Part shown: positions 1 through 64,000 of the stretch, in pieces
How the letters are laid out: every line of letters starts with the position of its first letter
Position numbering within the stretch: the first letter of the stretch is position 1
Source of the DNA: an uncultured virus (IMG/VR IMGVR_UViG_3300021256_000009)
Taxonomy: Duplodnaviria; Heunggongvirae; Uroviricota; Caudoviricetes
Virus record (IMG/VR): IMGVR_UViG_3300021256_000009
Direction: 5' to 3' (one strand)
DNA: 64,000 nt
Notes under the pieces: model-generated
What the model saw: only the letters and a program-made list of their open reading frames with translations
What the model was told of the DNA's origin: nothing
The model's database searches: none
Made by a program: the position numbers and the translations under genes

Positions 1-1
1 C

Positions 2-226
2 TATGCCAGCGATGCACCGTCGGAGCGTCTCCCACAGACGCAGACCGGGATGGATAACTTCTACAAGATTCTGTCCTTCCACTCATGCAACGGAAATCAG
101 AGAGAGGTGTACGCATTCTACGGGGAAAATACTGCAACGGAAAGCCAGACAGTCCAATACCTTTTCACACTCTTCGAACTAAAGGCTTTCGGACTGAACT
201 GCGATAACGCATACATAACCGAATAG
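2..226 (+). CDS. 3' end of an upstream tail-region gene (partial)
   Basis: Open frame from window start (YASDAPSERL...AYITE*) ending TAG 3 nt before the next ATG. Confidence 0.7.
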   Translation, partial: YASDAPSERLPQTQTGMDNFYKILSFHSCNGNQREVYAFYGENTATESQTVQYLFTLFELKAFGLNCDNAYITE

Positions 227-229
227 ACC

Positions 230-1522
230 ATGGCACACAACGATACAACCGGAAGAATCTACATAGACACTTCGGTCACTCCGAATGTGGGCGTGTCCAT
301 CGCGGATATCCAGGCGGTACTTGGGAGCTCGCGGAATGACATCGGAGGGCTGATTACAACCGGAGCAATCAACAAGTGGGCGAAATACAAGCCTACGCGC
401 ATGAACGGGAATAATCCGGCGGAGTGGTGGAAGGGCGAAGTGAAGTCCATCTACGGGAGCGCAACGGGCGGATACACCTATGGTTTTTCGCTTTCTGAGT
501 ATTCTACGCTCGCCGCGATGAAAACCGCTATGGATGGCGGGAATTTCGGTTGGGTGTATGAAAAACCCCGTGGCGCGTCCTATGGAGCGAACGGAGAATA
601 CTTCCGCTTCTTGGATTTCAACGGATATATCAACAATGCGACCACTCCGTTCGACAGGTTCGGGTTGGCCGATGAGGAGTTCCCGACGATTGACACTTAT
701 CCGGCGTACCTTTATGTGGACTTCACGAGGACCGATGGGTCGCTCGGAGCCGGAGACTTCACTCTTTTTGATGATTGGTATTTCGGTGTTGCGGTTTACG
801 GAGGGGGAAGCGGACAACTTGTAGGCAAGGGCACTTCTTCGGTAGCTTTCGGCCAGCAATCAGATGCGGCGAGATGTGTGACGATGGAACTTCCGGTTAG
901 AGCGGTTGGACAATGCTACCTCTATCCGTTCTTCTCCTACAATCAAATCGCATGGTCGGATTCCGCCACCGAGCCGTCTGGGACTCAAAGATATATCCCG
1001 CTCCCGATAGGGCGCGAGACAATTACCGTAGTAAGTGGCGGGCTCTTGCGTGGACTCACTTTTGCATTCGGAATGACTGGAGGGCGCGTTGTTTTTGTCA
1101 CCTCGAGCAGAAGGCTGACGATTACATTCCCGGAGTTTTCTGCCACAAACACATCCAATTCTCAAAAGACGCTCTCGAATCCGAATATTCGCTACCAGGT
1201 CTATATCCAGAAGATTTCTGACTCCTCGTCTCATTGGCAAGGAGACATAACAACGATGTCCTTGTCCGGATCGACCGTGATTGCAGCCGGAGAAACGGCT
1301 ACCGTGTTCCCTTCAGGTACGAAAAAGGTGTTGAGTAACCCGTCTGGGACCGGGACGGTTGCCGGGGAATCCTCTACTATGACACTGGGCGACTTCTTGG
1401 CAAGCGCTGGCGGCTCTTTTGACTCGGACTACACCACGTCCATCTTAATGTACTATTGGGACCCCGACCATAGTGAGAACCTTTCTATGGAAGCGAATCC
1501 TCCATTTGTTTATCCTGCTTAA
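230..1522 (+). CDS. Putative tail/baseplate structural protein
   Basis: 430 aa, S/T/G-rich, beta-rich; N-terminal INKWAKYKP motif of the kind seen in Bacteroidota phage tail proteins; tail context. Confidence 0.6.
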   Translation: MAHNDTTGRIYIDTSVTPNVGVSIADIQAVLGSSRNDIGGLITTGAINKWAKYKPTRMNGNNPAEWWKGEVKSIYGSATGGYTYGFSLSEYSTLAAMKTAMDGGNFGWVYEKPRGASYGANGEYFRFLDFNGYINNATTPFDRFGLADEEFPTIDTYPAYLYVDFTRTDGSLGAGDFTLFDDWYFGVAVYGGGSGQLVGKGTSSVAFGQQSDAARCVTMELPVRAVGQCYLYPFFSYNQIAWSDSATEPSGTQRYIPLPIGRETITVVSGGLLRGLTFAFGMTGGRVVFVTSSRRLTITFPEFSATNTSNSQKTLSNPNIRYQVYIQKISDSSSHWQGDITTMSLSGSTVIAAGETATVFPSGTKKVLSNPSGTGTVAGESSTMTLGDFLASAGGSFDSDYTTSILMYYWDPDHSENLSMEANPPFVYPA

Positions 1523-1534
1523 TCAATTAACGAT

Positions 1535-1735
1535 ATGACAGAGTACAACAAAACAAACTTGATTCAAGGCGCGGTAATCCTCGCGGTGGCCGTGGTGCTT
1601 TTCTTCACCATCATCGGACTTACCTATTGTGTTTCCGCAGGAGCATGGTGGACCGTCCCCGTCCCGGTTGCGGCCATCGTGTATGCGGTCGTGGTGTTTA
1701 TTAAGAAATACTATCCAAAGAAGAAAAAGGATTAA
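1535..1735 (+). CDS. Small two-TM membrane protein
   Basis: Two hydrophobic stretches and a basic C-terminus. Confidence 0.7.
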   Translation: MTEYNKTNLIQGAVILAVAVVLFFTIIGLTYCVSAGAWWTVPVPVAAIVYAVVVFIKKYYPKKKKD

Positions 1736-1739
1736 ACCA

Positions 1740-2153
1740 ATGAAACTCAAACTCAAACTCATCGACCAGGTCGCCTGGATCCTCTCCGGGATTAAGATCA
1801 ACAGAATGGAAGACAAGGAGGCGAAGGCGGCACTCATGAAGGATTACCTGGCGCTCAGAAAAGCATGCAAGATTGCGCGGGAAGACAAGGAAGAAATCGT
1901 CAAAAAGTTCCAAGAGGACTGGAAGGACGAATTCGATGCCGTTAACAAGTGCCGGCGGTCGAACAAGCCTGTCGTTGGGCATGCCGACTATCTGGATGCC
2001 GAGAATGACGCTGAAAAGGCAATCTCGGATATCCTCTCAAGAGAGGTGGAGCTCGACATTGTGCCGGTCCCTTTTGACGCGTTTTCTGGCGCCTCGGATG
2101 AAATCACCCTGGAACAAATCGCCGTTCTGCAAGAAAGCGGGATTCTTAAATAA
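1740..2153 (+). CDS. Hypothetical helical protein
   Basis: ATG 1740 just after the previous stop; tight operon packing. Confidence 0.7.
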   Translation: MKLKLKLIDQVAWILSGIKINRMEDKEAKAALMKDYLALRKACKIAREDKEEIVKKFQEDWKDEFDAVNKCRRSNKPVVGHADYLDAENDAEKAISDILSREVELDIVPVPFDAFSGASDEITLEQIAVLQESGILK

Positions 2154-2161
2154 GAATAAAG

Positions 2162-2737
2162 ATGGCTGAAACAGACTACACCTCACGATTTTCAGGACCC
2201 GAGATAGACGCTAGACTTGCAAAGATCCCGACATTGGAATCTGAAGTGTCCGGAAAACAGGATGCGCTTCAGTCTGGCGTAAACATCAAAACGATCAACG
2301 GCCAACCCATCGTTGGCCCTGGAAATATTGATACTGGTGGCCAGATTACAGTTGATTCGGAATTATCCGAATCATCTACCAACCCGGTTCAGAACAAGGT
2401 AATCACTACCGCCCTTGCGGGGAAGCAAGCAACCCTTGTCGGTTCTGGAACGGGGCAGAACATCAAGACAATCAATAACGAGAGCATCCTCGGCCCGGGG
2501 AACATTAATGTCCAAGGCGGTCAAGACGGAGAGGACGGCGTCGGATTCGATGATGTCAGTACAAATCAGGACGGTACGATTGTGATTACCCTCACGAATG
2601 GAGACACGATTACGATCGATATAAACCACCAGCACCCGCAGTATCCAAAGTATGTGTATTGCTCATCCCAAGCCGCCTACGATGCAATCACTACGAAAGA
2701 GAGCGATACCTTGTACCTAATCCCTGAAACCTCGTAA
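2162..2737 (+). CDS. Tail/head fibre-like protein with NIKTIN repeats
   Basis: Two KQ..L.SG.NIKTIN...I.GPGNI repeats, DSELSESSTNPVQNKVI fibre repeat, C-terminal DTLYLI motif. Confidence 0.7.
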   Translation: MAETDYTSRFSGPEIDARLAKIPTLESEVSGKQDALQSGVNIKTINGQPIVGPGNIDTGGQITVDSELSESSTNPVQNKVITTALAGKQATLVGSGTGQNIKTINNESILGPGNINVQGGQDGEDGVGFDDVSTNQDGTIVITLTNGDTITIDINHQHPQYPKYVYCSSQAAYDAITTKESDTLYLIPETS

Positions 2738-2742
2738 AGACT

Positions 2743-3045
2743 ATGGAAGGAGCATTTATAGGAACAGAATTGAAATTCCGCATCGAAATCGAAGCGGGAG
2801 GTTTCTCTATGGTGGACGATGACTTCACCGTAACCATCAAGCGGGGGTCAAAACAGAAGGTGTTTGCGAAGGCAGACCTCGCACGGGACGGGGAAGATAA
2901 CTTCTATGTGTGCTTCGACTCTGCGGAGTTCGGTAGCGGGATGATTCAAGCGGTCGTTACCGCCTATGTCCCAGACACGGACTTCCCGGACGGATTGAGG
3001 ACGGAGGTGTACCTTATGGACTTGGTAAATGTAAGGAGAGTGTAA
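2743..3045 (+). CDS. Hypothetical beta-rich structural protein
   Basis: Operon packing within the fibre cluster. Confidence 0.7.
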   Translation: MEGAFIGTELKFRIEIEAGGFSMVDDDFTVTIKRGSKQKVFAKADLARDGEDNFYVCFDSAEFGSGMIQAVVTAYVPDTDFPDGLRTEVYLMDLVNVRRV

Positions 3046-3046
3046 G

Positions 3047-3346
3047 ATGGGTTGCTTGACCGTCACATACACGCGGCTCGGCGGTATCTCCGTTGGCGCG
3101 GAACGGGTGGGAGGAATATCCTGCTCGGCTACCCGCTTCGGGGGCGTGGACGCAACGGCACAAAGGGTCGGCGGTATTGACGCAAGCATGGAGAGAGTAG
3201 GAGGAATGACTTGTCGCTTCTCCCTTATCTGCTCCACGGGCATCGTCCCTCCGTACCTTGAAATCAATCCCGAAATCATCTGGGTTTACACTGATTGGTC
3301 GGCGCAGAACGAAGTCCTGTCCAACACAAGATGGAATGTTGATTAA
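3047..3346 (+). CDS. Repeat protein ending in the N-terminal half of a BACON-like domain
   Basis: Five 10-aa R-x-G-G repeats, then YLEINPEII...VLSNTRWNVD*. Confidence 0.7.
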   Translation: MGCLTVTYTRLGGISVGAERVGGISCSATRFGGVDATAQRVGGIDASMERVGGMTCRFSLICSTGIVPPYLEINPEIIWVYTDWSAQNEVLSNTRWNVD

Positions 3347-3366
3347 CTACTTAACAATAGAATACT

Positions 3367-3984
3367 ATGGCATACGCATCATGGGCAAACCCCAACAAAA
3401 CAAGTGGTAACGGTAATGATACCGTTTCGTGGTCCGCAACCGCCCACACCGGGCGAGAAGCGAGACAGACAACCGCGACCTTCGCCGCTTCCGGCGTTGA
3501 GAGCAAGACCCTTACTATCATCCAATCCGGCAAAACCGAGTTCGTGAGTTTCGATTCTGCAACCGCTTCCGTCGATAAGACCGGCGGAACCCTTACCATC
3601 ACGGGTAAATCCAACTCGTCCAAGCTGACCTTTGCGCTCACCGGGACGAATGGCATCGGCCTTACACTCCCCGCGAAGTACAAGGCAAACTCCGTCGATA
3701 CGAACAACGGAACGGCTATCACGGGCGACCCCGGCGCGGCACAGGAGTATGAGTTCTCCATCACCTTCACGGGTATTGACGAGAATACGACAATTGATCC
3801 CAAGGTATCGCAGTTGACGGTCACACCGAGCAGCGGCTCTTCCGCCGCGCAGACTTGCACCATCACTCAGGCCGCTGGCGACGCCTACCTCACCATCAGC
3901 CCGAACACCATCACGATTCCTGCGGCTGGTACTCCTGCACAGTCCGTCACCGTCACATCCAACACCAACTGGACTATCAGCTAA
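3367..3984 (+). CDS. BACON-like Ig-fold protein (half + full + half domain)
   Basis: W..P...SG.G...R...LTIIQ.G and YLTISP...VTSNTNWTIS motifs; very T/S-rich. Confidence 0.8.
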   Translation: MAYASWANPNKTSGNGNDTVSWSATAHTGREARQTTATFAASGVESKTLTIIQSGKTEFVSFDSATASVDKTGGTLTITGKSNSSKLTFALTGTNGIGLTLPAKYKANSVDTNNGTAITGDPGAAQEYEFSITFTGIDENTTIDPKVSQLTVTPSSGSSAAQTCTITQAAGDAYLTISPNTITIPAAGTPAQSVTVTSNTNWTIS

Positions 3985-4259
3985 TGACTACCCAGATAGG
4001 TTGGAACGACGGGACAGGAGAGAAGATATACCTCTCGTATTCGGCATCGGAGGGAAACCAAACGGTTACTATCACCTCCGATGCCCATACGGGGTATGTC
4101 GAGCGGACGAAGGACATTATCTTCTCCGCGACCGCAGGGAACACGACGATAAGCCGTACCCTCACCGTTGTCCAGCGAGGAAAGGACATCACCATCATCA
4201 CCCGCAACGACGTGGCTACGAAGGTCAATGAAGTCGCGGTTGGCTATGAACAACGATAA
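3984..4259 (+). CDS. Protein carrying the C-terminal half of a BACON-like domain
   Basis: TAATG overlap; GNQTVTITSDAHTG...R...LTVVQRG aligns with the N-terminus of 3367. Confidence 0.75.
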   Translation: MTTQIGWNDGTGEKIYLSYSASEGNQTVTITSDAHTGYVERTKDIIFSATAGNTTISRTLTVVQRGKDITIITRNDVATKVNEVAVGYEQR

Positions 4260-4262
4260 GAT

Positions 4263-4589
4263 ATGGCAGTAACATATAAGGACATAAACCAACTCACGCA
4301 GAAATCATCGGTTGCCGGGACGGAGAAAATCCCCGTCTCGGACACCGAGTTTCTTACGCCGGGGCAGATCGCTACCTACAAGCAAGTCCATTTGACTGAC
4401 GAGAGCGATATGCCAGCTTCGCCGGATGCTGATACTTTGTACTTGATTGATGATGACGGAATTGTTCCCGAGAACTCCAAGAACAAGGTAACGAGTTTAT
4501 CGGCATCTTCCACTCACACGCAATACCCTTCCGCGAAGTGTGTTTATGATTTGATTGGAAACGTCGAAACCCTTTTGGCCGCGTTGTGA
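4263..4589 (+). CDS. Fibre adaptor-like protein
   Basis: DADTLYLI motif, NKVTSLS...QYPSAKCVYD fibre repeat, C-terminal IGNVETLLAAL. Confidence 0.7.
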   Translation: MAVTYKDINQLTQKSSVAGTEKIPVSDTEFLTPGQIATYKQVHLTDESDMPASPDADTLYLIDDDGIVPENSKNKVTSLSASSTHTQYPSAKCVYDLIGNVETLLAAL

Positions 4590-4590
4590 T

Positions 4591-5358
4591 ATGAGCATAG
4601 CGAGTGAAATACAAAGGCTGCAAACAGACTCGGCCGCCATTGCATCTGCAATCTCTGCAAAAGGTGTAACTGTCCCGTCCGGCAGCGGATATGATGAATA
4701 TGCGTCGCTTATTGCAAGCATCCCGCAAGACGGAGGGGGCGGTTCTTCACTTCCATATACACCGCTCGAATATATCGAAACTGATGGTGAAGCATATATC
4801 AACTCCGGTGTTATCGCCAAAGAGCCGATGATATTCGATATGAAGGTAAAAATGAATGCGTCCTCTAATGGCGAAGTAGTCGTTGGAGTAGGTTATACTG
4901 ACGGTGCAAACACTACACTACATGGGTTATACCGTTCTTCTGGGCACTTGGATAAAATCGGATATGGATATTATTATATGTATTCGAGTATCCTTACACC
5001 GTCAAGTTTTAATAATCCGCTCCATATCAACACATGTTTACGAAACGGGAATTGTGTGATGGGGTATAAGGCGGATGGTGGCTCTTCTTTTATTTCTACC
5101 ACTAACAGTAGAACAAGGGCAGTAACGACAACTCTCCCTCTTTACATTTTCGCAACCAATGCCCAAGGTGTTGCTTCTGCCAAGTGTCCTTCTGGGACAA
5201 GAATTTATCACATGAAGATTTGTTGTGGTTCTTCGTTCCCGATGGTTGCCTTTGACGGCGTTCCTGCTTTGTATAATGGAGAATATGGATTGTGGGACAG
5301 AGTGAGTAATACATTCTTTGGAAACGCCGCCGATAGCGGGGCATTTACTGGCGCATGA
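4591..5358 (+). CDS. Putative receptor-binding/fibre tip protein, paralog 1
   Basis: N-terminal SIASEIQRL helix; LEYIETDG.AYIN and GLWDRVSNTFFGN motifs. Confidence 0.7.
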   Translation: MSIASEIQRLQTDSAAIASAISAKGVTVPSGSGYDEYASLIASIPQDGGGGSSLPYTPLEYIETDGEAYINSGVIAKEPMIFDMKVKMNASSNGEVVVGVGYTDGANTTLHGLYRSSGHLDKIGYGYYYMYSSILTPSSFNNPLHINTCLRNGNCVMGYKADGGSSFISTTNSRTRAVTTTLPLYIFATNAQGVASAKCPSGTRIYHMKICCGSSFPMVAFDGVPALYNGEYGLWDRVSNTFFGNAADSGAFTGA

Positions 5359-5369
5359 TTTATTGAAAT

Positions 5370-6104
5370 ATGATAAAGTTAGGAACAAATAACATCGGTA
5401 AAATTTACCTGGGCAGTAACCAGATCGGTAAAGCCTATTTGGGAAACAGTCTTGTGTATCAAAACGGACCAACTATCCCTGATGGCCCCGTCGAATACAT
5501 CGAGACGGACGGTGCTGCTTATATTAACACCGGAATTGTCGGCGAATGGCCGAAGTCCTGCGAAATGAAGGTGTTGATCGTAAACACGGACTTCGCTTGT
5601 TTCCTCGGCTCCAGGGTGGCCAATAACGGGATGCGTTTCCAACCCGTTATGAACATGAGCAATCGCGTCGACTTCGGTACGAGCAATTCGTATTACGCTG
5701 GCGTTGATATAACTGATTCCATTACAAACCGGACCCCGGTCCTTGTCCGCGCTTCGTTGAAAAAATCAACCGGTTCCTACATTTCCGCGAAGCAGGAGGG
5801 CGAGAGCGAATATACAAGCAAGAGCGGGACGGCTTACCCCGGCGGGTCCTCTCCGACAACCAACTTGAATATGTTCCTTTTTGCGCTGAACGACGGAGGT
5901 GTCGCAGCGGGATTTGAGCCGAACGGGACAAGACTCTATTATTGCAAGATTTACAGCGATGCCAATTTGACAACACTCATCTTTGACGGCGTTCCATGGC
6001 GTTACAATAAAAAGTACGGATTATGGGACAATGTGTCGAACTCATTCTTTGGCAACGCAAATAGTACCGGGGCTTTCTCCGGAGGACCTTCATTAACTCA
6101 ATAG
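5370..6104 (+). CDS. Putative receptor-binding/fibre tip protein, paralog 2
   Basis: N-terminal IKLG..IGKIYLG repeats; same EYIETDG and GLWD.VSN.FFGN motifs as 4591. Confidence 0.7.
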   Translation: MIKLGTNNIGKIYLGSNQIGKAYLGNSLVYQNGPTIPDGPVEYIETDGAAYINTGIVGEWPKSCEMKVLIVNTDFACFLGSRVANNGMRFQPVMNMSNRVDFGTSNSYYAGVDITDSITNRTPVLVRASLKKSTGSYISAKQEGESEYTSKSGTAYPGGSSPTTNLNMFLFALNDGGVAAGFEPNGTRLYYCKIYSDANLTTLIFDGVPWRYNKKYGLWDNVSNSFFGNANSTGAFSGGPSLTQ

Positions 6105-6109
6105 GATTC

Positions 6110-8374
6110 ATGGCAAACAAAACAGTATATCCTTACGGTACGGGAGGAAGCCTTCCGTCCAGTATCGGCCTGATTAACGACCTCAAGACAGGAGGTGTTG
6201 ACAAGGCGCTCGCCGCTGAGCAGGGCAAGGTTATCGGAGATATGCTATTCGGAGAAAAGAAATATCTGTCCGACAATATGTCACCCATGCCGGGATACGA
6301 CGGAAAGCAATTTAAGGCAAATTCCGCACAAATCGGGAAAGCGTTATCGTCCGTTCCGACTTATTCAGACGCGAATTGTCATAACTATCGCATACCAGTA
6401 GGCGGCGCATACAGCGTTACTTATAGGGTTTATACCTCCGGGTACGAGTACGGGTGTTTGTTCCTTGATAAAAACGATACTGTTGTAGGAGTCGTTTCAA
6501 TCCCCTCTGGGACTACGGAACCCATGAACACTATTAACGTACCCGATGAAGCAACATCCTTCATTTGGTCGTTCTATTCGTCATTAGAAGACCAAGGCGA
6601 GAGAGTATGCACGGTCTCGTTTGCCAAGCTGGATGAGATGGACGCCCGGATAACTGAACTTGAAGAAAAAGACGGTGATGTTGAATCGGCGAGTATCTTG
6701 TGTTCGGGAATATCACTCTCACTCAAAAACGGGAAACTTAATTCAAGCGGTACGCTGGTCTCTGGGGAATATCTTACCACGGAAACCATATTTGGCTCGT
6801 TCTTTATTAAATTCGCCGACGGGTGGAAGATGTACGAGGCACATCTTTATGACCGAAACGGAAACATGGTTTCCTACCAGCACATCCACCCGGATGTGTA
6901 CCACCAGACAGCGAGGGGAAACCGGGTATTCATGTCCACGGACAACATGGTTCCGGATTATGGCATGAGGATAACACTTTGCAAGTCGGACGGTAGCGCG
7001 ATTGAAGATGGGGCACAGCCAATTACTTGTTTCGTGCTTCTCTCCGACTCTGGCCTTCATCGTTGGATTCCGTCCGACCTTCCGAACTATGAGATTGCGC
7101 TTCGTAGGGTTAATTACATCGAACATTTGAGATGGACACCTCTTGCAAAAGTCCCTAACGGCTATCCAAGTACTGATTCAGCAACGGCTACAAATGTCGG
7201 TAATACATACTTCGACCTGGCTGGGCAGGTTGCTGTCGGCGTCCCTTATTCCGATGTCGCAGAAACGCGCACTTATGTTCCGAATAATGTATCGCTCCGC
7301 ACATTTATGACGGCGGTAAAAAATCGCCGGTCGCTACTTTATACGGAAGAACTGAACCAAAATGTCAGCAAATACGGCAAGACCTATACACGGGGGCATC
7401 GCCGTGCTTACTATGGCAATGTTTGTTGCGGGTTTATGGCTTGGGTGATGGGGATGGATACGATGTATCTTTCCGGTGACTTCGGCTCAAACAATATCCC
7501 AGGACTATCCACCGTTGCGTACAACAGCGTGGACGATCTGCGCCCTCTTGATTTTGTATGGCAAGACGGACATATCCAGATTATTTCCGACATCTGGAAG
7601 GATGAGTTCGGGAATGTGAAATACATCGGATGGGCGGAAATGTCCACGCCATATCCATATCGCGGACTGCTCACGCCTGAACTTTTCAACGAAAGACTGA
7701 CTGCTATTTCCGGGACCATCCACCGCTGGACCGGATGGGGAAACCTCACAGAGCCGGAGGATTCGGAGTATAGCCAGTATCTTCTCGGCCAGACAAGGAA
7801 AGAACCGGAATGGAGCGGAGATATCATGTGCTTCGCCGGGGATTACGCCGCCTTCGTGGAAGGGAACATCATCCACCTTAACGCAAGGCGTAACTCTGTC
7901 TATACGGGCGTGGAACTCTATAAGGACGATGTTTTGCTCCAGACGATAGACATCACCGGACTTACCGCAGACACCATCGTAACGCCTAATACCGAGGATT
8001 GGGTGGATGTCAACCTCACGCCCCTCAATCTCGCCTATGGTAAGTACAAGGCGAGGCTTACCAATGGCACTAATACCACCGATTACACCTACTTCGAGAT
8101 AATCGGGGTATCCATGTCGGCAACGAAGTCAGGGAACACTGTGACAGTTGCGTTCAGTTCGGCAAACGGAACCCCTGTATCCATCGAGCAGGTGAAAGAG
8201 AATGGATTCCCGAACTCTCCGAACAGCAAGATGCACGAGATTACTGCGGAGGAGGTCTCCGCCGGAACCATGACGCTGAACTGGGCCTACAATTCCACCT
8301 ACAAGTATCTGCTGATGCTTGTCAAGGGAGACTACGGAACGGTAGCGAAACGCATCTCGCATCCGTCTGCATAA
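6110..8374 (+). CDS. Large fibre/spike protein with possible NlpC/P60-like Cys-His domain
   Basis: INDLKTGG..KALAAEQGK fibre motif; YGNVCCGF...LRPLDFVWQDGHIQII. Confidence 0.6.
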   Translation: MANKTVYPYGTGGSLPSSIGLINDLKTGGVDKALAAEQGKVIGDMLFGEKKYLSDNMSPMPGYDGKQFKANSAQIGKALSSVPTYSDANCHNYRIPVGGAYSVTYRVYTSGYEYGCLFLDKNDTVVGVVSIPSGTTEPMNTINVPDEATSFIWSFYSSLEDQGERVCTVSFAKLDEMDARITELEEKDGDVESASILCSGISLSLKNGKLNSSGTLVSGEYLTTETIFGSFFIKFADGWKMYEAHLYDRNGNMVSYQHIHPDVYHQTARGNRVFMSTDNMVPDYGMRITLCKSDGSAIEDGAQPITCFVLLSDSGLHRWIPSDLPNYEIALRRVNYIEHLRWTPLAKVPNGYPSTDSATATNVGNTYFDLAGQVAVGVPYSDVAETRTYVPNNVSLRTFMTAVKNRRSLLYTEELNQNVSKYGKTYTRGHRRAYYGNVCCGFMAWVMGMDTMYLSGDFGSNNIPGLSTVAYNSVDDLRPLDFVWQDGHIQIISDIWKDEFGNVKYIGWAEMSTPYPYRGLLTPELFNERLTAISGTIHRWTGWGNLTEPEDSEYSQYLLGQTRKEPEWSGDIMCFAGDYAAFVEGNIIHLNARRNSVYTGVELYKDDVLLQTIDITGLTADTIVTPNTEDWVDVNLTPLNLAYGKYKARLTNGTNTTDYTYFEIIGVSMSATKSGNTVTVAFSSANGTPVSIEQVKENGFPNSPNSKMHEITAEEVSAGTMTLNWAYNSTYKYLLMLVKGDYGTVAKRISHPSA

Positions 8375-8444
8375 CCCATTAACTTTTAGCCATAACTGAC
8401 TGACTTAACCGTGGGCCTCCGGGGCCCCATAAAGAACAATTCAT

Positions 8445-8687
8445 ATGGACATTAAGACATTTTGCAAGCGTTTCATGCTTTGGACTGCGGTCATCGTGGC
8501 CGTAGTGATGCTCATCCTCGGACTGTGCTTCGGGAAGGTCATCGAGGAATCCCTTTTCGCGGAGATTGCGAAGTGGGTTGTGATGACCCTTTTCCTTATC
8601 GGCATCTTCGAGGTGTTCGCGTACACCTTGAGCCAGTTCACCTACCATCTGCTTTACGATGAGAAAGGGGAGCGGAAGAAGAAATGA
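8445..8687 (+). CDS. Small two-TM membrane protein
   Basis: Two hydrophobic helices; upstream of lysis genes. Confidence 0.65.
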   Translation: MDIKTFCKRFMLWTAVIVAVVMLILGLCFGKVIEESLFAEIAKWVVMTLFLIGIFEVFAYTLSQFTYHLLYDEKGERKKK

Positions 8688-8974
8688 AGTACCGAATCCT
8701 ATCCGACCGAGTAAAGCTGATTGACTCATACCTCATCTCCAAGAAGAAGATGGGGCGGGAGTTGCAATCCATCCGCAACCTCCATCCGGCTTGCCCGGTG
8801 TGGGGAAGGAGCGAGAAGTCCCTCATCCGCGAGTGGGGCGCTCACAACCTCGCCTATGCCATCGGCATCAGTCGTAACAAGACCGCCGATTGCGACCTGA
8901 ACTATGAGACCAGATGGTATCACAACCTCATCTATGGGGTGGTCGGGGCGATTGCCTTGTGGGTGATTAAATGA
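8684..8974 (+). CDS. Hypothetical protein
   Basis: ATGA overlap with previous gene. Confidence 0.7.
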   Translation: MKYRILSDRVKLIDSYLISKKKMGRELQSIRNLHPACPVWGRSEKSLIREWGAHNLAYAIGISRNKTADCDLNYETRWYHNLIYGVVGAIALWVIK

Positions 8975-9552
8975 ACAAAGCCATGAAACAGCCTGACATT
9001 GGAGCGACAACAAACAATGTTGTAGAGGGCGGCGTAGTCGCCGTAACAGTTGCCGTATTACAAAAAACCGTACTCGCTATGATTCCTTTTGCGCTGCCCG
9101 CGCTGGTTCTGATAGCCTTGGACCTTTGGTTCGGGGTCAAGGCATCCCGCCACCGATACAAGAAATACAAACGTCCCGATGATAGGGTTACATTCTCAAA
9201 GGCGCTCCGGGGGACGACGGGGAAGGTGTTTGAGTTCGCCGCATGGCTCATTCTTGCCTCGTCTATGTCTATTGCTTTCGAGGAGGAATGGATTCAATGG
9301 GCCACCCTCGCCCTGGTTTATGTGAACGAGATCGGATCCATCATCGGAAACTACCTTTGCACGAAGGACATCGAGTTTTCCTTGCTCGGGTTCTTGAAGT
9401 CGGTGATTGTCTTCGTCGGGCGCTGGGTGGCTGCAAGGATTGGAATCATCGCGGACGATGTGACCTTCGATGGGGTGTTCAAGCCGATGCCGAAGGGTCA
9501 GCCGAGGAACGAGAAAGGACAGTTCACCACAAAGAAAAGGGGGAGAAAATGA
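8971..9552 (+). CDS. Holin (Phage_holin_4_1-like)
   Basis: Several TM segments, LIALDLWFGV and YVNEIGSIIGN motifs; directly upstream of the endolysin. Confidence 0.75.
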   Translation: MNKAMKQPDIGATTNNVVEGGVVAVTVAVLQKTVLAMIPFALPALVLIALDLWFGVKASRHRYKKYKRPDDRVTFSKALRGTTGKVFEFAAWLILASSMSIAFEEEWIQWATLALVYVNEIGSIIGNYLCTKDIEFSLLGFLKSVIVFVGRWVAARIGIIADDVTFDGVFKPMPKGQPRNEKGQFTTKKRGRK

Positions 9553-10139
9553 AGATTCTTATTGACAACGGACACGGAAAGGAAACTCCCGGGAAGCGAT
9601 CTCCGGACGGGACTCTCATGGAGTATAAGTGGTGCAGAGAGGTCGCACGGATGGTTTGTGACCAGTTCCAGGCCGAGGGGTACGATGCTTCTTTGCTTGT
9701 TCCTGAAGAAACGGACATTCCTCTCGCCGAACGGTGCAGGCGGGCAAACAAGTATCCGAAGCGAAGCACAATCCTCATAAGCATCCACAATAACGCTGCA
9801 GGAAGCGATGGTAAATGGAGGAATGCCCGTGGTTGGCGGATCTTTACCACTCGCGGAATTACAGAAGCGGACACCCTGGCGGAGTTTATCTGGGAAGAGG
9901 CAAAAAATACTTTCAAATCACCACTGACGGTCGGTTCGTATTCAAATCAGCGCCTCGGACACGATTGGGAGAATGACTTCTACATCATCAAGAAGTCATA
10001 TTGCCCCGCAGTGTTGATTGAAAACTTCTTCCAGGACAACAAGGATGATGTAGCGTATCTTTTAACCGACAAGGGAAAGGCTTCTTGTGCCGAGGTTATC
10101 GTCGATGGAGTGAAAGACTATCTTAATAGCATCAAGTGA
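9549..10139 (+). CDS. Endolysin, N-acetylmuramoyl-L-alanine amidase (Amidase_3)
   Basis: ILIDNGHG, E..W, ISIHNNA and PAVLIENFF Zn-amidase motifs; start at ATG 9549 (ATGA overlap). Confidence 0.92.
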   Translation: MKILIDNGHGKETPGKRSPDGTLMEYKWCREVARMVCDQFQAEGYDASLLVPEETDIPLAERCRRANKYPKRSTILISIHNNAAGSDGKWRNARGWRIFTTRGITEADTLAEFIWEEAKNTFKSPLTVGSYSNQRLGHDWENDFYIIKKSYCPAVLIENFFQDNKDDVAYLLTDKGKASCAEVIVDGVKDYLNSIK

Positions 10140-10258
10140 TGTATTATGTGACGACATTGGGCGGATACCGCATCGGCCCGTTCGATGATTACGAGTCCGC
10201 ATACTTTGCGGCGACTATTAACTTTGGAATGGAAGGATGGACAATAAGTCATACATAG
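10139..10258 (+). CDS. 39-aa micro-ORF
   Basis: TGATG coupling to the endolysin stop; MYYVTTLGGYRIGPF... Confidence 0.45.
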   Translation: MYYVTTLGGYRIGPFDDYESAYFAATINFGMEGWTISHT

Positions 10259-10773
10259 GGACTCTGGGGAGGAGCGTTTTAGTAGTAGTCTTGTTTTCGC
10301 TCCTCTCCGGATGCTCCCCGAAGATTGTTGAGAGGGTGGTCACGGTGACGGTCACCGAGGTCCGCGACTCTACTGCCTGGAGGGACACGACGATCTACGT
10401 GCCCATCCCACTTGAGTCCGACCAGGCAATCGTCCACGTCGGCGACACATCGCACCGAGAGACGAGCGTGGCGGAGTCGGAAGCCTGGATTGGTAAAGAC
10501 GGGATGCTCCACCACTCGTTGCGCAACAAGTCTGAGGCCAGGATCGCATACGACTTGAAACTGCCGGAGCATTGGCTTTACACGGGCGTTACTAACACGA
10601 AAGAACACGAGCATAGCATCATCAAGGAGGTCAAGGTAGAGAAACCCCTATCTTGGTGGCAGAAGTTCCGTATCCGGGCGTTTTGGTGGCTTCTCGTCGG
10701 TATTATTCTAAGTTTTGGATGGATATTTAGAAAACCTCTTATTTATACTCTAAAACTATGGCTGAAATTGTAA
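10237..10773 (+). CDS. Putative unimolecular spanin
   Basis: Lipobox LLSG-C, beta-rich middle, C-terminal TM helix; follows the endolysin. Confidence 0.7.
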   Translation: MDNKSYIGTLGRSVLVVVLFSLLSGCSPKIVERVVTVTVTEVRDSTAWRDTTIYVPIPLESDQAIVHVGDTSHRETSVAESEAWIGKDGMLHHSLRNKSEARIAYDLKLPEHWLYTGVTNTKEHEHSIIKEVKVEKPLSWWQKFRIRAFWWLLVGIILSFGWIFRKPLIYTLKLWLKL

Positions 10774-10861
10774 TAGCGGCTATGCTGCTTTTCACGAACA
10801 AGGCATACATAAAGCCGGACGAGATCAGTGTCCCGAAACTTTATGCCTAGAAGATTAAATA

Positions 10862-11059
10862 ATGTCCAAGGCTAAGGTAAAAGTCAAGGTCAAGTCCGTC
10901 AGCAGGGGATCCGGCACACTTCTTGCAAGTGTGCCTGTTACCGTTGTTAGGAACGATAACCCGAGCGGGGAAAGGATGTTCCAGACAAGGGCGCAGTTGA
11001 TAACGCATATTCGTCGTGGCACAAGACCGAAAACCTTTAGACCTCGAAGGGCTCGTTAA
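10862..11059 (+). CDS. Small basic protein
   Basis: AT-rich leader, K/R-rich 65 aa. Confidence 0.5.
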   Translation: MSKAKVKVKVKSVSRGSGTLLASVPVTVVRNDNPSGERMFQTRAQLITHIRRGTRPKTFRPRRAR

Positions 11060-11414
11060 TAAACTCAGATATGTAACATTGGCAGTACAGCTGATGCCTT
11101 TTGTTTATACTGGCTTATATCTCGTTTCCATTTCTGCGTCTTATGTGATGCCGGAAGAGTATATTTGGATCATGGATACGCTCTTCTATGTTTCACCAGT
11201 AACCATCTGCGCTTTTCTTGTTCTGTCAAGGCTTCTCCGACTTTGCAAATGGCACAAGACGGCCTGCGTTCTTCCTTTACTTCCGCAGATCGTATCCTTT
11301 ATCGACTACTACATTATTGAGCTTACTGAAATAGCCGCACAAGTTAACATAATATTATTTGGATCAATGGCTGTTCTTTTACTTATTGCTGCATATAATG
11401 TCTTTATGAAATAA
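11016..11414 (+). CDS. Four-TM membrane protein
   Basis: Four hydrophobic segments; start codon uncertain. Confidence 0.65.
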   Translation: MAQDRKPLDLEGLVNKLRYVTLAVQLMPFVYTGLYLVSISASYVMPEEYIWIMDTLFYVSPVTICAFLVLSRLLRLCKWHKTACVLPLLPQIVSFIDYYIIELTEIAAQVNIILFGSMAVLLLIAAYNVFMK

Positions 11415-11415
11415 T

Positions 11416-11700
11416 ATGGAAAATGAATATCTAATCGAGTTGCTAGACTTATTTAAGGTCCAGCTGAAAAACGGAAGTTGTACTAAACAACAGGAGGATG
11501 CGCTTTATCATGCGCTTTCTGAGGTCATGCCGGTCGGAGCTACAGTGGAAGACATTTCTGAGCACTTCGGAAAATCCAGGGACGCAGTTCACAGCGTGAT
11601 CAAGAATAAGATGTTTTCAAAGCCGAAGCGCAATGTAACCCTTTATAATTTCAAAGAATTCTGCAAGAGGATACCATCATCTTGGCAAAAGCATCGCTGA
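11416..11700 (+). CDS. Putative HTH DNA-binding protein
   Basis: ATVEDISEHFGKSRDAVHSVI HTH-like pattern. Confidence 0.6.
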   Translation: MENEYLIELLDLFKVQLKNGSCTKQQEDALYHALSEVMPVGATVEDISEHFGKSRDAVHSVIKNKMFSKPKRNVTLYNFKEFCKRIPSSWQKHR

Positions 11701-11724
11701 TTATCAGTAACATAGTTTAATCTC

Positions 11725-11753
11725 GCCCATCCCTTCAACGGGGTGGGCTTTTT
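11725..11753 (+). terminator. Intrinsic terminator
   Basis: GCCCATCCC/GGGGTGGGC stem followed by T5. Confidence 0.75.
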
Positions 11754-11817
11754 CGTCAACTTTGCGGTACGGTAGAACAGTTCTATCGGATAATTTCTAA
11801 CCTTAAAACTAAATACT

Positions 11818-12786
11818 ATGGCAGAAGATCGTAGTACTATCATTCTCCCGGATAACAGCCAGCATCCTGGCTATGCGTATCCGGCATTTGGGGGCTTTGG
11901 CAACGGCTTCGGCTCCTTCAACTCCATCGCCGATCTCTTTGGTTTGGCGATTATCGCTTCCATGTTCGGCTGGGGCAACAACGGCTTCGGTGGCTTCGGC
12001 GGCGGCTGGGGCGGCAACGGCACTGCTGGCTTCCTTTCCAACCAGCTCAATAACGACAGCGGCAGAGAGCTGATCATGAACGCTATCAACGCGCAGGGAG
12101 AGGCTTCCCGTACTGCTATCTCCAACCTCGCGACCGCTCTCGGTCAGGACTTCAACCTCGTCAACAGCGGCGTACAGAACGTCCAGAACGCGCTGTCTAC
12201 GCTGGCCCTGCAGCAGGCTGTCTCCGTTCCTCAGATCATGAACTCCATCGCTTCCGGTGACGCCAGCATCATCAGCGCCTTCCAGAAGTGCTGCTGCGAC
12301 AATCAGCTTGCCATTTGTCAGCAGACCAACGCTCTCCAGAGCGACATCGCCGGTGTCCGCACGGCCATTGAGGCAAAGGCTGCCGCTGACCAGCTTGCGA
12401 TGTGCCAGCAGACCTACGCCCTGACCGACACGATGAACAGGAACTACCTCGCGCTCGACAACAAGATTGACGCGCTGGAGTCTTCCCGGAAGGACCGGGA
12501 GATCACAGCTCTCACCGCCAAGGTCGCGAAGCTGGAGTCTCAGAACTTCACCGCAGGTGTTGTCCAGCAGGCTGTCGCTCCCGTGAACGCCGCGCTTGCT
12601 TCCCTGGCCCGCGAGGTCGATGACATCAAGTGCAAGCAGCCGAGCACCGTCAGCGTGCAGTACCCGAACCTGGTCGCCGTGAATTCCACGCCCTATGTGG
12701 CAGGTGGCTTCTATCAGGGCGGCTATGGAAACGGCGCTTATTATGGCCCGGGTTGGGGCTATGGCGGAAACGGTCTTATTTTCTAG
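11818..12786 (+). CDS. Gly-rich/coiled-coil protein with CCC motif
   Basis: GFGGFGGGWGG N-terminus, hydrophobic patch, QKCCCDN, coiled coil, YG-rich tail. Confidence 0.85.
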   Translation: MAEDRSTIILPDNSQHPGYAYPAFGGFGNGFGSFNSIADLFGLAIIASMFGWGNNGFGGFGGGWGGNGTAGFLSNQLNNDSGRELIMNAINAQGEASRTAISNLATALGQDFNLVNSGVQNVQNALSTLALQQAVSVPQIMNSIASGDASIISAFQKCCCDNQLAICQQTNALQSDIAGVRTAIEAKAAADQLAMCQQTYALTDTMNRNYLALDNKIDALESSRKDREITALTAKVAKLESQNFTAGVVQQAVAPVNAALASLAREVDDIKCKQPSTVSVQYPNLVAVNSTPYVAGGFYQGGYGNGAYYGPGWGYGGNGLIF

Positions 12787-12798
12787 GAGGTCGTGACC

Positions 12799-13134
12799 AT
12801 GTGTGATTGTGTTTGCATCGCAACGACAAATACACGTGGAGTGCCCTATCTCACCACGACCGGTGTGACCGTGGGTACTGACGCGGTGGACTTCTCTCTG
12901 GGCTTCCGGAGTATTCCCCGCGTCGGTTACCTTACGATTCGCATCGCTGAGGCGATTCCTACGGGGACTACCGGGACCCTTCCGGTCCGGTTTACTCTCA
13001 ATGGGCAGACCCGTGCGTTGACTTCGTTTGGCGGGGTTGCAGTTACCGCCGCCGATCTAACTGGAGCCGGCGTCATTACCGTCTTCTACGACTGGTTCAA
13101 TGGCATCCTCCAGGTTGTTTCACCAATCGTTTAA
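12799..13134 (+). CDS. Small beta-rich protein
   Basis: AGGAGG upstream; T/V-rich. Confidence 0.75.
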   Translation: MCDCVCIATTNTRGVPYLTTTGVTVGTDAVDFSLGFRSIPRVGYLTIRIAEAIPTGTTGTLPVRFTLNGQTRALTSFGGVAVTAADLTGAGVITVFYDWFNGILQVVSPIV

Positions 13135-13153
13135 CAAAAAAAGAGTTTAACCA

Positions 13154-13669
13154 ATGTTAAGTGGACTTAGGCAAGGAACCCCAGTTTATGTTCTGTACAA
13201 GAACGAACCGCGATTTGCTGTTGGAAAAGTTGCACAAGTCAGCAATCAGTATCCTCCGCAATTTAATTTCCAGCAGCCAATTAACCCGAACACAATGGGA
13301 ATGATGGTTGACCTCTCTATCGAGGTTGACGGTAAGACGGAGACATATCCCCGCATTCCAATCAATTCGTCCATCGCCGAGTTCCCAGATAAGGGCGTAA
13401 TCCTCAGCGAGACGAGAGACGGGATTGTGAATGAGATCAATGTCATTCGGAACGCGAGCCAGACCGCGATTGACCAGGTTGATCTTCACAGGCGAATCAT
13501 CGCCTCTTGTGATCAACTCCTATTGGACCTTAACCCGCAGCTCAAACACGAGCAAGAACAAGCCGGGAAAATTGCGAAGTTAGAACAGCAACTTGCAGGC
13601 ATGAGCGACCAGATTGCGGCGCTTACTGGGATGCTGTCTAAGTCCCTTAGCAAAAAAAAGGAGGAATAA
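13154..13669 (+). CDS. Hypothetical protein with C-terminal coiled coil
   Basis: Operon position; heptad C-terminus. Confidence 0.8.
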   Translation: MLSGLRQGTPVYVLYKNEPRFAVGKVAQVSNQYPPQFNFQQPINPNTMGMMVDLSIEVDGKTETYPRIPINSSIAEFPDKGVILSETRDGIVNEINVIRNASQTAIDQVDLHRRIIASCDQLLLDLNPQLKHEQEQAGKIAKLEQQLAGMSDQIAALTGMLSKSLSKKKEE

Positions 13670-13673
13670 TTAA

Positions 13674-13955
13674 ATGGGATACGCAGTTTATAACCTCAGA
13701 GGAGGAAACTACGGCAGAAAGGATTCCGACGCCAAGAAGTTCGAAGAGGCCGCAATGATGGTCGAAGAAGGGCTCGAGTGCATGCGTGAGCTCGCCGACG
13801 AGATGGAGGACAAATACTCCGAACGCCGGTACGGCATGCGCGGCGGTTACGGGATGCGTGGCGGATATGGCCGGCGCGACAACGAAGACTGGGACGACAT
13901 GGACGAGATGTACGGCATGCGCCGTCGTCGGGACAGTCGTGGACGTTTCATGTAG
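13674..13955 (+). CDS. Low-complexity YGMRGG protein ending RRRDSRGRFM
   Basis: Repeated YGMRGG; charged. Confidence 0.8.
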   Translation: MGYAVYNLRGGNYGRKDSDAKKFEEAAMMVEEGLECMRELADEMEDKYSERRYGMRGGYGMRGGYGRRDNEDWDDMDEMYGMRRRRDSRGRFM

Positions 13956-13961
13956 AACGAC

Positions 13962-13981
13962 GGGGCGGGGAAACTCGCCCC
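13962..13981 (+). terminator. GAAA-capped hairpin (weak terminator or stability element)
   Basis: GGGGCGGG-GAAA-CTCGCCCC, short T tail. Confidence 0.45.
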
Positions 13982-13996
13982 TTAAAAATCAATGCT

Positions 13997-14401
13997 ATGG
14001 CAGAAAGAATCGACGCATACGAGGTCGTACCTCGCGGTATGAGAGAATACATGTCTTATTATGGCCGGCACATCAGCAAGCCGCTCTATGAGCTTGCTGT
14101 CGGCATGATGGAGACCAGGGACGGCGGAAAGGTCAAGACAATGGAAAAAGATGCCGTCCTGGAGAAACTGAAAGCGAACGGCGTTACGGTCAAAAACGAC
14201 AAGGCTTACGACGTGCCATATGTCTGGGCGATGGGTATGGCCGACTACATGGGCTCATCCATCACAGACGAGGCTCACCTGGCCAAGTTCGTCATGGACT
14301 ATGTGGATGATCGTGACGGGTCGAAAACGAGGGCTTTCGACGAGCTCTACGCCAAGACCCTTGCGCTAGACATACCATTAATCTGGGAAGACCTCATGTA
14401 A
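13997..14401 (+). CDS. Hypothetical protein
   Basis: Operon position; Y..YYG.H.S motif. Confidence 0.8.
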   Translation: MAERIDAYEVVPRGMREYMSYYGRHISKPLYELAVGMMETRDGGKVKTMEKDAVLEKLKANGVTVKNDKAYDVPYVWAMGMADYMGSSITDEAHLAKFVMDYVDDRDGSKTRAFDELYAKTLALDIPLIWEDLM

Positions 14402-14808
14402 TGCTCATACGCAAGGTACATATCCGGTATTGGACAATCCTGTTCCTGTTCTCTTTCGATCAGTACGATATGGACCGCATCTACGACGCTCTGTTGTGGG
14501 CCGACGCTCCAAATTCTATCATTTCCAAGGTGGAACGGAATGTCCAAGCCGGTCGCTTGAACGAGGGCTTCACTTACTCGGAGCCCTCGCTTAGGCGTAC
14601 CGTATTTGCGACGGGAATTGCCGAGAATGGGCCAGAAGTCCTGGACAGCGTCGTCCACGAAATAATTCACATCTGCCAGCATGTCGCGATTGAAGACGGG
14701 ATGGATCCGTTTGGCGAACCGTTTGCCTATTTAGGAGGAGACATTTCAAGAGAGATTAGCGACATAGTATGCGAACTATCATGTCCGCACTGTCACCGAC
14801 ATTTTTAA
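14401..14808 (+). CDS. HExxH metallopeptidase-like protein
   Basis: VVHEIIH and downstream EPFAY; C-terminal CPHC. Confidence 0.65.
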   Translation: MLIRKVHIRYWTILFLFSFDQYDMDRIYDALLWADAPNSIISKVERNVQAGRLNEGFTYSEPSLRRTVFATGIAENGPEVLDSVVHEIIHICQHVAIEDGMDPFGEPFAYLGGDISREISDIVCELSCPHCHRHF

Positions 14809-14816
14809 AGTCGGTA

Positions 14817-14855
14817 AAGGGCGTCAGGTTTTGCGGTTCCTGGCGCCCTTCTTTT
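14817..14855. terminator. Bidirectional terminator between convergent units
   Basis: AAGGGCGTCAGG/CCTGGCGCCCTT stem with A/T flanks. Confidence 0.75.
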
Positions 14856-15075
14856 AAAGGATGAAGTCTTCCTTCTCGAGAGAGCTGATGTAGAAGTAGG
14901 CCAGAGAAATTCCGGCTAGTCTGCAGAACCGCGAAACGGTTTCCTTCTTCGGAGAAGCTTTACCGTGTTCGATTTTCCAAAGAGCCGAAGCGGTGATGCC
15001 GAGATCCTTCGCCATCTGAGGCCGGCTGGTGTTGCTAGCCTGCCTGATTTCCTTAAATACTTTCCCGTAGTCCAT
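14854..15075 (-). CDS. XRE-family HTH regulator
   Basis: KEIR...MAKDLGITASALWKIEHGKASP. Confidence 0.85.
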   Translation of the reverse strand: MDYGKVFKEIRQASNTSRPQMAKDLGITASALWKIEHGKASPKKETVSRFCRLAGISLAYFYISSLEKEDFIL

Positions 15076-15277
15076 GTCCAGTTTGTTTTTTGAAGTAGTA
15101 TTCGTATCGTTTAAAATAGATTTCGGACATTTGTCCGAATGCCTTCCGTAAAAGCGCATTTTTAGTGTGAAACATTTGGTCAATGTAGAAGGCACATTCT
15201 CCGGCCATCTTCTCCATGCGGTTGGAAAGATAATTCTGGCCAGAGATGATCTTCCTGATGCGTTTTGTTCTATTCAT
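15053..15277 (-). CDS. Hypothetical protein
   Basis: Packed leftward array. Confidence 0.55.
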   Translation of the reverse strand: MNRTKRIRKIISGQNYLSNRMEKMAGECAFYIDQMFHTKNALLRKAFGQMSEIYFKRYEYYFKKQTGHGLRESI

Positions 15278-15461
15278 GATTATCGCGATGTTTAAGCAAT
15301 TCCTCTGCTTCTTGTAAAGTAACAAACTCCCAACCGAACATTTCCCTCATGTTTCTTTTCTGGTGTTCTGTCGGTTCATAGTACAACATAATACAAACGC
15401 TAATGGCGATGGATTCTTTTGGGCCTAAAACCAAGTAACCTTTTTGTCCCAATTCTTCCAT
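15270..15461 (-). CDS. Hypothetical protein
   Basis: Packed leftward array. Confidence 0.6.
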   Translation of the reverse strand: MEELGQKGYLVLGPKESIAISVCIMLYYEPTEHQKRNMREMFGWEFVTLQEAEELLKHRDNHE

Positions 15462-15468
15462 ATGCTTT

Positions 15469-15891
15469 TTAGAGCTTCTTAAGGTAAAACAATTCGAGTA
15501 GTTTCTCGTCCACGATACCCTCGCCAGGGAGTGACCTAAGCAGCGAGAACACCTTGTCCACATTGTCTTGGTAGGACGAGCGGTCGGCGAAAAGAAGAAT
15601 GAGCCTTGCTAACTCGTTTCCCTGCTCAAGCCAAAAGTCAACATTGCGATAGTCGTGCTTTTGCTCCATGTCCCAAATGTCCTGCGTAATCTCGTCTTGC
15701 AGCCGACACGCATCTTTGACAGTCTTTGAATACCTATGGAACATCATCTTTTTCTCCCGCTTGAAAGATTCCGAGTGCTTGTTCGTAATCGGCTCCACCT
15801 CGCGGACGAGTCGGTCCATTGCCAGGGACATCATGTATAGGCAGTTGTGGATTATCCCGGCTTGATTGATGCTTGTATTCTTATTGCCCAT
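15469..15891 (-). CDS. Hypothetical protein
   Basis: Packed leftward array. Confidence 0.7.
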   Translation of the reverse strand: MGNKNTSINQAGIIHNCLYMMSLAMDRLVREVEPITNKHSESFKREKKMMFHRYSKTVKDACRLQDEITQDIWDMEQKHDYRNVDFWLEQGNELARLILLFADRSSYQDNVDKVFSLLRSLPGEGIVDEKLLELFYLKKL

Positions 15892-16075
15892 AGTATTCCT
15901 TAATCGGCGGTTCTTGGCAGAGCCGTTCAAGTTCGTGGATCGCCACGTCGAGTGCCTTTCCGATGATGGCCGGGTCCTGCATTTGCGGAGAGTCGGTGAT
16001 TGGTCCGTCGTATCTGCGCCAATACTGGTAGTCCTTCAATACCTCCAGCGCGGTCTTTCTGTCCATGTTACTCAT
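15881..16075 (-). CDS. Hypothetical protein
   Basis: ALEVL...WRR motif shared with the N-terminus of 19422. Confidence 0.7.
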   Translation of the reverse strand: MSNMDRKTALEVLKDYQYWRRYDGPITDSPQMQDPAIIGKALDVAIHELERLCQEPPIKEYYGQ

Positions 16076-16329
16076 CTTTTAATAGCGTCGTATGTCCCCT
16101 TATCATTTCGTTTCATTAGCATAACTGCGATGGAATACCCATGTTTGTATGAGAACCTGTGCCATCGGTAGTAAAGCCAATACGCCAATAGTTTGCTATT
16201 CGTAGCAATCTGCCCACTACACGGACAAGCCGCCGCTGAAAAGCCGTCGAACCTTCTTGACACCACGATGTATTTTCTTTCCGGAACATCAGCGATTGGA
16301 ATTTTGATTTTAGGTTGTTCGTTACTCAT
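16072..16329 (-). CDS. Hypothetical protein
   Basis: ATGA overlap. Confidence 0.65.
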   Translation of the reverse strand: MSNEQPKIKIPIADVPERKYIVVSRRFDGFSAAACPCSGQIATNSKLLAYWLYYRWHRFSYKHGYSIAVMLMKRNDKGTYDAIKR

Positions 16330-16756
16330 CTTTGCTCGTTACTTTGATTAGAGGTTCGTCGCCGAACTGATGCGCGGGGAAAGCGTCAACGGTGATGGTT
16401 GATTTTGGTTCTGGTTGATTCTTCCAGAGTTCAAATCTGAGCGCCTGGTGCATATCCCAGATAATATCCGATGTGTCGTCGTAATGGACTCCCCAGTCAG
16501 CATTAGGAGCCAAGTCCCAGAACCGCCGTTTGATTTCCTTGCAGAAGGTCTCCGCGTCATCTCGCATCTTCTGCCAGCCTCCCTCGAACTCATCATCCAT
16601 CATCTTTCCGGTGGCTTCCTTGCAGCGCTTCTCCCAGGCGGATTCAAAGAGGTCTTGATAGGCGTGGCTCTGTCCTTCTATGAGCCGGGGAAAGGTATCG
16701 CAGACCCAAGAAAGCAGCCGGGCCTGGCGTTCGTTCATTTCAATGATGTACTTCAT
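16322..16756 (-). CDS. Hypothetical protein
   Basis: Packed array. Confidence 0.75.
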   Translation of the reverse strand: MKYIIEMNERQARLLSWVCDTFPRLIEGQSHAYQDLFESAWEKRCKEATGKMMDDEFEGGWQKMRDDAETFCKEIKRRFWDLAPNADWGVHYDDTSDIIWDMHQALRFELWKNQPEPKSTITVDAFPAHQFGDEPLIKVTSKDE

Positions 16757-16759
16757 CGT

Positions 16760-16978
16760 TCAAATCATTATAATCATTGTTGGATAACGACTTGGATCAA
16801 GGAGGAATCCATTAAAAATCTCCTTATAGTTTTTGAATGTGACGAATTGGCGGTTTTCCTTTCCATAAGTAAAAGAACCATGAATATCGCACCATCGTAG
16901 CTTTTTCCACGGAAGCCACCAGTGCTCTTTCCCGTAAAGCCAGAATATATTATGCTTGTACTCGAACCGATATTTCAT
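16760..16978 (-). CDS. Hypothetical protein
   Basis: Packed array; KEHWWLPW resembles KKHWWNKW in 20668. Confidence 0.6.
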   Translation of the reverse strand: MKYRFEYKHNIFWLYGKEHWWLPWKKLRWCDIHGSFTYGKENRQFVTFKNYKEIFNGFLLDPSRYPTMIIMI

Positions 16979-17214
16979 TTCTCTTTTAGTTTATCGATTA
17001 AGACATCGGCAAGTTCTATTGCCTTATCTGGCATGTCACTTAATTTTCCAGCAAAACCCTTTCCCCAATTAGCGCAAATTCCAACCAGTATATCCTTCGC
17101 CGCCCCTCTGCGAAAAGACTCCTCATTGTAGGCAATTCCGTCTTGGATTCCTTGCTTGTAGGCGTAGTATGGAGAGAGACCATTGAACGCCTGCTCTACT
17201 TCTTCCTTTGTCAT
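16975..17214 (-). CDS. Hypothetical protein
   Basis: C-terminal AIELADVLIDKL helix. Confidence 0.7.
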   Translation of the reverse strand: MTKEEVEQAFNGLSPYYAYKQGIQDGIAYNEESFRRGAAKDILVGICANWGKGFAGKLSDMPDKAIELADVLIDKLKEK

Positions 17215-17217
17215 TGC

Positions 17218-17397
17218 TCAATCATTTATTGTTATTGGTCTTCGACATTGCGGACAAATAATGAAACGAAGCGGTCCATTTTCTCCATAAAATTTCCCGG
17301 TCGAATCAGTTAAGATTTCTTTTGTGGCAAAAGCGAACTCGCAACCACATATGCATTTTCGGAACACCTCAGGTTCCCCGCATTTTATTACTCTCAT
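17218..17397 (-). CDS. Small Zn-ribbon protein
   Basis: CICGCEF...ICPQC; below ORF-track cutoff. Confidence 0.6.
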   Translation of the reverse strand: MRVIKCGEPEVFRKCICGCEFAFATKEILTDSTGKFYGENGPLRFIICPQCRRPITIND

Positions 17398-17552
17398 TTC
17401 TCTATCATTTCAATGTGTTTAACAACTCCATCCTCGGAGACAATATGAAAGTCCAGATTTACCTCCTTGCCGTCCTTGAGGATAGGGATATGAGTTCCTG
17501 ATATTCCTCCTTCAAGGACAATTAGGTCACATAACAAGTCTGCGAGTGTCAT
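17394..17552 (-). CDS. Small hypothetical protein
   Basis: ATGA overlap; 52 aa. Confidence 0.5.
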   Translation of the reverse strand: MTLADLLCDLIVLEGGISGTHIPILKDGKEVNLDFHIVSEDGVVKHIEMIEK

Positions 17553-17569
17553 AATCCAGATATGTTAGG

Positions 17570-17938
17570 TTATTCGTGACCAAAGTAAACTTGTAGAAAC
17601 TCTTCCCGGCTTTGCTTTGGGAGTTCATCGTAGTTCTCAACTTGAATATCGTAAGACATCTTGGACCACCCGCCGTTCGCATAAATGGATTTTATTCTTC
17701 CGATCCCATAGGAATCATATTCGGTTGCCCTTCGAGTTATCTTCCCATGTCGATATTCACAGACACAAATACTGCCCGTATGGCTTCCTTCTTTTGACAG
17801 GCAAATCTCTCCCCATTCATGGCTTCGTTCTTTGAGGACTTCTTGGATGAACTGAATGACATAAGTAGCATCCGTCTCTACATTATAGTTTGTAGTTTCG
17901 TCTCCGAACGGGCCACCTGAATAATTAAATTTAATCAT
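17570..17938 (-). CDS. Hypothetical protein
   Basis: Packed array. Confidence 0.7.
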   Translation of the reverse strand: MIKFNYSGGPFGDETTNYNVETDATYVIQFIQEVLKERSHEWGEICLSKEGSHTGSICVCEYRHGKITRRATEYDSYGIGRIKSIYANGGWSKMSYDIQVENYDELPKQSREEFLQVYFGHE

Positions 17939-18204
17939 TTCTTCTCCTTGCTTTTGTTGAAACGGTCGAGGACTTCTGTGAAGAAATCTTTAGAACTACA
18001 AAGATTCGGTTGCTCACTATTCAAGGTATCGCATAGCCGCCAAATCAATTGCATATCTCCCCAAGTCAGTTCAAGGTCTTTCTCGGCCTGCTCGTAGCCA
18101 TTCTTATAAATAATCCGCTCATACCTCCTGCTTTGTTGCCACTTGCCGTCTGGCGAAAAGTCCGGATATGCTTCCAATGCTTTTTGCTCTGCTCTTTTAC
18201 TCAT
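17935..18204 (-). CDS. Hypothetical protein
   Basis: GYEQAEKDL motif; AAAGGAGG upstream. Confidence 0.7.
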   Translation of the reverse strand: MSKRAEQKALEAYPDFSPDGKWQQSRRYERIIYKNGYEQAEKDLELTWGDMQLIWRLCDTLNSEQPNLCSSKDFFTEVLDRFNKSKEKK

Positions 18205-18349
18205 GATTGTCCTCCTTTCTGATTCGCTGAATAATAGTTTGTATTGAACTCTTAGGGCTGAGACAAAGACAAACAACACACAATCCTAAGAAGTGCCAGA
18301 AATTTCCAGGCCCGAAAAAGAAATCAAGAATATACTTTACGGCTTCCAT
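18197..18349 (-). CDS. Small membrane peptide
   Basis: FWHFLGLCVVCLCL hydrophobic segment. Confidence 0.5.
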   Translation of the reverse strand: MEAVKYILDFFFGPGNFWHFLGLCVVCLCLSPKSSIQTIIQRIRKEDNHE

Positions 18350-18351
18350 TT

Positions 18352-18645
18352 TCAGTCCTCCTTTTGTTTCTTTTTCTTTAGTGATTCGATATACTCTGCT
18401 CTTTCCTGATAATATTGTTTACAAATTTCCGGGTAGTTATTCGGTCCCGAAATACCATCCCGGCAAGTTCCCGTTATTTCTTCTTCTAAATAAAATCTTT
18501 GGTGTTTATGGCAATAGAAATCAAATTGTTCTCTGTATGGAGGGATAGGTCTTATGTTAAAAAAATCCCAGCCCGCGCAATTATCTCTAAAAAGCGTGTA
18601 ATCCCAATTTGCGTACACGCAGTCTTCGCATGGAACGATCGACAT
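18352..18645 (-). CDS. Cys-rich hypothetical protein
   Basis: CEDC...C..H...C pattern. Confidence 0.65.
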   Translation of the reverse strand: MSIVPCEDCVYANWDYTLFRDNCAGWDFFNIRPIPPYREQFDFYCHKHQRFYLEEEITGTCRDGISGPNNYPEICKQYYQERAEYIESLKKKKQKED

Positions 18646-18655
18646 TGTTACTGTT

Positions 18656-19078
18656 TCAGTCCTCCTTTACGATGATGATACGCGCTCTATCGCCATTTGA
18701 GAATTTTCCCGGATTCAGAGGAATTGTAATCTCCGGGTGTGGCTCTGGATTCCAATCCTCTACAATGCACTCTACCGCCTCGCTCATCATTTGCTCCCTA
18801 TCCCATTCCGCTCCAGCAATGAAGGCGGCAACCTCCATAATTCCCTCATCGCTAACAGAATCTCCGGCATATTCTTTTGCCGCTTCTTCAAGGTCATTTG
18901 AAATAATCGGTTTTTTCGATTCTTCAAGAGTAGAAAGAAATGAAATAACATCATTTAACGCCATATCATATCCACAAGCAACATCAAGTTCATATTGTGC
19001 ATACGCTTCGTTATCACTGATTTCGTTGGCGTTCTTCAGTCTTTCTATTTCGGCATTTATTTGTTCTATGATTGTCAT
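18656..19078 (-). CDS. Modular hypothetical protein
   Basis: DLEEAAKEY...FIAGAEW motif. Confidence 0.75.
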   Translation of the reverse strand: MTIIEQINAEIERLKNANEISDNEAYAQYELDVACGYDMALNDVISFLSTLEESKKPIISNDLEEAAKEYAGDSVSDEGIMEVAAFIAGAEWDREQMMSEAVECIVEDWNPEPHPEITIPLNPGKFSNGDRARIIIVKED

Positions 19079-19205
19079 ATAAGTTAATAAGTTTATCAAT
19101 CTTCTTTTCTATCTTGGAAGTATAATGTTCCACTATTGACCATGCTCCAAATGTTAATATGAAAAACCATGTGATGGCAAAGCAGATAGCTTCAAATGTA
19201 CTCAT
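19014..19205 (-). CDS. Small membrane protein
   Basis: N-terminal TM segment. Confidence 0.5.
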   Translation of the reverse strand: MSTFEAICFAITWFFILTFGAWSIVEHYTSKIEKKIDKLINLYDNHRTNKCRNRKTEERQRNQ

Positions 19206-19420
19206 AGTGAGTTGATTTTGTCAATTACTTGTCCAAGAGCAGCATTGAAGCCATCGTCAAAACGGTCTTCGTTATGCTCATAGACCTTACTTTCCAGCCA
19301 CTCCAGCAAAGCGTCCTTGCGGATGTACTCTGCACCTCCGTTGTTCTCGAACGATGGAGCCATCATATAACCGCTATCCATGTCAATGATGTCTATATAA
19401 ATCTTATCTGGTGCTTTCAT
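19202..19420 (-). CDS. Hypothetical protein
   Basis: APDKIYI...EYIRKDALLEW. Confidence 0.7.
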   Translation of the reverse strand: MKAPDKIYIDIIDMDSGYMMAPSFENNGGAEYIRKDALLEWLESKVYEHNEDRFDDGFNAALGQVIDKINSL

Positions 19421-19421
19421 A

Positions 19422-19877
19422 TTAGTATTTCTTTCGGATTTGAACGACTACCTTGTTGCCAGGCTTAAAAGAATCTACGGGTATAAATATGGCGGGGAAT
19501 CTTTCTTCATCATTTGAAGCATCTTCTACATGAGTTATATATGTTTCACCTTGTCCTCTCATCCACTCTGCTCCGGCTTTGACAAGTCCGATAAATTCGT
19601 CTCGTGAAAAATAGTCTCTTATCCCTTTTACATAACTTCCATCTTCATACTTTTGTCCAAATGTAGGAACAAGGCTCACAACTATTCTTTCTGCCGCCTC
19701 GTCAAGATTGGAAGGAAGGGAGAGTTTGGAAAGCATTTCAATACAAACGTCAAAAGCTTCGTCAACTTCTTTTTGTTCTGGCATTTCAGGCCTATCTTTT
19801 TCGTTTTGCTCTCCTTTACCCCAGCATCTCCAAGCACGCATTTTTATTAAAACTTTTAGTGCTTCTTCTTTTGTCAT
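19422..19877 (-). CDS. Modular hypothetical protein
   Basis: SNLDEAA...KAGAEW motif. Confidence 0.75.
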   Translation of the reverse strand: MTKEEALKVLIKMRAWRCWGKGEQNEKDRPEMPEQKEVDEAFDVCIEMLSKLSLPSNLDEAAERIVVSLVPTFGQKYEDGSYVKGIRDYFSRDEFIGLVKAGAEWMRGQGETYITHVEDASNDEERFPAIFIPVDSFKPGNKVVVQIRKKY

Positions 19878-19878
19878 A

Positions 19879-20238
19879 TTAAATCAAATTTTCAAGACAA
19901 TATTTAATGGCCGCATCACAGGCTTGCTCGTAAGAATCTTGAATTGGTATATTATCCCCAAATTTTACAGCACAAGTCCAATTTTCAAGTTCTAAAACAG
20001 TAGGATTCCAATCTCCTTCTGAGGGGTCAACATCAATATGTAAATTATGCACTTCCCTCAACCACTTCATCACCATTTGAAGAGTTGGTCTTCTCACGTC
20101 TTCTTCGCTTTCTAAAAAAGGCTGCATGATATCTTTGCTATTGCCATTTTTGTCATAGGATAAGAGAGTACATTCATCAAACCCTTTCTCCTTCAAGAGT
20201 TTGGCAATTTCAAAAGAGACGTAATCTTCAGTAATCAT
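19879..20238 (-). CDS. Hypothetical protein
   Basis: EDYVSFEIAKLLKEKGF...PTLQMVMKWLRE. Confidence 0.75.
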   Translation of the reverse strand: MITEDYVSFEIAKLLKEKGFDECTLLSYDKNGNSKDIMQPFLESEEDVRRPTLQMVMKWLREVHNLHIDVDPSEGDWNPTVLELENWTCAVKFGDNIPIQDSYEQACDAAIKYCLENLI

Positions 20239-20255
20239 GTGTTTCTCTCCTTTCT

Positions 20256-20417
20256 TTATGCACCAATTAAGTCTTTTACCTCGCAAAGTAGGTCATGCGC
20301 TTGTACAAGATTATCTTCAAACCAGTCTTCATATTCTTCTGGCTCAATGGTATCCTGAATTCTGCTGAGTTCGCAGGATATTTCATTGGTAAGGTCTATC
20401 AATTTCTCAATTTCCAT
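20256..20417 (-). CDS. Small acidic protein
   Basis: 53-aa ORF filling the gap in the array. Confidence 0.5.
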   Translation of the reverse strand: MEIEKLIDLTNEISCELSRIQDTIEPEEYEDWFEDNLVQAHDLLCEVKDLIGA

Positions 20418-20418
20418 A

Positions 20419-20649
20419 TTAGTCCTTCTTTCTTGCGTTAAAACTTAATATAGTTTTTATGTTTACTTCCGAAGCGTTTTGCATATAGCAATCCGAGTGA
20501 AGCATTAGCTGTCCACCATGGTTTAGTAGGTAATGAGCTGGAGCATTAGCGTCTCCAATTCCAATACGTATCTTTACATCATCAGGGATGTGTTTAAGAT
20601 ATAATTTTAATTGAGCTACGGTTAACTGAGGACCCTTGTCGTAATCCAT
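20419..20649 (-). CDS. Hypothetical protein
   Basis: LTVAQL...L...PDD motif. Confidence 0.65.
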   Translation of the reverse strand: MDYDKGPQLTVAQLKLYLKHIPDDVKIRIGIGDANAPAHYLLNHGGQLMLHSDCYMQNASEVNIKTILSFNARKKD

Positions 20650-20667
20650 ATTTATTCCTCCTTTCTT

Positions 20668-20922
20668 TTAAAGTCTGGCTAATCTCTCATGTCCACATTT
20701 ATTACATCTAAAGAGACGTATGGGAATCCCAGCAGGAAAACATGCAGTACGCACGATTCCAACAAACTCATAATCGTGAATACAGTGCTCTTGATCTACA
20801 AGATATATTTTTGGTGTAGCACCCTCCATTTCAATCTGCCACTTATTCCACCAATGTTTCTTGTATTTTCTGATAAGATGAGCGGAATTACCATGACCAA
20901 TTAATTCGTATTTTTCTTTCAT
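20668..20922 (-). CDS. Hypothetical protein with C-terminal Zn ribbon
   Basis: CIHDY...CNKCG. Confidence 0.65.
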   Translation of the reverse strand: MKEKYELIGHGNSAHLIRKYKKHWWNKWQIEMEGATPKIYLVDQEHCIHDYEFVGIVRTACFPAGIPIRLFRCNKCGHERLARL

Positions 20923-20943
20923 TTGCTTTCCTAATTTTCTGCG

Positions 20944-21114
20944 TCAATGTATTTCATGACTATTCATTTCGTTGATTTTCTCAGCTATATCTACACCAAC
21001 AGTGATTCCTGTTTCGTAGGCTTCACAGAGAAGTTGTGTCATTTTTTCAATGAGAGGACGAATGCTTTCCTCGTTCTTTTTACGTATAAATTCGCGTAGT
21101 TCATTCGTAGGCAT
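20944..21114 (-). CDS. Small hypothetical protein
   Basis: 56-aa ORF with AT-rich leader. Confidence 0.55.
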   Translation of the reverse strand: MPTNELREFIRKKNEESIRPLIEKMTQLLCEAYETGITVGVDIAEKINEMNSHEIH

Positions 21115-21138
21115 ATCTAAATCAATTAAAAGTTAAAA

Positions 21139-21336
21139 ATCCTCCAGAACTAACCTTGTTCTACCACCGGGTGTCCACATTTGATTTTTGTGACTCATAC
21201 CATGCCCAGCAGGTTGGACTTGACCAACATTAAAGGATATGAAAGGGTGCATACTTATAGTCATTGGTATTCCTGAGCATCACAAGATTGCTTTCAATTT
21301 CCCATATATTTACAGATTGCTACAAGTACACACCCT
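21139..21336 (-). ncRNA. Candidate structured RNA (17-bp stem plus four-way junction)
   Basis: Intergenic; stems pair through G.U only on the - strand. Confidence 0.55.
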
Positions 21337-21341
21337 ATGGT

Positions 21342-22346
21342 TTATATCAGTTTCTTGAGTTGTTCGTAAAGTTCTCGAAGTGCTGGACCATCTCCATTTT
21401 GATATGTACCATACGCAACATCTTTCAAGGCATCCATTTGCTCATCGCTGGGTTTCCAATGAGGCTGGGAACGGAGGGATTTGAGCCTGTTGAGAACCCA
21501 ATCTTTGAACTTGATACGATTCTCTATGACTTCGCACATGGGCATATTGCCAAGATTATTGTCATAGTCATTTTCATAGAATCTCGCCATCCTTTCGTCC
21601 TCCTCGCTCCACTCTGCTGGCTTATGTAAGCCGTACTCTTCTGGATTTTCAAGAATTTCGCTTCTCTCTTTGAGTCTTCCTGTCATTTCCGCAGAGGCAA
21701 GCCTGTCAGCAGAAAGCAATGCCCTTATATTAATCTCTGAGGGCTTCACTTGTTCAAGACACTCCTTTGCTGTCTCCTTGATGAGTGTGACCGGGACATT
21801 CTCAACTCCGGCGGAAATGAATCCACGATGGATGGTTCTTTCTAAGTCATTGAGACTGGAGTAGTCTTGCTTTTCCACCTTTTTCGTATCGTCACGAAAA
21901 TGGTCTTTCTGCTTAAGATTCCCATCTAAATCAAATTCATCTCTTACAGAACAATAATCTCTGGACTTCTGCTCTTTCTGCTTTTCTGCTTCGCTATGAA
22001 CACCGACATTAAAACCAGCTTTATAACCGGCTTCATAGCGAAGAGTCTCAAGGCGATTAAGTTCCGCAGGGGTTATCCATTTCTTTCCGTCGTGATTCTG
22101 CTTTTCGAGGTAGGAGAGAATATTTGTTACAGGTTCTCCATGCCATTTACCTGTTTTATCTTTACACAGATATTGTGCGGTAAAAGTGTGGTGTAAGAAT
22201 GTCCTTATTCTCTCATCCTCGCTCTCGCGGAGTTCGGGGAAATAATGCTCTGCATCCTCTTTTGTTGCACCGTTAAGCCCCGGATATAATTCGCGCATCC
22301 ATTTCAAAGCCTTATCGTATGCCCTTGCTTTTTCTTCTATGGTCAT
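21342..22346 (-). CDS. Modular hypothetical protein
   Basis: FPEL.ESEDERIR, EWSEEDE and WKPSDEQM modules. Confidence 0.8.
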   Translation of the reverse strand: MTIEEKARAYDKALKWMRELYPGLNGATKEDAEHYFPELRESEDERIRTFLHHTFTAQYLCKDKTGKWHGEPVTNILSYLEKQNHDGKKWITPAELNRLETLRYEAGYKAGFNVGVHSEAEKQKEQKSRDYCSVRDEFDLDGNLKQKDHFRDDTKKVEKQDYSSLNDLERTIHRGFISAGVENVPVTLIKETAKECLEQVKPSEINIRALLSADRLASAEMTGRLKERSEILENPEEYGLHKPAEWSEEDERMARFYENDYDNNLGNMPMCEVIENRIKFKDWVLNRLKSLRSQPHWKPSDEQMDALKDVAYGTYQNGDGPALRELYEQLKKLI

Positions 22347-22421
22347 ATTCTTCAAGTTAAAAGGCGCGTACTCGCCGGTTGTCCACTTGTGTTCTTTGAA
22401 TTATGCTTTCCGCGCCATAGG

Positions 22422-22556
22422 TTATTCTTCTCGCCTATATTCTTCTTTCTCCTCCAACGCAGAGCAGAAATCTTCGTAGTCCTGCATACGGTCGCAGGTG
22501 TCATCGTAGTCCGGGTCGAACGGACTCTTGCCGAGGTTCTTGTTGTGGTAGGTCAT
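22422..22556 (-). CDS. Small acidic protein
   Basis: ATGA overlap; 44 aa. Confidence 0.5.
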   Translation of the reverse strand: MTYHNKNLGKSPFDPDYDDTCDRMQDYEDFCSALEEKEEYRREE

Positions 22557-23008
22557 AGTTCGATGGTTTTATCAATTCCGCACAGCCGGAGAATGTGTTG
22601 CAAATAATGAACATACAGGACATCGGACCAATCCCGTAAAAACGAAACGAGGTCAGCCCTTCCATTATTATCCTTTCCTCTAAATTCATTACTGACCTGA
22701 ATCGCAACCTTATCTCTAAATTGGACCGCTATCTTTGCTTTCCCAACATAGCAAACATAGTTTCCGTTTGCTTCATGCCGAAATCCGTTCTTCTCCAGGA
22801 TCTCCAGCGTGATGGGGATGGGTTCAAGATGCGAATCTTCAATATCCCTAAAGTCCATATCGTCACTTATAGGGTAAGACCCTATGTGTCCGTAATGAGT
22901 ATCACTCGAAGGGTCCGGAATGGATTCTACCTTTATGTATTGCGAGTCAAAGCCTCGGTGAGCTTTCATATACACCCAGTCCCCGACCATCAGTTCGTTT
23001 GTTTTCAT
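22553..23008 (-). CDS. YopX-like phage protein
   Basis: ELMVGDWV...PIPITLEILEKNGF...YVH.LQH.LRL. Confidence 0.6.
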   Translation of the reverse strand: MKTNELMVGDWVYMKAHRGFDSQYIKVESIPDPSSDTHYGHIGSYPISDDMDFRDIEDSHLEPIPITLEILEKNGFRHEANGNYVCYVGKAKIAVQFRDKVAIQVSNEFRGKDNNGRADLVSFLRDWSDVLYVHYLQHILRLCGIDKTIEL

Positions 23009-23016
23009 TTCTCTTC

Positions 23017-23373
23017 CTATCGGCTATTAGTTGCGCACCATTCTTCGGCCTTCGTTTTCGTTTTGAAGGTCTTGAGCTCTTCCCAACCGTATCCCTTATG
23101 GATCTCAACAACGAATGCTTTCTTGTCAAGTTTCGTGATACGCAAGGAATCGCGAGTAGGAAGGTGGCTCCGGTCGATCGTGGCTTTCGGCTTCGGAGCG
23201 GGCGCCGGTTTGGGCTCCGGAATCCACCAGCGAATCCTCATGAGTGCGTTCTGGGCAGACAGTTCGTCGTCCCATCTGCGCTCATCAATCGGGCTCCAGA
23301 TGGCCAAATCCTTCCGAACCTGGGTGCGATCCACAATGGCAAATTTGCCATCAGTTGTCTTGATTACTTTCAT
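23017..23373 (-). CDS. Hypothetical protein
   Basis: Two small domains linked by a PKPAP spacer. Confidence 0.7.
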   Translation of the reverse strand: MKVIKTTDGKFAIVDRTQVRKDLAIWSPIDERRWDDELSAQNALMRIRWWIPEPKPAPAPKPKATIDRSHLPTRDSLRITKLDKKAFVVEIHKGYGWEELKTFKTKTKAEEWCATNSR

Positions 23374-23374
23374 A

Positions 23375-23539
23375 CTATTCTCCTTTCAAAAATTCAACGT
23401 TGTACTTCGGATAACGGACTAAACAATCCGTGTAGTAATCTCTTGCCTTCTTCTCGTCCACGAAGGTCTGGCTCGTGATATAACTCCCGCCAGAATACCT
23501 TCCGTATCCGGGACGGGTTATGGTGACGGTGTAGGTCAT
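23375..23539 (-). CDS. Small hypothetical protein
   Basis: ATGA overlap with the resolvase. Confidence 0.6.
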   Translation of the reverse strand: MTYTVTITRPGYGRYSGGSYITSQTFVDEKKARDYYTDCLVRYPKYNVEFLKGE

Positions 23540-24294
23540 ATCCCAATCTGAATTTCTTTCGCCCATCTGGAAAGTGTTCCCCAGCAGAGCGGTTTTCCGT
23601 TTCTTGTGCAGTAGATGGACGGGTGCTTTTCGTAAAGCCTGAGCGCCTTCGCAAGGATATCCTTTTGGCTAACTCCATGGGCGATCTCATCAGAGACCAT
23701 CGTATACAGAGCGGAGCCATCTCTCCATTCGCCGGCCTTCTTCATTGCGGCCATTCCTGATGCCCTGCCGGCTCCGGGAGCCTTCGTACCTTTCTTGCGG
23801 CCCAGGTGCGTACACCAGCGGTCAGTCTTGGAGAAGAATCCGCCTTCCTTCTTGATTGCCTCCTTGCGGGCGTCGATGGCGGACTGGGTTCTGGACTGAA
23901 TGAGCTCCTTTTCGAGCTGCGCTGCGAAGGAGAAACTGAATAGTAACATCTCGTCAATGGCCTTGATGTTCGCGCAGTCAAGATCAAGGTTGAGTTTAAT
24001 GCAGACGAGGCGGACCTTGCGCGGCTTGAGTTCCTGGGTGATGAGAAGGTTAAGGTCGCTCATAGATCTGCCTAAACGAGATATCTCAGACACGATAAGG
24101 ATGTCACCTGGGCCCATCTTCTGGACGAGCTTGTACAGGTTTCTGTCGCGGTAAGATACTCCGCCGGAGATTCCCTCATCCTTAACGAATTCGTCGATGA
24201 CGATGCCGCGAGGAAGGGCCCACTCCTTTATCGCCTGCTGCTGCTGGAGATCGTCTTGCTTACTTGTTGAGAATCTTATGTAGCTGTAAGTCAT
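23536..24294 (-). CDS. Serine recombinase (resolvase/invertase family)
   Basis: YIRFST.KQ (catalytic Ser), DEGISG, GDILIVSEISRLGRS, AQLEKELIQSRT. Confidence 0.92.
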   Translation of the reverse strand: MTYSYIRFSTSKQDDLQQQQAIKEWALPRGIVIDEFVKDEGISGGVSYRDRNLYKLVQKMGPGDILIVSEISRLGRSMSDLNLLITQELKPRKVRLVCIKLNLDLDCANIKAIDEMLLFSFSFAAQLEKELIQSRTQSAIDARKEAIKKEGGFFSKTDRWCTHLGRKKGTKAPGAGRASGMAAMKKAGEWRDGSALYTMVSDEIAHGVSQKDILAKALRLYEKHPSIYCTRNGKPLCWGTLSRWAKEIQIGI

Positions 24295-24430
24295 TGTATT
24301 AGTCTCGTCTGGCGAGCATGTCGTCAAGATATGCGGCCAACATAATCAGTAGAAACATATCCTTATCTTTTTTCGTTAAACGCCTCTGGAATGAAAGCCA
24401 GGGCGCAGAGAATGTAGACGATTACGAACA

Positions 24431-24664
24431 TTACGCGTCCTCCTGCTCTTTTATCGAAATCGGAAATCCGAAGTCGTCAATGACATACAGGGAGCATGTG
24501 ACACCGTTGCGTTCCCACCTGCAGCCAATAATAGAGTTGAGCTGAGCCCTGGCGGTATTCTCTGTAAGCTTGTTAATCTGAGCCTGGCATTCCGCAATCG
24601 TCCGTACGGGTCCTCCTATGGTAGTAATGAACCGACCGTCCTCGACATAGTTGATCGTGTACAT
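24431..24664 (-). CDS. Hypothetical protein
   Basis: Packed array. Confidence 0.65.
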   Translation of the reverse strand: MYTINYVEDGRFITTIGGPVRTIAECQAQINKLTENTARAQLNSIIGCRWERNGVTCSLYVIDDFGFPISIKEQEDA

Positions 24665-24666
24665 GG

Positions 24667-24927
24667 CTACAGTCGGTTAATGTTCCACATCATGTCCTCG
24701 TAGATATGCATGAGCTCGTCTTCGCTATCAAGCGAGTTGAATGTCCAGGATTCATCGAGGTGACGTCCATCGAAGAGAGTCACATCGAAGGACATATGGT
24801 GTCCGCCACCGTAAAGGTTCTCGTGGCTGCTGTGATCGACATGGATGCTGTGGCCGTCATTGAGTTCTGCGACCTTAATCTGGACTTCGTGCGCCTTCTT
24901 GAGAAGGTCTATCATAGTGTCAGTCAT
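24667..24927 (-). CDS. Hypothetical protein
   Basis: Packed array. Confidence 0.7.
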   Translation of the reverse strand: MTDTMIDLLKKAHEVQIKVAELNDGHSIHVDHSSHENLYGGGHHMSFDVTLFDGRHLDESWTFNSLDSEDELMHIYEDMMWNINRL

Positions 24928-24960
24928 ATGAGTGTAAAGTTAAGTGTTTTTGTGTTTACT

Positions 24961-24976
24961 TGCAAGAACTATGCCG
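24961..24976 (-). promoter_or_regulatory. Sigma54-type -24/-12 promoter motif
   Basis: CGGCATA-GTTC-TTGCA on - strand, 34 nt upstream of ATG 24927. Confidence 0.6.
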
Positions 24977-25391
24977 TGCGGATGATAACTCCGTGAGAAT
25001 CTTTGTCGTCCCGGATTTTGAAGTTCATGGAACCTCCTACCGGAAGATCCAGGATTTCTTTCTCGACTTCCTTGAGCGAGTAGTACCACTCATACTCCGT
25101 GCCGTGCTCCATGTCCTCACCGCGCTTCGGGAATTCAAGCTCCTCGTGGATGGGGGTTCCGCATTCAGTGACGAGGATTTCGATGTGGACGCGCTGCTTT
25201 CGATCATCACGCCAGGAATCAAAATCGGTTGGAAGATCCAGGCCGTATCTCTTGTCAATCCAGCGGAGGTATTCAATGATGTCATCTGCTGTGTAATCCT
25301 CATCGTAGAGCATGTCTGCAACCGCTTCCGCCTCGTGAATAGAGAGGAAGTGCTGGAGCGTCATGTTAAGTTTGTAGTCGTCGAGTTGCAT
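24969..25391 (-). CDS. Acidic hypothetical protein
   Basis: Packed array. Confidence 0.7.
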   Translation of the reverse strand: MQLDDYKLNMTLQHFLSIHEAEAVADMLYDEDYTADDIIEYLRWIDKRYGLDLPTDFDSWRDDRKQRVHIEILVTECGTPIHEELEFPKRGEDMEHGTEYEWYYSLKEVEKEILDLPVGGSMNFKIRDDKDSHGVIIRTA

Positions 25392-25396
25392 AATAG

Positions 25397-25669
25397 TTAA
25401 AAGATATAGTTGTAAACAAGTTTCTGTACGCTGTAGGGGAGAGAACCGAATGAGACCATCTCCTGGTCTCTATCCGCAGTTTCCGGATCCGAGATTAAGA
25501 ATGACAACTGAAAGCCGTCCTCTATGTCAAGATATGCTCCGAGGATGTCTGTCATTGCACCGGGGAGCACGCCGTTGAATGTACCGCCCGGGAGCCAGAT
25601 AATGTCGCAGTAACCGTCATTCTCGTCTCTTTTCTTACGGAATGCGTCGATTAAGTTTTGGTGTTTCAT
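25397..25669 (-). CDS. Hypothetical protein
   Basis: Packed array. Confidence 0.7.
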   Translation of the reverse strand: MKHQNLIDAFRKKRDENDGYCDIIWLPGGTFNGVLPGAMTDILGAYLDIEDGFQLSFLISDPETADRDQEMVSFGSLPYSVQKLVYNYIF

Positions 25670-25671
25670 GG

Positions 25672-25917
25672 TTAGAAGATTTTTATCCAGTAAGTTTGTG
25701 TATTGAATTCCCCTTTGAGGTCCTGATTGAAGGTGTCCTCGAATTCTTCTGCGGTGTAGACACCCATTAAGTTGTCTTCCTTCGTGTGCGTTTTGGCGTA
25801 CTGCCGGATTTCGCGGGAAAGCTCTTCGGCTGTAGTAAAACTATCTGCTTTTGAAAGGCCGTTGTAGCCCTCATAATCCTCGTGGAGCAAGTCCCATCTT
25901 CCTACATAGATTTTCAT
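25672..25917 (-). CDS. Hypothetical protein
   Basis: ATGA overlap. Confidence 0.7.
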   Translation of the reverse strand: MKIYVGRWDLLHEDYEGYNGLSKADSFTTAEELSREIRQYAKTHTKEDNLMGVYTAEEFEDTFNQDLKGEFNTQTYWIKIF

Positions 25918-26150
25918 AACTCTCTTTCGTGAATTTTCCAATAGCAATAGACTTCCTCGCTTCCGACGGACGCCTCGATATCTCCATAAAAATCTCTATC
26001 TTCACAGAGGTTTTCGTTAAAGATATACTTTTCACGTTCGGAATTGTACTGGGCTGACATGGTTGCGTGAGCCAAATCACGGTTCACAAATGGCTGCACA
26101 TACACGACATCCCCTTCTTCATTGACGCAGGTTAGAATGTAGAGTTTCAT
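25914..26150 (-). CDS. Hypothetical protein
   Basis: Packed array. Confidence 0.7.
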   Translation of the reverse strand: MKLYILTCVNEEGDVVYVQPFVNRDLAHATMSAQYNSEREKYIFNENLCEDRDFYGDIEASVGSEEVYCYWKIHEREL

Positions 26151-26151
26151 A

Positions 26152-26436
26152 TTAGTCTGAACCGTATTTTGTACACCAAGCCGCCTTGTCACGGCAATAT
26201 TTCTCGTGGTCTTCCCTCCACTTCTGGTCGACTATCTTTATTCTGTCAAACCAGTCAGCGTCTGGATTGATGGTAATTTCCACATCTCCGTAGCGGGATG
26301 CTAATTCCATCCTTGCCTGGTCAAGCCCAGCCTGGCTCGCTATGACCGTCATAGCATCAGAACTGTCTGTATGCATGTGGGCAATAGAGAGCCCCGCCGA
26401 TTGCAGGGCCTCGTAAGTGAGCTCTGAAAGTTTCAT
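26152..26436 (-). CDS. Hypothetical protein
   Basis: Packed array. Confidence 0.7.
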   Translation of the reverse strand: MKLSELTYEALQSAGLSIAHMHTDSSDAMTVIASQAGLDQARMELASRYGDVEITINPDADWFDRIKIVDQKWREDHEKYCRDKAAWCTKYGSD

Positions 26437-26440
26437 ATCT

Positions 26441-26746
26441 TTACGCTTTTACAAGCCCGATGAACGACGTCAGCACGAAGCTGCGCCATGCCTTCTTCTC
26501 GAGGTCCCAGTAGCCCATCGTGGTCGGGCACTCCGGCTTGCCTGCGGTCTTGAACTCATACCGCTTGCCGTCTTCCTGGATCATCATCTCAAGGTTGCGA
26601 GTTCCGACAGCATCCCGCACCTCTCCAGATTTCTTCCTGAACTGGAACCGAACCGCCTGCTCCAGCATCTTGCTCTCAAGCAGCATCACCTCGTCGGCCT
26701 TGATTTCGGTGAGGCCGAGACTCACCAACTGTTCTTTCGTTTTCAT
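26441..26746 (-). CDS. DUF2693/WYL_2-like SH3 beta-barrel protein
   Basis: FQFRKKSGEVRDAVGT...YWDLEKKAWRSF. Confidence 0.75.
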   Translation of the reverse strand: MKTKEQLVSLGLTEIKADEVMLLESKMLEQAVRFQFRKKSGEVRDAVGTRNLEMMIQEDGKRYEFKTAGKPECPTTMGYWDLEKKAWRSFVLTSFIGLVKA

Positions 26747-26761
26747 GATTTTGATTGTTAA

Positions 26762-27394
26762 TTATTCTTCATCCTCATTCCATACCCACTTACCATTCTC
26801 GTCTTTGTGCATCTCGTCTTCAGCCCATGGATGCGTCTCGAAGTAGCACTGGTACGCTTCGTCCGAACCGCCTTCCTCCTCATAGAGCGTGCACTCTCCA
26901 TCCTCAATGGAGAGCCGGCCCGCGTTGTATCCGGAATCTTCATCAGCATAAACCACCTCGATATTGTAGTCTGGGAACATCTCTGCGAGTTTCTGATAAA
27001 TAGGCACAGGTGCATTCCATGCAGTATTGAACCGAATCTGATTTCCTTCGACCTCGATGTCATAGGCGTTCCACTTTGTGCCCCAATGCCAACGCCTCCA
27101 ATCGTACCAGTCCTTCGCGCCGTAAAGAGCACGGTTAACTAGATACTTTGCTCCGAGACGGATGTCCTCTTCCCTCCTTTCATCGCAGAATCCGTCGAAC
27201 GCAGACTTTTCGCCAAGAAGGAACGCCATCCCTCTCTCTCCACTAGAACCACTTTCTATGAGAAGTTCTTCAGGCATCGGGATAATCTTGTTGAAGTCAA
27301 ACTCTTGCTCCTCGCTCTTCACCGCATCAAGAAACTTCTTCACTCTTTCATCACCCTCGTTGATGGTGATGATATTTGCTACATGATTAGGCAT
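26762..27394 (-). CDS. DUF1281/YubB ferredoxin-like protein
   Basis: MPNHV.N, FDFNKIIPMPEEL, WYDWR...WGTKWNA, FNTAW.AP. Confidence 0.8.
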   Translation of the reverse strand: MPNHVANIITINEGDERVKKFLDAVKSEEQEFDFNKIIPMPEELLIESGSSGERGMAFLLGEKSAFDGFCDERREEDIRLGAKYLVNRALYGAKDWYDWRRWHWGTKWNAYDIEVEGNQIRFNTAWNAPVPIYQKLAEMFPDYNIEVVYADEDSGYNAGRLSIEDGECTLYEEEGGSDEAYQCYFETHPWAEDEMHKDENGKWVWNEDEE

Positions 27395-27396
27395 TG

Positions 27397-27624
27397 TTAT
27401 CCCTCCAGCATTTTGATGATTCCTTCGAATTCCTTGATACGCTCCCTGTACTTTTCCGGAGTGTCGTAGAGTTTCCAACCCTTGACGGCCTGCAGGCACT
27501 CAAGAGCGTGAAGCGCCCCCTGCCTCGTGCAGCCGAGAGCACCAGCTGCCTCGTAGGCGCTCGCAAACTCCCTGCGCTCGCCAGTAATCTCGCTGATAGC
27601 GATGACCTTTCTAAGATTTCTCAT
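27397..27624 (-). CDS. NUMOD1-like small DNA-binding protein
   Basis: TGERREFAS..EAA..LG. Confidence 0.6.
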   Translation of the reverse strand: MRNLRKVIAISEITGERREFASAYEAAGALGCTRQGALHALECLQAVKGWKLYDTPEKYRERIKEFEGIIKMLEG

Positions 27625-27764
27625 TTCTTTTTGATTATTTGGTTAATGTATTGTACCCACTGACCGGCGGTGTCAAACTTGACCCACTCGCCGTTGATTT
27701 CGGATTTCCAGCCACGCCCCCATTCGTAGAGGGCGTAGCCTTCGTATGTCAGCACTGCGCTCAT
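27621..27764 (-). CDS. Small hypothetical protein
   Basis: ATGA overlaps on both sides; 47 aa. Confidence 0.55.
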   Translation of the reverse strand: MSAVLTYEGYALYEWGRGWKSEINGEWVKFDTAGQWVQYINQIIKKK

Positions 27765-28048
27765 CGCTCGATGACCTCCTGCACCGCGTCAATCTGCTCC
27801 TGGACGCTATCAGACAGTGTCTCGAGCTCGTACGAGACACTCTCGAGGCCGTCGATGTTCTCCTGCATCTCCTCTCCACGCTCTCCGTCACGGATTCCGT
27901 CACGGATTCCGTCAGGGAGCGCGTCCATAGCATCTTCTTCATCGTCATGCACTCCGTCGATGATTTCCTTCGCGTAATCGAGTTTCTCCTGTGCATCATT
28001 CAGCACAGACACGGCCTCCGCCAGTTGCTTTCGTCTTTCCTTGTTCAT
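27761..28048 (-). CDS. Acidic helical protein
   Basis: MNKERRKQL...DDEEDA.DALP...ERGEEM. Confidence 0.75.
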   Translation of the reverse strand: MNKERRKQLAEAVSVLNDAQEKLDYAKEIIDGVHDDEEDAMDALPDGIRDGIRDGERGEEMQENIDGLESVSYELETLSDSVQEQIDAVQEVIER

Positions 28049-28072
28049 GTCTTAAAAGTTTAGTAAATTTAC

Positions 28073-28088
28073 TGCAAGTTCTATGCCG
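28073..28088 (-). promoter_or_regulatory. Sigma54-type -24/-12 promoter motif
   Basis: CGGCATA-GAAC-TTGCA on - strand, 25 nt upstream of ATG 28048. Confidence 0.6.
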
Positions 28089-28145
28089 GACTATTCGAAG
28101 CTGACTCCTTGAGCCGGGCGATGAATTTCTCTCGTGCTGTCATTG

Positions 28146-28421
28146 CTAAACGTATTTGTATTTGTACTGCATCAAATTCCACTTGAACTCGACCGGTCCC
28201 TGGATGTTGGACCGAATGGCATCCTGCAGAACCTTGATGGCGCTGTCCTTGCTGGCTCTCTCGCCGATCAGTTTCAGGCTCTTCCCGTTCCCGTCGTAAT
28301 AAATTACATACCTGCCGTCCTTGCGATCGATTTCACCGATGTGCTTCCGTCCGCCCTTCGTCTCAAACATGGTGTACCTTCCGTAAGGGGTGGTGTATTT
28401 CGTCATGATTACTGTTTCCAT
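28146..28421 (-). CDS. Hypothetical protein
   Basis: Packed array. Confidence 0.7.
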   Translation of the reverse strand: METVIMTKYTTPYGRYTMFETKGGRKHIGEIDRKDGRYVIYYDGNGKSLKLIGERASKDSAIKVLQDAIRSNIQGPVEFKWNLMQYKYKYV

Positions 28422-28428
28422 GGTGTTG

Positions 28429-28602
28429 TTATTTGCATTTACCAGATTTTACGATGCGTCCATGCACATACACACGGTATGTGCTCATTCCGCTACTTTT
28501 AGCGAATCGTACAGCGCTTGCGATACTGATGAATCGTTGCTGGACACTTGGACATTCCCTTCCGCTCTTAAAAAGAGCAAGCATACACTCCTTTGGTTCC
28601 AT
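28429..28602 (-). CDS. Small hypothetical protein
   Basis: Packed array. Confidence 0.55.
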   Translation of the reverse strand: MEPKECMLALFKSGRECPSVQQRFISIASAVRFAKSSGMSTYRVYVHGRIVKSGKCK

Positions 28603-28603
28603 A

Positions 28604-29332
28604 TTAGTGTGCTTCAAATAAGATTGTGTCACCTTTCTTCGCGTTCCAGCACCCGCACCCGACAATCGCGCATTCGCTGCAGTTTCCAGGACACAGGAAC
28701 TGCTTCTCGGTGCAGTGCGGTCCCTTCGTCCCGTCCTTCCAGAGCGGACTGCTCACGGGCATGTTGTGCGGGTTGTCCATGTCCTGGCCACGCCAATCGG
28801 AGAAGATCACATGGAGGTTCTCGGGAAGCTCGCCTACATTATCCAGCCACTCATTGACCACGTCGAACATCTTCGTGAACAAGAGGAACTGACAACCAGG
28901 AGTCCTCACTGCGATACCGACAACCCGTCCGAAGAAGTCGAAGTCCTTGATGTCTCCGCCGATGAACCAGCGAAACCAACGGTGGAACTGGACATGCAGT
29001 TCAACCTCCCTGAAGAAGCGTTCGCGGTCCTGCTTGAGAATCGCGCTGTTGACCGCCCGCTGCATCTGGCTACCCTTGTAACAACAGACATTGCGGATGT
29101 CGTAGCATCCGTTCTTGCACGCCTTGCAGTTTCCGCAATCGTGGATGGGGATCAGCGACACGCTCGGAACCATCGCGGTCGTTTTTCGGTTGCCGTAGCT
29201 AATCCGGATGTGCTCGTTTGCCACATCCACCTTGCCGGCCATCCCCACCATCTTCTTCACTCTACCGATGATGGTCTCGTCCTTGAATTCGGCATACTGG
29301 TGCTTGCCAGTGAGTTTTGCGTGTGATGACAT
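28604..29332 (-). CDS. GP88-like Cys-rich protein (radical-SAM-like)
   Basis: GNRK, DCGNCKACKNGCY, FRWFIGGD, FLLFTK, PENLHVIFS, CPGNCSEC. Confidence 0.7.
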   Translation of the reverse strand: MSSHAKLTGKHQYAEFKDETIIGRVKKMVGMAGKVDVANEHIRISYGNRKTTAMVPSVSLIPIHDCGNCKACKNGCYDIRNVCCYKGSQMQRAVNSAILKQDRERFFREVELHVQFHRWFRWFIGGDIKDFDFFGRVVGIAVRTPGCQFLLFTKMFDVVNEWLDNVGELPENLHVIFSDWRGQDMDNPHNMPVSSPLWKDGTKGPHCTEKQFLCPGNCSECAIVGCGCWNAKKGDTILFEAH

Positions 29333-29336
29333 AATG

Positions 29337-29621
29337 TTAAAAGATTGAGTCGAATGTTGGTTTATTGATTTCGTAGCCTGTTGCAATAATGCGCGTTTCG
29401 TCCCAGGCATCGTCTACATGAAGTTCTGCATATCCGTTGTGATGGTTCTCACCCGAATACTGCTCTCCCCACTGTTCGATGTACTCCTCTTCCGTTTCGT
29501 AGAAGTCTTCGTTTACCCTCTCGATTGCGTCTGCCTCATTGTCGTATACTCCGAGAATGATTGTGCTGTCGTTGTCTTCCGTGTGGCGTTCTCTTACGAC
29601 CACCCATACTTTATTTGCCAT
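29337..29621 (-). CDS. Hypothetical protein
   Basis: KVWVV...ILGVY.NE.DA. Confidence 0.7.
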   Translation of the reverse strand: MANKVWVVVRERHTEDNDSTIILGVYDNEADAIERVNEDFYETEEEYIEQWGEQYSGENHHNGYAELHVDDAWDETRIIATGYEINKPTFDSIF

Positions 29622-29623
29622 AG

Positions 29624-29860
29624 TTACTTTAGAATGGTTCTTGATGATACGAAATAATACCAAAGAGGAGTGCCGTCCGGCAACCCTACGATAAGGTCAC
29701 ACTTGTTGTCCTTGATTATCTTCCCCTTCTCTTTCCAATACTCGGACAATGAGTCCATCTTCTCAGCCGCTCCGTCAAAAGTAGCGTGGGGCGACTCGAG
29801 TACAATGCCGCCCCTTTGCAGATCCTGCCGGAAAAGCAGGTAAATCATGTTGCCTTCCAT
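29624..29860 (-). CDS. Hypothetical protein
   Basis: Packed array. Confidence 0.65.
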   Translation of the reverse strand: MEGNMIYLLFRQDLQRGGIVLESPHATFDGAAEKMDSLSEYWKEKGKIIKDNKCDLIVGLPDGTPLWYYFVSSRTILK

Positions 29861-29862
29861 TT

Positions 29863-30150
29863 CTATTCCTCCCATGATTCTATCTCCGTTTCCTCCTCAA
29901 TAGGAAGCGGCTTGTTAGTTACGAATGTTCCGAAGAAGTTGACTATCGGATAAAACACTGGGCATACCGAGGCCGGTACGCTCATGTCGTCATCTGGATG
30001 GCGCATTCCGTATGTGTGCAGGCCCTTCCGATACACCTCGGTTATCCTGCAGTCCTCATAGAGGACGCCCTTGTACTTCTTCCCGTTGATTGTTATCGCA
30101 TAGTCGCGACCATAACGCAGGCGCTCTGCGTTGAATAGGCTGATTGTCAT
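29863..30150 (-). CDS. LPD28-like protein
   Basis: YGMRH.DDD...P...VNFFGTFVT.KPL. Confidence 0.65.
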   Translation of the reverse strand: MTISLFNAERLRYGRDYAITINGKKYKGVLYEDCRITEVYRKGLHTYGMRHPDDDMSVPASVCPVFYPIVNFFGTFVTNKPLPIEEETEIESWEE

Positions 30151-30152
30151 GG

Positions 30153-30488
30153 CTAGTCCTCCACTTCTTTAAGTTCGTCAATTTCTTCATCGTGCTCTTG
30201 TAAGAAGTCCAATACCCCGGCGAGAATCTCTATTCCGATGTTGTCTTGCCTCCATGTGAAGTTGGCATAAGAACTGCTCCCGTCAAGATAGAGAATGCCG
30301 TTGTGAAGATAAACCTTATCAAGAGTATAAGTATTGTTCTCGTCATACTCATCCTCTTGCAGTATAGGCGAACACCCTTCGTCTATGTCGCAGATGCGAA
30401 TCTCGTCATTGCGAGTGGATAAGATAATTGCCTTAATCTCGGATGCGATTTTGTCTCGCAGTTCTGTCAATTCTTTAACGCATTTCAT
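30153..30488 (-). CDS. Hypothetical protein
   Basis: Packed array. Confidence 0.7.
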   Translation of the reverse strand: MKCVKELTELRDKIASEIKAIILSTRNDEIRICDIDEGCSPILQEDEYDENNTYTLDKVYLHNGILYLDGSSSYANFTWRQDNIGIEILAGVLDFLQEHDEEIDELKEVED

Positions 30489-30508
30489 TATTCTACCTCC
30501 TTTTTATC

Positions 30509-30784
30509 TTACCAAATTGCTAATCGTGCATAACCGTTACTCTTGTCAGAATCGTCGATAATTGTCCGGATAACCTTGCCCCAGGTCTCATCGTCCTTCA
30601 GTTTTTCAAGCGTAGAAAAGTCGATTTCGACATCTTCTTCATTCTCGCTGATCCAGATTCCGTCCATATCCTCGCTCTGTTCGCGAAGGAAGTTCAGAAA
30701 CTTTTCAATGTCGCTCCAGCCTTGTACCGGAGAGCACCCGTACTCTACCTTGTAGGTCCGGGTCGTGTGTAAATTCATACTCAT
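30509..30784 (-). CDS. Hypothetical protein
   Basis: Packed array. Confidence 0.7.
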   Translation of the reverse strand: MSMNLHTTRTYKVEYGCSPVQGWSDIEKFLNFLREQSEDMDGIWISENEEDVEIDFSTLEKLKDDETWGKVIRTIIDDSDKSNGYARLAIW

Positions 30785-30786
30785 AA

Positions 30787-31395
30787 TTAGTCAATGTCTA
30801 TCCCGATAAACTTCTCGCGGTTGATAAGCATGTAGTAGTATCCGTTACCGCAGTTCAGATACTCCATGTTGAGGCCGGCGCAGATGTCGCCGTTTACATT
30901 GTTTACCCAGACGCTCATGTCGTAGCCACGCCAGCGCTGACGGTGACTCTGGAACTCGCGACCCTCCTCGAACGCCTCCCAGAACGCTTTCATCGTGTAC
31001 GGGAACTCTTCCTCCAGGGCCTTCACCGTAATGCATTTCCCGTCGATGCTCGTCCCGGTGGTCAGCCCGTTCTGATACGGCCCCTTCTCTGGATCCGCAG
31101 TCAGACACTTGCCGATGAAGCTGTTCGCAAAATCAGCCTTCTTCGCTTCCTTGATGAACTTCAATGTCGGGTTCTTCTGCTCGGTCGGAGCAAACACCTG
31201 CATCACCCAGTTCCACTGCAGGTTATATCCTCGCGTCCGGCTACGAGGACTGAGAACCATAACAGCGCTGTTCCCGTTGCAGATGGTCGCGTTCCTCGTC
31301 CCATAAAACGGGTCGTGAATCAGCGCCCGCAGTTTGCCGTAAGTGTGTTCAAGCAGGTACGCCTGCGCCTGCTCAATCGTCATTGTCTGTGCCAT
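30787..31395 (-). CDS. Hypothetical protein
   Basis: C-terminal EY..CGNGYYY.LIN...FIG.D.D motif. Confidence 0.75.
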   Translation of the reverse strand: MAQTMTIEQAQAYLLEHTYGKLRALIHDPFYGTRNATICNGNSAVMVLSPRSRTRGYNLQWNWVMQVFAPTEQKNPTLKFIKEAKKADFANSFIGKCLTADPEKGPYQNGLTTGTSIDGKCITVKALEEEFPYTMKAFWEAFEEGREFQSHRQRWRGYDMSVWVNNVNGDICAGLNMEYLNCGNGYYYMLINREKFIGIDID

Positions 31396-31397
31396 AA

Positions 31398-31643
31398 TTA
31401 TTCCTCCCAAATAATTCCTTCGTCGCCTTCGATCATATCCTCGTAGTCCCAATCGGAACCATCGACATCGTTGTCATAACACCAATCGTCGATCGCAACG
31501 CAAATCTCGTCGAACAAAATCCCGTCAGCCATCCGCAACGGCTCGCGCATCCGGTCCATCCGCTTGAGCGCCAACTGCAGGCGCTCCTCGTAGTCCTCAA
31601 CATTGTTCCGCACATAGGCGGCGATCTCTTTCTTGTTGTTCAT
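31398..31643 (-). CDS. Acidic hypothetical protein
   Basis: Packed array. Confidence 0.7.
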   Translation of the reverse strand: MNNKKEIAAYVRNNVEDYEERLQLALKRMDRMREPLRMADGILFDEICVAIDDWCYDNDVDGSDWDYEDMIEGDEGIIWEE

Positions 31644-31765
31644 TCCGCAATCTTTTTAATCAGTTCGACTTCTTCGTCGGTGGCCGAATCAAACCATCCG
31701 GAATACTGGAGGTCCTGCGCAATCCCACGCAGAACCTCCCAATCACTTTCGGTTAACTCTTTCAT
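31640..31765 (-). CDS. Small hypothetical protein
   Basis: ATGA overlap; 41 aa. Confidence 0.5.
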   Translation of the reverse strand: MKELTESDWEVLRGIAQDLQYSGWFDSATDEEVELIKKIAE

Positions 31766-31766
31766 C

Positions 31767-32018
31767 CTACAGACTCTTGATGATTAAGTCGTGAATCTTC
31801 TCGCCATACACCGGCTGCATATATTCAATGTTCAGCAGGAAACTCTTCTGTAAGTCGCCTTTCATCCGATTGAACAACTCAATACATTGGTCAGTGTGGC
31901 CGTTAACATACGAGTCAACAATGTATCCGTAGTATTCTCTCGGACAGTCAAAGTCATACTCCTTAACCAGCTTGTCAATATCTTTCCCTCGCTGGCCGTG
32001 GTTAATCTTCGCTCTCAT
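31767..32018 (-). CDS. Hypothetical protein
   Basis: Packed array. Confidence 0.7.
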   Translation of the reverse strand: MRAKINHGQRGKDIDKLVKEYDFDCPREYYGYIVDSYVNGHTDQCIELFNRMKGDLQKSFLLNIEYMQPVYGEKIHDLIIKSL

Positions 32019-32020
32019 GA

Positions 32021-32266
32021 TTACTTGTAAATCGTAAAGTTGCTACTCGGCCTGACTGTCTTCGTGTACCGGCTCGCAGACCAACTCGGAATCCGGTATC
32101 CCCAATTCACATTCTTGTAGCTCGAGTCTCCCTCGAACACTCGCAGCATCCGGTTCGCCTCATCCCAGTTCGGGCACTCGGCCACCTGCTTGTGAATCTT
32201 ACCTTCGGCGCAACCCCATCCGCTCAGGAACTTGTCGGTCGCCCATACATAAATCGTCTTTTCCAT
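32021..32266 (-). CDS. Hypothetical protein
   Basis: YVWATDKFLSGWG.AEGKIHK. Confidence 0.7.
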   Translation of the reverse strand: MEKTIYVWATDKFLSGWGCAEGKIHKQVAECPNWDEANRMLRVFEGDSSYKNVNWGYRIPSWSASRYTKTVRPSSNFTIYK

Positions 32267-32267
32267 G

Positions 32268-32414
32268 TTATTCTCCTTTTACTTGGTTATACAATTCCTC
32301 CGGAACGAAGGCAATCATGTCGTCGCACATGTAAATTCCGTACTCGTGGTCATAGTGCGCCAATTCATACCACTTCTGACTCTCCGGCCAGTCTACTCTT
32401 ACATACTTTTCCAT
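32268..32414 (-). CDS. Small hypothetical protein
   Basis: YV.V.WPESQ motif. Confidence 0.6.
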   Translation of the reverse strand: MEKYVRVDWPESQKWYELAHYDHEYGIYMCDDMIAFVPEELYNQVKGE

Positions 32415-32428
32415 AACTATTCCTCTTA

Positions 32429-32740
32429 TTAGTCCATGTAATCCGCCCACACCTTCTGACCGTCCCACTTGCTGACATATCTGTGGTCGTATCGTCCGCC
32501 GGTCTGAAAATAACCGTCCCAGTCCTTGCAAGGCTTCGCATAAACCTCCTTGTACTCGTCAAACCTCGGACGGTGAGGAAAAACAGGTTCCTCATATCCT
32601 TGCTGGCCCGTGCAGGTCTTCTCCAACTCGTACATCTTCACTCCCTTCGCGGTCACCTTTGTGACCATATAAAAACAAGGGATAACCATGCTGTATCCCC
32701 ATGTACCGGCGAGAATGTCGCCAACCTTGATGTCTTTCAT
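32429..32740 (-). CDS. Hypothetical protein
   Basis: IKVGDIL...WGYSM...FY.VTK. Confidence 0.7.
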   Translation of the reverse strand: MKDIKVGDILAGTWGYSMVIPCFYMVTKVTAKGVKMYELEKTCTGQQGYEEPVFPHRPRFDEYKEVYAKPCKDWDGYFQTGGRYDHRYVSKWDGQKVWADYMD

Positions 32741-32755
32741 TTCGCTTTTCGTTTA

Positions 32756-32869
32756 TTAGTTGCCGGAGCCGTCCGAGTCGCCCCGCTCACTCATGCCCCA
32801 TCTCAGAGCGTCAATGAAGAGCCAGGCCAACAAGCCCAGCCCTCCAAGAATCCATAACCAGTCGCCCAT
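32756..32869 (-). CDS. Small membrane peptide
   Basis: WLWILGGLGLLAWLFI TM segment. Confidence 0.5.
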   Translation of the reverse strand: MGDWLWILGGLGLLAWLFIDALRWGMSERGDSDGSGN

Positions 32870-33063
32870 CACTCGCCCTCCTTCATGTCTTGCTCGGCCA
32901 GTTCCTTCGCGGAAATCGCGTCCTCCGCCTCGTCCTCGCTCAACTCCACCTCGAAACCGTTCCGGGCCATACGGATCACCTCGACAGCGGTCACCGTGCT
33001 GCTCACCGCCGTCACCATCAGAGCAGCCAAAGCCGCTACCTGCATCTTCCTCGCCTTGTTCAT
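32869..33063 (-). CDS. Small protein with hydrophobic N-terminus
   Basis: Packed array. Confidence 0.55.
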   Translation of the reverse strand: MNKARKMQVAALAALMVTAVSSTVTAVEVIRMARNGFEVELSEDEAEDAISAKELAEQDMKEGE

Positions 33064-33583
33064 CGCACAGCCTCCTGAATGAATCCGAAAATCCCACGGC
33101 GAAGCAGACTCCGCAACACCTTACGAGCCGTCGCAACCGGATAACTCGTCGCACCACCAGCCATCATGTAAATCTTCTGGCCGTTCGTCATGTAGTAAAC
33201 CTGTACCATCGCTTAACCCTCCACTATCGCTACCGGTTCACCACACACATAACGCACATCCGACACCGTCGCTCCCTCGGTCTCGCAGTGCTTCAGAGCC
33301 CAGTTGATCGCGGTCACGACATCGCTCGCCACGATTTTCACATACTCGCTCTTCTCCTTCTTGATTTCCACAGTAAAGTACATCATCTCTCAATTTGTTC
33401 GGTCGCCCACTCACGCAGGCCCCCCGTCCCCGGCTCTAAAGGTAATTTCTATGGTTTTTCTTGTTCATCTTGCTCCGCTTGACCCGCTTGTTCATCCTGC
33501 GGTCAATCGTCCCGAGAAACTCGTCCTCGTCCCAGGTCGTCCGAGCAAGCCTATCGCTCGCCCAGTCGAATTGCGTGTACTCC

Positions 33584-33829
33584 TTACTCATAAGGCATAA
33601 TTTCCTCCTGGAAATATCGGTCGATGTCGTTGAAGTCGATACAGTCGTCCGATGCTACCACCTCACCCACATACATGATGCAGTCGTTCACCGGCAGTCC
33701 GTAGCGGTTCGACATGATTACAGCCGTTAGGCTCAGTTCCTCGTCAGGCGTGAGACGGCCCGACACATTCGGGCAGGTCGTTCCGGTCAGTGCGCAAAAC
33801 TCCCTTGCGCGGTCTTCAAATCTTTTCAT
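33584..33829 (-). CDS. Hypothetical protein
   Basis: Packed array. Confidence 0.65.
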   Translation of the reverse strand: MKRFEDRAREFCALTGTTCPNVSGRLTPDEELSLTAVIMSNRYGLPVNDCIMYVGEVVASDDCIDFNDIDRYFQEEIMPYE

Positions 33830-33833
33830 GGTT

Positions 33834-33917
33834 CACTCGATTTAACCACCGCCCCACCCGTTCGCGGGCAGGGCACGCACCGAGCCTGAGGCCTGTTTAT
33901 ACTCGCTCGGTCGAGTG
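33834..33917 (-). ncRNA. Candidate three-way-junction RNA element
   Basis: CACTCGA/TCGAGTG, CCGAGC/GCTCGG, and a 10-bp hairpin with G.U pairs on the - strand. Confidence 0.5.
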
Positions 33918-33928
33918 CTGGCTGGGGC

Positions 33929-34294
33929 TTACTTGCTCGCCTCGGCCTTGTTCTCCTTGCGGATCTTCTCGGCATTCGCCCGGCGGACATAGTCCACCAC
34001 TGCGCCCGGAGTCCAGGTCGCCTTCGGCACCATCTGGCCCTTCTTGTTCGTCATGATGACCCGGCCTTCGACCCACTTCGTCCCGGCAAGGTTCGCGATG
34101 ATATAGTCCGCGCTGAAGTCCTCGATGGTCAGGCCGTCGTTCTTGCAGGCTTCGATGACCTCGGACAGGTCGGTCGCCCGGTCGTTCCATACCTGTTTCA
34201 GGGAACGGATTGCGGAGTTCATCCCCTTGTGCTCCTCGTTGGCGATGGTGCGGAAATTCTTGGCGGTCTTGGCGGTGAAATTAGCTTTTTTCAT
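33929..34294 (-). CDS. First gene of the leftward array, hypothetical
   Basis: AT-rich leader; biased codon usage. Confidence 0.8.
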   Translation of the reverse strand: MKKANFTAKTAKNFRTIANEEHKGMNSAIRSLKQVWNDRATDLSEVIEACKNDGLTIEDFSADYIIANLAGTKWVEGRVIMTNKKGQMVPKATWTPGAVVDYVRRANAEKIRKENKAEASK

Positions 34295-34354
34295 TGTTTC
34301 AATCGTTCAGTATTGCGCCCCTGTTCCCGGTTTAAGTTAATAAATAGTGATTCG

Positions 34355-34438
34355 TTCGGCCTATTGGATTCGAACCAATATCCCGAAAAGCCGTTCATGT
34401 CCAATTGCTTTGCACCCACAAATCCAATTGTAGGCCGT
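34355..34438 (-). ncRNA. tRNA-like acceptor plus T-arm element
   Basis: ATTGG-TTCGAAT-CCAAT T-arm followed by AGGCCGA, which can pair with upstream CGGCTT or CGGCCT. Confidence 0.45.
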
Positions 34439-35142
34439 ACCGAATTTACGCGCTTTTGGACATCGTTTGCCGTTCGTTACCAGCCGGATATAATTCCGGC
34501 TATTGTTCTATTCGTGGATACTTCGCCAAATCCGTATTCGTTTGCGCTCAATTTGGCCGTGGCTTATTAAGATTTATACTTTTCGCCCCTTTTATCCGTA
34601 TATTTGATTTTTTTCTAATATCATTTCGGATACATTGGGAATTATCAAAAAACCCTATTTTGAAGATTTACAAAAGGAATTATTAAAGAATTTAATAAAT
34701 TCAGGTGCTCTCGATACAATTATAATTCGTGTGCTTTTGGCGGTTACTTACTTTATATTTTCTAACTTTTGGCCGTTACATAGGCCGATACCAAACGATA
34801 CGGAAAAAGCCCCTTTTGAGGTTTTTTCGGTAACTTTTACACAAAAACCGAAAAAGGATTACATTTATTGTATTTGTCCCGATTTACGAAAAATCCATAC
34901 ATTTACAAAACCCTCGTTTGCACTTTTTCGGATGTCCATATATCCCTATATGTATCTACCACGATTTACTAAAAATCCATGTAGGCAATTGGTGACCTTT
35001 GCACCCTTATAACCTTTACACTTCCAATATTTTCAATGAGCGTGCACCCCTTATCGGCCTATGCCTCAAATCCCGTGCAAATCGTCTAACAGTGTCCGCG
35101 TGCAACCCTTAACCCTCAAATCCTTTTCCCTTGTTGCTGTTG

Positions 35143-35150
35143 CAAAGTTA
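35143..35150 (-). promoter_or_regulatory. Bacteroidota -7 promoter element
   Basis: TAACTTTG on - strand, pointing at the leftward array. Confidence 0.45.
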
Positions 35151-35608
35151 CGGCAACTTTATGCAATTTACAGCCTAAATTGCGCAAAATTGCGCCACAA
35201 AACGCGCAAAGTTTATAACGCGCTGACTATTAAGCATTTAGCATATATACGCGTGTGCGTACCTTATAAAAGCAAAAAATCCCGCTTTATAAGTGTACGA
35301 AATACACTTTTCCCGGATCCCGTACCAGCCGGATTTTGTTGCACAAAAAATATTATGTTAAGTTTGGCGCGCGAGGTGTACTACCTTGCTAATACACTAA
35401 TACACCATTTTATAAGTGTATTTTTGACACTTGCAAATAGAAAACGACCGTTTTTTTCTTATAAGCGCTTAAAAATCAAAGCCCTATGGAGGGGGACAAC
35501 CCCTACCCACGGGACGAAACCAGGGTGAGATTCTGAAATTTTTTATTTTTTTTTTTCTGAGACGGCGCCCGTAGCACGGTTTTTGTTAAGCCGGTGCGCT
35601 CTTGGTTT

Positions 35609-35900
35609 ATGTAGCCAAATGTAGCGCGAAAATGAAATACTTACCTTCCTTCACAGCAACTACATTCTGTAACTTATTCTTTTATAATATATTGTAGTAT
35701 TATGTAGTTTTATGTAATTAGGTATTAATTAAATAACATTATAAAGTAAGTAGGGTATAAGGAGGAGTACAATACGAGGGTATTCCTGGAAAATCAACTA
35801 CATTTCCTACATACAACTACATAAATCATGTCCAACGGCTTGGTTTTCAGCGGGATGTAGTTATGTAGTTTCTTATGTAGTTTCTACATGAAAACTACAT
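35609..35900. repeat. Iteron-like ATGTAG(TT) array, candidate origin
   Basis: 12 exact ATGTAG/CTACAT hexamers (8 extend to ATGTAGTT/AACTACAT) in both orientations around an AT-rich core. Confidence 0.75.
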
Positions 35901-35937
35901 TTTTGCCGATTTTCTTGGATTTTAATCGGAAAGTGTC

Positions 35938-35945
35938 TATTTTTG
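35938..35945 (+). promoter_or_regulatory. Bacteroidota -7 promoter element
   Basis: TATTTTTG 24 nt before ATG 35970. Confidence 0.55.
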
Positions 35946-35969
35946 CCGACAAACTTGAATGGATAAAAA

Positions 35970-36281
35970 ATGAGCAAGCAGGTAATTGTCCGCCTTGATG
36001 GCGGTGGTGTCTATGAGAACCTGGAGGAGGCCGCACGGGATCTCGGCGGTACGGCAAGCAATGTGTCCAGGGCAATCAGTGAGTCCGGGAAGTATCACGG
36101 GGTGCCTTTGAGGTGGGCGTCCAGGGTGTACGCGGTCAAGGAGAAGGCTTCCGGGAGATGGCGGGTGTGCGTGATGAACGGGAGGAATACGGGTTATGTT
36201 CCGGTCAGCCAGGTGGAGCCGTCCGTCCGGCGGGAGAATGTGGATCAGGTGAAGGACCTGACTGCGGTATGGTATTTGTAA
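35970..36281 (+). CDS. NUMOD1-like HTH protein
   Basis: VYENLEEAARDLG...SNVSRAI. Confidence 0.65.
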   Translation: MSKQVIVRLDGGGVYENLEEAARDLGGTASNVSRAISESGKYHGVPLRWASRVYAVKEKASGRWRVCVMNGRNTGYVPVSQVEPSVRRENVDQVKDLTAVWYL

Positions 36282-36336
36282 GAGGGTGGTGATTTGTATG
36301 AGTAGTGGAATTTTCAGTGGCCGGCGCGAGGTGCGC

Positions 36337-36765
36337 ATGAAGAAGCTCTGGGGGCGCTATGCCGTCGGTGATGACGGGAACGTGTACAGTGACGGGATGG
36401 CATTGGCGGCTATCGATGGTATCGGTGTGAACCTGGGCGGGAAGCGCGTGAAGGTCGCGTACCTGGTGGCCCGGGCGTTCGTGCCGAATGCGGAGTGCCG
36501 GCAGTATGTGCGGCACAAGAACGGAGATGTGACGGATAACCGGGCGGAGAACCTGGAGTGGAGTGACGAGAAGGAGGAGAAGCGCAGGGGTCGGAAGGCG
36601 TGTGTGTGCTGGTGTAGGGCCTGGAACCTGGACGGCGAGGTGGTAGGTACCTGGCGTACGGTGAGCGAAGCCGCCGAGGCGTGCGGTGTGAAGGCGGACG
36701 CGGTGAGGCGGGCGGTAAACGGTAGGCAGAAGATTGTAGGTGGACTTCTTTTTAGAAAGATATGA
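36337..36765 (+). CDS. HNH endonuclease (HNH_3 plus NUMOD1)
   Basis: LVARAFVPN...VRHKNGDVTDNRAENLEW; TVSEAAEACGV. Confidence 0.85.
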   Translation: MKKLWGRYAVGDDGNVYSDGMALAAIDGIGVNLGGKRVKVAYLVARAFVPNAECRQYVRHKNGDVTDNRAENLEWSDEKEEKRRGRKACVCWCRAWNLDGEVVGTWRTVSEAAEACGVKADAVRRAVNGRQKIVGGLLFRKI

Positions 36766-37475
36766 GAAAGGTTGTGTTATTGGTGGCCTGCATGTTGTGC
36801 ATGGCTTCCTGCGCCGTGAAGGAGAGTAGCGACGCGAAAATGGTTAAAGTGATGATCAAGGTTGGCGGCGTCCATAGTGGAACGATGGGGACAAGGGCGA
36901 CAGCATCTGATGTAGAGTCGGCGATTCATGAAGGTGCTCCGGACTTGACTGGCCTCCCGCTGGTGATTGCTGTTGGAAACAGCGTGAAGCAGTACGCGAA
37001 GGTCGGCGATGTGGTTACTTTGCTTGAGGGCGAATACCGGTTTTATGGTCAGTCAGAAGACGAGGAGGTGATGAAGCTTGGTGGCTACGGAGTATATGAG
37101 AGTCCGAGTTTCGTGTTCGACGCCCAGGTTGATGTCGCAGAGGGAATGACGGAGGTGATTATTCCAGCGTCTTACACCTGCTGGGCTCTGGCTTTGGATT
37201 ATAGCGAGCTCGAGTCGGTGGTGCTTGACGGTAACGAGGAAGATGTGTCTAGCAAGGAAGGTATTGGCCTGCTTTATGTAAGCACAGAGGACAGGGGTAG
37301 CGCCTGGGATCTACGCGTTATTCCGAGAAATTTAAGCAAGTACAAGGCTGTGGATTACAGGATAAGCGGCAATGAGGCCGGCAAGTGGTATTACTATGGT
37401 CCGAAAGGCCGAGTTGATGTCGGAGGGATGCTTCAGATCGGTCTTCCTGATTGGGAATACGGCGGAGGGTTTTGA
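36762..37475 (+). CDS. Lipoprotein
   Basis: Signal peptide with lipobox MAS-C; GTRA motif. Confidence 0.75.
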   Translation: MRKVVLLVACMLCMASCAVKESSDAKMVKVMIKVGGVHSGTMGTRATASDVESAIHEGAPDLTGLPLVIAVGNSVKQYAKVGDVVTLLEGEYRFYGQSEDEEVMKLGGYGVYESPSFVFDAQVDVAEGMTEVIIPASYTCWALALDYSELESVVLDGNEEDVSSKEGIGLLYVSTEDRGSAWDLRVIPRNLSKYKAVDYRISGNEAGKWYYYGPKGRVDVGGMLQIGLPDWEYGGGF

Positions 37476-37894
37476 TGGGCAAGAGTGTTTGGAAGGACTG
37501 GATGGACGCGGTGTTGCTCGAGAGGTACGCGAACGAGGAGAACGCTGTGTTGGTGAAGGAGCTCGGTGTCGGTCTGAGGACACTGGAGAGGCATGCCGCG
37601 AAGCTTGGAGTGAGGAAGAGTCCTGAGTTCATGGAGCGAAGGCAGCGTCTCGCGAGCCGTGGTGCGGTGAGGTGGGTCGAATACATGAAGGTAACCGGCC
37701 AGAAGATCCGGAAGAGCCCTGGCGGTCGTCGGTTCGAGAAGGGTCACCGGTTTGACGAGGAGACGGAGGCGAGAAGGGTTAAGGCGATCCGGGACAGGGC
37801 CTGGGATGAGCGAGTTAGGCTGATCAGGGGCTGGACCAGGAAGACCGGTTGGAAGATGGTTGACTATGGTGTTTGCGGAGAAAAGAAAAAGTAG
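37475..37894 (+). CDS. HTH-containing basic protein
   Basis: NAVLVKELGVGLRTLERHAAKLGVRKS; RFEKGH. Confidence 0.7.
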   Translation: MGKSVWKDWMDAVLLERYANEENAVLVKELGVGLRTLERHAAKLGVRKSPEFMERRQRLASRGAVRWVEYMKVTGQKIRKSPGGRRFEKGHRFDEETEARRVKAIRDRAWDERVRLIRGWTRKTGWKMVDYGVCGEKKK

Positions 37895-37902
37895 TATCTT
37901 TG
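37895..37902 (+). promoter_or_regulatory. Bacteroidota -7 element 4 nt before ATG
   Basis: TATCTTTG-TCGC-ATG. Confidence 0.6.
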
Positions 37903-37906
37903 TCGC

Positions 37907-38080
37907 ATGGATTCAGATTTGCGCAAGTTGAGCCGTAAGGAGCTCGAGCGGGAGTTTCAGGCCCGCAAGGCTGCTTTGATTGCTGTTCGTGACGAGATTG
38001 ACCGCCGCGATAGCAAGCCGGTGGCCGATGTGGATTTCTGCGACTATATTGGAGACGGAATAGAGAATGAAAAGTATTAG
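37907..38080 (+). CDS. Small coiled-coil protein
   Basis: 57 aa MDSDLRKLSRKEL...; below track cutoff. Confidence 0.6.
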   Translation: MDSDLRKLSRKELEREFQARKAALIAVRDEIDRRDSKPVADVDFCDYIGDGIENEKY

Positions 38081-38495
38081 AGTCAAGAGATTGGTTCCCG
38101 AGGCTGTTTTGCCGAAGAAGGCTCACGCGAGTGATGCCGGGTTTGACCTGGTGGCCGTCAGCGTAGAGGAGGACCGAAAGCGGGAGATCGTTACATACCA
38201 CACCGGTATTGCGATGGAGATCCCGGAAGGTTACGTCGGTCTGGTTTTCCCGAGAAGCAGTGTCTATAAGCACCAGTTGGTCCTGTCTAACTGCGTCGGC
38301 GTGATCGACAGCGGCTATCGCGGTGAGATTCTGCTTAAGTACCGCGTTATGCAGCCTCATATCAGCCGTTACTGCAGCGGAGACCGCGTCGGCCAGATTG
38401 TGATTGTCGCTTTGCCGGAGTTCGAGATGGTAGAGTCGGACGATCTTAGCGATAGTGATCGCGGCGAAGGCTGTTATGGTAGCACGGGTAGATAG
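38067..38495 (+). CDS. dut: dUTPase (trimeric)
   Basis: AGFDL, PRSS, GVIDSGYRGEI, GDRVGQ and RGEG.YGSTG motifs. Confidence 0.95.
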   Translation: MKSIRVKRLVPEAVLPKKAHASDAGFDLVAVSVEEDRKREIVTYHTGIAMEIPEGYVGLVFPRSSVYKHQLVLSNCVGVIDSGYRGEILLKYRVMQPHISRYCSGDRVGQIVIVALPEFEMVESDDLSDSDRGEGCYGSTGR

Positions 38496-38511
38496 TGGCA
38501 CGGGATTTGCA
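38496..38511 (+). promoter_or_regulatory. Sigma54-type -24/-12 promoter motif (exact consensus)
   Basis: TGGCACG-GGAT-TTGCA immediately after the dut stop, upstream of ATG 38549. Confidence 0.7.
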
Positions 38512-38548
38512 AGCGAGTCCGAATGTTTTAAGGTTAAGTTTTTGTCAT

Positions 38549-38848
38549 ATGAGTAAGTTCAAGTGTGGCCAGCATGTCTGGCTTTTCAACAGCCTCTCGA
38601 TGCGTATCGAGGAGGATGATGTGTACGGCGCTTTGTATGTGCCCGTTCCGGTGGAAGGAGTCCAGCAGGACAGCGGCAAGAGCATTGCCGAGAAGCTGGA
38701 GGCCGGCCAGATGAAGGTGCAGGAGCAGTATCAGCTGTGCGGTCATCAGGGAATCGTCGACGCCGAGGTTCTGTTCGCTAGCCGCGAGGAGTGCGTCGCC
38801 TGGTATAAGGAGTTCTTCGACCGTGGCGGTGCCTTCGTAGGCGAATAG
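38549..38848 (+). CDS. Hypothetical protein
   Basis: KFKCGQHVW...VLFASREE; resembles 49888. Confidence 0.75.
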   Translation: MSKFKCGQHVWLFNSLSMRIEEDDVYGALYVPVPVEGVQQDSGKSIAEKLEAGQMKVQEQYQLCGHQGIVDAEVLFASREECVAWYKEFFDRGGAFVGE

Positions 38849-38855
38849 CGGGATT

Positions 38856-38916
38856 TCGCGGGTAGCTCAGTGGCCAGAGCTGTACATGGTCGTGGGTTCG
38901 AATCCCACCCCGCGAG
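38856..38916 (+). ncRNA. tRNA-like RNA lacking the anticodon arm
   Basis: 7-bp acceptor TCGCGGG/CCCGCGA, TA, D-arm GCTC/GAGC, 11-nt linker, T-arm GTGGG-TTCGAAT-CCCAC. Confidence 0.8.
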
Positions 38917-38920
38917 CGAA

Positions 38921-39235
38921 GATTATCCAAACCGCAAATGCCCGGTTAAGGAGCCGGGCGGAGTGAAAAGCTCCTGTAGGATGGATAGTTGTTCTGTTTG
39001 CTAACCAATGACCCTGGTTCGGCGGGAGTTGCGCCAGGGTCCAAAAAACCCGCAGTGATGCGCATAGGACTGAGGTCATTAGTTTTGTGTTTATTAGTTT
39101 GCAAGGGCGGATTCGGAGGGATCCGGGTCCGTCCGCCAGGAGCGCTAAGGGGTACGGCGCGAACGAGAAAATACAGACTGGTCAGACAGGGGGTACCCAC
39201 CTTTCTTCGGAGAGGCCCTGTTTGTCCAGTCTTTT
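38921..39235 (+). ncRNA. Candidate structured RNA array with pseudoknots
   Basis: Multiple G.U-containing stems and two putative pseudoknots. Confidence 0.6.
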
Positions 39236-39258
39236 GTACTGAAAAAACCGCAAGTTTT

Positions 39259-40755
39259 GTGAAGTATGGTGATATCATAGACTATCTATGCTCGACGGCT
39301 GGGCCATCGCTCCAAGACGCCGGCTTGAGCGACGATAGGGTTAATAAGCGGACGGAGGCTCTCATGGCGATGGACTTCCGTAGGTACATTTGCGGCATCG
39401 ACGGGGATGAGGGGAACGATTTCTTCAAGGTGGACGAGGACGGGATGCTCTATGTGTACAACGGCAGGTATTTTGAACTCATGCTGGAGGAGACCTTGCT
39501 TGAGCTGATCATCGTCGTAATGGAGAAATGCAATGTCGGCATCGTATATCGGACCGGCTCGGCGAAAATCATCAAGGATTTCGTGATGAACCGTCTGAAG
39601 GGCGACGAGAGGTGTAAATTCGAGCCGGACAGGCGCTATATTTGCTTCACGAATGGTGTTTTGGACCTGAAGACGATGCGTTTGATGCCGTTTTCGGTGA
39701 AGTATAAGACGGATATTGTCCTGGATTTCGACTATGTTGCCAGTGCCAAATCGGCATTGTGGGACAAGGTTTTGGGCCAGACGGTTCCTGACGAGAGCAT
39801 GAGGGAGACATTCCACCAGTTTTGCGGGTGTTTCCTGGCGGACCGGAAGGAATACAAGATCGAGTACATCTGCTTCGTGGTCGGCGAAGGCCAGAACGGC
39901 AAGAGTATCATCTGCAAGGCCGTAATCAACATGCTTGGACACGATGTAGCGAGCTCATATTCTCCCGAGCAGCTGTTCAAGAGTTCCCAGATGGAGTACC
40001 ATCTTGCTGATGTCAATGGAAAGGTCGTGAATTACTGCGACGAGGTGTCGAACAAGGACTTTTCCGGCGGCGATTTCAAGCAATTCGTATCCGGCGGCGC
40101 CTTCACGGGCCGTCATCCATACTCAAAGAGACCTACGAAGGTGGACAAGATTCCTCTGATGTTGTGTTGCGCGAACAAGATTCCGCCGACGACAGACGAC
40201 ACAGAGGGGTATTTCCGCCGTTTTTTGATTATATTGGCTCCGAATCACATTGATGACCGCGACAAGGACCCGATGCTAGAGATGAAGTTGAAGGCTCCGG
40301 AGGTGAAGTCTGCGATTTTCAGCTGGATGCTGGAAGGGTACAAGACTTTCATAGCGAACGAGGGGAAGATTGACATTGCTTCCGCCGTGAAGGAGGTTGT
40401 CGAGGAGATGAAGGAGAATTCGAACTCTTTGCGCCGCTGGATCTCGACCATGGGCTATGTAGCCGCTGAGGATCCGGAGAGTTGGAGTGCCCCCGGGTGG
40501 AAATCCCTCAAGGAATGGGTCCAGGAGTATATCAACTACTGCAAGGATTGGGGTGAAACGCCTCGCTCTCGCTCGGCGGTTACCGAGATGTTCAAGAAGA
40601 TGGGAGTGTTGAGCAAGAGAAGGACCGATGGTGTGTGGTACTACATGGAGCAGCGGGCCGTGGAGGTGGAAAAAGAGGAGAAGGAGAAGAGCTCTGTGAA
40701 GACTGCGCTTGAAGACCTGCCTCCAGAGGATGATATGGAAAATCTGCCGTTCTGA
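39259..40755 (+). CDS. P4/D5-family SF3 helicase (primase-associated)
   Basis: ICFTNGVLDL (D5_N-like), GEGQNGKS Walker A, NYCDE Walker B, CAN..P...D...YFRR; start GTG 39259 or ATG 39364. Confidence 0.88.
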   Translation: MKYGDIIDYLCSTAGPSLQDAGLSDDRVNKRTEALMAMDFRRYICGIDGDEGNDFFKVDEDGMLYVYNGRYFELMLEETLLELIIVVMEKCNVGIVYRTGSAKIIKDFVMNRLKGDERCKFEPDRRYICFTNGVLDLKTMRLMPFSVKYKTDIVLDFDYVASAKSALWDKVLGQTVPDESMRETFHQFCGCFLADRKEYKIEYICFVVGEGQNGKSIICKAVINMLGHDVASSYSPEQLFKSSQMEYHLADVNGKVVNYCDEVSNKDFSGGDFKQFVSGGAFTGRHPYSKRPTKVDKIPLMLCCANKIPPTTDDTEGYFRRFLIILAPNHIDDRDKDPMLEMKLKAPEVKSAIFSWMLEGYKTFIANEGKIDIASAVKEVVEEMKENSNSLRRWISTMGYVAAEDPESWSAPGWKSLKEWVQEYINYCKDWGETPRSRSAVTEMFKKMGVLSKRRTDGVWYYMEQRAVEVEKEEKEKSSVKTALEDLPPEDDMENLPF

Positions 40756-40756
40756 T

Positions 40757-41668
40757 ATGGGAAAGGAAGACAAATACCGTGGAATGTATGATCCGGTGGC
40801 GACGATGCAGAATGTGCCGGCGCTGCTCGGGATGGAACTGGTCAAACATGGCCAGGGACTGCAGGGCGGGTACTACTTGAATGGAGACCGCCATGCCTAT
40901 AGAAGGGATAAGTTAAAGGTTTTCATCAGCCGTGGCTGCATCTGGGTGAGTGAGGAGGGGGGACGTTGCGTGTCACTTCCTCAGTGGTTGATCGAGTTCG
41001 GAGGCGCAAGCGATTTCAAGGATGCGCTGAGGATTATCAACGGGAAGCCCCAGGCAATCGAGTGGAACCGCGAGTTCCGAGAGAAGGTTGCTCCGAAGGT
41101 GCAGTATGTGTCACCTGATGTGCTGGAAGGAGCGAAGCAGTATCCTTTAGAGAGCTGCACGTTGTTCCGGTGGATGGCGCGTCTTTTTGGGGATGATAAG
41201 GTCCGGAAGGTTTGGAATGCATACAATGTCACCGCGACAAGCAAAGGAGGCGCATGCTTCTGGTATCTGAATCCGTCTGGGCAGATATGCCACGATAAAA
41301 TCGTATTTTATGGAGAAGACGGCCACCGTATAAAGACCATGCCAATGGGAAGGAAATATAGGATTGGCGACGGCTATACGGAAAACCCTATGTTTGGGAG
41401 CCATTTCAAGAACAAGCCGAAGGGAATACTGGAGTCCGAAAAGAGTGCGTTGATGGCCTCTTGCTACTACGGAGGCGTATGGCTTGCAACTGGTGGGAAG
41501 GGAAATTTGAGAGACCCTGGCGGAATTCCCCTTTACGCAGATAGGGATGCAGAGGAAATATGGTCCGCGAAGGGTGACTGCGTTGACTGGTACAGTGACT
41601 GGCCGGAATGTGGAGAACACAGCGATTTGGGTGATAAAATTGAATGGCTATGTGTATCTGGCCGGTAA
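40757..41668 (+). CDS. Primase-like protein (DUF6371/Toprim-like)
   Basis: FWY.N..G.ICHDK..Y..DGHR, ILESEKSAL, WLATGG, YADRD, DLGD. Confidence 0.7.
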   Translation: MGKEDKYRGMYDPVATMQNVPALLGMELVKHGQGLQGGYYLNGDRHAYRRDKLKVFISRGCIWVSEEGGRCVSLPQWLIEFGGASDFKDALRIINGKPQAIEWNREFREKVAPKVQYVSPDVLEGAKQYPLESCTLFRWMARLFGDDKVRKVWNAYNVTATSKGGACFWYLNPSGQICHDKIVFYGEDGHRIKTMPMGRKYRIGDGYTENPMFGSHFKNKPKGILESEKSALMASCYYGGVWLATGGKGNLRDPGGIPLYADRDAEEIWSAKGDCVDWYSDWPECGEHSDLGDKIEWLCVSGR

Positions 41669-42018
41669 AAGCCTCTGAAAGGCAGTGCAGGTATTGTACT
41701 TATGTCGGATGCGAGCGTCATGCAAACAGGTTAAAGGACAAGAGGGCGAACAGGTATGTGAAGGTGATGTCCGATATAGTTGGGGCGAACATATTGCTCA
41801 AGTCCAGGAAGCAAATCCTTGTATGGGCGCGTAACATGGTCGCATATCAGCTCCGGCTTGACGGCTATTCTCTTCCTGCGATAGGTAGGCTGCTTGACCT
41901 GGACCATTCAACGGTTGTGCATTGCGAGCAACAGGTTAGAAGGATGCTCTTGGCGCCGTCGATGTATGAGGACGAGGCGGAAGTTTGGGAAGAATTCCAG
42001 AAACAATTAAATCAATAG
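41644..42018 (+). CDS. DnaA domain IV-like HTH protein
   Basis: SRKQ..VWAR..VAY...YSLPAIGRLL..DHSTVVH. Confidence 0.8.
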   Translation: MAMCIWPVKASERQCRYCTYVGCERHANRLKDKRANRYVKVMSDIVGANILLKSRKQILVWARNMVAYQLRLDGYSLPAIGRLLDLDHSTVVHCEQQVRRMLLAPSMYEDEAEVWEEFQKQLNQ

Positions 42019-42022
42019 CGTT

Positions 42023-42517
42023 ATGAAAAAGATTTGGACAAAGATTGTCAAATGGTGGTACTTCCACATTGCAAACCCCGTTGTGCGCAAAGGCGAGGCC
42101 GGCGGGTTTCGTTGGACCTTTCGCAGATTCTGGCTTGACATTACAACAGTCAGCGGGAACTTTAAGGTTCGTTTCATTGCCGACGAAAACCCGTACGGAT
42201 ACCTCGCAGCCGGGAAAGACGACACGAACATTCACGGATTCGCACGGATAATGTACGAGATTGGCAAGCTGCTGACGACTGATCAAGAATTTGTAGATGA
42301 TGTGACGAATGCCATCGTGAACTACAATAGTCGTCTCGAGAAGCAGGCGGCTGGTGATGTTGTAGATGACGAGACAGAAGAGAATATTGCGCTCGAGACG
42401 GAGAAGCAGATCCAGGAAGTGGTGGAGATGCCTAAGAAGGAGAGACGAAAGTACGAGCGCGGAGTCGACGGTCGTTTCAAAAAGGCCGTGAAGGAGGCGG
42501 CGAAGAATGAAGCGTAG
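42023..42517 (+). CDS. Hypothetical protein
   Basis: Operon packing. Confidence 0.75.
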   Translation: MKKIWTKIVKWWYFHIANPVVRKGEAGGFRWTFRRFWLDITTVSGNFKVRFIADENPYGYLAAGKDDTNIHGFARIMYEIGKLLTTDQEFVDDVTNAIVNYNSRLEKQAAGDVVDDETEENIALETEKQIQEVVEMPKKERRKYERGVDGRFKKAVKEAAKNEA

Positions 42518-42827
42518 AGTGGCGCATAAAAAAAATAAGGCGTTGCTGGATCTTTCGCTTGTATGCGAGCGCATAGCAATCAATGTCATTGATAAGGTGT
42601 CCTATGCCTTCCATTTGCAGAGAGACATCGACGAATACAACCGCTTTCTTGGCGATTTGCTTATTATGCTTAGTAAGGGGGAGCCGCAATGCGTTATTGA
42701 ACATTCCATACAAGGTGATGAAAAGATGGGATGGATTTGGGATAATGTTCTCAAACTCATAAAGGAAAACAAGGAACTTAAGGCCAAACTAGCATTGGCC
42801 CAGGATTTGCAAGAGAAGCAGGCATGA
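42507..42827 (+). CDS. Hypothetical protein
   Basis: Operon packing. Confidence 0.65.
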   Translation: MKRRVAHKKNKALLDLSLVCERIAINVIDKVSYAFHLQRDIDEYNRFLGDLLIMLSKGEPQCVIEHSIQGDEKMGWIWDNVLKLIKENKELKAKLALAQDLQEKQA

Positions 42828-42848
42828 CCTCTCGGCATAGATTTTGAA
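42796..42848 (+). promoter_or_regulatory. Two tandem sigma54-type motifs
   Basis: TGGCCCA-GGAT-TTGCA (42796) and CGGCATA-GATT-TTGAA (42833) upstream of ATG 42873. Confidence 0.55.
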
Positions 42849-42872
42849 GACATTTACGGAAAAAAGTAATAC

Positions 42873-43439
42873 ATGAAAAACGGAACACTTAATTTCAAGA
42901 AGGATTTCCAGCTCTGGAAAGCTTGTGCGAATGATCTGATTCGCCCCGTGATGGAGTACATCCTGTTTAAGGATGGTTACGCCTATGCGTCTGACGCGCA
43001 TGTCCTGGTCCGTGTACCGCTGGAGGAATGCACGACATTCGAAGAAGGCCAGCGTGCGCTTCTGGATGACTGCCTCATCCATAAGTCGATTCTCAAGTAC
43101 ATCGTCGGGTTTGACATTGTCCTTGTCGAAAAGAACGACGATGGGACCGTGTGTCTCAAGGTTCGCGAAGGCGAGAACACTATCACGGTGCAGCTCGGAA
43201 AGAATGGGGATCCTATCAAGTACCCTAACGCCGAAGAGATTCTGAAAGGTTCGAAAGACCGCACTCCTGTCCAGAAAATCGGATTCAATCCGAAATTTAT
43301 CGCCTCACTGACGGCAGCCCTCGGCACAGACCTTCTCAAGTTCGAGTTCGCTAGTGAGAAATCCGCCGTTTTTGTGCGCCCCGTTAGTGCATTCAGTAAC
43401 GCTGTCGGCGTTATTATGCCGATTGTGACAACCGAGTAA
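42873..43439 (+). CDS. Beta-clamp-like protein
   Basis: D.IRP.M..I.F......ASDAHVL, KYPN, IGFNPKFI. Confidence 0.6.
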   Translation: MKNGTLNFKKDFQLWKACANDLIRPVMEYILFKDGYAYASDAHVLVRVPLEECTTFEEGQRALLDDCLIHKSILKYIVGFDIVLVEKNDDGTVCLKVREGENTITVQLGKNGDPIKYPNAEEILKGSKDRTPVQKIGFNPKFIASLTAALGTDLLKFEFASEKSAVFVRPVSAFSNAVGVIMPIVTTE

Positions 43440-43442
43440 GTT

Positions 43443-43994
43443 ATGGAAGATCAGAGAAATATTCATTACCGCAAAGGTGGAAAGCTCACACACTGCGGCG
43501 TCGAGTGTCTCCCCGAGGGGAAAGACATCGAGAGAATTATCATTGCTCGTATCGAGTACAAGGAGAGCGAAATGATCAACGGTAGGACTGAGAATGGCGT
43601 ATGGATTGCGCATTTCGCGCCGAACCCGTATACGACACTTCCGATGTTGCTTAATGCGACGAATCGGAAGCGTCTGGTGAAGCAGTTTCCTGAGTGCGAC
43701 GGATATCCTGCACGCCTTGAAAACATCGCTGTCCGTCTCACGAAGGAGCGCACTCGTGATGTGCAGGACGGTGGCGAGACATGGGGGCTTCGTATCAGCA
43801 AGCTTCCTGCGGCGCCGGAGCAGTCCCCTGCCCCGGCTCAGCGGAAGGTAATCCAGGAGGACCAGGTGCAGACGGTCGTTGACTGGGCGAAGAAGAACGG
43901 AAAGACTATTGACGACATAGCCGCGCTTTACGATTTCGCTTCCGAAACCGTGAAGAACGCTATTGCGGATGCATTGGAAGATTTACCTGAATAG
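43443..43994 (+). CDS. Hypothetical protein, possible ssDNA-annealing partner of the exonuclease
   Basis: Position immediately upstream of the YqaJ exonuclease. Confidence 0.5.
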   Translation: MEDQRNIHYRKGGKLTHCGVECLPEGKDIERIIIARIEYKESEMINGRTENGVWIAHFAPNPYTTLPMLLNATNRKRLVKQFPECDGYPARLENIAVRLTKERTRDVQDGGETWGLRISKLPAAPEQSPAPAQRKVIQEDQVQTVVDWAKKNGKTIDDIAALYDFASETVKNAIADALEDLPE

Positions 43995-43997
43995 CAT

Positions 43998-44723
43998 ATG
44001 GACAAAGAACAGAAATGGCTCCAGAAGAGGCTGGGCATGATTACGGCCAGCGAGCTTGGCCAGATTACGAGCGCGAGCGGAAAGATCATTGACGGTAACC
44101 TTTCTTATATCCGGGCAAAGCGCTGGGAGAGGAAGCACGGATTTACTCACCCTGTATCTGCCCGTGCTATGGAGATCGGCAACGAGCAGGAACCGATGAT
44201 TTTTCAGTGGGCCGTCGAGAACCTTGGGCTCGGCGAGTTGATCTATTCGAAGGATCTTCCGGAAATCCCTTTCTGGATTGCCACGGATTGCCCGGTAGGC
44301 GCCAGTCCGGATGCTTTCACTCCTGACAATAAGATTGTGCTCGAGTTTAAAACTCTGGTTGGAGCGACATCTATCGAGTTCTTCGGTGACGAGTACACAT
44401 CATACGAGGAGAAGAAGCTTGCCGTATGGAAAGACCACGGAGACCAGATTCTTGGCCAGTTTATCTCGAATTCTTCCGTTGAGGAGATCTGGCTTATCAA
44501 GTACATTTACCAGGACGACGACATCATCAAGGACACCGACTCTCCTCTCGCTCCTTGGAGAGGGATAGTATTTAAGTTTGCAAGGCAGGATTACGAGGCG
44601 TCTATCGACGAGATGAAGCATCGGATTCTTCTGTTTGACAAGATGATTGACGCCAAGGTCAATCCTGCAGATTTCAAGAAAGGTGAATGGTCCGTAGTGG
44701 ACGGAAAGCTTATCAAATTATGA
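43998..44723 (+). CDS. YqaJ/lambda-type exonuclease
   Basis: WLQKRLG.ITAS, G.EQEP, GASPD, LEFK. Confidence 0.88.
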   Translation: MDKEQKWLQKRLGMITASELGQITSASGKIIDGNLSYIRAKRWERKHGFTHPVSARAMEIGNEQEPMIFQWAVENLGLGELIYSKDLPEIPFWIATDCPVGASPDAFTPDNKIVLEFKTLVGATSIEFFGDEYTSYEEKKLAVWKDHGDQILGQFISNSSVEEIWLIKYIYQDDDIIKDTDSPLAPWRGIVFKFARQDYEASIDEMKHRILLFDKMIDAKVNPADFKKGEWSVVDGKLIKL

Positions 44724-44911
44724 GTGTAAAGACGGCGAACGACATTATGAACATGGACGGATGCATTATCCGTGATGAGCGCGGTGGTGCATTGGCGAGA
44801 ATCGAAGAGAATGACGGTGTCCTCGTCGTGCATAAGTTCACCTCTTGTTCTCTCGGAATGTATTTCTATATTCTCAGTTATCTTCGTGATCTCGGATTCA
44901 AGTGTGAATGA
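44720..44911 (+). CDS. Small hypothetical protein
   Basis: ATGA overlaps. Confidence 0.65.
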   Translation: MSVKTANDIMNMDGCIIRDERGGALARIEENDGVLVVHKFTSCSLGMYFYILSYLRDLGFKCE

Positions 44912-45492
44912 AACAGGTCTTAAACAGGACAACTGCGCCCCAGGTCGTGCGTTTCTTTGATGTCTGCTTCAAGCGTGGCGTCATTGATGCGTACGAGCTT
45001 GGGGATGACCTGGAAGCGAAGGATTTCCTTGAATCTCGGCTGGAAGACTGGCGTTTCGGGGTTATCGGGAAGCCGGAGGACCTGGACTGGCAGATGTTCA
45101 GGTTCACGATGTATTTCTGGGCGAGGGAGAACCATCTTACGAAGTTCGCGGAGGACTATATTTTCAAGGTCCGTGCGAAGAACTACACCTGGTGTTTGTT
45201 GCCATATTGCCTTCGGTTTTATCTTATGGGCATCAAGGAGTGGCTGGATTATCCGAATCCGGTCAACCTTGAGATGTTCAAACACTCTAGCAAAGTACAC
45301 TGGAATCCGTCTGTGACGCCTTACAAGATCACGACTGGCGACTTTATATCCTACATGCACGAGTTTGCGTACGATTACCGCCGCCGGCCAGAAGAAGAGA
45401 AGGAAGTCTCGGATGCGGCCATGGACAGCTTCTGCCTGGCTATTTTTGACTTGACGAGGAAGTATGAGCGAAAGTCGGAAGAAGATTTTTAG
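44908..45492 (+). CDS. Hypothetical protein
   Basis: Operon packing. Confidence 0.75.
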   Translation: MKQVLNRTTAPQVVRFFDVCFKRGVIDAYELGDDLEAKDFLESRLEDWRFGVIGKPEDLDWQMFRFTMYFWARENHLTKFAEDYIFKVRAKNYTWCLLPYCLRFYLMGIKEWLDYPNPVNLEMFKHSSKVHWNPSVTPYKITTGDFISYMHEFAYDYRRRPEEEKEVSDAAMDSFCLAIFDLTRKYERKSEEDF

Positions 45493-45814
45493 GCCGGCAC
45501 ACGAGGAGCCTGGTAAGATGTGGCTGAACTACATTCTTTTGCCGTACGGGGAATATTATACGAAGACGAAAGTGTTCCTGGAAGCAAAAGAGGGAGACAC
45601 GCTTCGGTTCTATAATGGTCGTGATGTGTCGATCAAGAGCGTCATGCTCATAGCGTGCGACAAGACTTGCGACTTTCTGTGTAAAATGCGGTACGGAATA
45701 ACCTGGGACAAGGCTTTTAAGAGGTGGCTCAGTTATGCCAGGCTGGAAGGGAACGGAAAAGATATTTTGAGCAAATCGAAATGTATTCTTGTTGTTTATG
45801 AAGATCCAGTGTAA
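45464..45814 (+). CDS. Hypothetical protein
   Basis: Operon packing. Confidence 0.7.
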   Translation: MSESRKKIFRPAHEEPGKMWLNYILLPYGEYYTKTKVFLEAKEGDTLRFYNGRDVSIKSVMLIACDKTCDFLCKMRYGITWDKAFKRWLSYARLEGNGKDILSKSKCILVVYEDPV

Positions 45815-46067
45815 ATTTGCAGAATACATGCTTGCTCCGGCAAACGCGCTTCGGCAAGCGGACTCTTACGAGACTATGGACGGGATTGTTTGTAGGCTTG
45901 AATATGTGGCTACATGGAACAACTCGGATGGAAGTTATTACGGAGAGTTAGAAGATGTCTGCCAGCATAGATTCGGTTGTCCGTTCTCGACTATTAGGTC
46001 TATTTGGATAAGCCGGCTAGGAAGAGTCGATGTGTATTGGCATTTGGTAAAAATGATAAAAGTATAG
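45798..46067 (+). CDS. Hypothetical protein
   Basis: Operon packing. Confidence 0.65.
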   Translation: MKIQCKFAEYMLAPANALRQADSYETMDGIVCRLEYVATWNNSDGSYYGELEDVCQHRFGCPFSTIRSIWISRLGRVDVYWHLVKMIKV

Positions 46068-46069
46068 TT

Positions 46070-46450
46070 ATGGAAAACAATTTATTATTTCCTTTAAAGT
46101 ACCGCCTCCGTAAGACGGATGATCCGGTAGAAGTTATTGCATGGGAGACCGCAGAGAAAGGTTCCCGCAGCGAGAATGACTGGGTATCGTACATCGACTC
46201 ACATGGCGAAGAACACGTCAAGGAGCATCTGACGCTCGAATGGGACTTTGTTATCGACAGCCCGTTTGAGAAGATCATCTCCGGCGGTTTCGGAAGTAGC
46301 CTGCCTGCGTTCGACCCTTGGGAGGCGAGGCGGTATGAGCTGACGAAGGAGTTCGTAATGATGAAAGGTGACTGTCTGGCTGATGCTGTTCTAAAGGCTG
46401 ATGCGATGATTGCCGCCCTGAAGAAGTCTCCGGAAGCAAAAGAGGAATAA
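46070..46450 (+). CDS. Hypothetical protein
   Basis: WEARRYEL.KE...AV..ADAMIAAL motif. Confidence 0.7.
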   Translation: MENNLLFPLKYRLRKTDDPVEVIAWETAEKGSRSENDWVSYIDSHGEEHVKEHLTLEWDFVIDSPFEKIISGGFGSSLPAFDPWEARRYELTKEFVMMKGDCLADAVLKADAMIAALKKSPEAKEE

Positions 46451-46617
46451 CCGAAAAAAGAGCCATAGAAAGAATTTAATGACAGCGAGGCCATCTTCGA
46501 GTGTACATGGGAAGAGGAATAATATTCAGTCGCGTGTCGGGTACACGGTGTAACTAACTGCTCGCTATTCTTTCACCACGGCGTAATTGCCCAGGAGTGC
46601 ACTAACGGCGGCGTATC

Positions 46618-46716
46618 GGATGGGTACCTCAGATGGTTAGAGGTCGGGAGGTGGCGAAATTGCGCTGAAATAAGCGCAGCCTTCCGAAGTCGCAGGTTCG
46701 AGTCCTGCTCCGTCCG
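46618..46716 (+). ncRNA. tRNA-like RNA with an enlarged anticodon arm
   Basis: Acceptor GGATGGG/TCCGTCC, D-arm CCTC/GAGG, 8-bp stem enclosing an extra hairpin, T-arm GCAGG-TTCGAGT-CCTGC. Confidence 0.8.
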
Positions 46717-46730
46717 CAAATGTTTGGTTT

Positions 46731-46922
46731 ATGAGCAATAAGGAATTACAACCCTGGGATTACGCTTGGATTGACGATAAGTTGTCCGAGATGCAGGACA
46801 TGTGGCAGAAGGAGCATGTAGCATTTGATTGGGACGACATGCACGATCTGTTTAAGGCGATTGCGAAACATTATTATGAGCTCGGTAAGAATGATGGTAG
46901 TAGTGTTTTAATATGCAATTAA
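46731..46922 (+). CDS. Small hypothetical protein
   Basis: IAKHYYELG motif. Confidence 0.6.
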   Translation: MSNKELQPWDYAWIDDKLSEMQDMWQKEHVAFDWDDMHDLFKAIAKHYYELGKNDGSSVLICN

Positions 46923-48418
46923 GAGAATACCAGAATACACTGATTACCGAGTCTCGCCAGGCTCTTGCGAAGCACAAGCATATTATTGTACAGTCGCCGA
47001 CAGGAAGCGGGAAAGGGGTTCTTATTGGTTCGATGGCATCAATGGCTATAGCCAAGCACAACCGCGTCTTAATCCTTGCTCACAGCGAGGAAATCTTGAG
47101 ACAAGACGCTGGACACGCTCGGAAATGGGGCGTAAATGCGGCAGAGGTCTTCGCGAAGACCAGAAAGCGTCCTGATGCAGAGTGCTGCTGTATGATGGCG
47201 CAAACGCTCCGTCAGCGGCTTAAAAAGGACGAATGGGCGAGCTGGTTCGACACATTCAGGTTGATTATCCTAGACGAATGCCATAGGGCGGAGTTTGACT
47301 TCGTGTTTGATCAGCCGGCAGTCGATATGACATTTGTCGTCGGACTTTCTGCTAGCCCGGCCCGTTACGGCCAGATGCGCCAGCTAGGAATGGACTACGG
47401 CGCCGTTGTAGTGGGTCCGCAAGTGAAGGAGTTGATTGATCTCGGTTATCTATGTCGATGCCGGTTGTTCTCTCTGGATGCTCCTTCTATGGATGATGTA
47501 GAGTGGAGTTCCGGTCGCGGTGACTACAATCTCAGTCAGATGTCTGCAAAGTTCAAGTCTCGAGCCAGGTATGTTGGTGCCGTCGAGAACTATAAGCGTA
47601 TCTGCCCAGGAGAAAAGACTCTTGTTTTTTGTTGCAGTTCCGAGCAGACGATTGAGTTGACGAAGGCTTTTTGTGAGGCCGGCATCGAGGCTAGGTATTG
47701 TCTATCCGGCGACTTTGACGAGGACGAGGAGTACAGCGGCGAACGGAAGGATGTCGTGGACGCCTTTGCTCGGGGAGAATTCCCCGTCCTGGTCAACTAC
47801 GGCCTGTTCACCACAGGCATCGACATCCCGGATATCAAGGTCGTTATGCTTATGTTTTCGACGACCTCGCTGGTGAAATACATGCAGTGCCTTGGCAGGG
47901 CGAGCCGAATCGCTGACGGGAAGAATAATGAATTTTTGTGCCTGGACTTTGGACGCAACTATGAGCGGTTGGGCCGGTATGAGGATGATCGTGAATGGTC
48001 CGTCTGGCACAATACAGGCTCCGGCGGCGGCGTCGCGCCGACGAAGGAATGCAAGGGCTGCGGACGGTTGGTCCCAGTGTCTTGGACCGACTGCAAATTT
48101 TGCGGCTACCACTTCCCGACCGAGCACGAAATTTATCGAGCGGAGCTGCAGGAAATTGTTAGCAAAGAGCAAGACGAGGAAACCCTTGAGCAGATGGTCG
48201 CCAGGAAGAAACTTGCCGGCTGGAAGAACGACTGGATCCTTCGTGATGTTTGTCAAAAAAATCCATCTAACATGAAGGAGGCGTTTATGAAAGCGATTGA
48301 GATACTGCGTACTACGCACGGAGAAAAAATCACTCCAAAGTATTGGCACTTCTTCAAGGAGCACAAACTTGGCCGGATTAAGGAAAAGAAAGAAGACTCC
48401 TCTCAGAAGCTGTTTTAG
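46913..48418 (+). CDS. SF2 DEAD/ResIII-like helicase with Zn ribbon
   Basis: LREYQ, SPTGSGKG, DECH, SAS, TGIDIPD, Q.LGRASR, C..C...C..C. Confidence 0.93.
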   Translation: MQLREYQNTLITESRQALAKHKHIIVQSPTGSGKGVLIGSMASMAIAKHNRVLILAHSEEILRQDAGHARKWGVNAAEVFAKTRKRPDAECCCMMAQTLRQRLKKDEWASWFDTFRLIILDECHRAEFDFVFDQPAVDMTFVVGLSASPARYGQMRQLGMDYGAVVVGPQVKELIDLGYLCRCRLFSLDAPSMDDVEWSSGRGDYNLSQMSAKFKSRARYVGAVENYKRICPGEKTLVFCCSSEQTIELTKAFCEAGIEARYCLSGDFDEDEEYSGERKDVVDAFARGEFPVLVNYGLFTTGIDIPDIKVVMLMFSTTSLVKYMQCLGRASRIADGKNNEFLCLDFGRNYERLGRYEDDREWSVWHNTGSGGGVAPTKECKGCGRLVPVSWTDCKFCGYHFPTEHEIYRAELQEIVSKEQDEETLEQMVARKKLAGWKNDWILRDVCQKNPSNMKEAFMKAIEILRTTHGEKITPKYWHFFKEHKLGRIKEKKEDSSQKLF

Positions 48419-48432
48419 GCACGGGATTTGAA
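48417..48432 (+). promoter_or_regulatory. Sigma54-type motif
   Basis: AGGCACG-GGAT-TTGAA overlapping the helicase stop. Confidence 0.6.
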
Positions 48433-48456
48433 GGGAGAGCAGAAAAAAATAATGAT

Positions 48457-48666
48457 ATGATTATTTCAGAACAAATCGGGACACTCGTCGGGTTTCAATA
48501 TGACAGTGACGGATTCCAATTCCAAACTGAAGCATATCCCGACGCTATCAATGGCGTGCCACAAAGTTTTTATTTCCCATTCAACAGGAACAGGCCAAAG
48601 GCGTTTTGCCTTGATGAATTCCGTGGAAAGCGAGTTAGGATAATCGTAGAAATGGAAGAGGAGTAG
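48457..48666 (+). CDS. Hypothetical protein
   Basis: Operon packing. Confidence 0.65.
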   Translation: MIISEQIGTLVGFQYDSDGFQFQTEAYPDAINGVPQSFYFPFNRNRPKAFCLDEFRGKRVRIIVEMEEE

Positions 48667-48668
48667 TT

Positions 48669-48941
48669 ATGGACATCGAGATTAGACGGAACAGGCGCGG
48701 ATACTGCGACATATTCCCCGTATGCGTAAAGATGTTAGAGGGTGTAGGGAATCAGATTGTAGCCGACATTTGTGATGGTTGCCCTCACTGGCACGAAAGG
48801 CCGTTGGTGAAGCCGACCTTCACAGCTGTGCTGGAGGCCACTGAAACTATTCAGGACTGGCTCCAAGACGAAGATGGCAGGGCTGTTCTGATAGAGAAGG
48901 ACAATATGAGTCTTTTAGAGAAAAGCGAATACGAGAAATGA
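48669..48941 (+). CDS. Hypothetical protein
   Basis: C...C..CDGC. Confidence 0.65.
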   Translation: MDIEIRRNRRGYCDIFPVCVKMLEGVGNQIVADICDGCPHWHERPLVKPTFTAVLEATETIQDWLQDEDGRAVLIEKDNMSLLEKSEYEK

Positions 48942-49189
48942 AACTACTTAGAGATAAGACAATTGATGTTTTGGATTCGGCATTGGCTGAAATTCAACTC
49001 AGGGAATGGGAGGCACGCAAAAGTGACGAGTTTAGGTTCGCTGATGGGCTGAATTCTGCGTGGAGGTTTCTTGCCGATATGCACGCAGAATATGTGAACC
49101 AAAAGGCGAAAAGAAATCCGATATTTCGGTGGAGAATTCGGTCTGGATATAAAAAGGCCATCAAAGCAATAAGGGATGTCGAACTATGA
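48938..49189 (+). CDS. Hypothetical protein
   Basis: ATGA overlaps. Confidence 0.65.
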   Translation: MKLLRDKTIDVLDSALAEIQLREWEARKSDEFRFADGLNSAWRFLADMHAEYVNQKAKRNPIFRWRIRSGYKKAIKAIRDVEL

Positions 49190-49614
49190 AGTCAGTAATC
49201 TACGAGTTTGACCCGGTGATATACCCGTTTAAGTTGCTCGTGTCGAAGGATTTTGACGCGAAGGAGCTTGGTGGTATGTACTATTGCATTGACGATGAAG
49301 AGAATTTGATTGATTCTCCAGGAGAGTTCATCCCAAACAGACGGACTATTGCAAGAACGATACAATGCTCACCGAAGGACGGTTCTGAAACATTCTATTT
49401 AGTGCTGCTTTATCGTCCGAAGGTTATCGGCGTCGGTACTCTTGCCCACGAGTCTCTGCATATAGCCAATTTTGTCGGAGAATGGCTTGGTTTTCTTCCG
49501 AAGAAAGCTAACGAGGATGAGCCGCAAGCATATCTTGTTCAATGGCTGTCAAACTGCATTGATTCAGTGTTACGGGGCCATCCCGAGAAAATGAAAGGAG
49601 TAAAAGTTGAGTAA
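49186..49614 (+). CDS. HExxH metallopeptidase-like phage protein
   Basis: EFDPVIYP, LAHESLH, DEPQAYL. Confidence 0.7.
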   Translation: MKSVIYEFDPVIYPFKLLVSKDFDAKELGGMYYCIDDEENLIDSPGEFIPNRRTIARTIQCSPKDGSETFYLVLLYRPKVIGVGTLAHESLHIANFVGEWLGFLPKKANEDEPQAYLVQWLSNCIDSVLRGHPEKMKGVKVE

Positions 49615-49615
49615 T

Positions 49616-49891
49616 ATGGCAAAAATGAAACATCAAGACGGATACGCTCCGTCCGCAGAAGAAACAAAGAAGTTGAACGAAATCGTATCCTGGCTCGAGG
49701 ATAATGGGTACCACGGAATGATGATGATCCACAAGGGCGATATAGCCGTGTCTTGGGCGAATGTCGAGGATGCGGAGGAAGTGCGCCACTCCATCGTGAA
49801 CTCCATCGGGCATATCGTCGAGGAAAGCGAGAATACGGCGGTCGCTATCGCTCTTGGAATGATGAAGGCAGTTAAACAAATTCAGCCATGA
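49616..49891 (+). CDS. Hypothetical protein
   Basis: Operon packing. Confidence 0.65.
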   Translation: MAKMKHQDGYAPSAEETKKLNEIVSWLEDNGYHGMMMIHKGDIAVSWANVEDAEEVRHSIVNSIGHIVEESENTAVAIALGMMKAVKQIQP

Positions 49892-50073
49892 AACCAGGAG
49901 ACAAGGTGTGGTGGTTTGACGCGAGGACGCAGACCATAGAATGTGGAGAGGCGATGGAAGTAAATGTGCGAAAAGGCACCGTTTACATTTACGACCGCGG
50001 CCTTTGGTTGGGTCGCGAAGCTTTCCCCACCCGAGAGGCTTTATGTGAACACTATCGGAAAATTTTTGAGTGA
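49888..50073 (+). CDS. Small hypothetical protein
   Basis: KPGDKVW...AFPTREAL. Confidence 0.65.
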   Translation: MKPGDKVWWFDARTQTIECGEAMEVNVRKGTVYIYDRGLWLGREAFPTREALCEHYRKIFE

Positions 50074-50074
50074 T

Positions 50075-50308
50075 ATGGAAATTGTTAGACCAGGATACGA
50101 CACGTCTACGCTGCACAGATGCGATGTTTGTTGTTGCGAATTTAGGTATCTTCCGGGCGAGGTCGAGACAGAAGAACATCTTCTTTATAATGTACCTGAA
50201 CAATATAGAGATTATAATGGCGGAGACACGAAAGCGTGCGGAGTTCGGTATGCACGATTCGTTATATGCCCTTGCTGTAAGACTAAATGCTACATTGACA
50301 AAGAATAA
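50075..50308 (+). CDS. Zn-ribbon protein
   Basis: CDVCCCEF...ICPCC; resembles 17218. Confidence 0.65.
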   Translation: MEIVRPGYDTSTLHRCDVCCCEFRYLPGEVETEEHLLYNVPEQYRDYNGGDTKACGVRYARFVICPCCKTKCYIDKE

Positions 50309-50309
50309 T

Positions 50310-51254
50310 ATGCAAGTTTTCGTTCCATACCCTTCGCCGATAGATGTGGCGAAATGCCTGGACCCGAAAAGGCTCAGGAAGCAGGTCATTGAATGTGACC
50401 AGATTCTCAAGGCTATTTACGGTGAGTCTGATGCTTGGAAGAATCATCCGGTAGTGAAGATGTATAGGCCGCACATCCAGTTTCTCGCCGCTTATGCGGA
50501 CACGTTGTGGACCTTTGAGCAGGGTTGTCGTGATTGGTGTGACCGTCTTAGCGCGATAGCGGACTCTTATAGACCTCCCTTCCTCACAGAATCCTTCTGC
50601 GACCAGCACAAGCGAAGGCTCTATACCAAGGCGCCGGAGCTTTATCCTCAATTCGCAGAGTATGGGACCAGCGAAGAGAACTGGTACTTCGTGGACGGGG
50701 AAATCGTGAAATACGTTAACGGAAAAAAGAATATGAGTGAACAGGTGAACCATCCATCCCACTACCAGAAGAACGGGAAAGAGTGCATTGATGTTATGAT
50801 CGAGAAGTTCGGAACGGAAGCTGTTATTAACTTCTGCGAGTGTAACCAGTTCAAGTACGAATGGCGTGCTGGGCGGAAGGATGGTAATTCTGCAGAGCAA
50901 GATCTCGCCAAGGCGCAATGGTACAGAAAGAAGGCGGAGGAGCTGAAAGGAAATACATTGAGTAGCGAGATTGTGCCGCTATTCGAAGATGTAGCTCAAG
51001 AGTTGGCGGAATCTATTGAAAGAGCGAATGAGGCATCCCTCGAGTTTACCGAACGACTCCCAGAGCTTATGGAATCTATTTGCCAACAAGTAGAGATTGA
51101 AGCCGGAGAAAAATATCTTAAAAATGTAGAACGCTATGTTAAGTCTTCTTTTTTATCCAAATGGTATTGGAAGCGTAAGGTCGATAAATCTAATAAAGAA
51201 TTAGAAAATATACTTGAAGCGACTGCAAAATGGAAGAAAGAAAATCTCAAATAG
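50310..51254 (+). CDS. Pyrimidine-dimer glycosylase-like domain fused in frame to a DUF3310-like domain
   Basis: MQVFVPY...LD.KRL.KQ.IE..QI...WKNHP...MY; then VNHPSHY...ECID...KY.WRAG.K.....DL.KA.WY from 50733. Confidence 0.7.
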   Translation: MQVFVPYPSPIDVAKCLDPKRLRKQVIECDQILKAIYGESDAWKNHPVVKMYRPHIQFLAAYADTLWTFEQGCRDWCDRLSAIADSYRPPFLTESFCDQHKRRLYTKAPELYPQFAEYGTSEENWYFVDGEIVKYVNGKKNMSEQVNHPSHYQKNGKECIDVMIEKFGTEAVINFCECNQFKYEWRAGRKDGNSAEQDLAKAQWYRKKAEELKGNTLSSEIVPLFEDVAQELAESIERANEASLEFTERLPELMESICQQVEIEAGEKYLKNVERYVKSSFLSKWYWKRKVDKSNKELENILEATAKWKKENLK

Positions 51255-51547
51255 CAACAACAATCGAGCAGTCGAAGCGGCTGCTTGCTGCAGGTATTGA
51301 CCCGAAGAGTGCGGATATGTACTGGGGACATGTTGATTTTGGCGGTAGCATGCAAATAGTCGAACTCCCAGCAAATCCACATCTTGACATTAACTCTACG
51401 ATTTCTCACGCCTGGTCTCTGTCGAGGCTGTGGGACCTTCTTAGCGGGACCGTTCTCGGCGGATGGTTCTCGCTTGGCTCAGATACGAGCGCGGATGTTA
51501 TTGAAAAACTCGTTGTGATGATAGAGGATCAACATGCCAATCATTGA
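51230..51547 (+). CDS. Hypothetical protein
   Basis: TTIEQSKRL...GID..SADM.W, AWSLS.L. Confidence 0.7.
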   Translation: MEERKSQIATTIEQSKRLLAAGIDPKSADMYWGHVDFGGSMQIVELPANPHLDINSTISHAWSLSRLWDLLSGTVLGGWFSLGSDTSADVIEKLVVMIEDQHANH

Positions 51548-51935
51548 GACCCCTCCGCAGCCGAAGAAGCGCGGCCATTCCATGCCGGAGGGTAAAATCC
51601 AGGCGGCTTGCTACGAGTATTTCTGGAACAACTATCCGCAGTATCGAGGACTTTATTTTGCTGTCCCTAACGAGAACACTAGGTCTGACTCGAATGCGAT
51701 CACTGGTGCAATCCGAAGGTCTATGGGCGTCTATCACGGAGTGTCAGATACGCTTATGCTTATCCCTCGCCATGGATTTCACGGTTTGTGCATCGAGTAT
51801 AAAGACGAGGATGGAAGACAGTCTTCTCACCAAGTCGCCTGGCAGAAACTTGTAGAGTCTCATGGGTACAAGTATTGCTTGTGCCGTAGTTTGGCACAAT
51901 TCAAGGAAATCTTAAAAGAATATTTGGATGCTTAG
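51534..51935 (+). CDS. VRR-NUC nuclease
   Basis: E..IQ, FAVPN, GV..GVSD, IEYK...GRQS..Q. Confidence 0.88.
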   Translation: MPIIETPPQPKKRGHSMPEGKIQAACYEYFWNNYPQYRGLYFAVPNENTRSDSNAITGAIRRSMGVYHGVSDTLMLIPRHGFHGLCIEYKDEDGRQSSHQVAWQKLVESHGYKYCLCRSLAQFKEILKEYLDA

Positions 51936-52131
51936 GGCGAAAACTGAAGAGCAGCGTAGGCACATTGATGCGATTCTGGGATACATATATCACGACCACC
52001 CGTACGATCTTGATGGAGACTTCAACGATGTAACGCAGTACGAAAGAATCTATATTGACGGGGAAATATCGTACGACATGATGGCTGACATCGTCGACTA
52101 TTTACGCTCTTGCAATCCGGAAGAAAAGTAG
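51928..52131 (+). CDS. Small hypothetical protein
   Basis: Operon packing. Confidence 0.6.
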   Translation: MLRAKTEEQRRHIDAILGYIYHDHPYDLDGDFNDVTQYERIYIDGEISYDMMADIVDYLRSCNPEEK

Positions 52132-52139
52132 TATATTTG
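52132..52139 (+). promoter_or_regulatory. Bacteroidota -7 element 4 nt before ATG
   Basis: TATATTTG-CATC-ATG. Confidence 0.6.
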
Positions 52140-52143
52140 CATC

Positions 52144-52788
52144 ATGGCCAAGAGTTTAATACCGCTTCGCCCGAGTGCTATTGTCTCGGGACTCACACAG
52201 GACGAACAGTCCGCATTGACTTGGTTTGTAATTTCCGGGTGCTCCAGGAAGGATGCTTTTGTAACTTTTGCCAGGCCAGACATGCTAGCGTCAAAAGCGA
52301 AGGCCGCGATCGACGAGTATGTAAAACAGTTCTTCTCCAGAAAGGAGTGCATTGCTTATATTGAAGCATATAGGCAGACGCTTGACAATTTTTTGAATCA
52401 GAAGAAGGAAGAGGCGAAGGTATCCGGTTCGCTTGAGGAGAGGAAAGCAAAGGCGAAGACAAAAGCGACGGAATTCGCGATATCATTGGCGGACAATATC
52501 GACCAGGCAGACGATCCAGAGTTCGTGCTTAAACTTATGGACAAAGTTGGATTGCTTGACGGAGACGAACAGGTAGAAGAGCAGCCGAGGCGCTACCTTC
52601 CGCAAAGCTGTTCTGACCATTGCGCCTATCGAATGTTCTGCGAGGAGAACACCGAGGATATGTGCCAGTACTGCAAGTACCATCACTACGGGGAAGAAAA
52701 TGGGATCCACTATGACAAGACTGAAATCCTCGATGTCCCACTGCACTCTGGCACGGAAGTTGAAGAACAAACAGAAAAAGAAGAATAA
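52144..52788 (+). CDS. Hypothetical protein, candidate terminase small subunit
   Basis: N-terminal HTH-like segment, helical middle, Cys-rich tail; assignment weak. Confidence 0.45.
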   Translation: MAKSLIPLRPSAIVSGLTQDEQSALTWFVISGCSRKDAFVTFARPDMLASKAKAAIDEYVKQFFSRKECIAYIEAYRQTLDNFLNQKKEEAKVSGSLEERKAKAKTKATEFAISLADNIDQADDPEFVLKLMDKVGLLDGDEQVEEQPRRYLPQSCSDHCAYRMFCEENTEDMCQYCKYHHYGEENGIHYDKTEILDVPLHSGTEVEEQTEKEE

Positions 52789-53102
52789 TGGAATTCAAAG
52801 GAAGAGTAACGGCTGTCATGCCGATTGAAAGAGGTGTTGGACAGAGAGGTCCCTGGGCGCGTGCGACAATCGTGCTTGAGTACGAGAGCGGCCAGTATCC
52901 GAAGAGTATCGCACTCCAGAACTCGAAAGACGCTGAGAATTTCGCACGGATTCGGGTCGGAGACACTGGAACATTCAAGGTTGATTTCAAGACGCGTGAA
53001 TACAACGGAAAGGTCTATACCGACATCAACTGTTGGTCCTGGAACATCGACCAGGCGTCGCAGCCTCAGCAGACCGCGAACTATAACGGCGGTCCTATTT
53101 AG
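52788..53102 (+). CDS. DUF3127-like SSB
   Basis: MEF.G.V...W....VLE...QYPK.I...REYNGK.Y.DI..W. Confidence 0.8.
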   Translation: MEFKGRVTAVMPIERGVGQRGPWARATIVLEYESGQYPKSIALQNSKDAENFARIRVGDTGTFKVDFKTREYNGKVYTDINCWSWNIDQASQPQQTANYNGGPI

Positions 53103-53132
53103 AACCTACCAACTTGCCTAACTATATATGGA

Positions 53133-53168
53133 AGAGCGCCCCGATCTGGAGCGCTCTATTTTATTTAT
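53133..53168. terminator. Terminator between convergent SSB and portal genes
   Basis: AGAGCGC/GCGCTCT stem with T-rich tail. Confidence 0.6.
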
Positions 53169-54753
53169 TCCTCGGCTGATTCTCTGCCTGGTTCGTCACA
53201 TTCGGGACATTCGGATCGTTGGTCTGAGTCGTGGTCTTGTACTTTGCGTCCAGGGCCTTTTCCTCTTCCTTTTCCTTCATGATTTGCTCAGCGTCGCCAA
53301 GATGGCTGTTCCCGATGTCGGACATCGTCGCCTTGCGGGATTTAACACCGGCATAATACTGATCGAGCTCCATCTTGATTCTTTCTGATTCGTTCTGCGG
53401 GATCCAAATATTTTGTCCGCAGGAAATCTTGAGGTCGCCATAGGTCATGATATTACCCTCGGCCTTGCCGACCAGGCGCTTGAATACCTCGACAAGCTGC
53501 CGGACCGGTTTCGCATAGAACTTCCACCTATTCTTGCACCACTGGATGTCCGGCGCAAACATGATTTTGATGGTTGTGCTACTATCTGCTCCCTGGCGAA
53601 TGTCGACCGGCTCGACCAGAGCGGATAGCGATCCGCGAAGGATGTTGTTCCAAAGCGTGTTCAGATTCAGTGTCGCGATATTGGACGCATCCGGCGGCGC
53701 CAGGTACTTGCCGTCTGCATGAGCCAGCGAGTCCGCAGTTCCTCTTACGCCGATGGTTTTTCCGTTAATCTTGGACGGCGGGAGCGTAGTGATCTTTTCG
53801 CTCTTGAGGAAAAGGATCGGGAATGCGCTCGTCTTTACCTCCTCGGACACATAGGAGAGTGCCTTCTCGAATTTTTCGATGCTACCCTGGACCGGTCCGG
53901 TTGCGATGTCAGGCACACGGAAATAAACTACCTGCAGGATGTCATTCCCAATCTGCGCCTCCTTTCTGGAAAGCATCTTGTAACCATCTTCAGACACCTC
54001 GTTTAAGCTGGTATTATTCTTAATAATTCGGAGCACCTTGTCAATCCAGGCTTTCCCCTTCTCTTCTTCGGTGTCTACTTTTACCCAGGTCTCGCGATAT
54101 TTCACCGTGAATACATCGACAGCCGGCTTCCCGTTGAGAGTGTATGACCTGTATAAGGTTGGCTTTCCATCGTCATCTACACCAGGATATAGTGTGTCTC
54201 CTTTCTCGTAAGAAAAGACCTCGTAGTTGATCGTATTCCCGTCGTACCACCAATACAGGGCGGAATCTCCTGTCCGTTCGCAATACCCTACGGCCTCACA
54301 CCAAGCGTCCCAGAATCCGGCATAGTCCATCCAAGACTCCACCTTCTGAAACGCTTCCTCATTCTCTTTCGATTCACTGGCAATCCAAAAGTTATCTCCA
54401 GTCAAATGAGCCACCTTCTTGGAAACAATCATTTCCTGGATGGCCAGAGCGACAGTTTCGACCTCGTCATACCCGTCGAGGACCCACTTCTTTTTCCCGG
54501 TCTTCGGATCGGTTTCGTCGGTTTGCTTGTAAATCGGCCTCTGGCTCATGTACTTCGAGCTAATCTTGTGGGCCTCTGGGTAAAGCTCGTTAAGGAAGTT
54601 ATCCTGGGTAAGGTTTACATACCCAACTCCAAATCCTGCAGTTCTCGGAATTCTGTATCCAGAATTCCCTCCCAACGGCGGATACATGCCGGCGCTATCT
54701 GGTGTGACCCTCCGCACCCAATAGTCTTTCTTTAAATGTTCACTGATGTTCAT
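53161..54753 (-). CDS. Portal protein
   Basis: 530 aa downstream of terL; SPP1-like features (KYL.P, IKIMF, PQNE.E). Confidence 0.75.
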   Translation of the reverse strand: MNISEHLKKDYWVRRVTPDSAGMYPPLGGNSGYRIPRTAGFGVGYVNLTQDNFLNELYPEAHKISSKYMSQRPIYKQTDETDPKTGKKKWVLDGYDEVETVALAIQEMIVSKKVAHLTGDNFWIASESKENEEAFQKVESWMDYAGFWDAWCEAVGYCERTGDSALYWWYDGNTINYEVFSYEKGDTLYPGVDDDGKPTLYRSYTLNGKPAVDVFTVKYRETWVKVDTEEEKGKAWIDKVLRIIKNNTSLNEVSEDGYKMLSRKEAQIGNDILQVVYFRVPDIATGPVQGSIEKFEKALSYVSEEVKTSAFPILFLKSEKITTLPPSKINGKTIGVRGTADSLAHADGKYLAPPDASNIATLNLNTLWNNILRGSLSALVEPVDIRQGADSSTTIKIMFAPDIQWCKNRWKFYAKPVRQLVEVFKRLVGKAEGNIMTYGDLKISCGQNIWIPQNESERIKMELDQYYAGVKSRKATMSDIGNSHLGDAEQIMKEKEEEKALDAKYKTTTQTNDPNVPNVTNQAENQPRNK

Positions 54754-54780
54754 AGGTTAAAATCGCGATTTTATATTTTT

Positions 54781-56526
54781 CTATATATATATAACGGCGC
54801 GTCCGTCGTTATAATCTTCATAAAGTCCGTCATACGCATCGTCCTCGATCTCCGGAGACGGCTGCTTCTTGGGACGGGCGTCTAACTCCCATAATGAGCG
54901 GAGGCATATCGTATCCCACAAGTCCGGGGAATTCTTTTGGTGCCGAGCTTTGTATTCGTCTTTTGAAAGATAGTAGATACGCTTGTTTTTTGTGGTTGTG
55001 ACAAATAAGTCGATGCCGTCAAAAAGAATATCGCGGAGACTTCGAAGTTCTCCATTCTTTCCGTAAGGAATTTTATCGCTCAAATCCATGCTTGTGCTTA
55101 TCTGTCCGGTCTCAATCAAGACGGCCATTTTCCCCATAAGCTGGCTGCGAAGGTTGAAATATTGTTCAAAAGTAACGGGGTTTCCGTTCTCGTCATATTC
55201 CTGCATGGCGGTCTTGTTGGCCGTTACCGGGTTTGCGTTAATGTAGTCCTTGAGGAAGAAACCCATTCCGGTGGCATCAAACGCAAAATTCTTCAGTGGA
55301 ACGCCATATTTTGTTAGAGTCCCCTCAATCCATGGGACGATAGCCTTCATGTCTCCCACATATGTTTCAATAGCGAACCATCGCAGTCCCTTCCATATTA
55401 CCATCTGACAAGCATCTGGTTTTTTAGACGAAGCCGATCCAGATATATCCATCGTGGCATACATATTCTCGTCATCGTTGATGGGATTGCTTGTGAAGTT
55501 GAGAATCATTTGCTTCGTGATGGAAGATCGCTCGTTCTCTACCGGGCCGAAGTATGCTCCCTTTAGCACATTTCGCTGCGTCTTACCTACCGCATGAAGG
55601 TTGGCCACAGATCCACCACCAGTCGCAGCGACAAGTTTTCTATTGTCAGCGGCTTCACCGGTAAACATTGTAAAACTTTTTACCATGTCGGCTTCGGTCA
55701 ATCCTGCTGCCCGGTCTGCGTCAGAAAGTTTGATGCCGGCAGCTTTTGCGACCTCTTCTGGCGTATCTCCTACAATTACATCATTGACATCATCCCCAGC
55801 AAAGTACATGTACTTTGTTACTCCATTCATGTCCGGATAGATGTAATATGTGTCGGGATTGATATAGCCGGCAAGTAGGAGTAGAGCTGTTGTCCAATGC
55901 GTAAACTCCGGGTTAAATGACATCGCTATCTGCGGTTTCATACCGGATGAGTCTCTGTTTCGCGACATCCAATAAGTAAACATCTTGAATGTCATCGCAG
56001 TTCCTTCGTCGATCTGAATAAGGCTTGCCTGGTTTTTTTTTGCGAGTTCCTTGAAGTCTTCCCACTCCGTTGGGTTGTCCACATTAAAGTTGCTGTGGAT
56101 AAGCTGGACTGCAGAGTTGTATTTTGGCCACGCGAATGTCGGAGAGTCGCTAGAGTTAACCTCGCAGTCGGCAAAATTACCAAGCAACTCCATCGCATCC
56201 CTGTAAATAGATGTTCCCTTCTTTGAATCCGCGAGCCTCATAGAAATAAAACGGCCAGCAAATCCAGGCTTGTCCATTCCGTAAAGGAACTTCATAAGCA
56301 TTGCATACGTCTTGCCCATGGTTGCGGCACCGCAAAGAAAGATGATATTGCTATCGCACTGAAGAAAATTTTCTTGCAATCCTGGCTGTGGGATGAAGTC
56401 TACCTTCTCGCGTAAAGTGAAGTCGCCGACTTTATCCCAACCTTTGTCCTTTGCGGTCGGGAGTTTTCTTTCCACATGTTTGTACAGCGGAGGAAAGTTT
56501 GCGTCTTTGTTTACGAGTCGAAACAT
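54781..56526 (-). CDS. terL: Terminase large subunit
   Basis: PQPGLQ..F, GAATMGKT Walker A, IQIDEG Walker B, SFNP, ATMDIS, FDATG.G and SPD.WD nuclease motifs. Confidence 0.88.
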   Translation of the reverse strand: MFRLVNKDANFPPLYKHVERKLPTAKDKGWDKVGDFTLREKVDFIPQPGLQENFLQCDSNIIFLCGAATMGKTYAMLMKFLYGMDKPGFAGRFISMRLADSKKGTSIYRDAMELLGNFADCEVNSSDSPTFAWPKYNSAVQLIHSNFNVDNPTEWEDFKELAKKNQASLIQIDEGTAMTFKMFTYWMSRNRDSSGMKPQIAMSFNPEFTHWTTALLLLAGYINPDTYYIYPDMNGVTKYMYFAGDDVNDVIVGDTPEEVAKAAGIKLSDADRAAGLTEADMVKSFTMFTGEAADNRKLVAATGGGSVANLHAVGKTQRNVLKGAYFGPVENERSSITKQMILNFTSNPINDDENMYATMDISGSASSKKPDACQMVIWKGLRWFAIETYVGDMKAIVPWIEGTLTKYGVPLKNFAFDATGMGFFLKDYINANPVTANKTAMQEYDENGNPVTFEQYFNLRSQLMGKMAVLIETGQISTSMDLSDKIPYGKNGELRSLRDILFDGIDLFVTTTKNKRIYYLSKDEYKARHQKNSPDLWDTICLRSLWELDARPKKQPSPEIEDDAYDGLYEDYNDGRAVIYI

Positions 56527-56532
56527 ACATCG

Positions 56533-56575
56533 CAAAGATACGAAAAAGGGACGATTATTAGCAAATTCCATGCCC
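56533..56575 (-). promoter_or_regulatory. terL promoter region: sigma54-type motif plus -7 element
   Basis: GGGCATG-GAAT-TTGCT (56560-56575) and TATCTTTG (56533-56540) on - strand. Confidence 0.55.
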
Positions 56576-56579
56576 AACT

Positions 56580-56610
56580 TTTGTTTGTTTCAAGTTTTTT
56601 GATATATTTG
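56580..56610 (+). promoter_or_regulatory. Bacteroidota -33/-7 promoter for the capsid operon
   Basis: TTTG-N19-TATATTTG. Confidence 0.65.
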
Positions 56611-56641
56611 CGGCAAGAATTCATTTCTAACCTAAAAATAT

Positions 56642-57346
56642 ATGTTTAAGGAAAAAATCGTTGAAGGGCTCAGGGCGAAATCTGAAATCAAGCGTTTCGG
56701 GCTGAGCAACGAGGCTATTGATCGGATTGCCTCGGCGAGAGAAAAGACGGTCACAGAAGAGTCGCAGGTTGAAACCGTCCTCACGGATGCAGAGACCATG
56801 AGACTTGTTGCCGAGGAGCTGATGAAGCATCGCGACCAGGAGATCACCAAGAGAACCGAGGCGCAGAGTGCTTTTGACGCTTACAAGGTGAAGCATCCCG
56901 AAAAGCAAGAGGAAGGGGAAGAAGGGAAAGGCGGTGAAGAACAGAAACCCGACATCGCAAAGATTGTCGCGGATGCTGTCGCCGCAGCCGTAAAGCCCGT
57001 CCAGGATGCTTTCGAGACATTCAAGTCGCAGACTTCCGCGAAGGAAGCGAAGACTCTGGCGAAGGACACCTTCTACGCGAACAAGTGGACAACGAAGTTC
57101 AAGGACGAGGCAGACGACGCTTGGGAACGCGCATCCGAGCTGAACGAAGCGAAGGGTGGCAACATGACTGCCGAGGAACTTTCCAACAAGGCCATGGAGT
57201 ATTTCAAGGTTTACACCAACAGAAAGGGCACGGATGTGTCGAAGCCTTTCGAATCGGAGGGCGAACATGATGGCGACTTTGATTTCTCCGCCCAGGCTAA
57301 GTACCTCGAAGGCGAAGGTCTTCTGCCTCCCGAAGAAAAGAAGTAA
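56642..57346 (+). CDS. Capsid scaffolding protein
   Basis: Charged helical protein first in the head operon. Confidence 0.7.
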   Translation: MFKEKIVEGLRAKSEIKRFGLSNEAIDRIASAREKTVTEESQVETVLTDAETMRLVAEELMKHRDQEITKRTEAQSAFDAYKVKHPEKQEEGEEGKGGEEQKPDIAKIVADAVAAAVKPVQDAFETFKSQTSAKEAKTLAKDTFYANKWTTKFKDEADDAWERASELNEAKGGNMTAEELSNKAMEYFKVYTNRKGTDVSKPFESEGEHDGDFDFSAQAKYLEGEGLLPPEEKK

Positions 57347-57369
57347 GTTTAACCAAAAAGTTTTGACCA

Positions 57370-57741
57370 ATGAAAGACTACGGTAACTCTTTCAACAATG
57401 ACAGCCAGAATTTCGCTGCCGGAAAGGTTCCCATTTGGCTCCATGCTGACGAGTTCTATCCGGCTGGCTGCACCCTGAACAATCAGACCCAGGGTACGAC
57501 CATCCCCGCCGGCTCCGTCGTGTATGTCCCGAAGATGGGTGGCGAGGCGACTGTCCTCGCTGCTGATGCCGCCGCTCCTGAAACTGGTGTCACTGGCCTC
57601 CTCCTTGAGGATGTCTACATCGGAAATGTCGGCGCGACCGGCACCGTTGTCACCAAGGGACAGGTGCTTGCAAAGCGCATCCCGTCCATCTCTGCAGCCG
57701 TCAAGGCTCTTCTCCCTGGTATCACTTTCGTAAACGAGTAG
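57370..57741 (+). CDS. Head decoration protein
   Basis: IPAGS, GLL.EDV, A.V.KG.V...RIP pattern; precedes the capsid gene. Confidence 0.7.
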   Translation: MKDYGNSFNNDSQNFAAGKVPIWLHADEFYPAGCTLNNQTQGTTIPAGSVVYVPKMGGEATVLAADAAAPETGVTGLLLEDVYIGNVGATGTVVTKGQVLAKRIPSISAAVKALLPGITFVNE

Positions 57742-57745
57742 AACT

Positions 57746-58963
57746 ATGAATCAGTATTTTGGACTTGACACTCTGATGGCCTCCAACGGCATCACTTCGT
57801 CCGACGCCTTCATGGCGTACTACCTGCAGGTTCTCTCTCGTCGCGAGAGCCAGAATCTGAACGAAATCGGCTTCGAAGAGTGGGACACCCCGCAGATCGA
57901 CTTCGACTACAAGATGCTTGAGGTCGAAGACCAGATCAAGGTGATGGCGACCTATGTCGACCTCAACTCCGATCCGATTCCTCTCGGAACCAAGGGCTTC
58001 AACACCCTGAGCGGTTCCATCCCTCGCCAGAAGGCTCGCTGGGAGCTTGGTGAAAACGACTACCGCAAGGAGCTGATCACCCTGCAGAACATCCAGGTGT
58101 CCGCCACCTTCATGAACCAGTCTCCCGCTGACGGTATCAAGAACTACCTCGCCAAGCTTCTCTTCGGCGGTCTGTCCGAGATTCAGGACGCCCACATCGG
58201 CTCCATCTCCTACCAGGTCGGCCAGATGAAGTCTGCTGGTGCTGTCACTTTGACCAACACCAACAACCCTCGCGGTATCCAGAACATCACCTTCAGCGCC
58301 CAGATCCCCCAGGCGAACATCACCACGCTGACCTCCACGAAGAAATGGTTCACCTCCGAAGCCAAGACCACTGAAGGTTCTGCGTCCGATCCGGTCAATG
58401 ACCTCAAGAAGATGGTTCGCGACGCGAAGGAAGTGTACGACTCTGTGACCGTCGAGGTGAACGAGTCCTCCTTCTTCGAGGACATGAAGCACAGCAAGTG
58501 GAAGATCGCCCTGGGATACCAGATGACTCCTTCCCTGCTTGTCTCCGCCGGCATGACCGCTGAGGCTCAGGCGACCGCCGCCGCTATCGCTGACACCGCT
58601 TCTGACGACGCCATCAAAGCCGCTTTCAAGGCCATTATCGGCGCCGACGAGGTCCTGTACAGCAAGACCCGCTGTGGTGTCGAGGTGTGGGATGACACTC
58701 AGAAGAAGCTCGTGCGAAACAAGCTCTGGGCCTTCAACAAGAACACCTATCTGGTGCGTCCTTCCGGAAAGGTCGGCATCAAGAAGAATGTCGTTCCGCT
58801 CCGTCCGGACCCGAGCGCGATCAGCGCGACGATCTTCGGAGGTCACGGCATCATCGAGTACCGGTACGATGCCCGCACCAAGTATCAGGACTGGGTTTCC
58901 GAACTCACCGTGCTGTGCGTTCCTACCCGTCCTCGTGACATGTTTATCCTTCATACGATTTAG
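57746..58963 (+). CDS. Major capsid protein (lambda gpE-like)
   Basis: 405 aa, biased codons, W.....ASDP..DL motif, position. Confidence 0.85.
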   Translation: MNQYFGLDTLMASNGITSSDAFMAYYLQVLSRRESQNLNEIGFEEWDTPQIDFDYKMLEVEDQIKVMATYVDLNSDPIPLGTKGFNTLSGSIPRQKARWELGENDYRKELITLQNIQVSATFMNQSPADGIKNYLAKLLFGGLSEIQDAHIGSISYQVGQMKSAGAVTLTNTNNPRGIQNITFSAQIPQANITTLTSTKKWFTSEAKTTEGSASDPVNDLKKMVRDAKEVYDSVTVEVNESSFFEDMKHSKWKIALGYQMTPSLLVSAGMTAEAQATAAAIADTASDDAIKAAFKAIIGADEVLYSKTRCGVEVWDDTQKKLVRNKLWAFNKNTYLVRPSGKVGIKKNVVPLRPDPSAISATIFGGHGIIEYRYDARTKYQDWVSELTVLCVPTRPRDMFILHTI

Positions 58964-58965
58964 TT

Positions 58966-59373
58966 ATGACTGTCGAAGAGTATCTGCGTAGTTTGGTCCC
59001 TGGTCTCGATCTCCAGGACACGGTTGTCGCCCGCGCCGCTAGAAGTCCCATCGAGGTAAAACTCGAGCGACTGGAAATCGACGAGGATATCGACGACTAT
59101 GACGAGGACGAAGAGTTCCAGAAACGGCTGGACTATGCCTCTTCGACAATCTACTATTCGGTGCTGGGAGTTTTCGCCGGCGGCGGTTATTCCGAACAGG
59201 TCGGAGATGTACGCGCCTCTCGGGGCGGATACACCATTACGATGGCGGACAGGGCTCGCTTCAAAGCAATGGGCGATGCCCTCCGCCTCAAATGGGGCTT
59301 CGATGTTGAAGAGGATGACTCCTCCAGCGAGATGTACGACGCGAGTTCTTTGAGAAGAAATGCAGTTTATTGA
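58966..59373 (+). CDS. Head-tail adaptor
   Basis: MTVEEYL..., SEQVGD; follows the capsid gene. Confidence 0.65.
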   Translation: MTVEEYLRSLVPGLDLQDTVVARAARSPIEVKLERLEIDEDIDDYDEDEEFQKRLDYASSTIYYSVLGVFAGGGYSEQVGDVRASRGGYTITMADRARFKAMGDALRLKWGFDVEEDDSSSEMYDASSLRRNAVY

Positions 59374-59698
59374 GTTTCGCGACACTTGCGTTATCTCAAG
59401 GGATAACGGCGGAAGGGATGAGTGGGATAACCCGATCAACCCGGAGACAATCTATGCCGGTCCTTGCCTTTACGAGGAGGGCGGCACAGGATACTCTAGG
59501 ACATTTGTGACGAGAAATCCTCTTATCTTCATCCCCGGCGTTGATGTCCAGGTGCGGATTAACGACTCTGTGGAAGTGACCACCGAGTTCGGACGGGTGA
59601 TCAAATCCGTCAGCCGTATCGTCAGGGACATCAACATGCCATGGAGAACCAATGTGAAGCTGACTCGAATCGAACTGAAACAAGCACAAGGAGACTAG
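59360..59698 (+). CDS. Head closure protein
   Basis: DTC.I.R...RDEW.NP; position. Confidence 0.6.
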   Translation: MQFIEFRDTCVISRDNGGRDEWDNPINPETIYAGPCLYEEGGTGYSRTFVTRNPLIFIPGVDVQVRINDSVEVTTEFGRVIKSVSRIVRDINMPWRTNVKLTRIELKQAQGD

Positions 59699-59699
59699 G

Positions 59700-60290
59700 A
59701 TGGCAAGGTACGGCAAATCTGTTAGATGGAGTAAATCAGTGAAGGGTTTCACTGAGGCCCTGGGTTATGCCGGAGAACACCTGAATAACTGGGCTAAGAT
59801 GTGGATGTCTGAAGCCGTCCAGGACTCTCTGTCTCAGATTGACGCAGACTGGGACAGGCACACGGAAGCGAAAAGCAAAACCGGGAAGAGAATGTCTTTC
59901 GGCGGATCTCACTTCTATCCATGGTACTCTGGTAACCTTCACGATAGCGTCGCTGGCATAGTATCGGATAGACACAGAACTGTTGCTATCCATTATATGC
60001 CTGAAGACGCTGACGGGATCCAGACCTATGGCGGTATGCCTATCGTCGGTTCAGAGTGGGCTATCCGCGAAGCTCAGAATATGCAGCGAGTCCTTCATTT
60101 TTATCCTGGGGTAGCAGCCACCGTCGTCGTAGGAGTACCATACGCAGATAAGGTTGACCAGATGCCTGAACACTCTGGCTATATGCGAGAACTTGCCGTC
60201 CAGTTCGCATCGAATGTCGAAGATTACTTCACAAAGCGTGCCGGAGAATATCGTACTCGTGTGTTCGTAGCTGACAAGAAGAAGAAATGA
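59700..60290 (+). CDS. Neck/tail completion protein (gp10-like)
   Basis: SGNL.DS, VVG.PYA motifs. Confidence 0.6.
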   Translation: MARYGKSVRWSKSVKGFTEALGYAGEHLNNWAKMWMSEAVQDSLSQIDADWDRHTEAKSKTGKRMSFGGSHFYPWYSGNLHDSVAGIVSDRHRTVAIHYMPEDADGIQTYGGMPIVGSEWAIREAQNMQRVLHFYPGVAATVVVGVPYADKVDQMPEHSGYMRELAVQFASNVEDYFTKRAGEYRTRVFVADKKKK

Positions 60291-60790
60291 TCAAACCCTC
60301 ATCCATAGAACCAGATGTTGAACTGCGGGATGTCCTGCAGGCATTGAACATCCATGTGGAGACTGTAAACGGCTCCCAGGAGAAAGTGGATGTCTACGGC
60401 GACTGGGAACGGTCTACCAATGACCTCCCTACCGACTTCATCGTTGTGTACAAGAACGGTACTATCGGTGGCGTCGGAATGGAGGTGGACTATGCGAGTG
60501 GTTACATCATGGTCAGTCTGTACTCAAAGATGAATGACGATGGATCTGTCAAGAAGAATCGTACGAAGAAACTGCTGAGTCAAATCGACGAAATATTCAT
60601 AGAGCGTATAAAAGATCCTGAGACTAATCATGTGACGGAGCACTACAAAAACCTCGTTACCGACAAATATGTCTACAAATACGACGCCCCGCGATTCATA
60701 ACTCCCACGACACCGAATCAAACATCGGGATATTCAGTCACCACACTTAACCTTATGTGGCATACAAGAAACAATTTTAACTCTGAATAA
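60287..60790 (+). CDS. Tail terminator
   Basis: Position before the tail tube. Confidence 0.55.
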   Translation: MIKPSSIEPDVELRDVLQALNIHVETVNGSQEKVDVYGDWERSTNDLPTDFIVVYKNGTIGGVGMEVDYASGYIMVSLYSKMNDDGSVKKNRTKKLLSQIDEIFIERIKDPETNHVTEHYKNLVTDKYVYKYDAPRFITPTTPNQTSGYSVTTLNLMWHTRNNFNSE

Positions 60791-60792
60791 CT

Positions 60793-61383
60793 ATGGCTAT
60801 TGCAAAATTCGAAAATGCTCAGAAGCTGTTCGCAGGACAGGGCGACCTGGTAATCTTCGACGAAATCGCCGACTACGCTGGAGCAACGCTTTCCAGCCTT
60901 ACCGGTCCTAAGTCTCTGGGTCAGATTGTCCAGGACTCCACCACCTGGGAAGGCGAGGACATCTCCACCGACGAAATCCTCGACGAGCAGGGTAACCTCA
61001 TCACCGCCCGCGTCACCGCCGGTACGCTCGGTTTCTCCTTCGATATCGCCTCCACCTCCCCCGCGATGGTCAAGACTTTCCTGAAGGGTGTGGACATCAC
61101 CGGAACCTCCCTTTCCGGTCTTTTCTGGGATGGCGACACCGCTGACAACACCGTCACCGCTGTCGGCTTCGGCACCGCTCTCCCTGTGATGACCCGCCCG
61201 ATCGGCATCCTGAACGATGAGCTGAACCGCGCCTGGATTTATCCGAAGGCGAAGATCACCGCCAACCTAACGCTGGCGGACGGTCTGTGGCGCATCCACG
61301 CTGTTGTCCTCGCCGAAAATGTGGACAACCGCAACGACCAGGGACAGACCGTCCTTGCGACCGGTATGATCGTGGAGAAGTAA
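60793..61383 (+). CDS. Major tail tube protein
   Basis: 196 aa, biased codons, terminator downstream, precedes chaperone and tape measure. Confidence 0.75.
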   Translation: MAIAKFENAQKLFAGQGDLVIFDEIADYAGATLSSLTGPKSLGQIVQDSTTWEGEDISTDEILDEQGNLITARVTAGTLGFSFDIASTSPAMVKTFLKGVDITGTSLSGLFWDGDTADNTVTAVGFGTALPVMTRPIGILNDELNRAWIYPKAKITANLTLADGLWRIHAVVLAENVDNRNDQGQTVLATGMIVEK

Positions 61384-61408
61384 CCACCTAAACCAACCTT
61401 TCTCACCT

Positions 61409-61440
61409 GGGGCGGGCCTTGCGCCCGTCCCTTTTCTTTT
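61409..61440 (+). terminator. Intrinsic terminator
   Basis: GGGGCGGGC/GCCCGTCCC followed by a T-tract. Confidence 0.8.
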
Positions 61441-61444
61441 AGAT

Positions 61445-61978
61445 ATGGAAAAATCCGCAAGTGAAAGATTTCTTAACGGCGCGTATGAGACGATTACTGG
61501 GGCGCCATGCACGGTCGTGATTGGCCGGAGGAAATACAAGGTCCGGCAGGTTGCCCAAGCCGTAAAAGAAAAGATTGCGCTTCTAGAACAAGAGGCGCAA
61601 GTACTTGAAGCAAAAGGCAAGCAGGGCGTGTCGCAGAAGGAAGCAAAGAAGATTACGCGAAAGCTGTTTTCTCTGCACTCTAAAAAGGCGGCGTATTACT
61701 TGCTCGGGAACTGGGCTCTATTTGTTCCAGGACTTTGGTGGCTAAAATGGCACATCCTTCAGCTTCGTGGAAACGAGACGACATTCAGAATCAACGAGGC
61801 GGGAGTCGTTAGTGCAGACCTGGGTTTTTCCAAGGCCAACTGGGATATCTCAAAGCAGGAACGCGAGCTTTATATGAGACCGGTTGGCGACGCCGCCAGG
61901 CAAACGCTAGAGCGGCTGGAAAGCGTAATGAATATGTTGGAAGAGGACGCTTTGGGGATAAAGGAGGAAAACAAATAG
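61445..61978 (+). CDS. Tail assembly chaperone (G-like)
   Basis: Between tail tube and tape measure; contains slippery site. Confidence 0.75.
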   Translation: MEKSASERFLNGAYETITGAPCTVVIGRRKYKVRQVAQAVKEKIALLEQEAQVLEAKGKQGVSQKEAKKITRKLFSLHSKKAAYYLLGNWALFVPGLWWLKWHILQLRGNETTFRINEAGVVSADLGFSKANWDISKQERELYMRPVGDAARQTLERLESVMNMLEEDALGIKEENK

Positions 61979-62301
61979 GGAGTGCATTCCTATCCTCCGA
62001 GCACAACGAAAGGATTAAGCATATTTACGGAAACTTCGGTTTCTGGTCGTGGTTCAGGTACTGGTATGTAGATTCCGCGAATTATGTAACAATGTTGTTA
62101 CTTGACAAGAGTTACTTTGACTACGATTATGAAAAGACAGAGCGGGAAGAAATCATTAAGTGGGAAGATACCGTGCGCTCGGATGAGGAAATCCGCGACA
62201 TTATGGCCGGCTTCGGAATCGGCGTAAAGCGAAAGAAGAAGCCAGAAACTTTGGAAGAAATTCAAAATCACATCATAAAACAAGAAAGTTATGGCAGTTG
62301 A
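61822..62301 (+). CDS. -1 frameshift extension of the chaperone (GT-like)
   Basis: G-GGT-TTT heptamer at 61822-61828; -1 frame open 61813-62301. Confidence 0.7.
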   Translation, partial: GFFQGQLGYLKAGTRALYETGWRRRQANARAAGKRNEYVGRGRFGDKGGKQIGSAFLSSEHNERIKHIYGNFGFWSWFRYWYVDSANYVTMLLLDKSYFDYDYEKTEREEIIKWEDTVRSDEEIRDIMAGFGIGVKRKKKPETLEEIQNHIIKQESYGS

Positions 62302-64000
62302 GATACCGGTAGTCGTTGATGTTGAGAAAGCATTTAATGATGCTGCTGCGCGAGTTGGAACGGCAATTCGTCCATTAAAGCAAGAGATTAATCGGCAGAC
62401 CGCCGACTTAATGATAAATGTAGCCTCAGGAGGAGATCCTAATCTCCAAAGATTATCTGATATACTTAAGACCGTAAGAGATGTTTATGGCGACATAAAC
62501 TTCGCTGCGGAACATTTGAATAACGCGATTAGAGAGGCTAAGACTCGTTATGATGAATTATATGTCTCTCAAGCAAAAGGAAAGACTCTTTCTCTTGCTC
62601 AGTTACAAGAGATGGAATCTCTTAGAAATGCTATTGTGTTACTTGAAAGTGAAGCAAATCTTAGAACGAAAGGGTCCCGCCTTGTTTCAGAAGAAGCACA
62701 AAGACAACTTGCTGTCGTTGATGCTATAGACAAGGGGAACGATGCTCTTGTTCGGGAAACAAAAACGATGGCCGAACTAAACGATAAGATTTCTTCTCTT
62801 CGAGGTAAATTGCAAAACATTGACCCGAAAAGTAAGGAGTGGGGCCAAACCGCGAAAGAAATAGAGAAGGCAACAAAAGAGTTAGCGAAATACGAGCAGA
62901 AGCTTCGCGGATTGTCTAAGCCAGGAAGTATAGATCGTATTCGAGAAGAAATGTCGAAACTTGAAGCCCAATGGAACGCGATGAGCAAAAGGGTTAAGTT
63001 CGACGAAAACGGTAATCTGTCGAAATCAGCGCAACGGCTTGTCGATAAATTCAAAGCGCTTACTACTGAGTCAGAAAAGTACGGCCAGTCTTTGTCGGCT
63101 ACCGCTGCAAAAGCAAAGCCTGCGGTCGAGTCTACGACTGCCGCAATGAAATCACAGTCAACGGTGCTCAGCCAACTTACATCTATGGCCTCGATGTACA
63201 TCTCCGTGTTTGGCTTGTTTCGATTCGCCAAGCAACTTAGAGATGTAACCGGAGAGTTGGAATACCAGCGCGTAGCTCTTGGCCGCCTCATTCAGGACGA
63301 GCAATACGGAGCCGCCTTGTTCGAAAGAATTAAAGATGCAGCCCAGCAGTCTCCGTTTCGCATTACGCAACTTGTAACATACACGAAGCAACTTGCCGCA
63401 TACCGTATTGAGCAGGAAAACTTGTTTGATACGACAATGCGCCTTGCGGATATTTCCGCCGGACTCGGCGTCGAGATGAACCGACTTATTCTTGCCTATG
63501 GACAGGTCCGCGCCGCATCTGTGTTACGCGGACAGGAATTGCGCCAGTTCACGGAAGCCGGCATTCCACTTGTGGATTTGTTGGCAGACAAGATGGGCGA
63601 ATTAAACAAAACCACATACACGACCGCTGATGTGTTCAAACTTATATCTGAAAGAGCCGTACCGTTCTCCGCCATCGCAGAGATTTTCGAGGATCTTACA
63701 GATAAAGGTGGTATGTTTTACAAGATGCAGGAGAAGCAGGCGGAGACAATTAAGGGTAAATGGGAAAAACTTAAGGATGCATTCGATGTCGGTCTACAAG
63801 CTGCTGGAGAGACCAAAACATTCGCTTGGCAGAACCAGTTGGCGCTGGATATTCTTACTGTTTTAGCGAAAAACATCCGTATCGTCCCGAAACTTATCGA
63901 GTCAATAGGATTCGCGTGGGTTACATATAGCGCCGCTGCAGCCGTAGCAAATTTGCGGAATAAGCAGGTTGCGAAATCGGCGATTGAAGTTATGACGGCG
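62291..64000 (+). CDS. Tape measure protein (partial)
   Basis: ATG 62291, open to window end; AQQSPF, LAYGQV...L.GQELRQFTEAGIP motifs. Confidence 0.9.
   Translation, partial: MAVEIPVVVDVEKAFNDAAARVGTAIRPLKQEINRQTADLMINVASGGDPNLQRLSDILKTVRDVYGDINFAAEHLNNAIREAKTRYDELYVSQAKGKTLSLAQLQEMESLRNAIVLLESEANLRTKGSRLVSEEAQRQLAVVDAIDKGNDALVRETKTMAELNDKISSLRGKLQNIDPKSKEWGQTAKEIEKATKELAKYEQKLRGLSKPGSIDRIREEMSKLEAQWNAMSKRVKFDENGNLSKSAQRLVDKFKALTTESEKYGQSLSATAAKAKPAVESTTAAMKSQSTVLSQLTSMASMYISVFGLFRFAKQLRDVTGELEYQRVALGRLIQDEQYGAALFERIKDAAQQSPFRITQLVTYTKQLAAYRIEQENLFDTTMRLADISAGLGVEMNRLILAYGQVRAASVLRGQELRQFTEAGIPLVDLLADKMGELNKTTYTTADVFKLISERAVPFSAIAEIFEDLTDKGGMFYKMQEKQAETIKGKWEKLKDAFDVGLQAAGETKTFAWQNQLALDILTVLAKNIRIVPKLIESIGFAWVTYSAAAAVANLRNKQVAKSAIEVMTA

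What the first reader, a model, noticed from the sequence alone, without database searches (positions are those of the whole stretch)
3047..4259. Three genes split mid-BACON domain: candidate self-polymerising fibre (initiator / monomer / cap)
Seen: gene A (3047) ends YLEINPEII...VLSNTRWNVD* and gene B (3367) ends YLTISPNTI...VTSNTNWTIS*. Both stop right after the SN.W strand that closes the first half of a BACON-like Ig fold. Gene B starts W.NP.KTSGNGNDTV...AHTG...R...F...LTIIQSG and gene C (3984) carries GNQTV...AHTG...R...F...LTVVQRG, the second half. The three ORFs are in different frames, so they are separate chains. Inference: half-domains complement in trans. A has only the donor half (base), B has acceptor, full domain and donor (so B could chain head-to-tail), and C has only the acceptor half (cap). 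This resembles donor-strand complementation in pili, but built from phage BACON domains, and could give a virion fibre of variable length for mucus or glycan adhesion.
Basis: partly seen in the sequence, partly recalled or inferred. Interest (0 to 1): 0.85.

Follow-up and report, generated by a model that had tools for sequence, protein, structure and literature searches.

The report
Phage fibre genes split mid-BACON domain
Three neighbouring tail-fibre genes of a gut phage each stop or start in the middle of the same small sugar-binding-type fold, so the separate proteins probably snap together end to end by rebuilding that fold between them, a way of joining phage fibre parts that I did not find described.

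Summary
Gene A (3047..3346) ends, gene B (3367..3984) starts and ends, and gene C (3984..4259) starts inside a BACON Ig-like domain, always in the same surface loop (after strand C, 4-6 residues before the conserved Trp of strand C'). The split is not an assembly error or recoding. The same A-B-C triad occurs in 22 of 29 related viral contigs and 8 of 19 genome contigs, with varying frame offsets and all three stop codons. There are 2565 database relatives of B, and the best 120 are 205-206 aa. Distant relatives carry A-B, B-B and B-C as single chains, and there the junction is a complete BACON domain (Pfam BACON_2 2-92/94; AlphaFold model matches the BoGH5A BACON domain at Z 13.5). AlphaFold models of B alone and of a natural B-B tandem leave the terminal halves unpaired, so they argue against a closed, circularly permuted B. 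Best reading: A, B and C form a non-covalent chain in gene order, joined by two trans-complemented split BACON domains, with interchangeable base and tip modules. Whether B also self-polymerises is open. I found no description of this in the searched literature.

The parts
2743..3045 (+). 100-aa Ig-like protein directly upstream of A. Conserved neighbour of the module and a candidate anchor on the virion.
   Evidence: No Pfam or PHROG hit. A homologous gene precedes A in L001, L003, L004 and L028. In L005, L006 and L027 the same domain forms the C-terminus of a protein whose N-terminus (MKWLTL..IKQQLRIE) I read from memory as a gp6-like head-tail connector; that reading was not tested.
3047..3346 (+). 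Gene A, the 'initiator' (99 aa). The N-terminal part carries about five ~11-aa R(V/I)GG(I/M) repeats. The C-terminus is the first half of a BACON fold.
   Evidence: Alignment A2 of 16 homologues has invariant P75, W79 and W96.
3251..3343 (+). A-type donor half (strands A, A', B, C of a BACON fold), running to the last residue of A.
   Evidence: Donor HMM hit on residues 69-98, E 7e-12. This is a sequence class distinct from B's donor half.
3347..3366 (.). 20-nt A-B spacer, with a stop in B's frame at 3358-3360.
   Evidence: Spacer length in relatives ranges from 1 to 51 nt, and the A-to-B frame offset is 0, 1 or 2.
3367..3537 (+). B acceptor half (strands C', E, F, G of a BACON fold), B residues 1-57.
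   Evidence: Pfam BACON 9-60/61 and BACON_2 47-93/94. Acceptor HMM E 4e-23. Aligns to the BoGH5A BACON domain, 3zmr_A sequence positions 42-92, E 0.003.
3538..3879 (+). B middle domain, residues 58-171: a complete nine-strand Ig-like sandwich.
   Evidence: AF2 pLDDT is 90 or above in every 10-residue block here. VIA-align matches model 58..171 to the BoGH5A BACON domain 3zmr_B 42..129 at Z 8.5, rmsd 2.5, 87 aligned; this is tied with CEP192 and Calx-beta folds at Z 8-9, so only a generic Ig-like fold is secure.
3880..3981 (+). B donor half, residues 172-205 (strands A to C), ending at B's last residue.
   Evidence: Donor HMM E 5e-12. S198, N199 and W202 are invariant in 19 homologues.
3984..4190 (+). 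C acceptor half, residues 1-69. C-type, with an extra strand-like insert (EKIYLSYS). The start codon overlaps B's stop (TAATG).
   Evidence: Pfam BACON 12-60/61, E 8e-6, 26.2 bits against a cut-off of 25. Acceptor HMM E 5e-27.
4191..4259 (+). C tail, residues 70-91 (KDITIITRNDVATKVNEVAVGYEQR) plus the stop codon. In relatives this point continues into larger distal domains.
   Evidence: P0271 and P0272 (271 aa; 77% and 68% identical to C) continue after ...VAVGY into about 180 further residues. P0273 fuses the acceptor half to the EYI.T..AYID.G domain.

Best explanation
A, B and C are three separately translated structural proteins of a tail-fibre gene cluster in a phage that probably infects Bacteroidales. 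They probably assemble in gene order into one non-covalent chain.

Each junction is a BACON Ig-like domain split in its C-C' surface loop. The upstream protein supplies strands A, A', B and C from its extreme C-terminus. The downstream protein supplies strands C', E, F and G from its extreme N-terminus. The two halves would interdigitate (B pairs with E; C inserts between C' and F) to rebuild one beta-sandwich.

A would be the base, attached through its N-terminal repeat region. B would add one complete Ig-like domain between two reconstituted BACON domains. C would close the chain and, in relatives, carries variable distal domains. The split halves thus act as standard plug-and-socket connectors that let base, extender and tip modules be exchanged between phages.

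Shown: the half-domain anatomy, its conservation, the fused forms, and the fold of the fused junction.

Inferred: that the halves pair in trans, the order A-B-C, a stoichiometry of one B per chain, and any glycan-binding role.
For: 1. Half-domain anatomy.

2. Conservation of the split. All 28 full-length B homologues in the IMG/VR loci start with the acceptor half, and 27 end within one residue after SN..W... The full triad is present in 22 of 29 IMG/VR loci and 8 of 19 genome-contig loci. B has 2565 relatives at E<=1e-5, and the best 120 are 205 or 206 aa. Among the best 150 of 962 representatives clustered at 50% identity, 102 are 190-235 aa, and 78 of those end just after the motif.

3. Not recoding. 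In 30 triads the A-to-B frame offset is 0 (15), 2 (10) or 1 (5). A's stop is TAA 24, TGA 4, TAG 2. In the window a second stop blocks any single frameshift.

4. Rosetta-stone fusions.
- P0112 and P0134 fuse a donor half directly to a B-type acceptor (...NKNWRVE-MARAPWLSIDP...).
- P0069 and P0120 fuse B to a C-type acceptor.
- P0002, P0035 and P0076 are B-B tandems, with the junction matching Pfam BACON_2 positions 2-92 or 2-93 of 94 at 30-40 bits (cut-off 25).
- The AF2 model of P0002 gives a junction domain (173-261) that matches the BoGH5A BACON domain at Z 13.5, rmsd 1.7, 86 aligned. This is the top hit of 48,161 chains.

5. B is not self-closed in the models. In the contiguous junction domain of P0002, strands A', B (8 residues), C (7) and E (7) are all present. 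At the free ends of P0002 and in the window's B, A' and C are absent and B and E are only 3-4 residues long. The B model aligns to elongated tandem Ig arrays over 1..205.

6. Proteins of 685 aa (P0105) and 845 aa (P0104) also start with an acceptor half and end with a donor half. Self-closure is implausible at that length.

7. Modularity. Acceptor-start proteins range from 78 to 425 aa and donor-end proteins from 49 to 345 aa. Acceptor halves are fused to different distal domains.

8. Context. The module sits among tail genes, upstream of the endolysin, and a neighbour carries the Phage_tail_C motif.
Against: I inferred that the B model is 'open' from DSSP strings and alignment ranges, not from coordinates. 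Its terminal halves still have pLDDT 88-94, which is unusual for unpaired half-sandwiches.

B's own two halves are of the canonical BACON type. The class HMMs labelled 84 of 91 internal junctions in long BACON-repeat proteins as B-donor:B-acceptor. B-B pairing, in cis or in trans, is therefore sterically plausible and could compete with A and C.

A crude DCA on 121 B-family sequences shows more coupling between the N-half and C-half than between other regions (odds ratio 2.4, p 0.011 in the top 100). This hints at B-donor/B-acceptor contact.

Some genomes lack an adjacent A (L002) or C (L028), or have B alone (L025).
Confidence: 0.55

Rival explanations
1. Self-polymerising fibre. B's donor half also complements the acceptor half of another B. 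The chains are then A-(B)n-C with variable n, with A as nucleator and C as cap.
For: B's two halves are both of the canonical BACON type, and they occur joined in natural B-B tandems and in a four-unit protein (P0002, P0035, P0076, P0015). Some B homologues have no A- or C-type neighbour, so their only visible partner is another B (L025; csAssE-Sib locus L031). N-half/C-half covariation in the B family is enriched over other inter-region pairs (odds ratio 2.4-2.5). The AF2 model leaves both ends open.
Against: A's donor and C's acceptor are conserved sequence classes clearly different from B's (self scores 62-112 bits, cross scores 9-21 bits; these self scores include the training sequences). 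That suggests two dedicated junction types rather than one promiscuous type. Where more units are wanted, phages encode them covalently or as a second gene (P0002; L051). B's stop overlaps C's start, which is what one expects for roughly equimolar synthesis, not for an excess of B. csAssE-Sib does encode further acceptor-start and donor-end proteins elsewhere in its genome. The DCA signal is weak (Meff 110), and many of the coupled positions lie in indel-rich loops.
Confidence: 0.2
2. Circular permutation. B closes on itself, with its C-terminal half pairing with its own N-terminal half beside the middle domain. A's donor half then pairs with C's acceptor half, or with nothing.
For: B carries both halves, and they are of compatible (canonical) type. 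The linkers of 5-6 residues at both ends of the middle domain would allow side-by-side packing (my geometric reasoning, not computed). The monomer model has pLDDT 93.9 and pTM 0.77. N-half/C-half covariation is present.
Against: In the DSSP of the B model, the strands that would pair across the halves are missing or only 3-4 residues long, unlike the contiguous junction domain in P0002. The model aligns over residues 1..205 to three tandem Ig domains (183 aligned, rmsd 9.8) and over 1..172 to tandem cadherin and Calx arrays. Proteins of 411-845 aa keep the same two sticky ends. The fused forms found join a donor directly to B's acceptor (P0112, P0134) or join B's donor directly to a C-type acceptor (P0069, P0120). 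No A-donor:C-acceptor junction appeared among the 91 internal junctions classified.
Confidence: 0.1
3. The half-domains do not pair with each other. They dock onto other virion proteins by edge-strand addition, or they are tolerated remnants of a fragmented multi-BACON gene.
For: No direct evidence of pairing exists. L002 lacks an A-type gene and L028 lacks a C-type gene. A's N-terminal repeats and C's tail are additional candidate contact elements.
Against: The halves are the best conserved parts of B: invariant G14, G16, V20, T28, G29, R30, R33, Q53, S198, N199, W202. The break falls in the same loop at both junctions and in all lineages. In the window donors and acceptors are balanced two to two. 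Remnants would not persist in 2565 relatives with fixed length.
Confidence: 0.1
4. The three ORFs are translated as one protein by frameshifting, read-through or an alternative genetic code.
For: In 8 of 30 triads A and B are in the same frame with only A's stop between them. Some gut phages are known to recode stop codons; this is recalled, not tested here.
Against: In the window the frames differ at both junctions, all three stops are TAA, and a second stop in B's frame lies downstream of A's stop. Offsets and spacer lengths vary between relatives and all three stop codons are used. An ATG sits at the start of every acceptor half.
Confidence: 0.02

Closest known systems
BACON domain (Pfam PF13004 / PF19190 'viral BACON'), as in BoGH5A (PDB 3ZMR) and the crAssphage tandem-BACON protein (de Jonge et al. 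2019, PMC6949934; I saw the search listing and passages found by term search)
   Same: Same fold and sequence motifs. In fused relatives the junction domain matches BACON_2 over 2-92/94 and matches the 3ZMR BACON domain at Z 13.5. It occurs in phages that probably infect Bacteroidales and next to tail genes.
   Different: Here no single chain holds a whole copy of the domain that Pfam recognises. Gene boundaries cut it in the C-C' loop. That paper holds none of the terms 'split', 'truncated' or 'frameshift', and its uses of 'partial' and 'half' do not concern the domain.
Donor-strand complementation/exchange in chaperone-usher pili (recalled knowledge; CfaB/CfaE fusion structures appear among the fold matches)
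   Same: An incomplete Ig-like fold in one subunit is completed by strands from the next. This gives head-to-tail non-covalent chains with base, shaft and tip subunits.
   Different: Pilins lack one strand, which is supplied by an N-terminal extension, and they need a chaperone and an usher. Here about half the domain (four strands) is donated from the C-terminus, with no chaperone or usher recognised (the family scans covered only part of the window's ORFs). Assembly would be cytoplasmic.
Type V pili of Bacteroidia (FimA/Mfa1), polymerised by protease-triggered strand exchange (search listing only; mechanism recalled)
   Same: The likely host phylum makes these pili. The polarity is the same, with C-terminal strands of one subunit filling the next subunit.
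   Different: Type V pilins are exported lipoprotein precursors that need cleavage of an N-terminal strand. A, B and C start directly with the domain, and I read no signal peptide in them (not tested with a predictor). The fold is also different.
Modular docking of phage tail fibres and tailspikes through conserved N-terminal adaptor domains (recalled; in PhicrAss001 the fibre protein gp22 docks by residues 1-26, PMC10172136, passages seen)
   Same: A conserved N-terminal docking element is followed by variable distal domains, and gene order follows assembly order.
   Different: Known adaptors are whole folded domains or short peptides that bind a partner surface. Here the docking element is half of a fold that exists only once both partners are present.

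Membership tests
BACON domain (PF13004/PF19190) | Match to the profile over its whole length within one chain | tested here: not met
   B residues 8-55 cover only BACON_2 positions 47-93/94. C residues 17-64 cover BACON 12-60/61. A has no hit. The whole-length match appears only in fused relatives: P0002 174-258, P0035 182-269 and P0076 177-265, each matching positions 2-92 or 2-93 of 94 at 30-40 bits.
BACON domain (PF13004/PF19190) | Ig-like beta-sandwich fold as in BoGH5A (3ZMR) | tested here: met
   For the donor+acceptor junction of the natural tandem P0002: Z 13.5, rmsd 1.7, 86 aligned, top of 48,161 chains. For the window's own halves this holds by homology only. B's middle domain reaches Z 8.5, tied with other Ig-like folds.
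BACON domain (PF13004/PF19190) | Carbohydrate or mucin binding | not testable with these tools
Passages of PMC13370021 describe BACON-containing phage proteins displayed on phage K1F to test adherence. I did not read the outcome in full, and those proteins were not compared with A, B or C.
Chaperone-usher donor-strand complementation | A subunit lacking one C-terminal strand, an N-terminal donor extension, and a dedicated chaperone and usher | tested here: not met
   The sequences show a four-strand C-terminal donor and a four-strand N-terminal acceptor. The ORFs scanned returned no chaperone or usher family. The scans covered 40 ORFs, not every ORF in the window.
Type V pilus strand exchange | Lipoprotein precursor with a cleavable N-terminal strand, and a C-terminal donor | tested here: inconclusive
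   The C-terminal donor polarity is shared. A, B and C begin directly with the domain (MAYASW..., MTTQIGW...), and I saw no lipobox or leader by eye. No signal-peptide predictor was run.
Circularly permuted, self-closed two-domain protein | N- and C-terminal segments of one chain pair to form one domain | tested here: inconclusive
   DSSP of the B model lacks the cross-half strands that the contiguous control shows, and the alignment ranges indicate an elongated shape.
Split-domain hetero-complex (trans-complemented fold) | The two halves on different chains form one domain in a complex | not tested
Support is indirect, from fused relatives and conserved adjacency.

The most novel reading that the evidence does not exclude
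Gut phages that probably infect Bacteroidales carry a general, chaperone-free split-BACON connector system. Proteins ending in a four-strand donor half and proteins starting with a four-strand acceptor half assemble head to tail in the cytoplasm into beads-on-a-string fibres. B-type extenders have two canonical sticky ends and can also add to one another. Fibre length and tip identity would then be set by competition between extender and terminator modules, some of them encoded far from the main cluster. This would be a phage counterpart of pilus donor-strand exchange, built from half-domains.
Probability: 0.25. Interest if true: 0.85.

Novelty: new variant of a known kind. Interest (0 to 1): 0.72.

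Why it matters
If the halves pair in trans, this is a simple and widespread rule for how gut phages join small fibre proteins and swap their tips. B alone has 2565 relatives, found in crAss-like and other phages. The rule would have three practical uses:
- Fibre composition could be read from sequence: donor end, acceptor start, or both.
- It would explain why many short 'hypothetical' or oddly annotated genes ('lipocalin-like', 'GH5') cluster near tail genes.
- It would offer a natural, orthogonal pair of split-domain connectors (A-type with B-type, B-type with C-type) for attaching new tips to phage fibres or for protein engineering.

It would also be a rare, well-populated natural case of a small beta-sandwich domain split between genes, with both fused and split forms available for comparison.

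Tried and rejected
- **Complex prediction (B + C, full length, alignments A1 and A3).** The tool answered that it is not available. Inter-chain pairing is therefore untested.
- **DNA similarity search of window 2000-6200 against the phage collection.** No match.
- **The search of earlier findings by sequence.** Nothing to show.
- **The genome search 'own'.** No genome is held for this window.
- **The search for related loci with the C alignment.** I used a single-protein search for longer C relatives instead.
- **Mean-field DCA on 121 B-family sequences (Meff 110).** It was too noisy to decide between contact and no contact of B's two halves. N-C pairs were 4 of the top 30 against 2.9 expected from all pairs, and enriched only relative to other inter-region pairs.
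- **Foldseek of the B model against the PDB.** It returned only generic tandem-Ig matches (TM 0.41 or less, rmsd 8-10), which did not settle the shape.
- **PDB sequence search with C.** It gave only weak retinol-binding-protein hits (E about 0.01), which I regard as chance.
- **Tandem Repeats Finder on 2900-4400.** No DNA repeat lies under A's peptide repeats.
- **Literature.** Five searches and term look-ups in three papers found no description of a BACON or Ig-like domain split between phage genes. The library lacks most subscription journals, and I opened no supplements.
- **Recoding or frameshift reading.** Considered and rejected.
Full report
**What is in the sequence.** Three ORFs lie head to tail on the + strand. 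A is 3047..3346 (99 aa). B is 3367..3984 (205 aa). C starts at ATG 3984, which overlaps B's stop as TAATG, and runs to 4259 (91 aa). They are in three different frames and all end in TAA.

A ends ...YLEINPEIIWVYTDWSAQNEVLSNTRWNVD. B begins MAYASWANPNKTSGNGNDTV...LTIIQSG and ends ...YLTISPNTITIPAAGTPAQSVTVTSNTNWTIS. C begins MTTQIGWNDGTGEKIYLSYSASEGNQTVTITSDAHTG...LTVVQRG.

Pfam sees only the second half of a BACON domain at the N-termini of B and C. B residues 4-53 match BACON 9-60/61, and B 8-55 match BACON_2 47-93/94. C residues 17-64 match BACON 12-60/61, above the cut-off. Pfam finds nothing in A.

I built HMMs of the two halves and scanned all six-frame ORFs of the 64 kb window. They hit only A and B as donor ends and only B and C as acceptor starts. 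The phage window therefore holds two donors and two acceptors and no contiguous copy of this domain.

B's start cannot lie further upstream, because a stop sits at 3358-3360 in its frame. A's stop lies before that stop, so one frameshift cannot join A and B.

**The split is real and old.**
- A scan of IMG/VR gave 29 loci with B relatives (49-89% identity). Of these, 28 encode a full-length B that starts with the acceptor half, and 27 of them end within a residue of SN..W.. One (L025) adds a short basic tail, and L029 holds only a 101-aa C-terminal fragment.
- The complete triad is a donor-end gene immediately upstream, B, and an acceptor-start gene immediately downstream. It is present in 22 of the 29 loci.
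- The other seven IMG/VR loci are as follows. L008 is cut by the contig end. L002 has B plus a 359-aa acceptor-start protein and no A. L028 has A and B and no C. L024 has B only by HMM. L026 has B plus a 746-aa protein with both sticky ends. L025 is solitary. L029 is the fragment.
- In one-per-species genome contigs, 19 loci were found, mostly in Bacteroidales, Prevotella, Alistipes and related MAGs. Eight show the clear triad, others are partial or cut, and three are long cellular proteins with contiguous BACON repeats.
- In 30 triads the A-to-B frame offset is 0 in 15, 2 in 10 and 1 in 5. Spacers run from 1 to 51 nt, and TAA, TAG and TGA are all used. Frameshifting, read-through and stop-codon reassignment do not explain the pattern.
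- B has 2565 relatives at E<=1e-5 among proteins of 112-359 aa, and the best 120 are 205 aa (one is 206) at 86-100% identity.
- In a library clustered at 50% identity there are 962 hits at E<=0.001. Of the best 150, 102 are 190-235 aa. A regular expression finds the motif within three residues of the end in 78 of those 102. The other 24 mostly carry two to four extra residues or a short basic tail.

**Fused relatives show what the halves are**.
- P0002 (411 aa), P0035 and P0076 are B-B tandems, and P0015 (807 aa) has four B-like units.
- P0069 (486 aa) and P0120 (306 aa) join B to a C-type acceptor.
- P0112 (1195 aa) and P0134 (1057 aa) join a donor half directly to a B-type acceptor. P0112 even keeps the residues M-A at the seam (...NKNWRVE-MARAPWLSIDP...).
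- In the tandems the junction matches Pfam's viral BACON model over positions 2-92 or 2-93 of 94, at 30-40 bits against a cut-off of 25.
- I folded P0002 with a seven-sequence alignment (pLDDT 88.6). Its junction domain (173-261) is the best match of 48,161 PDB chains to the BACON domain of BoGH5A (3zmr_B 42-130, Z 13.5, rmsd 1.7, 86 aligned).
- In that contiguous domain DSSP gives strands A 174-177, A' 180-183, B 189-196, C 199-205, C' 210-213, E 220-226, F 235-244 and G 250-257.
- Mapping the window's proteins onto this, each break falls in the C-C' loop. The upstream chain ends with strand C. The downstream chain starts four to six residues before the conserved Trp of C'. Each side contributes four strands.

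**Is B simply a closed circular permutant?** AF2 on B with 19 homologues gives pLDDT 93.9 and pTM 0.77. I had no coordinates, so I used two indirect readings.
- First, DSSP. In B's model the intra-half hairpin F-G is full length (33-41, 44-53). The strands that would pair across the halves are short or missing: E is 22-24, B is 195-198, and there is no A' and no C. This is the same pattern as at the free ends of P0002 (E 19-22, B 401-404, no A', no C) and unlike P0002's contiguous junction.
- Second, alignment ranges. The model aligns over 1..205 to three tandem Ig domains (183 aligned, rmsd 9.8) and over 1..172 to tandem cadherin, Dscam and Calx arrays. A side-by-side closed form should not do this.
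- Both readings point to an open, elongated half-domain/domain/half-domain shape.
- Proteins of 685 aa (P0105) and 845 aa (P0104) also begin with an acceptor half and end with a donor half. Self-closure is unlikely at that length.
- This argues against the permutation rival but does not exclude it. pLDDT of the halves is high, and a crude DCA shows more N-half/C-half coupling than other inter-region coupling (odds ratio 2.4, p 0.011, top 100 pairs; Meff 110).

**Two junction types.**
- A-type and B-type donors, and B-type and C-type acceptors, form separate sequence classes. Class HMM self scores have medians of 62-112 bits and cross scores 9-21 bits. The self scores include the training sequences.
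- B's halves are the canonical ones. The class HMMs label 84 of 91 internal junctions of long BACON-repeat proteins as B-donor:B-acceptor, six as B-donor:C-acceptor and one as A-donor:B-acceptor.
- A's donor and C's acceptor are therefore specialised partners for canonical halves. This fits a defined A-B-C chain.
- Against an open-ended polymer, phages that want more units encode them, either as tandems (P0002) or as two adjacent B-like genes (L051). B and C are also translationally overlapped.
- For the polymer, some B genes have no A- or C-type neighbour (L025, and csAssE-Sib at 5 kb). However, csAssE-Sib has a second extender followed by an acceptor-start ORF at 49 kb. The complete contig behind L026 encodes a 360-aa acceptor-start protein 44 kb from its B. 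Partners therefore need not be adjacent.

**Modularity and context.**
- Acceptor-start proteins range from 78 to 425 aa and donor-end proteins from 49 to 345 aa.
- Close relatives of C continue into about 180 further residues (P0271 and P0272, 77% and 68% identity). Another relative, P0273, fuses the acceptor half to the EYI.T..AYID.G domain, which the window encodes in separate genes at 4591..5358 and 5370..6104.
- The window is a phage: terminase 54781..56577(-), portal 53161..54753(-), tape measure from 62291 to the window's end, and endolysin 9243..10139.
- A-B-C lies 5-6 kb upstream of the endolysin. It sits beside a 191-aa protein with the Phage_tail_C tip motif. Its other neighbours are small proteins that I read as fibre-like by eye, with no family match. 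I read this as a tail-fibre cluster following the tape-measure gene across the record's ends. That layout is inferred.
- A 100-aa Ig-like protein (2743..3045) always precedes A. In another clade (L005, L006, L027) it forms the C-terminus of what looks like a gp6-type head-tail connector. I recognised that connector from its motif, not by a test. The module may sit at the neck in those phages.

**Mechanism proposed, and what it rests on.**
- Shown: half-domain anatomy, separate translation, deep conservation of the split site, natural fused forms, the BACON fold of the fused junction, and the tail-gene context.
- Inferred: A's C-terminal four strands and B's N-terminal four strands rebuild one BACON sandwich, B's C-terminus and C's N-terminus rebuild a second, and the result is a chain of three Ig-like beads with A's repeat region as the base and C's tail as the end.

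**Comparison with what is known.**
- The domain is BACON, but no chain here contains a whole copy that Pfam recognises.
- The principle resembles donor-strand complementation in chaperone-usher pili and strand exchange in Bacteroidia type V pili. The differences are that half a domain rather than one or two strands is donated, the donor is C-terminal, no chaperone, usher or protease step is evident, and assembly would be cytoplasmic.
- It also resembles the N-terminal adaptor logic of phage fibres and tailspikes, except that the adaptor is an incomplete fold.
- Five literature searches and term look-ups in three papers found no description of a BACON or Ig-like domain split between phage genes. 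The library omits most subscription journals, and no supplements were opened.
- Public annotations of B homologues as 'lipocalin-like protein' (cr111_1, cr127_1) and 'glycosyl hydrolase family 5' (csAssE-Sib) appear to be transfers from weak similarity to the BoGH5A BACON domain.

**Verdict.** Trans-complementation is the most economical explanation but remains an inference. Self-polymerisation of B is possible but unproven. I rate this a new variant of a known kind (strand or half-domain complementation applied to phage fibre assembly), of high interest and directly testable.

Noticed in passing
window 2743..3045 (+); L005 3079..3717, L006 3062..3706: A 100-aa Ig-like protein (...YVPDTDFPDGLRTEV...) always lies directly upstream of A. 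In another clade the same domain is fused to the C-terminus of a protein starting MKWLTL..IKQQLRIE, which looks like a gp6-type head-tail connector (recognised by eye). In those phages the A-B-C module may attach at the neck rather than the tail tip.
   Followed up: partly
window 3047..3250 (+): The N-terminal two thirds of A consist of about five copies of an ~11-residue repeat, R(V/I)GG(I/M)xxxxxx, with several Cys. There is no Pfam or PHROG hit and no DNA tandem repeat. Its fold and binding partner are unknown.
   Followed up: partly
window 2162..2737 (+) and 4263..4589 (+): The 191-aa protein ends with the Pfam Phage_tail_C 'tail tip' motif (...ESDTLYLIPETS, E 3e-7) and has NIKTIN..I.GPGNI repeats. 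The 108-aa protein after C carries a similar DADTLYLIDDDG motif in its middle. This may be a second type of short connector motif in the same cluster.
   Followed up: no
window 4591..5358 (+) and 5370..6104 (+): These are two paralogous proteins sharing a (L/V)EYIETDG.AYIN.G domain but with different N-termini (MSIASEIQRLQTDSAAIASAISAKGV... versus MIKLGTNNIGKIYLGSNQIGKAYLG...). In P0273 and P0069 this domain is fused directly behind a C-type acceptor half.
   Followed up: partly
window 23536..24327 (-): A serine recombinase / DNA invertase-like gene (phrog_125, E 7e-30; also an integrase family). I did not examine whether it mediates integration or inversion of a fibre segment.
   Followed up: no
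L031 (OR575929.1, csAssE-Sib) 3968..4624; L030 (MT774387.1, cr111_1) 1744..2373: Public records annotate B homologues as 'glycosyl hydrolase family 5 protein (xyloglucanase)' and 'lipocalin-like protein'. The only basis visible here is similarity of the acceptor half to the BACON domain of BoGH5A, so both names look like annotation carry-over.
   Followed up: partly
L025 3968..4618; L031 3968..4624; proteins P0042, P0056, P0064: A subset of B homologues without A/C neighbours carries a 10-18 residue basic, probably amphipathic tail after the donor half (for example ...NWTISQIVSRMFSLRK). This may be a different way of anchoring or capping.
   Followed up: no
L052 313..1092 and 1079..(open); L053 177..1259; L026 6062..8302: Other phage genomes hold further sticky-ended modules away from the main B gene. 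csAssE-Sib has a 259-aa extender followed by an acceptor-start ORF. One complete 106-kb contig has a 360-aa acceptor-start protein 44 kb from B and a 746-aa protein with both ends.
   Followed up: partly

What the first reader, a model, noticed from the sequence alone, without database searches (positions are those of the whole stretch)
38921..39235. Pseudoknot-rich RNA array between the armless tRNA and the helicase gene
Domain A: GATTATCCA/TGGATAGTT enclosing hairpins GCCCGGTT/AGCCGGGC and GGAGT/GCTCC. Domain B: H-type pseudoknot at 39010-39053. Domain C: 13-bp hairpin at 39105-39134. Domain D: hairpin 39142-39160 whose loop GGGTAC can pair with GTACCC (39193-39198), bulged from a long stem (39175-39232) capped by a C-TTCG-G hairpin and followed by a short T-run. 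G.U pairs favour the + strand. It lies downstream of the exact-consensus sigma54 motif. Could be several small RNAs cut from one precursor, or a leader controlling helicase expression.
Basis: partly seen in the sequence, partly recalled or inferred. Interest (0 to 1): 0.7.

Follow-up and report, generated by a model that had tools for sequence, protein, structure and literature searches.

The report
Kissing-loop terminator before phage helicase
In a family of uncultured gut phages, the DNA-helicase gene is preceded by an uncatalogued 100-base folded RNA whose hairpin loop pairs with a bulge in a long stem ending in a predicted transcription stop signal, likely acting as a gate on replication genes; the rest of the stretch is a patchwork of small tRNA-like hairpins.

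Summary
The stretch is real, + strand structured RNA (z -6.9) in a 75-kb gut phage with an inferred Bacteroidota host. It is four separate modules, not one array.

D (39142-39237) is the main result: a hairpin whose 6-nt loop pairs with a bulge in a ~16-bp stem followed by a U-run. It occurs in 44 of 49 testable relatives and 51 distinct copies, all 5' of the D5-family helicase gene. The loop-bulge helix pairs in 269 of 270 cells, five of six pairs covary, and its geometry and strength are held constant. D types swap between near-identical helicases. No Rfam match, antisense promoter or alternative antiterminator helix was found.

Best reading: an attenuator in which the kissing helix forms first and hinders closure of the >1-turn terminator (inferred, untested).

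C (39105-39138) is an alanine-type minihelix (G3.U70, CCA). B is a U-CCA hairpin whose proposed pseudoknot is not conserved. A is a tRNA-adjacent T-loop two-hairpin motif (9 loci). The helicase N-terminal extension is refuted.

The parts
38496..38511 (+). sigma54-type -24/-12 motif (consensus recalled); likely promoter of the small ORF + RNA array in this lineage
   Evidence: similar motif before the same ORF in 14 of 30 loci
38549..38848 (+). 99-aa ORF found across the family upstream of the RNA array; predicted small beta-barrel plus helix (weak Tudor/chromo-like matches only); function unknown
   Evidence: covered by contigs of RNA runs
38856..38916 (+). tRNA-like gene lacking the anticodon arm; replaced by other tRNA-like genes in close relatives
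38921..38990 (+). Domain A: two-hairpin core (38940-38959 with GGA in its loop; 38960-38974 with a 7-nt T-loop-type loop) inside a variable outer stem; directly 3' of a tRNA-like gene in 8 of 9 loci
39012..39043 (+). Domain B: 7-bp stem + 1x1 mismatch + 4-bp hairpin ending in U-CCA (minihelix-like); the proposed H-type pseudoknot to 39049-39053 is possible here but not conserved
39051..39062 (+). CGCA-GTGA-TGCG trailer hairpin that follows tRNA-like genes throughout the family, then a U-rich spacer to 39104
39105..39138 (+). Domain C: 13-bp minihelix with G1-C72, G2-C71, G3.U70, purine 73 and encoded CCA (alanine-type acceptor end)
39142..39160 (+). Domain D P1 hairpin; loop hexamer GGGTAC at 39150-39155
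39161..39175 (+). Domain D purine-rich linker J1/2 (15 nt here; median 14)
39176..39231 (+). Domain D long stem P2 (16-bp span) with bulge GTACCC-A (39193-39199) and capping hairpin P3 (39200-39215)
39232..39239 (+). U-run directly after P2 (5 U of 8): predicted intrinsic terminator tail
   Evidence: at least 5 U of 8 in 48 of 50 copies
39242..39253 (+). Conserved AAAAACCGCA motif between the U-run and the start codon; role unexplained
   Evidence: AACCG in 48 of 50
39259..40755 (+). D5-family helicase (D5_N + DUF5906), start GTG 39259; first gene of the replication module (then DUF6371 at 40757-41668 and a DnaA_C HTH protein at 41644-42018)

Best explanation
The stretch is a tRNA-array tail of three patchily distributed small-RNA modules (A, B, C) followed by a family-wide helicase leader (D), a covarying hairpin-loop/bulge kissing helix built into a long stem with a U-run, which likely works as a transcription attenuator gating the phage replication genes. 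Shown: the fold, its covariation, its fixed geometry, and its single-copy position 17-34 nt before the helicase start. Also shown: its 5' side abuts a promoter motif or a tRNA-like 3' end in 48 of 50 copies. Inferred mechanism: during transcription the bulge strand emerges about 25 nt before the 3' arm of P2, so the 6-bp kissing helix would form first and close P2's 5' arm into a ring. P2 is about 1.5 helical turns and its 3' arm is tethered to RNA polymerase, so it could only zip fully by wrapping the 14-nt linker around itself. The base pairs next to the U-run would be delayed and polymerase would read through into the helicase. When the kiss is late or blocked (elongation kinetics, or a phage or host factor not identified here), the terminator would form and release a ~100-nt RNA. 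C would be cut out as an alanine-type CCA minihelix by host tRNA-processing enzymes, which in this lineage would also set D's 5' end.
For: D lies 5' of the helicase in 44 of 49 testable distinct upstream regions. Six more copies from a DNA-pattern scan and a genome scan are all before the helicase, down to 45% protein identity. One copy per genome in 17 of 17 records. Kissing helix: 269 of 270 cells paired, 5 of 6 pairs with two-sided changes, 0 of 500 shuffles, slid controls far lower; seven hexamer types. Geometry is fixed: bulged A in 47 of 50, linker median 14 nt, P2 span median 16 bp, U-run in 48 of 50. Helix strength is held at 4 G/C in 49 of 50 and -9.5 to -9.8 kcal/mol in 48 of 50, as expected of a tuned switch. 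No other conserved helix exists, so any effect of the kiss on the terminator cannot be base-pair competition. Crude geometry: the kiss can form within one molecule (path ~60 A, linker 77-110 A), and in most parameter sets a kiss-first route leaves the bottom of P2 unclosed (9-15 of 16-18 bp). No internal promoter motif is evident in the aligned copies (alignments, read by eye). An RNA-run contig bridges the small ORF to A-B-C and the first part of D.
Against: No termination, read-through or RNA end was measured; contigs cannot show ends or strand and RNA libraries may hold DNA. The geometric model is crude, and with a favourable phase offset (or a longer linker) full closure of P2 is allowed (16 of 16 bp in several settings). 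No regulator was found: no conserved antisense promoter and no covarying trans partner in 11 genomes. The window's U-run is modest (5 of 8), and the simple terminator scan did not call the bulged stem. Covariation fits an intermolecular or post-termination fold equally well. Five relatives lack D, and L001/L002 carry a ~1.3-kb IS605-like insertion with its own promoter motif between D and the helicase, so adjacency is not essential. Constant helix strength rests on only seven related hexamer types.
Confidence: 0.5

Rival explanations
The helicase would be reached by leak or by a protein antiterminator, as with lambda pR'-6S-tR' (recalled).
For: Own promoter motif in 35 of 50 copies and a tRNA or minihelix 3' end in 13 more, so the 5' end is defined. 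Fixed dimensions. Loop-bulge types are mutually less compatible, cognate about -11 versus non-cognate -2 to -9 kcal/mol. pRNA is listed among natural branched kissing loops (PMC8457670 passages).
Against: A free-standing RNA need not stay 17-34 nt from one gene in every copy while everything upstream is reshuffled. The constant 35-40 nt spacing of loop and bulge and the geometry allow pairing within one molecule. No antiterminator gene was identified.
Confidence: 0.22
2. D is a translational operator: the transcript reads through, and the folded element nucleates binding of the helicase, primase or another replication protein over the adjacent start region, as the T4 gene 32 pseudoknot does.
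For: Pseudoknot directly 5' of a replication gene with a short AU-rich start region; invariant motif before the start codon. T4 gene 32 precedent (PMC10690425 passage).
Against: The U-run starts exactly at the stem base in 48 of 50 copies, the signature of a terminator. D type is uncoupled from helicase sequence: L010/L030 have 96.9% identical helicases but 53% identical D, and L012/L069 have 52% identical helicases and 74% identical D. L001/L002 keep D 1.3 kb away from the start codon.
Confidence: 0.12
3. D is a riboswitch whose kissing junction binds a small ligand (nucleotide-like) that stabilises the kiss and promotes read-through.
For: THF, ZTP and c-di-GMP-II riboswitches contain branched kissing loops (PMC8457670 passages). 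The few near-invariant bases cluster at the kissing junction.
Against: Five of six kissing pairs and nearly all stem pairs vary freely, there is no overlapping expression platform, and no Rfam riboswitch matches even at E up to 10.
Confidence: 0.08
4. D is a processing or replication signal: an RNase III-type long stem that matures the helicase mRNA, or a primer or origin structure.
For: P2+P3 give about 22 bp of near-continuous duplex; the element is tied to the replication gene.
Against: Neither role explains a covarying kiss of fixed strength or a stem-adjacent U-run. G.U far exceeds A.C, pointing to RNA on one strand, and the GC-skew switch lies about 4 kb upstream.
Confidence: 0.06
5. The region encodes an N-terminal extension of the helicase (open frame from 38989).
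For: The frame is open for 90 codons upstream of GTG 39259 in the window.
Against: A stop closes the frame within D in 29 of 44 loci, and after 39 codons in the 99%-identical L005. Protein conservation starts at 39259, with GTG, ATG or TTG at that position.
Confidence: 0.01

Closest known systems
Branched kissing loop (bKL) motif (Liu et al., Sci Adv 2021, PMC8457670; passages read)
   Same: [quoted passage not shown]
   Different: Here it is built into a terminator-like stem in a phage replication leader; none of the 14 natural examples named in the passages read has that context.
Phage P4 immunity (CI RNA, seqA/seqC) controlling premature termination before replication genes (PMC4825925 passage)
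   Same: RNA-RNA pairing in a leader tied to transcription termination upstream of replication genes; the downstream gene's distant cultured relatives are annotated as P4 alpha-like primases.
   Different: No separate processed antisense RNA or second downstream target was found; pairing is 6-7 bp and geometrically possible in cis.
Plasmid rep control: pT181/pIP501 antisense attenuators and the ColIb-P9 repZ pseudoknot/Inc RNA (PMC8383071 passages)
   Same: Loop-mediated long-range pairing and a terminator in the leader of a replication gene; exchangeable specificity types.
   Different: No conserved antisense promoter, no mutually exclusive helices, and no sequestered ribosome-binding site.
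Fluoride and ZTP transcriptional riboswitches (pseudoknot versus terminator; bioRxiv 10.1101/2023.12.05.570056 abstract start and passages)
   Same: A pseudoknot formed co-transcriptionally upstream of an intrinsic terminator; topological twist matters for switching.
   Different: There the terminator invades the pseudoknot by strand displacement; in D the two share no bases, and no ligand core is evident.
T4 gene 32 translational operator pseudoknot (PMC10690425 passage)
   Same: Pseudoknot directly 5' of a phage replication gene.
   Different: D has a long stem with a U-run and swaps independently of the protein.
Synthetic tRNA-Ala minihelix (identity set in PMC9976931 passages), for domain C
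   Same: G2-C71, G3.U70, encoded CCA, A73 in L002 and L009, 13-bp hairpin.
   Different: Natural, phage-encoded, 4-nt loop instead of a T-loop, C4-G69 instead of G4-C69, and G73 in the window and L005.

Membership tests
Any Rfam 15 family (D, A, B, C) | Match to a covariance model | tested here: not met
   No hit in 38917-39260 at gathering or at E up to 10; none over homologous A/B/C/D in L029 and L009 or in 16 loci
Branched kissing loop (D) | [quoted passage not shown] | tested here: met
   269 of 270 cells paired, 5 of 6 pairs compensatory
Branched kissing loop (D) | Short unpaired linker (A) 3' of the bulge strand | tested here: met
   A in 47 of 50
Branched kissing loop (D) | Coaxial stack of hairpin, kissing helix and 3' helix | not testable with these tools
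   Inferred from PMC8457670; no RNA 3D tool
Intrinsic terminator (D) | Stable stem followed at once by a U-rich tail | tested here: met
   At least 5 U of 8 in 48 of 50; the two lower values are parsing failures
Intrinsic terminator (D) | RNA 3' ends at the U-run | not testable with these tools
   Only contigs of RNA runs were available
Antisense-controlled rep attenuator (pT181/pIP501, Inc/repZ) | Counter-transcribed RNA with its own promoter | tested here: not met
   A minus-strand -7 motif within 700 nt in 1 of 11 genomes, not conserved (G010 only ~300 nt available); other promoter types not excluded
Antisense-controlled rep attenuator (pT181/pIP501, Inc/repZ) | Mutually exclusive terminator/antiterminator helices | tested here: not met
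   Only P2, P3 and the kissing helix passed the conserved-helix scan; no alternative helix did
P4 CI-type immunity | Trans RNA with complementary targets both upstream and downstream | tested here: inconclusive
   One upstream 6-nt complement only; no covarying site elsewhere in 11 genomes by exact match; imperfect or host partners untested
Riboswitch | Conserved ligand-contacting nucleotides and ligand response | tested here: inconclusive
   About a dozen bases at 90% or more near the junction; ligand binding not testable
T4 gene 32-type operator | Binding and repression by the downstream protein | not testable with these tools
   Position fits; D type uncoupled from helicase sequence
tRNA-Ala minihelix (C) | G3.U70 and G2-C71 in a 7-bp acceptor stem with CCA | tested here: met
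   4 of 4 DNA copies
tRNA-Ala minihelix (C) | A73 and G4-C69 | tested here: inconclusive
   A73 in 2 of 4 copies and in the RNA contig, G73 in the window and L005; C4-G69 in all, so G4-C69 is not met
tRNA-Ala minihelix (C) | Aminoacylation by AlaRS | not testable with these tools
   -
H-type pseudoknot (B) | Second stem kept in homologs | tested here: not met
   No equivalent G/C-rich loop-downstream pairing in L009, L029 or L055; its 3' strand overlaps the trailer hairpin
Known self-cleaving ribozymes (A, B) | Match to hammerhead, HDV, twister, twister-sister, pistol or hatchet models | tested here: not met
   the only ribozyme hit is a pistol at 33844-33916

The most novel reading that the evidence does not exclude
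D is a topological attenuator: a natural gene switch in which a kissing loop stops a terminator not by competing for its bases but by closing the terminator's 5' arm into a ring that the polymerase-tethered 3' arm cannot thread. The 6-nt loop/bulge codes act as exchangeable specificity cassettes for phage replication control.
Probability: 0.3. Interest if true: 0.87.

Novelty: new variant of a known kind. Interest (0 to 1): 0.68.

Why it matters
D is a new, well-supported RNA motif family controlling access to a phage replication operon, with no Rfam match and none found in the literature searches listed. In known attenuators and transcriptional riboswitches the competing structures share bases; here the pseudoknot and terminator do not. 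If the kiss changes read-through, it would show that co-transcriptional topology alone can switch a gene, which is directly testable with a 130-nt template and offers six natural, mutually less compatible loop/bulge codes for synthetic biology. The swapping of D types between near-identical helicases suggests selection on replication-control specificity in gut phages. Separately, C is a natural alanine-type minihelix, a candidate anticodon-less tRNA decoy or amino-acid carrier.

Tried and rejected
Rfam scans at gathering and E-value thresholds gave nothing for A-D; ARAGORN found no gene in the window.

A trans or antisense partner for D: exact 10-13-mers and 9-mer loop complements in 11 genomes were scattered and not conserved.

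The idea that A is a decoy for the ACCGCA motif before the helicase start was dropped, because L012, L029, L055 and L056 have A without that motif.

The pattern scan for A was mis-specified (it does not match the window itself) and gave one chance hit. The C-type scan gave 120 loci, of which only four records of the window clade and L009 had the 13-bp stem. The group-II D scan gave 120 loci; 100 were tested with the model and only four already known records matched. Three of the eight new hits (L117, L120, L126) were chance matches without the architecture.

Cultured distant phages (LoVEphage, PF672P2, Dulem virus 40; 27-32% helicase identity) lack D.

No contig of the RNA runs covered the helicase 5' region or ran through D's stem, in the window or in L009. 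This is absence of cover in contigs and is not used as evidence.

The small ORF as a candidate regulator: confident model (pLDDT 93) but no Pfam or PDB sequence match, only weak Tudor/chromo-like fold matches and uncharacterised phage proteins. The wide structural search could not be run.

In one search I set the P2 register two columns off, so only its kissing-helix count (99.6%) is usable. The careful tree did not finish; the quick tree was used. Fremin et al. 2023 candidates upstream of D5-type genes (DNAVirus_2721, _4940) come from other hosts and habitats; their alignment archives and PDFs could not be searched.

Full report
Context. The window is the first 64 kb of a complete 75,225-bp phage record with direct terminal repeats. 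Portal, terminase, head protein, endolysin and a serine recombinase are present; no repressor or partition gene was recognised. The gene after the finding is a D5-family helicase (D5_N + DUF5906), followed by DUF6371 and a DnaA_C HTH protein. A Bacteroidota host is inferred from TAnnTTTG-type promoter motifs (consensus recalled) and from the nearest cultured relatives, Parabacteroides and Bacteroides phages at 27-28% identity. One laid RNA run with a matching contig is labelled bovine gut.

Observation. Every helix named is present. The region folds at -145 kcal/mol, z -6.94 on + and -3.45 on -; each domain is individually significant. No Rfam family matches.

Relatives. Helicase searches gave 27, 52, 30 and 1 loci, many the same contigs. 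I dropped duplicates, loci lacking the helicase N-terminus, and one 26%-identity hit. That left 51 distinct upstream regions: 43 with D directly upstream, one type (L001/L002) with D 1.3 kb upstream behind an IS605-like insertion, two cut by contig ends but holding D's 3' part, and five without D (L025, L026, L059, L062, L077). So D is present in 44 of 49 testable regions. A DNA-pattern scan independent of the protein gave 18 loci: 10 known records, 3 chance matches, and 5 new D copies, each directly before the helicase at 45-66% identity. L112 adds one more. D is single-copy in 17 of 17 records. A, B and C are patchy, and everything upstream of D is reshuffled among relatives.

D, structure. 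P1 (at least 5 bp in 49 of 50), loop hexamer, linker (median 14 nt), P2 (median span 16 bp; two parsing failures), bulge hexamer plus A (47 of 50), P3, U-run (at least 5 of 8 in 48 of 50). An unguided pass (minimum-energy fold, then best complement among unpaired bases) found the loop-bulge pair in 29 of 45 copies. An anchored search that required at least 5 of 6 matches found it in all 45, perfect in 43, at 35-40 nt spacing; by my arithmetic a perfect hexamer complement in such a window arises by chance in about 1-2% of sequences. On the MAFFT alignment the kissing helix pairs in 269 of 270 cells, with two-sided changes at 5 of 6 pairs, while slid controls pair 37-51%. The P1 and P3 counts there are depressed because the second D subgroup is shifted by two columns. 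P2 has 76 G.U against 11 A.C cells. The hexamer has four G/C in 49 of 50 and the duplex energy is -9.5 to -9.8 kcal/mol in 48 of 50, though only seven related types underlie this. The layout matches the branched kissing loop defined in PMC8457670 (passages read; also PMC8880383 passages). No other conserved helix exists.

D, context. Directly 5' of D lies a housekeeping promoter motif in 35 of 50 copies, a tRNA-like end in 10, minihelix C in 3 and neither by my test in 2. The U-run begins 17-34 nt before the start codon, with a conserved AACCG motif between (48 of 50). On the quick helicase tree the types need 14 changes where 7 is the minimum. L010 and L030 have 96.9% identical helicases and 53% identical D; L012 and L069 have 52% and 74%. 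D types are therefore exchanged as cassettes. No conserved antisense promoter or exact trans partner was found in 11 genomes. The N-terminal extension is refuted: the frame closes within D in 29 of 44 loci.

Mechanism (inferred). The helicase can be transcribed only through D, and D ends like a terminator, so D is most simply a gate. Because the kiss shares no bases with the terminator, I propose a kinetic and topological effect. The bulge is made about 25 nt before P2's 3' arm (truncation series), so the kiss forms first and P2's 5' arm is locked in a ring. A 1.5-turn helix whose other strand is attached to polymerase then needs the linker to wrap around it. A crude model gives a 60-A direct path against a 77-110-A linker, so the final fold is possible in cis. 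Kiss-first closure stops at 9-15 bp in most settings but reaches full length in the favourable-phase settings. This is suggestive only. A precedent for twist mattering in pseudoknot-terminator switching is in bioRxiv 10.1101/2023.12.05.570056 (passages). What toggles the gate is not identified; the family-wide 99-aa ORF is a candidate without support. I give 0.5 to attenuation by the kiss and 0.3 to the topological step itself.

A, B, C. A was found in 9 loci by a model built from 7, directly after a tRNA-like 3' end in 8 of them. Two adjacent hairpins, one with GGA in the loop and one with a T-loop-type heptaloop (motif name recalled), are kept with different stems; the outer stem and ACCGCA are not. 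It may mimic a tRNA elbow (speculation). B folds as 7 bp + 1x1 mismatch + 4-5 bp and ends in U-CCA in both the window clade and L009, with four of seven acceptor pairs exchanged. B-position hairpins in L029 and L055 lack the CCA, which weakens the minihelix reading. The proposed second stem is not kept, and its 3' strand overlaps the CGCA-GTGA-TGCG hairpin that trails tRNA-like genes across the family. C is a 13-bp hairpin with G1-C72, G2-C71, G3.U70 and R-CCA in 4 of 4 copies from two lineages, and all its changes keep pairing. The bacterial alanine identity set is A73, G2-C71, G3.U70, G4-C69 (PMC9976931 passages); C meets two fully, A73 in half, and not G4-C69. Hairpin-plus-NCCA hits upstream of D numbered 13 against 1-9 in 20 shuffles, a modest excess driven by these same elements.

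Expression. Contigs of RNA runs X1, X2, X4, X5, X7 and X8 cover the small ORF (runs were found with this stretch). One 648-nt contig in X4 bridges 38558-38828, 122 other bases, and 38922-39176. Contigs show neither ends nor strand, a contig across genes does not prove one transcript, and DNA may be present.

Literature. Nine full-text searches returned no description of this element. Fremin et al. 2023 (PMC10690425): main-text passages and supplementary files 3-6 were searched without a sequence or context match; the zip archives and PDFs holding alignments could not be read and may bear on novelty. Comparisons with P4 CI RNA and with plasmid rep control rest on review passages. Earlier unchecked notes of this scan describe similar promoter-kiss-terminator leaders and CCA minihelices in other phages; none shares sequence with this one, and I did not test them.

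Verdict. A real, uncatalogued, strongly covarying helicase-leader motif of a gut phage family, most likely an attenuator of an unusual non-overlapping design, plus tRNA-array modules including an alanine-type minihelix. Function is untested. Interest 0.68.

Noticed in passing
window 33844-33916 (-): Pistol ribozyme, 57 bits against a gathering score of 34.5, just downstream of a 121-aa ORF at the start of the leftward gene arm.
   Followed up: no
window 46618-46716 (+): Second odd tRNA-like gene with a 32-nt anticodon-arm insert; relatives carry many tRNA-like genes with missing or swollen anticodon arms.
   Followed up: no
window 38496, 10912, 42796 (+); 28088, 24976 (-): Several sigma54-type motifs in the genome; the one before the 99-aa ORF is kept in 14 of 30 loci, suggesting phage use of host sigma54.
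   Followed up: partly
window 38549-38848: Family-wide small beta-barrel protein (40 distinct close homologs) upstream of the RNA array, repeatedly seen in RNA-run contigs; no family or function found.
   Followed up: partly
L002 2706-4000 (also L001): IS605-like (tnpB-type, judged by eye) insertion between D's AAAAACCGCA motif and the helicase start, with a promoter motif at its left end and a CCGCAG-containing segment before the GTG.
   Followed up: partly
L013 206-617: Phage-encoded tmRNA in the same array.
   Followed up: no
L010 ~3160-3200, L012 ~1245, L009 ~3745, L052 ~2300: Recurrent GACAGCCGG(G)AAAGAC(C)GGC-type hairpin just before tRNA genes; no Rfam hit.
   Followed up: no
L025/L059 ~250 nt before the helicase: The clade lacking D has instead a promoter motif followed by a long GC-rich RNA ending in a tRNA T-arm directly before the helicase.
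   Followed up: no
L077 ~1595-1715: GGTGAC-repeat-rich long stem about 800 nt upstream of the helicase in a relative lacking D, which also has a sigma54-type motif and ACCGCAA right before the start codon.
   Followed up: no
window 34300-35900: Gene-poor divergence point with the GC-skew switch; candidate origin or control region.
   Followed up: no
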